Numbered from the stretch's first letter, positions 1-13,635 are shown. The stretch: DNA of 13,635 bases from Chthonomonadales bacterium (GCA_038217285.1 JBBQPO010000165.1:1-13635); one strand, 5' to 3'. A program made the numbers and translations. Notes: generated from the letters alone by a model not told the origin.

Positions 1-53
1 TGGCCTCTTGACGGACAGTCGAGATTAGGGCAAAATGTAGGTTGTGGGTGCAT
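1..53 (-). CDS. N-terminal 17 codons of a probable IS1-like transposase (partial, runs off the window)
   Basis: Hand translation from ATG 53: MHPQPTFCPNLDCPSRG. GGAGG lies 5 nt upstream. The FCPNxxCPxxG start is one I recognise from IS1-related transposases. Confidence 0.65.
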   Translation of the reverse strand, partial: MHPQPTFCPNLDCPSRG

Positions 54-140
54 GGAAACCTCCTAAGTTGGATGTGGTAATCAAACTTACGAAGGACATG
101 CCCCACTTTTCACATTTTCACCGTTTGATGCGGTTCTACC
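1..140 (-). mobile_element. Probable left end of an IS1-like insertion sequence (rest lies outside the window)
   Basis: From 140 the minus strand reads GGTAGAACCGCATCAAACGGTG (IS1-family ends begin GGT), then a GGAGG RBS (59-63) and an ATG at 53 opening a zinc-ribbon-like N-terminus. The + strand hydrolase translation only becomes domain-like after about 140. The other IR and any target duplication are not visible. Confidence 0.6.
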
Positions 141-1330
141 ATACAATCGTGCAGTTGTTCCGATTTCCTGAGTTTGCGCTCCTACAGGAGGCGCGGGTGA
201 AGGGCACAGTTGAGATCAATCAGCCGATCCGGCTTAAGGTCATGTGCAAAGGTCCCAGCATCTGGGTCTGGGCCAATGACCTGACCGTCCCTGCTATTAC
301 GGAGTTCGACAACAACCATCCCTCTCCTGGCTTCGTAGGAATGAAGGCGGAAAACAACAGAACATCTTTCGGCAATGTCGTGATCCGTACCGTGGGGAAG
401 ACGCCGCGCGCACCCTATGTCAAAGACTGGTCTTGGGTCAAAGGCGCAGTCTTCATCACTTCGGAAAGCGTTAACTCTTATCAGATGTGGGAGGAGTATC
501 ACCCTGACATTATAGATCGTGAGCTCGCCTACGCGCACGCGGCCGGTGTGAATATGGTTCAGGTCTATCTCAATTTCCTGACCTGGCAGAAGTATGGGCC
601 GAAGTATATTGCGCACATTGAGGAATTTTTAAGGCGGGCTAGTGCGCACGACATAAAGACTACTTTCATCTTTTTCGACGATGTCGGAAATGTGGATCCG
701 CCCCATCTCGCGCCGTATTCCGCTCCCGTCCCCGGAGTTCACAATAGTCAGATGCAGGGATGTCCGGGACGCGACATCATCGATAATCACTATGCAGGTT
801 ACCGAGACCAACTGAAGTCCTATGTCCAGGCCATCATCAAGGCTCATCTGAACGATCCGCGCATAATTCTCTGGCAGACCTACAATGAGCCGTCCCACGT
901 CAGCACGCTGCCACTACTGGCCGACAGTTACCAATGGATTAAGGAAACCGGCAGCAGGATACCCGTAAGCGCAACGGGAGGGGGGGCGTTCTACGGCAGC
1001 TACTATTCCGATTTTCCGACCTTTCATTCCTATCTCGATCCTAAGGCTCCTGCAAGCCAGGGCATGGTCCTGGGAGACGGCGGATCGGAGCATCTGTGCA
1101 CGGAGACCCTGGACCGCCCGGGCGTGGACGTGCCCAAACTGGTGAAGTACTTCTCCGCCAGAAAGACGGGATGGGTGATCTGGGAACTGATGATCGGTCG
1201 GGACAATTGCCGTTTTCCGTGGGGTAGTCCGCAAGGAGCATCGGAGCCGACAACGCCATTTCATGGGCTCATTTATCCAGATGGACACCCATGGTCACAA
1301 GAGGATATCAAGGTAATACGAGGAAACTGA
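141..1330 (+). pseudogene. 5'-truncated glycoside hydrolase: partial beta-sandwich (DUF1080/LamG-like) domain plus an apparently intact clan GH-A (GH5-like) catalytic domain
   Basis: ORF 44..1330. WQTYNEP (acid/base Glu), LCTETLDR (nucleophile Glu), IDRELAYA..GVNMVQVYL and TFHSY are GH-A-type motifs. IRLKVMCKGPSIWVW...GFVGMKA...FGNVVI resembles the second half of a beta-sandwich. The first ~32 codons fall in the putative IS end and lack a good RBS. The hydrolase call is firmer than the pseudogene status. Confidence 0.7.
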
Positions 1331-1558
1331 CCAGGAGGGATTCGCCGACAACATCAATGATTGTCAGATCCCTTCCATGATCCTGTCGGACGTTATTGCT
1401 CATGCCATGAAGTGTTGTTCTGGTCATAACTGGCAAAGGAGAGGAACCGGAAGGCCGCATGAATCATGCCAGGATGCACCCAGGCTACGTTCATTCAAAG
1501 AGGTATTGCTCCGGTATGCAGTGGATGTCCATTGCAATCAAACTAACAACGAATTCTA

Positions 1559-2572
1559 TTAGGACAGGAGCCGACGCCCGACGTTTGTAGCGTACCATCG
1601 AGAGCCTTCGGAGACCTGGACCTGCCCGATAAGCCCTTTGCTCTGGAGTTCCTCGACCGCTGAGGAGACCATGGTGGCGTCCAATCCCGATTCTGCTCCG
1701 ACGCCGCCCATCGACCGGTATGGTTTGTCTCCCGCCAGCATCGCAGCCAATGCCACGGCGGCGGCAGCCGACAATCCTCTGTCCGTGCCTTTTTGTATGA
1801 TCTGTGCGCGTGTGGGTGGTGCCGGTTCCGGATTTGCATCCAACGCCTCCCCTTCAACTCCTGATTCTCGCACTCGTTTCTGACGCCCGGCAGGGATATC
1901 CTTCTCGCTTGCTGCCTCCACGAGCGGTTTCACCCCCTCGGCAACCTTGTCGGCCTTGATTCCGGCGCTCTCCGCCTTCTTCTCCGCGCTGCGCGCATGA
2001 TCGGCGGCCTCCGTCGATTTTGCCTCAGCGCGGGCAACCTGCGCAAGCACCTTGTCCGAAAGCGAACTGATGAAGGCAGTCGACGAGATCGATGCCAGGA
2101 GGCATAACCCGGTAAATACGAAGTAGAGGGCCTCATCCGCCGGCACAGGCGTCGTGGTGCCAGGATTCCCGCGGATCTTATCGATCAAGTTGCTCGACGT
2201 AAGGTTGAGGAAGAGGGGCACCAGGAAGGCCGCGCCGATACCGGACACGACGCTCCGAGTCATGTCCGCAGTAGGGGTGGTCGGCGACGTGGGCTGCTTA
2301 ATGAGATGACTCACCGCTGGTATAAGCACGATGCCCAGAAGGGTAACGCCGGCAATCCAATACCTGCCGGACGGCATCCAAAAGTACAACGCGATCGCGG
2401 GCGCTGCAATCACCGCAAACGCGACCAGGACCGGTGTCCAGTCTCGCGGTGGCGGAGCGGGTTCATCGGCGCTGGCGGCCGTGGTTACTCTGGCAAAGGC
2501 AAACACGTAATTGATGAGGCCGCCAAAGAGTCCGGCCGAGACCATAATAAAGAACAGGATTCCGATATACAT
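1559..2572 (-). CDS. YLATT-like (YEATS-associated TM helix) membrane protein with coiled coil and C-terminal winged HTH
   Basis: Motifs IMVSAGLFGGLINY, GIGAAFLVPLFLNLTSSNLI and FVFTGLCLLASISSTAFISSLSDKVL; A/E/K-rich helical stretch; C-terminal YRSMGGVGAESGLD...EELQSKGLI...RWYATNVGR. Start moved from TTG 2593 to ATG 2572, which follows GGAGGAAGGA. Confidence 0.7.
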   Translation of the reverse strand: MYIGILFFIMVSAGLFGGLINYVFAFARVTTAASADEPAPPPRDWTPVLVAFAVIAAPAIALYFWMPSGRYWIAGVTLLGIVLIPAVSHLIKQPTSPTTPTADMTRSVVSGIGAAFLVPLFLNLTSSNLIDKIRGNPGTTTPVPADEALYFVFTGLCLLASISSTAFISSLSDKVLAQVARAEAKSTEAADHARSAEKKAESAGIKADKVAEGVKPLVEAASEKDIPAGRQKRVRESGVEGEALDANPEPAPPTRAQIIQKGTDRGLSAAAAVALAAMLAGDKPYRSMGGVGAESGLDATMVSSAVEELQSKGLIGQVQVSEGSRWYATNVGRRLLS

Positions 2573-2610
2573 GGCATTCCTTCCTCCCGTCAAGATAGGA
2601 TGTGGAGCGA

Positions 2611-3726
2611 TCAGGCGTTAATCTCGGCCAACAGGCCGGGATTGTGCTGGCCGATGTGCTCCAATATGGCGCCGATTTGCGTTCCTTCATTAACCCAGCC
2701 CGTGCTACGCCCCTGAAACTCTACGCCGTCGACATCGGTCGCAGCAGAGTGCAGGGCGACGACGCGCCACGCATCGTCGAAGACAGGCGAGCCAGACGAT
2801 CCCTGCTCAGTATCGGTGAAGTACCGAATTCTTGGGTAGATGGAGTCGTAAACCAGGTTGCTCCGGAGCGCGACCCGCTTCATGTTGCCGCGCGGGTGCT
2901 GAATAATGTTCACCGGAAAAAAGTCCTTCAAATTCTGTACGTATATGGCTGCTGACCGCAATGGCAACTTTGATCGGTCGGCCGGTACGCCCACCATCCG
3001 CAAAAGTGCGTAATCGAGGTCTATATCCCATGCTTCCAGTCGTGCAGTCGTCGCTGTCACAGGCTGCGATCCATCCGCATCGTAATCGAATAGCGCGGTC
3101 GTGTGCAAGACCTGGGCGTTCCGGTCGTCTGCGGATGCGTCCGCCTCCCCGTCCTTGCGTGCGTTAATCACATGGTGGTTCGTCATGATCAGGTCGCCGC
3201 CGATCAGCCAACCGGTTCCGAGGTAGCGGATTGGGCCGTCCGAACCCTCTGCCGCAACGGCGTTCCTGTATTGCGGCACGAGCAGCTTCACGACCGCTCC
3301 GGCGACTCTGGCTCCGCCCGCGAGGAAACCTATCGGGAGCGTCTCGTCGCGGTCGATGATCGCTTCCTTTATCCTTGGCAGCGTTGCGGTAGGAGCCTTC
3401 ACAACCGGCGCCCCGTTTGCCGCTCGCTGAACCGTCGACAGGTACGACTTGAGGATAACTCCCCCTGGCGTGACGCCGTAGAAGGAAACGGCATTCCGCA
3501 GCCACACTTCCAGCGGCACGACGCCATCCGAGAGGCGCTCTATGTCGTTAAACAGTTTCAGATCGAGTGCGACCTGTATTGCCGGCGGATTACCGACAGG
3601 GATATTCAGAAGGAACAGGGGCGATATCCCACTGGTCAATAGCGTTCTTTGATTGCCATCATAGGATAGGGCAGCCTGGAAATAGGCGTTTCGAATAGTG
3701 ACCAAGTCTTTGTCTATAAGTAGCAT
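2611..3726 (-). CDS. Trypsin-fold serine protease with N-terminal effector-associated-domain-like region (EAD5-like)
   Basis: Catalytic triad motifs MTNHHV, LDYALL and DTEQGSSGSPVF, plus GTGWL, IIQHPRG..K and VVALH. The ~95 aa helical N-terminus (LDLKLFNDIERLSDGVVPLEVWLRNA) resembles EAD5 from memory. No signal peptide. ATG 3726 chosen because GGAGGT lies at 3737-3742. Confidence 0.88.
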   Translation of the reverse strand: MLLIDKDLVTIRNAYFQAALSYDGNQRTLLTSGISPLFLLNIPVGNPPAIQVALDLKLFNDIERLSDGVVPLEVWLRNAVSFYGVTPGGVILKSYLSTVQRAANGAPVVKAPTATLPRIKEAIIDRDETLPIGFLAGGARVAGAVVKLLVPQYRNAVAAEGSDGPIRYLGTGWLIGGDLIMTNHHVINARKDGEADASADDRNAQVLHTTALFDYDADGSQPVTATTARLEAWDIDLDYALLRMVGVPADRSKLPLRSAAIYVQNLKDFFPVNIIQHPRGNMKRVALRSNLVYDSIYPRIRYFTDTEQGSSGSPVFDDAWRVVALHSAATDVDGVEFQGRSTGWVNEGTQIGAILEHIGQHNPGLLAEINA

Positions 3727-3932
3727 AGCGCAATGCACCTCCGCCAGATCGAAATCGAAAGCCCGCGCGACTAAGGAACCGCCAAACTATTATCGCCCCA
3801 CAATTCCGCCTCGGTTGAAGTCAGAAGGGGTCCGAATGTGGAGCAGTAATTCTTGGGAGTTGCCTAAGGGTCCGTAAACGGTTAACCTCCGTGTTTGGAA
3901 GGTCACTCGTTCTGCAAAATCGGGAAGTTAAA

Positions 3933-3960
3933 GATTTCTAGGCCCGAAGGCCCTAGAATC
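3933..3960 (-). terminator. Stem-loop with cUUCGg tetraloop overlapping the STAND gene stop codon (terminator or mRNA-stability hairpin)
   Basis: Minus strand GATTCTA-G-GGCC-TTCG-GGCC-TAGAAATC, followed only by TTTAACTT. Includes the TAG stop at 3953-3955. Confidence 0.45.
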
Positions 3961-6631
3961 TGCCGTAGCCGGAGTCGCTGCCTGCACGCTCCTCGCTTGC
4001 CATAGTCGATGCGCCCGGCGCATCCGAGACGATATCGGCTTCATTCTCGGTGCTCTCACGGGTAGCTGCGGCAGCAGGTTCGGCCATCGCGCCGCTATCG
4101 ACGAATCTTTCGCCCGCAATGTCCATGGCGGAAGCGCGCAGGCCCTCATACTCCGATGTCGCCGGCAGGGATTCCAGCGCCTGTGCAGCCAGGCCGCTCG
4201 CCTCGTCCGCACGGCCCAGTCGCTCCAGGCTGAGTGCGTGGAGATACTGCATCTCGCCCGTTGCAGGGACATCGCGCTGGTTCAGGAGATTGAGTGCTTC
4301 GTCTGCCTTGCCATGCTGCAGTAGTTCGCTGGCTCGGCGCTCGGCGTAGAGCATCCAGTCCGGCTGATCCGCCTGGTCCCAGACGTCATCTGGAAGATCG
4401 GCCTGGATGCGGGCAGCTACAAAAGCCTGGGCAGGCGCCGGCAGCTCTTCGATCGAGGAGCGCAACAGCTCGCCAACGTCGTCGCGCCAGACCATCTGGA
4501 CAGAACTCGGAGACTGGCCCAGCATAAGCCGATGATAGATCTCTTCGGCACGCGCCGCCGCGCCCTCCTGCTGAGAATAGTAGGTGACGGCCGCCTCCTG
4601 GATAAGCCGCGCAGTTTCGCGGTCAGCCTGGATAATGAGCGGAAGCATCACGCGGCGCAGATCGCTCCGGACACGTAGCGCACCCGGCTCGGCAGGAGCA
4701 ACCATCGCCACTTCCCGCTCCAGTTCGGCAAAGAGAGCCTGCGCGTCATCCTGCCCGGAGAGCGCGAGATCGCACGGACCGGCAAGCACTTTCAGAATCA
4801 GGTCGGCGGTGACGCGGCGCAGAATCAGTCCCGGATGCACGATCTTTTGGAGCCGCCGGTCGTGCACGTGCTCAAGGATACGATCAAATAGCCGACCCTG
4901 AACGGCGACTCCATCCCAATCCCGGCGGAAATTCGACAGGAATCGATCAAGCAAGCTGCGTTTCTTAGGCGTCGGTTTTCCCGTGTCGCTCAGTGTACGC
5001 AGACCCTCGGGGTCCCGACCCAGAAGGTCAATGGCAAGCACGAGGCTGAGCGGCTGCCGGCCAACGTAGTCAATAATGGCCTGCGCAGTGTTCCGGTCGC
5101 GTACTCCGTTCGCTTTCAGAAACGCGGCTGCCGCCGCAGCATCGAGGTCCGCGAGCACGATTTCTTCGGTCGGGAATTGCGTTACCTGCACGCGGCCGGC
5201 CAGTACCGTGCGCAGCCGAGGGACCCGCTTCTGTAAGTCCTGTAGGAACTCATAGAGGGCCGAAACGTGGTCCCTGCTCCGATACTGGACCTCTTCGAAC
5301 GTGTCGAGGACCAGGAGGAACGGTCTGTCCGGCTGGTCCAGGCGGGAGCACAGTGCGGAAAACCGATCGAGCATCTGTTTCCGCTCGGCCTGGAGTGCGC
5401 CGCTTCCACGCGTTGCGGCTGCCTCGGTCATTGCCACGGAACTGACGGGCGTCCACGCGCTGAACAACGTCAGTATCTCGCGACCCAGATCGCTAAATTC
5501 CGCATCAAGTGTTGCTCCTGTGGGAATACTACTGCCTGCCGCCATCTGGATGCTGAGCTGTCTGCATGCTTCCGCAAGAACCGTCATCGGCTCGCTGACG
5601 CGGATATCCGGCCGATCAAAATCGATGTAGACAAATGGGAAATCCATCTTCTCGAAGGCTGCGGCATGCTGCAGGATGAACTTGGCAAGGAGGGTCGATT
5701 TGCCGACGCCTCCCTCGCCTCTTATCAGCAGGGGCGGTCGTTCCCGGAGGTCGAATACCTGAGAGACCGTCCTCGTAACAAAGCGCCCTGCGGCCTCCAG
5801 CAAGCCCTCGGCTTCGACAATATCCACGTAGATTCGCAGTTGCCGTAACTCTGCCTGCCGGCCCTGAAAGTACTCACGGAATTCTCCAGCACCGTTCCAG
5901 CGCCCGATCATGGCGCGAAACGGCGTGAGGAGTTGTTCCCGCTCCACATAGTGGCTCACTTCCGTTCCGTCGGGCATCCACGGGAACGCGGTCTTGGGCA
6001 GCCACTCGCATACGCGCCTCAGGGCGGTCAGGTCCGTCAGGCGCGCTTGCGCCAGTGGCGGCACGTCGCCGCCTAACGCTCGCGCAAGGCATACTTGAAC
6101 CGGATCCGTCCCGCGCGAAGAGTGCTCCAGATTTGCCGCCAGCGCGCTCTGTACCAGCCCGTTCCTGGCGAGGAACTGAAGCGCGGGCCGGCGGATGTTA
6201 TCCGGCAGGCACCAACGAGGCTCCTGTTGCCCACTTTGGCCCAGGCTAAGGATCATCGTAGAAAAGCCCTGTACGGCGAGCAGGGCGCCGTTATCGCCTT
6301 GAGGCGGCTGTGAAGGCAGGGGAAGCAGGTCGCGCGGATCGTAGGAGATCAGCACGGCGGCGGCAAGCAGCAGAGCCGGGACGGCTTCGTGTTCCCAGCC
6401 CTTGAAATCATCCTCGCGTGTAAAGCTGTCTGCGTCTACGCCTATTGCCGCAGGAGCCATGGCGTTTGTCGGGTCTACGCCGACTTCCAGCCTGGGGCCA
6501 GCCTTCAATTCCGACCGCAAGTCAAGGAAGAGAGCTTTAAGGTCTGGTCCTTTACCGTCTGCTGCGTATTGTGCCGCCATCTTCTTGACTTTCGGCCCGA
6601 AATCGCCGCCGGGTGTATCGACCTTATCCAT
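3953..6631 (-). CDS. STAND-like P-loop NTPase, 892 aa, with helical N-terminal region and TPR-like C-terminus
   Basis: FQGRQAEL pre-Walker motif, Walker A GEGGVGKST (5693-5719), Walker B LLVLDTFEE, sensor-like VLAGR, GRQPLSL (GxP), and a TPR-like segment QYLHALSLERLGRADEASGLAAQALE. GGAGGA RBS at 6641-6646. Confidence 0.85.
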   Translation of the reverse strand: MDKVDTPGGDFGPKVKKMAAQYAADGKGPDLKALFLDLRSELKAGPRLEVGVDPTNAMAPAAIGVDADSFTREDDFKGWEHEAVPALLLAAAVLISYDPRDLLPLPSQPPQGDNGALLAVQGFSTMILSLGQSGQQEPRWCLPDNIRRPALQFLARNGLVQSALAANLEHSSRGTDPVQVCLARALGGDVPPLAQARLTDLTALRRVCEWLPKTAFPWMPDGTEVSHYVEREQLLTPFRAMIGRWNGAGEFREYFQGRQAELRQLRIYVDIVEAEGLLEAAGRFVTRTVSQVFDLRERPPLLIRGEGGVGKSTLLAKFILQHAAAFEKMDFPFVYIDFDRPDIRVSEPMTVLAEACRQLSIQMAAGSSIPTGATLDAEFSDLGREILTLFSAWTPVSSVAMTEAAATRGSGALQAERKQMLDRFSALCSRLDQPDRPFLLVLDTFEEVQYRSRDHVSALYEFLQDLQKRVPRLRTVLAGRVQVTQFPTEEIVLADLDAAAAAAFLKANGVRDRNTAQAIIDYVGRQPLSLVLAIDLLGRDPEGLRTLSDTGKPTPKKRSLLDRFLSNFRRDWDGVAVQGRLFDRILEHVHDRRLQKIVHPGLILRRVTADLILKVLAGPCDLALSGQDDAQALFAELEREVAMVAPAEPGALRVRSDLRRVMLPLIIQADRETARLIQEAAVTYYSQQEGAAARAEEIYHRLMLGQSPSSVQMVWRDDVGELLRSSIEELPAPAQAFVAARIQADLPDDVWDQADQPDWMLYAERRASELLQHGKADEALNLLNQRDVPATGEMQYLHALSLERLGRADEASGLAAQALESLPATSEYEGLRASAMDIAGERFVDSGAMAEPAAAATRESTENEADIVSDAPGASTMASEERAGSDSGYGRF

Positions 6632-6637
6632 CGGACG

Positions 6638-7822
6638 CTATCCTCCTTCCTGTACCTTCTGCGGTCGCGCCTCTTCCCAGGCTGCGACCAGACTCATAAC
6701 GGCACGGCCCAGAAGCCGGGCGCGATCGGGGTCGTTCTCGGCAGGGGCGGCAGCAATGAGATCGTCCGCAGTGCTTTGAAGGAAAGCCGACCGATTAGGC
6801 CAAAGGCCCGCCTTCCAATGTTTGTATACGCAGTACTCCCGGAAGAACGCCATAAGATCATCCGCCGTGATCGCATCGATGGTCTCTTCTCGAAGAAAGG
6901 CGCTGTCGGACGCAGGCAATCCATTCTCATACCCGAGCAGCAGGAGCCGCAGCGGCACGCCCTCATCCTGATCTTCGATCTCCCAGCCGAGACTCTCCCC
7001 CGCCAAGCCCGCAGCGAGCTGGCGGATGAAGAGGTGCGTGTCCACGGCTACGTGTGGGCGATGGAAGTTGTCGAGCGTGATGTACCAGCGCTGCTTGCCG
7101 TTCTCGCGCGTGGACTTGGCGGCGGCGGCAGCCAATTGCTGGGTTAGACTCTGCGCGAGCCGCTCCGGGCGATTCGAATTCCCGGTCTCCGCTCGAATGA
7201 TCCAGCCGGGGTATATCTGTTCGGCGAGGTGCTGGGCCAGAGCGAACTGCCCTGCCTGCACGTTCGTGTGAAGATCGTGATCCGCCCACGCCAAGTTGTA
7301 GCTGCCCGCCTGGACCTGAACCAGATAGCGCACATAGTTTAAGGTGAAGGATTTCCCACTGCCCGAGGGACCATTCACAACGAGAATACGGGCAGGGTGC
7401 GCGCCTCCGGGCGCCCGTGGCTTGAGAGGCAGCGGGAAATCGGCCAGGGCCTTCCGCGAAAATGTGCGGTTGAGAAACGGCAGTTCCATGGCGATCAGGC
7501 ACGTATTGTAGGGTTCTCCGCCCTGATGAAAAAAGGGCTTTGTCATGCCTTTGATGCGATTGCGGATCGGCACGAGGAGCGGATCAAGCGGGAACGCAGA
7601 CAGCAGCGCATTTATCAGCGGGGGAAGCTCTACCCAGGCGGACTGTTCACAATACTCCACGATATTGTGCGCCCAGGAGAACGGCACAGGGCTCGACGCG
7701 ATCTTCGCACCGTGAACGCCCAGCGTCGTGTAGATAAACGCGCCTGCGTTCCCGTTCTCCAGAAGCAGTCTAGTGCCGAGTTTGGCGATCAGTTCCTGTC
7801 TCTCTTGGTATGTTAGTATCAT
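6638..7822 (-). CDS. P-loop NTPase, 394 aa, with N-terminal EAD1-like helical domain
   Basis: PFLNR pre-Walker motif, Walker A GPSGSGKS (7349-7372), Walker B-like WYITLDNF, LRLLLLGY. The N-terminus (LTYQERQELIAKL...IVEYCEQSAW...LL...P.DPLL) follows an EAD1-like pattern. Stop is 6 nt from the next start. Confidence 0.75.
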   Translation of the reverse strand: MILTYQERQELIAKLGTRLLLENGNAGAFIYTTLGVHGAKIASSPVPFSWAHNIVEYCEQSAWVELPPLINALLSAFPLDPLLVPIRNRIKGMTKPFFHQGGEPYNTCLIAMELPFLNRTFSRKALADFPLPLKPRAPGGAHPARILVVNGPSGSGKSFTLNYVRYLVQVQAGSYNLAWADHDLHTNVQAGQFALAQHLAEQIYPGWIIRAETGNSNRPERLAQSLTQQLAAAAAKSTRENGKQRWYITLDNFHRPHVAVDTHLFIRQLAAGLAGESLGWEIEDQDEGVPLRLLLLGYENGLPASDSAFLREETIDAITADDLMAFFREYCVYKHWKAGLWPNRSAFLQSTADDLIAAAPAENDPDRARLLGRAVMSLVAAWEEARPQKVQEGG

Positions 7823-8015
7823 CGTTTTAGCTTCTTCTGAGTTGTCTCTTCCTCATTCATCACATTCCTGTTCCTGTTTTTCGTCGTTTACCACGCGAAT
7901 TCCTTCTCCACTTCACAGTTTCAGGCATAATCAACGGATACTTAGTGACGCAGAAACAGCTCTTTCCTAGATTGCTTGGAGCCTTTTTGCATAAGTTTGT
8001 CAATGGAGGATACGA

Positions 8016-8867
8016 TTATTCAAACGCGAGAGAGGTTTGCACAGCTTGGAGGCCCGACCGCCATGAGAGGCTGGGGTGATCACGTAACGCGACCCCTAGG
8101 GCAAGCGGCACCCGTGTCTGCGCGTCGATCTGTGCAAGTACACTGCGACGCGCGAGGGAGGGGGAGTTGTTCACTCGAGACAGGTGCGCCAACCAGACGG
8201 AGAGTGATCCGCCTTCCACGAGACGATGGGTCAGGAGATCGGCGCAGTCGGCGTTGGAGAGATGGCCCGTTGGAGAGGCTACTCGGGCTTTCATTTCCGG
8301 CGTGTACGGGCCACGGAGCAGCCAGGCCAGATCGTGATTGGCCTCAACAATGGCAAGGGTCGCCCCAGAAAGCGCGGCCCGTATGTCCGGAGTGACGCTG
8401 CCGACATCGGTGCAGTAGACAATCCGCTGTTGACCAATTTCTAGGATGTAGCCGACAGGCTCGGCTGCATCGTGCGAGACCGCGAAAGATCGCACACCGA
8501 TGCACCCAAATGCTCTCTCGTCGCCGGTCGCCAGCTCACAGGTGGCAAAGGATTGATCGGTGCGTTGGGCAGCGGCTTGAAGGGTTGCGGCGTTGGCGAC
8601 GACCGGAGCGGTGGTGCGACGTGACATGGCTCCAGCCGAAGCGGAATGATCGACGTGCTCATGCGTCAGGAGTATCGCATCCAGGCCGGCGGCCCCCACC
8701 CCGAAACGGCTGAGGTGTGACGCCAGCATGCGCTGCGAAAGTCCGGCGTCGAGGAGCAGGTTGGTGGTTCCGGCCTGCACCAGAAAAGCGTTGCCGCTGC
8801 TCCCGCTCGCAAGCGCATGGACTCGTACATCCGGGCTGGAGAGGTTAAGGTGAAACATGGCAATCAC
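8016..8867 (-). CDS. Metallo-beta-lactamase-fold hydrolase, WalJ/YycJ (VicX)-like
   Basis: LASGSSGN, LLDAG, THEHVDH, SHDAAEPVGY, TDVG, EANHD...GPY...K.RV....GHLSN and LAHLS..NNSP. Start may be ATG 8858. Confidence 0.88.
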   Translation of the reverse strand: MIAMFHLNLSSPDVRVHALASGSSGNAFLVQAGTTNLLLDAGLSQRMLASHLSRFGVGAAGLDAILLTHEHVDHSASAGAMSRRTTAPVVANAATLQAAAQRTDQSFATCELATGDERAFGCIGVRSFAVSHDAAEPVGYILEIGQQRIVYCTDVGSVTPDIRAALSGATLAIVEANHDLAWLLRGPYTPEMKARVASPTGHLSNADCADLLTHRLVEGGSLSVWLAHLSRVNNSPSLARRSVLAQIDAQTRVPLALGVALRDHPSLSWRSGLQAVQTSLAFE

Positions 8868-8891
8868 AAGAATCGAGACGGATGAACGTGG

Positions 8892-9785
8892 TCATTCGGG
8901 GGCGAACAGTCCTTCGATGTAGTCTTTCGGCGAGAAGAGCTCCAGATCGTCCGCTTTCTCACCCAGGCCGACGAGTTTGATCGGCAGCTTCAGTTCATCG
9001 GCGATGGTGATGACGATGCCGCCGCGCGCCGTACCGTCCAGCTTCGCGAGCGCGATGCCGGTCAGGGGAACCGCATTCATAAAGTTCCTGGCCTGGCTGA
9101 TGCCGTTCTGGCCCGTCGTGGCGTCGAGCACCAGCAGAGTCTCCTCCGCCGTGCGGCCCAGCTCCCGTTCCGTGACACGTCGGATCTTTTTCAGCTCTTC
9201 CATCAGGTTGCTGCGGTTGTGCAGACGGCCCGCAGTATCGGCGATGACGTAGTCCGCACCTCGGGCCCGCGCCGCCTTTATGGCGTCGTAGACAACCGCT
9301 GAAGGGTCGGAACCCTCTTTGTGTTTGATGATCTCGGTGTTGGTGCGACCGGCCCAGATCTCCAGTTGATCGATCGCTGCTGCGCGGAAGGTGTCTCCTG
9401 CGGCCAAAACGACCTTTTTGCCCTGTTTCTGAAACCGATGCGCCAGCTTGGCGATGGTCGTCGTCTTGCCGACACCGTTGACGCCGACGATCAAATAGAC
9501 GGTCGGCCCTGCGTCTGCCGTCCGTAAGGAGGTGTCCCCCGCGCTCTCCAGAACGTCCAATAAATAGCCCCGTAGTCGATCCATTACCTGACCGGAGTTG
9601 ACCATCCGTTCGTCCTGAACGGCGGTTCGAAGGGTGTCCAGGATTCGGGTCGTCGTGTTGACGTTGATGTCGGCCTGAATCAGCAGCTCTTCCAGATCCT
9701 CAAACAGAGCGGCATCCACCCGCCCCCGCCCCGTGACGATCTGATCCACCTTTTGAATGATCTTTTTGAAAAATCCAAATCGCAT
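8892..9785 (-). CDS. ftsY: Signal recognition particle receptor FtsY (NG domains only)
   Basis: LEELLIQAD, GVNGVGKTTTIAKLA, GDTFRAAAIDQL, DTAGRLHN..NLM.EL, LDATTGQNG, KLDGTARGG and GLGEKADDL. ATG 9785 follows AGAAGGA. Confidence 0.97.
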   Translation of the reverse strand: MRFGFFKKIIQKVDQIVTGRGRVDAALFEDLEELLIQADINVNTTTRILDTLRTAVQDERMVNSGQVMDRLRGYLLDVLESAGDTSLRTADAGPTVYLIVGVNGVGKTTTIAKLAHRFQKQGKKVVLAAGDTFRAAAIDQLEIWAGRTNTEIIKHKEGSDPSAVVYDAIKAARARGADYVIADTAGRLHNRSNLMEELKKIRRVTERELGRTAEETLLVLDATTGQNGISQARNFMNAVPLTGIALAKLDGTARGGIVITIADELKLPIKLVGLGEKADDLELFSPKDYIEGLFAPE

Positions 9786-9829
9786 GACGCGTGGTTTCCT
9801 TCTGCACACCGTTCTATCGTTCGAACACT

Positions 9830-9858
9830 ATTATGCGTGACCGGGTTTCGTCTGTCAA
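9830..9858 (-). promoter_or_regulatory. Near-consensus sigma70 promoter upstream of ftsY
   Basis: Minus strand TTGACA (9858-9853), 17 nt spacer, CATAAT (9835-9830). The -35 overlaps the TGA stop of the TauE-like gene. Confidence 0.7.
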
Positions 9859-10715
9859 ATGTCTGGGGCAGCGGGCGAGGGCGCGTCCGGCGTGAGCATC
9901 GTCAAGCGGTAGAGTTCGCGGGCGCAGAAGAACATCGCGATCACTCCGAAGGCCAGCATGACCGCTTTGGGATCGGCGTGCGCCAGGACGATTCCGCCGC
10001 CGATACCGCCCAGAATGCCGCCGGTAATCACGGCTCCACTGTAGTCCGCATCGACCAGCCCGCTCTGTCCGTAGCCCCAGGCCGGGAGGAGGGCGGACAG
10101 TAGGATCACCATCAGCGAGGTGCCGATAGCCTGAACCGCGCTAAAATGTCCGAGGAAGTAGAGACCCGCCACCATAAGGAGGCCTACCGGTAGAGCGCCA
10201 GCTTGGGTCAGCGCCCCGACGGCCAGTCCGATGCCAGCGACTGCCAACAGGCCGACCGGAGCAACCGCATGGACATGGTAGAGGCTCAGTCGAGCCGAGT
10301 CGCTTATCACCCAGAGCGTCACTCCCATGCCTGCCGTCAGGAAGAGGCGGCGGCTTCCGCTGAGCGCCGTACGCGCTGCAAGCGGCACAACGATCAGGGC
10401 TCCCACCATAGCGCCGACGAAAGCCGCCAGGCCATACGCCAGGAGCATGCCGTTGACGCCATGACCGATGCCAACACCGACCAGCGCGGCCAATAAGACA
10501 AAGCAGACGAATCGCAGCGCGGTTCCCTGCGCTTTCTCCGGGGAGAAACCCAGCATCCAGGTCAGGGAAGGCGCGAGCGCCATCTGCGGAGCCAGGCCCG
10601 TCAGGGCGCTGCCCAGCGCGGTCGCCATCCCGACGAAGAAGACAATGGACGTCTTGATGGCGGTCACGTTCAGTTTTTTGCGCCTGCGGACGGGTTGTGT
10701 GGGCTCGGTAGACAT
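9855..10715 (-). CDS. TauE/SafE (TSUP)-like membrane protein
   Basis: About 8 hydrophobic segments in two repeats: APSLTWMLGFSPEKAQGTAL and FSAVQAIGTSL...YGQSGLVD...GGILGGIGG. Starts 1 nt after the permease stop. Confidence 0.7.
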   Translation of the reverse strand: MSTEPTQPVRRRKKLNVTAIKTSIVFFVGMATALGSALTGLAPQMALAPSLTWMLGFSPEKAQGTALRFVCFVLLAALVGVGIGHGVNGMLLAYGLAAFVGAMVGALIVVPLAARTALSGSRRLFLTAGMGVTLWVISDSARLSLYHVHAVAPVGLLAVAGIGLAVGALTQAGALPVGLLMVAGLYFLGHFSAVQAIGTSLMVILLSALLPAWGYGQSGLVDADYSGAVITGGILGGIGGGIVLAHADPKAVMLAFGVIAMFFCARELYRLTMLTPDAPSPAAPDI

Positions 10716-10716
10716 G

Positions 10717-12039
10717 TCAGCCTTTTATTCCAGTCAGAGTGATCCCCTGAATGAAATACCGTTGGGTGAAGAAGAAAAGTGCCAGCACCGGAATCATTAC
10801 CATCGTAGAGGCCGCCATCAACAGGCCCGGTTCCCCGCCATGCGAGGTCTGGTAGAGCTGCAGCGCATAGGCGAGCGTCTCCTTTTCCGGCGAACTGATG
10901 TAGATAAGCGGATTGCGAAAGTCGTTCCAGGCGCCCATAAACGCCATGATCGTCAGCGCCGCCAGCGCGGGCTTGATCTGCGGCAGCATGATACGCCAGA
11001 AGATCCCGATGTAGGAGCAGCCGTCGATCTTTGCCGCGTCTTCAAGTTCAGTCGGAATCCCAAGGAAGAACTGGCGGAGCAGGAAGATATTGAATGCGGA
11101 GCCGAAGAAGGACGGCACCCAGAGTGGCTTCAGGGTGTCGATCCAGCCGAGCCAGCGAAAGATCAGGAAGACCGGCATCATGGTGACGGCCTGCGGCAGC
11201 ATCATGGTCCCGAGAAGCACGACGAAGAGCGCGTCCCGCCCCGGAAATCGCAGCCGCGCAAAGCCATAGGCGACCATGGAAGAGCCTAGAAGTGTGCCTA
11301 GGATGCTTAACACGGTCACCTGCAGGGTGTTTCCCAGGAAGATCAGGCCATTATTCGTCTCCGGGGGCAGAAACTTCAGCGCATCAGGATAGTTTTTCCA
11401 GACCGGCCCGATACGCCGGATCTCTTCCAGTTCCGTCTTCTTACAGATAAACTCCGTTCCTGACAACGTTGGGGGCGAGACAATGCGCACCTGCCGTTGA
11501 CCGCTATCGTATTCACGCATAACCGCGACGGTTACGGATGTGCCCTTATAGGGAATGTGCGCCAGACCGCGCTCGCTGCCATCGATCACGCGCTTCACCT
11601 GCTGTGTCGGTATCCAGACAGGCGGAAACTTGCTCATCTCCTTCTCTTCTTTAAGTGAGGTGACGACCAGCCATGCAAACGGAATGAGGAAGACCGCGGA
11701 ACCGCTCAAAAGGATCAGGTGGAGAGTCGTCTGCCGGATCGACTCCTTGCCGTACTTTACCGCCTGCCAGTCCATGCCGGGCCGAAAACGCAGCCTATAG
11801 GCTGCCCCGGCGAACCCGGCGGAGATCAGAGCCGCGAGAAGCAGGCCAAGACTGCCTCTCGCGCTCCCCAGCACGACCAGCGTGCCTGTCACGGCCAGAG
11901 CGGCGACACTCAGAAGGATCATGTCTGGACGTCGGATGCGCAAAGCCACGAGGAGCAAGACGACCCCTGCTCCGACGGCCAGATAACTGAGGAGTATTCC
12001 AAGCAGCCAGAAGATCGGTTCCAATACAGTGAGAGGCAT
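10717..12039 (-). CDS. Carbohydrate ABC transporter permease (MalG-like) with N-terminal extension
   Basis: PFAWLVVTSLK, AYGFARLRFPGRD, FLLRQFFLGIP.ELEDAAKIDGCS (EAA loop), AWNDF..PLIY and QRYFIQG. Confidence 0.93.
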   Translation of the reverse strand: MPLTVLEPIFWLLGILLSYLAVGAGVVLLLVALRIRRPDMILLSVAALAVTGTLVVLGSARGSLGLLLAALISAGFAGAAYRLRFRPGMDWQAVKYGKESIRQTTLHLILLSGSAVFLIPFAWLVVTSLKEEKEMSKFPPVWIPTQQVKRVIDGSERGLAHIPYKGTSVTVAVMREYDSGQRQVRIVSPPTLSGTEFICKKTELEEIRRIGPVWKNYPDALKFLPPETNNGLIFLGNTLQVTVLSILGTLLGSSMVAYGFARLRFPGRDALFVVLLGTMMLPQAVTMMPVFLIFRWLGWIDTLKPLWVPSFFGSAFNIFLLRQFFLGIPTELEDAAKIDGCSYIGIFWRIMLPQIKPALAALTIMAFMGAWNDFRNPLIYISSPEKETLAYALQLYQTSHGGEPGLLMAASTMVMIPVLALFFFTQRYFIQGITLTGIKG

Positions 12040-12058
12040 AAACCGCCTGTCCTTCTAT

Positions 12059-12078
12059 CGACCGGCATTTGCCGGTCG
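12059..12078. repeat. 8-bp inverted repeat just upstream of the permease RBS
   Basis: CGACCGGC-ATTT-GCCGGTCG, with no U-tract. Confidence 0.5.
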
Positions 12079-12108
12079 TACGACGTTCCTACACACCAAC
12101 TTCGATAA

Positions 12109-12633
12109 TTATCCGAGCCTGTCACGCCCCCACAGCGAGCGCAGCCAGTTCCTCACTCCAGAACGTGGAGGGACGATGGGGTTGGCGACGGCTTCTCCCC
12201 GCGACATGGTCCTGTCCTTGCCAGTTGCCGTCTGCAGCAGCGCCAATCGCGCCAGCTCATAAATCTGTCCCTGCAAGTTCTGGATTGTACGCGTCAGTTC
12301 CTGCTGATTTTCAAGGAGGCTGCGGATCTGTTCGTCACGACCGGCTAACTCCTGCCGCAACACTGACAATTTGCCATCTGTCATGTCACTTTGACACGCC
12401 AATCTTTCGAGATGAGGTGCAATTTGAGACAGAAGTGATTCCGCCAGTGCCTTATCACTGCCATCTGACATGACAGAGTCAGCAACATAGCTTTCGGTGG
12501 GAAGCTGATCGATCTTGCCGGATCGGAGCCTTCGATAGACGGTTCGCTCCGAAATCCCCAGGGTGTTCGCGGCCTGCCGAACGCGCTGCACCTTGGATAC
12601 CGGTTCGGTATTCACTTCGTGAAAAGTGCTCAT
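12109..12633 (-). CDS. MerR/excisionase-type HTH protein with coiled coil and amphipathic C-terminal helix
   Basis: VRQAANTLGISERTVYRRLRSGKI; heptad-like LRQELAGRDEQIRSLLENQQELTRTIQNLQ; C-terminal VRNWLRSLWG; AGGAGAG RBS at 12643-12649. Confidence 0.8.
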   Translation of the reverse strand: MSTFHEVNTEPVSKVQRVRQAANTLGISERTVYRRLRSGKIDQLPTESYVADSVMSDGSDKALAESLLSQIAPHLERLACQSDMTDGKLSVLRQELAGRDEQIRSLLENQQELTRTIQNLQGQIYELARLALLQTATGKDRTMSRGEAVANPIVPPRSGVRNWLRSLWGRDRLG

Positions 12634-12698
12634 ATCGACTGTCTCTCCTGAAAATCGGACATACGGGGGCGTGACGAAGAAGCCTCAAAAAGAGATGC

Positions 12699-12732
12699 CT
12701 AACTATTGAGAGTAGCCATTATCAATAGTTAG
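12699..12732. promoter_or_regulatory. Perfect 11-bp AT-rich inverted repeat, possible operator
   Basis: CTAACTATTGA (12699-12709), 12 nt spacer, TCAATAGTTAG (12722-12732), about 65 bp upstream of the HTH gene. Confidence 0.5.
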
Positions 12733-12738
12733 AGAGCC

Positions 12739-12771
12739 TGCGGCGGCGGAAAAACGTCTCCCGCCGCCGCA
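12739..12771 (-). terminator. GC-rich hairpin after the amidohydrolase stop (probable terminator or stabiliser)
   Basis: TGCGGCGGCGG (12739-12749) pairs with CCGCCGCCGCA (12761-12771) and extends imperfectly to 12731/12780. No clear U-tract. Confidence 0.6.
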
Positions 12772-12779
12772 AGGCCCTC

Positions 12780-13635
12780 TCAGGCCGGACTCCCGTTTAG
12801 GTACCGCACGGCCGTTCGCGCAAAAAGCTCCATTCCGTGCGCGATGGCGGCGTCTGCAAAGTTATACGTCGGGGTATGGAGCGGGGTGACGTCTTCCCCC
12901 ACCCCCAGCCGGAACATCGCCCCCGGCGCATATCGAAGGTAGACCGCAAAGTCCTCCGCTCCCATAGACGGTACTTCTAGCGAAATAACGTTTGAAGCGC
13001 CCAGGGACTCCGCCCCAATTTGAGAAACGAGATCGTTGATACCGACATCGTTTACGGTGACGGGCGTTCCATGGCGGTAGCGGAATGTGTATTCGGCACG
13101 GGAGGCCGAACAGATGCCCGCAATGATCCGCTCCAGACGCTCCGGCATCGAATCCTGCACTCTCGTGGTGAGGCAGCGCACCGTCCCACGCATCTCGGCC
13201 ACACCGGGAATAATGTTGTGCGCCGTCCCGGCATGGAACTGCGCAACGGTAACGACCACAGAATCGGTCGGAGAGATCTCACGGCTGACGACCGTCTGCA
13301 GCGCGAGAACGATCTGCGCCCCTACCACGATGGGATCGACACTGATGTGAGGCATGGCCGCATGCGCGCCGCGCCCACGGATCGTCACGTCGAACGTGTC
13401 GGAGGAGGCCATCATCGGACCGGACCGCACACCGATCTGGCCCACCGGCATGCCGGGCCAGCCGTGCAGGGCGACGATCGCGTCGACGCCGTCCATCGCT
13501 CCGGCCGCACACATACCTTCCGCGCCATGAACGGTCTCTTCAGACGGCTGAAAGAGGAACCGTACAGAACCTCCCCCTAATAGGTGACGCAGCTTCACCA
13601 GAGTCGCCGCAGCGCCCAGAAGCGTCGCCGTGTGT
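12780..13635 (-). CDS. M20 family amidohydrolase (M20D/aminoacylase-like), 5' part outside the window
   Basis: FLFQPSEE, ALHGWP, GRGAHAAMPH..VDPI, SMGAEDFA and LHTP. The frame stays open upstream of 13598 to the window edge, reading HTATLLGAA (tail of the GHDxHT motif). Confidence 0.92.
   Translation of the reverse strand, partial: HTATLLGAAATLVKLRHLLGGGSVRFLFQPSEETVHGAEGMCAAGAMDGVDAIVALHGWPGMPVGQIGVRSGPMMASSDTFDVTIRGRGAHAAMPHISVDPIVVGAQIVLALQTVVSREISPTDSVVVTVAQFHAGTAHNIIPGVAEMRGTVRCLTTRVQDSMPERLERIIAGICSASRAEYTFRYRHGTPVTVNDVGINDLVSQIGAESLGASNVISLEVPSMGAEDFAVYLRYAPGAMFRLGVGEDVTPLHTPTYNFADAAIAHGMELFARTAVRYLNGSPA

Follow-up and report, generated by a model that had tools for sequence, protein, structure and literature searches.

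A four-gene STAND NTPase–protease locus of a Chthonomonadales bacterium as a probable variant of the CARD-NLR / EAD-coupled class

A four-gene locus within a window of 13,635 nt (the whole stretch of DNA that was analysed) is probably a member of the CARD-NLR / EAD-coupled STAND-protease class of death or defence systems, and a mechanism can be suggested by analogy with the CARD-NLR systems of Lysobacter and Pedobacter and with LypABC. The genes encode a small helper NTPase (G1), a STAND (NLR-like) NTPase (G2), a trypsin-like serine protease headed by EAD5 (G3) and a YLATT membrane protein with a C-terminal wHTH (G4). In a preliminary description the layout was matched to no named system; we now place it as a variant of the CARD-NLR class, peculiar in its unpartnered EAD5 adaptor, its separate helper NTPase and its YLATT-wHTH output. 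On this assignment the four genes would be a relative, in bacteria, of the inflammasome-type immune machinery of animals. G1–G2–G3 is a module that is kept across phyla and also occurs as fusions.

ORF calling places all four genes on the minus strand. G1 (6638..7822, 394 aa) is followed after 6 nt by G2 (3953..6631, 892 aa). G3 (2611..3738) encodes 375 aa from a GTG, and the gap between G2 and G3 is 214 nt measured to this codon and ~226 nt measured to the ATG at 3726. G4 (1559..2593) encodes 344 aa from a TTG, or 337 aa from the ATG at 2572, at which the window's own database entry for the protein (P0006) starts; this ATG lies 38 nt from G3 on the same strand. The observation made in the preliminary description, of four co-oriented genes separated by 6, ~226 and 38 nt, is confirmed using the two ATG codons, while the interpretation given to it is partly supported. 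A hairpin (3932..3961, minus strand) spans the stop codon of G2 and is followed by a weak U tract. RNA folding gives −14.2 kcal/mol (z −2.13), with an equally good fold in 7 of 200 shuffles, and the hairpin was not called in a terminator scan. Lying at the beginning of the G2–G3 gap, it is possibly a partial terminator or an RNA stabiliser.

The right flank is the housekeeping run that had been described, comprising an MBL hydrolase, FtsY, TauE and an ABC permease by Pfam; the IS-hit gene described with it was not recovered, as no transposase ORF, flanking repeats or tRNA were found within the 13.6-kb window. The similarity of the neighbouring MBL gene to MBL is generic only. No other defence genes were found in the window flanks, and the defence island that it had been proposed to look for was visible at none of three NTPase-pair loci.

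The domains named earlier for the four proteins were all recovered, that of G1 by profile comparison. In G3 the EAD5 (aa 7–139) scores 90.4 bits against a cut-off of 27, and the Trypsin_2 domain (aa 174–329) 68.5 bits against 27.6 (Pfam). The catalytic triad of H189, D242 and S315 is intact, and is conserved with the proteases of related loci in a Cytophagales MAG (L001) and on a Paracoccus plasmid (L002). In the PDB the protein is weakly similar to glutamyl endopeptidase/V8-type proteases. No signal peptide or TM segment was found in G3, so it is expected to be cytoplasmic.

G2 comprises a family-conserved N-domain (~aa 90–295), an NTPase domain, a helical, TPR-like arm extending to ~aa 830 and a low-complexity tail. 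The NTPase has a Walker A motif GEGGVGKS (305–312) and a Walker B motif LLVLDTFEE containing D443. It matches AAA_16 at 40.1 bits (cut-off 32.6), with NACHT and NPHP3_N sub-threshold in Pfam; some relatives reach the nSTAND1 cut-off. TPR is weak by Pfam (TPR-S, E 0.0026), and the family profile aligns with solved TPR proteins at E 4e-6 and with an ArsR wHTH at E 9.6e-4. The N-domain was modelled with a pLDDT of 81, and the model has no significant fold match. No fused effector domain was found on G2 by Pfam. There are 187 homologues of G2, and among the 120 listed a C-terminal EAD1 is present in 35 and EAD5 in seven. The nearest relatives (P0143, P0148 and P0151) bear a C-terminal EAD5, and the STAND family is thereby linked with this adaptor.

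G1 has a divergent EAD1-like N-domain of six helices with a conserved LPFLNR linker (aa 1–136; 7415..7822, minus strand), and continues as a compact STAND/AAA+-like NTPase. The Walker A motif is GPSGSGKS (151–158), and the Walker B Asp251 is followed by N-F-H-R. By Pfam there are sub-threshold P-loop matches only and no EAD, and the EAD-like nature is visible by profile comparison alone. The N-terminus aligns with the EAD1-NTPase N-termini of the family with an hhalign probability of 98.8% (E 5e-17), much of which may be accounted for by the shared linker; alignment with EAD1 only gives a modest score (E 2.4e-4, probability 44%). An AF2 model of G1 has a pLDDT of 88.4, and in Foldseek it comes closest to Cdc6/Orc and Avs3 (TM 0.29–0.36). 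The EAD1-small NTPase family, as defined in the present analysis, combines EAD1 at the N-terminus with an LPF-x-NR linker and a compact P-loop NTPase, in ~350–400 aa. All three features are found in G1, the EAD1 in divergent form, and the alignment of G1 with the family (127 representatives) covers the full length of the protein. EAD1 is present in 45 of these, in 41 of which it is N-terminal on a protein of 300–460 aa. On these sequence features G1 is assigned to the EAD1-NTPase family. NCBI gives some members the name 'EAD1-containing protein', and the homologue in Paracoccus has an EAD1-containing annotation. Around the Walker B Asp the sequence is LDGFDK in L001 and LDGFDS in Paracoccus, whereas it is LDNFHR in the window; since the acidic residues are missing here hydrolysis may have been lost, and G1 may bind NTP without hydrolysing it.

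The core module recurs in several arrangements. L001 has homologues of G1, G2 and G3 (identity 28, 39 and 43%) in the same order with gaps of 9 and 39 nt, so that the EAD5-trypsin lies 39 nt after the STAND gene. L002 contains an EAD1-trypsin, an EAD1-small NTPase and a STAND gene with overlapping stop and start codons, and the EAD1 domains of protease and small NTPase are 38.7% identical. In a Chthonomonadaceae MAG, YLATT, G1 and STAND genes (JWL77_3314/3315/3316) are found on the same 8136-nt contig. Fusions take the form EAD1-small NTPase-STAND (P0130), STAND-EAD1-trypsin-small NTPase (P0094) and STAND-EAD1-small NTPase (P0156, P0203 and P0231). Each of the four genes of the window has homologues and the order of G1–G2–G3 recurs in another phylum, so the locus is not a chance assembly. 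When neighbourhood conservation was checked, as the preliminary description had proposed, the three core genes were found again in L001 and L002, and the YLATT gene was not. The adaptor role that it gave to the small NTPase fits the EAD1-like N-domain and the Paracoccus EAD1 pair, and among the fusions STAND, EAD1, trypsin and the small NTPase are joined.

G4 matches YLATT (PF20303) at 95.4 bits (cut-off 26.7; Pfam), the match being split in two by an insertion of two TM segments. Hydropathy gives five hydrophobic segments (9–27, 55–73, 80–98, 114–132 and 158–176), after which come an Ala/Glu/Lys-rich linker (~180–270) and a MarR-like wHTH (273–322), the latter sub-threshold (MarR_2, E 2.7e-4 on the C-terminal fragment). 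The nearest ESM Atlas clusters are 100% YLATT, and the sole full-length relative is a MAG protein (P0007) that is 49% identical. G4 is linked to the core in two of four loci, both from Armatimonadota (the window and the Chthonomonadaceae MAG), and is missing from both loci of other phyla (L001 and L002). From this distribution the YLATT-wHTH gene appears to be a lineage-specific fourth gene outside the conserved core. It stands after G3, in the effector slot of CARD-NLR systems. This is a variable output slot, filled in the Cytophagales relative by a NucA nuclease and a trypsin-alpha/beta-hydrolase.

The closest likeness is to the CARD-NLR systems, which include the gasdermin operon of Lysobacter enzymogenes and the Pedobacter and Azospirillum types; their NLR-like proteins have a helical, conserved domain at the N-terminus and carry repeats and a CARD-like domain towards the C-terminus (Wein 2023, PMC10312443). 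G2 shares the NLR-like STAND ATPase, the conserved N-domain and the C-terminal repeats, but lacks the CARD-like domain. It is homologous to a listed NLR-like protein through P0173, a 985-aa protein of Archangium gephyra to which it is 38% identical over 740 aa (E 3e-131); the alignment starts from G2 residue 90 and takes in the N-domain, and TPR is recognised at the profile level. P0173 corresponds, by organism name and length only, to the Archangium gephyra DSM 2261 row of the Wein 2023 table (supplementary file 2), where an NLR-like protein of 985 aa is accompanied by a CARD-protease of 327 aa and, as effector, an 'uncharacterized membrane protein'. Both the CARD-NLR systems and the window have a trypsin-like protease headed by a small adaptor domain, which is of CARD-like/EAD1 type in the former and EAD5 in G3. 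Both have a variable output gene ('membrane protein' in 3 of 43 rows of that table); this is YLATT-wHTH in the window, in contrast to gasdermin, nuclease or phospholipase in CARD-NLR. The separate small NTPase gene of the window is unlisted in the Wein 2023 text and table.

LypABC of Caulobacter crescentus provides a second comparison (Banks 2026, PMC13236601). LypA consists of a CARD, a trypsin domain and a divergent ATPase domain, and LypB of an N-domain, AAA+ and TPR, the LypA CARD binding the N-domain of LypB; lysis is abolished by mutation of the protease Ser or of the ATP site. By the architecture described there, G3 plus G1 look like LypA divided over two genes, and G2 looks like LypB. 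The trypsin-ATPase fusion of LypA is paralleled by P0094, whereas in the window protease and ATPase are separate genes with their own, different adaptors. G1 keeps its Walker A motif, unlike the LypA ATPase, which is without Walker motifs. The window has nothing corresponding to the trypsin-endonuclease LypC, whereas L001 has NucA and, besides it, a trypsin fusion.

EAD5 and EAD1 belong to the adaptor families defined by Kaur 2020 (PMC7159879) and Kaur 2021 (PMC8195603). As in the systems described there, an EAD-trypsin lies beside a core NTPase with variable effectors, and G2 belongs with STAND clades near nSTAND1. A textbook case is found at L003, a MoxR-vWA-VMAP locus in which an EAD5-trypsin is beside an EAD5-VMAP. 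None of the Kaur cores MoxR, vWA, VMAP, iSTAND and GAP1 is present in the window; by Pfam, MoxR, vWA and VMAP domains are absent from all 11 window proteins scanned, and no MoxR-vWA ternary system (VMAP/iSTAND) was found. The passages of Kaur 2020 and 2021 on these systems do not describe a two-NTPase core and two supplements have no 'EAD5' entry, while the source data may list it.

In Avs1/Avs2 and in other modules that pair trypsin with MBL or a protease with an effector (Evans 2025, Tuck 2025), a STAND sensor likewise works through a trypsin-like protease, whose cut activates a dormant death effector. Proteolysis sets free pore formers (Pepco and EACC1) as well as zymogens of the MBL or alpha/beta-hydrolase type (PMC12642450, PMC12799240), and the pore formers are precedents for a membrane output. 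Judged by domain names, G4 falls outside the ten module families of Evans 2025 and Tuck 2025. The protease is fused to the STAND in Avs1, but is unfused in the window. Neither a fused N-terminal effector nor a match to an Avs model was found (PADLOC Avs2 E 0.005–0.036, P-loop only). These Pfam and PADLOC scans bear out the earlier statement that MoxR/vWA and an Avs-type fusion are absent. The PADLOC search that had been suggested (PADLOC-DB 2.0.0) returned nothing significant for the four proteins; P0173 is likewise unrecognised, so this blank says little.

By analogy with these systems, G2 would sense a trigger through its repeat arm and undergo ATP-dependent oligomerisation. G1, the putative counterpart of the ATPase domain fused behind the protease in LypA-type proteins, would dock by its adaptor domain, probably onto the N-domain of G2, and aid assembly of the protease. 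Recruitment would activate G3, which would cleave a latent output protein, most likely G4, within the charged linker that connects its YLATT module of five TM segments to the wHTH. In the Lysobacter system the protease cleaves gasdermin in a CARD-dependent manner (PMC10312443). The cut in G4 would release a module that damages the membrane, perhaps together with a fragment that binds DNA, whereupon the infected cell would be stopped. G4 is thus seen as probably the killing or signalling output, with its cleavage suggested by the analogy.

G4 might instead be a membrane-anchored wHTH regulator or sensor (an operon repressor or a reporter of envelope damage) attached to the same core, in which case the output would come from an attack of G3 on proteins of the host or phage, or from an effector encoded elsewhere in the genome. 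The MarR-like wHTH at its C-terminus is consistent with this, as is LypABC, where overproduction is toxic and tight control by a DNA-binding repressor is needed (PMC13236601). YLATT proteins bear varied cytoplasmic tails (TPR, alanine zipper, wHTH), one YLATT gene on a Paenibacillus replicon has unrelated neighbours in a non-immune context, the position of G4 relative to the core differs between its two loci, and further EAD copies can sit elsewhere in the genome (Kaur 2020, PMC7159879). However, the same slot in relatives holds nucleases, hydrolases, phospholipases or 'membrane proteins', and G4 is encoded just downstream of the protease; five TM segments with a long exposed linker resemble the protease-licensed membrane effectors, in design only. 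A regulatory G4 is fairly unlikely.

It is quite improbable that two units are adjacent by chance, with G1 and G2 forming an NTPase pair and G3 and G4 taking their cue from an unlinked core bearing EAD5. The 214–226-nt gap, the hairpin at the G2 stop codon and the lack of EAD5 on G1 and G2 could be read in this way, and EAD5-trypsin does plug into other cores, namely VMAP at L003 and the NucA-peptidase loci (L004). Yet the protease directly follows the STAND gene in L001, all three genes overlap in the Paracoccus operon, P0094 joins STAND, trypsin and small NTPase in a single chain, and the closest relatives of G2 carry EAD5 themselves. We consider it very unlikely that the machinery is the same but serves a role other than anti-phage, as a co-opted programmed-lysis or developmental switch like the one by which LypABC sets gene transfer agents (GTAs) free in Caulobacter. 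LypABC, itself CARD-NLR-like, is required for GTA-mediated lysis and lies outside a defence island (PMC13236601), the flanks of the window are housekeeping without other defence genes, tRNA or repeats, and Kaur 2020 (PMC7159879) ties such systems to multicellular or aggregating bacteria. Against this, the Lysobacter and Pedobacter systems protect against phage, three-gene CARD operons are enriched next to defence systems (PMC10312443), and the 13.6-kb window shows neither GTA nor prophage genes.

Within the preferred assignment to the CARD-NLR / EAD-coupled class, the adaptors do not pair like with like, as had been implied: G3 has EAD5 and G1 an EAD1-like domain. The EAD5 of G3 is the only one in the window, none being found in G1, G2 or G4 by Pfam, a custom EAD5 HMM (--max) or hhalign; for G1, and for G2, which has no EAD of any kind, its tail included, the Pfam search of the termini was taken to E 10. 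The matched pair of Kaur-type systems is therefore missing here, although present for EAD1 in the Paracoccus relative. In a more specific proposal, which we think decidedly unlikely, G2 and G1 would be a sensor/helper pair, akin to sensor and helper NLRs, in which the helper no longer hydrolyses NTP and its diverged Death-like domain is retuned so as to recruit the EAD5-protease heterotypically, and a single cut in the wHTH membrane protein would yield both a YLATT pore or lesion and a DNA-binding fragment. If true, protease-licensed outputs would gain a new class, one that couples attack on the membrane with a transcriptional or DNA-directed response. EAD5 was predicted to be alpha+beta by Kaur 2020 (PMC7159879), and is listed with Death-like adaptors in a 2026 preprint. 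A Niastella protease of 366 aa in the Wein 2023 table (PMC10312443) has a 'CARD-like' span of 3–135, comparable in size to EAD5.

The four-gene locus is a real and conserved module of an already known class, in which a helper NTPase, a mismatch of adaptor domains and a YLATT-wHTH protein as candidate output are the new elements. Four open reading frames lie on the minus strand, at the coordinates given in the preliminary description. Reading in the direction of the genes, the small NTPase G1 (6638–7822, 394 aa) is followed after 6 nt by the NLR-like STAND NTPase G2 (3953–6631, 892 aa), and then by the EAD5-trypsin protease G3 (2611–3738, 375 aa), which has a GTG start and an alternative ATG at 3726. 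The final gene is that of the YLATT-wHTH membrane protein G4 (1559–2593, 344 aa), with an alternative ATG at 2572 that is the start in the window's own database entry. The spacers of about 226 and 38 nt reported earlier are reproduced with the ATG starts; the gap between G2 and G3 is 226 nt if G3 begins at 3726 and 214 nt if it begins at the GTG, and that between G3 and G4 is 38 nt with the ATG at 2572 and 17 nt otherwise. A hairpin at 3932–3961 (minus strand) spans the stop codon of G2 and heads the long G2–G3 spacer. Its calculated stability is −14.2 kcal/mol (z −2.1, with 7 of 200 shuffled sequences equally stable), and it may act in attenuation or stabilisation of the transcript. Promoter and terminator calls within the window are no richer than in shuffled sequence.

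Searches with profiles of known systems gave nothing significant in PADLOC and nothing above cut-off in NCBIfam for G1 to G4, and the relatives, including the G2 homologue P0173, have no significant match in PADLOC-DB 2.0.0. In Pfam G2 matches AAA_16, with weak NACHT and NPHP3_N matches and weak TPR signals. The Walker A motif is intact and Walker B (LLVLDTFEE) is NACHT-like. The family is large (187 matches among 8000 scored), and the C-terminal arm of its profile matches solved TPR proteins (E 4e-6). The sole hint on the fold of the N-domain is a match of the family profile to an ArsR-type wHTH (E 9.6e-4). By sequence, G2 has no match among solved structures, and a model of the N-domain (pLDDT 81) has no significant fold match (best Foldseek PDB E 0.22); its best score in the ESM Atlas, 0.75, is a lead only. 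Among the best 120 of the 187 homologues, EAD1 is present in 35 and EAD5 in 7, nearly always at the C terminus after the repeat arm. Neither domain is found in 75 of these 120, including G2 itself and the STAND of the Cytophagales locus L001. The closest EAD-bearing relatives among those listed (P0143, P0148 and P0151) carry EAD5.

Pfam returns only sub-threshold P-loop matches for G1, the Walker A motif of which is intact. Close relatives are rare: of 8000 proteins scored, five reach E ≤ 1e-3, the window's own among them. An exhaustive search nevertheless gives a family of 127 representative clusters. EAD1 is present in 45 of the 127 representatives, 41 of these having it at the N terminus of a protein of 300–460 aa, and EAD5 is present in none. 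The AF2 model of G1 (pLDDT 88.4, pTM 0.83) comprises six helices within residues 5–91 and then an AAA+/STAND-like NTPase; Foldseek matches the model best to Cdc6/Orc and Avs3, though with low TM scores (0.29–0.36). Compared by hhalign with an alignment of EAD1 alone, the profile of the N-domain gives a collinear but modest match (E 2.4e-4, probability 44%). With the first 140 residues of the EAD1-bearing family members the probability is 98.8% (E 5e-17), partly owed to a common LPFLNR linker. On these grounds the N-domain is taken as EAD1-like. Following Walker B Asp251, G1 has N-F-H-R where the homologues of L001 and Paracoccus have G-F-D-K and G-F-D-S respectively, so that G1 may bind NTP without hydrolysing it. 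A tblastn search of plasmids gave no match to G1. On a Pseudonocardia plasmid (L006, NZ_CP080522.1, 4941–8786, plus strand) a 1281-aa 'serine protease' within a MoxR/caspase locus has a G1-like NTPase as its C-terminal portion; judged by its sequence, this protein is another coupling of a protease to a G1-type NTPase.

G3 has strong matches to both of its domains (EAD5, 90.4 bits; Trypsin_2, 68.5 bits), and its catalytic triad H189/D242/S315 is intact. EADs are described as homotypic adaptors through which core NTPase systems are connected with effectors and with signalling peptidases (Kaur 2020/2021; PMC7159879, PMC8195603), and the architecture of the locus may already be tabulated in the source data of the 2020 paper. 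Pfam with E allowed up to 10, BLASTP, a custom HMM and hhalign all failed to detect EAD5 in G1 or G2. EAD1 and EAD5 are matched by hhalign with a probability of 1.4%, and no sequence link was found between EAD1 proteins and the solved bacterial CARD-like domains. The protease bears EAD5 and the helper an EAD1-like domain, a mismatch that challenges the rule of adaptors pairing like with like. Prediction of a complex between the N-domain of G1 (residues 1–140) and the EAD5 of G3, using family alignments for both, scored 0.00 in two uncontrolled runs, which is not evidence either way.

G4 matches YLATT with 95.4 bits, and a MarR-like wHTH below threshold. Its five hydrophobic segments are followed by a linker rich in Ala, Glu and Lys and then by the wHTH. 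There are seven homologous matches, the sole full-length relative being a protein from a Chthonomonadaceae MAG. Plasmid tblastn gave no match to G4, and with a YLATT query a single unannotated Paenibacillus locus with unrelated neighbours. A literature search found no paper describing YLATT; if the YLATT-wHTH protein is the output of the system, this uncharacterised family would acquire a testable function.

Conservation of the neighbourhood is judged on few loci. In the Chthonomonadaceae MAG the tags JWL77_3314, JWL77_3315 and JWL77_3316 on one contig of 8136 nt are YLATT, G1 and a partial STAND, with identities of 49%, 70% and 62% respectively, and the contig ends at the STAND. The YLATT gene adjoins the core there, on the opposite side from that in the window. 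By its best named matches, the window is placed close to Armatimonadota. A genome scan gave one confirmed locus (L001) among 58 pattern matches. There, in a Cytophagales MAG, genes in one direction encode a nuclease (NucA), a fusion of trypsin with alpha/beta-hydrolase, a homologue of G1 (28% identity), a STAND (39% over 710 aa) and an EAD5-trypsin (43%), whereas YLATT is absent. Plasmids queried with G2 yielded L002 (Paracoccus sp. SMMA_5, NZ_CP102353.1), where EAD1-trypsin, an EAD1-small NTPase homologous to G1 (E 1e-7) and a STAND follow each other with overlapping stop and start codons; the EAD1 domains of the protease and the NTPase are 38.7% identical to each other. Directly after this STAND are three paralogues of 745–790 aa (10458–17400, plus strand), for which Pfam gives no match and which lack TM segments; they could serve as outputs of the L002 system or be unrelated to it. 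The three core genes (small NTPase, STAND and adaptor-trypsin) are also linked by natural fusions, as read from their domain assignments: EAD1-small NTPase-STAND (P0130), STAND-EAD1-trypsin-small NTPase (P0094) and STAND-EAD1-small NTPase (P0156, P0203 and P0231).

EAD5-trypsin occurs in other settings as well. It adjoins EAD5-VMAP and MoxR in Rhizobium phaseoli (L003), and on a Bradyrhizobium plasmid (L004, NZ_CP083722.1, 12031–18759) an EAD5-trypsin/trypsin-NucA fusion cluster is located near dpdA/dpdB, queCDE and a PLD-like gene, a defence-island-like setting unlike that of the window. A further EAD5-trypsin is on an Agrobacterium plasmid (L005); its 383-aa neighbour was considered as a G1 relative and rejected, being unrelated to G1.

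Among prokaryotic systems, those of the bacterial CARD-NLR type come closest to inflammasomes, and to our knowledge few have been studied so far. The Lysobacter gasdermin operon is described as encoding a trypsin-like protease with a CARD-like domain and an NLR-like STAND, the latter with a helical N-domain that is conserved and, in its C-terminal part, repeats and a CARD-like domain; in related operons nucleases, phospholipases or membrane proteins replace the gasdermin (Wein 2023; PMC10312443). G2 is homologous to P0173 (38% identity over 740 aa), a 985-aa protein of Archangium gephyra with EAD1 and EAD5 at its C terminus. Supplementary file 2 of Wein 2023 has an Archangium gephyra row with a 985-aa NLR-like protein and an 'uncharacterized membrane protein' as effector, to which P0173 corresponds by organism and length only. 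The gene numbers of protease and NLR in that table (43 rows) are adjacent in all 34 rows with a long protease (577–928 aa). One number intervenes in seven of the nine with a short protease (327–373 aa), the intervening gene being listed as a membrane-protein effector in one of the seven, and the other two rows skip a number between NLR and effector. This numbering, which is the only basis, suggests that the short-protease operons have an unlisted gene, and a separate small NTPase appears to be the missing component; we predict that it is a small EAD1-NTPase, as in L002. A second comparison is with LypABC, where LypA is described as CARD-trypsin-divergent ATPase and LypB as N-domain-AAA+-TPR, the CARD of LypA binding the N-domain of LypB (Banks 2026; PMC13236601). 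On the described domains alone, G3 and G1 together resemble a split LypA and G2 resembles LypB; in proteins of the LypA type the ATPase domain follows the protease within one chain, whereas its presumed counterpart in the window is the separate gene G1.

Cleavage by trypsin-like proteases is reported to license latent nucleases, hydrolases and pore formers (Evans 2025, PMC12642450; Tuck 2025, PMC12799240). In the window the repeat arm of G2 would sense a trigger and ATP would drive its assembly, G1 and G3 would dock via their own adaptor domains, and the protease so activated would cleave G4 within the linker. The weakest steps are the recruitment of an EAD5 protease without an EAD5 partner, and the place of G4 as substrate, effector or regulator. 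The YLATT-wHTH protein is a candidate new output for systems of CARD-NLR type; should phenotype tests fail, the locus would be an ordinary member of the known class.

An MBL-fold hydrolase gene (8016–8867) shares the minus strand with G1 and precedes it by 192 nt; ftsY in turn lies 24 nt upstream of this hydrolase gene. MBL pro-nucleases partnered with proteases are described as typically encoded upstream of their system (Tuck 2025; PMC12799240). The gene was set aside as a fifth component, an unlikely role for it, given its generic MBL similarity (matches to Avs1a are very weak, E about 1e-3), its closeness to ftsY and the lack of a counterpart in L001 or L002.

The left-hand neighbour had been taken for a gene hit by an insertion sequence, a label left unconfirmed because the window contains no transposase, tRNA, Rfam match or meaningful flanking repeats. 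There a 428-aa open reading frame (44–1330, plus strand) begins with a match to positions 129–187 of the 187 of the 3-keto-disaccharide hydrolase profile, the last third only, and continues as a glycosidase-like region; its sequence indicates that it may be truncated at the 5′ end. The right flank does consist of housekeeping genes, with Pfam matches for the MBL hydrolase, FtsY, TauE and an ABC permease. Between the genes for the ABC permease and an M20 peptidase is that of a small protein (12109–12633, minus strand) with an N-terminal excisionase/AbiEi-like HTH and a coiled-coil-like tail.
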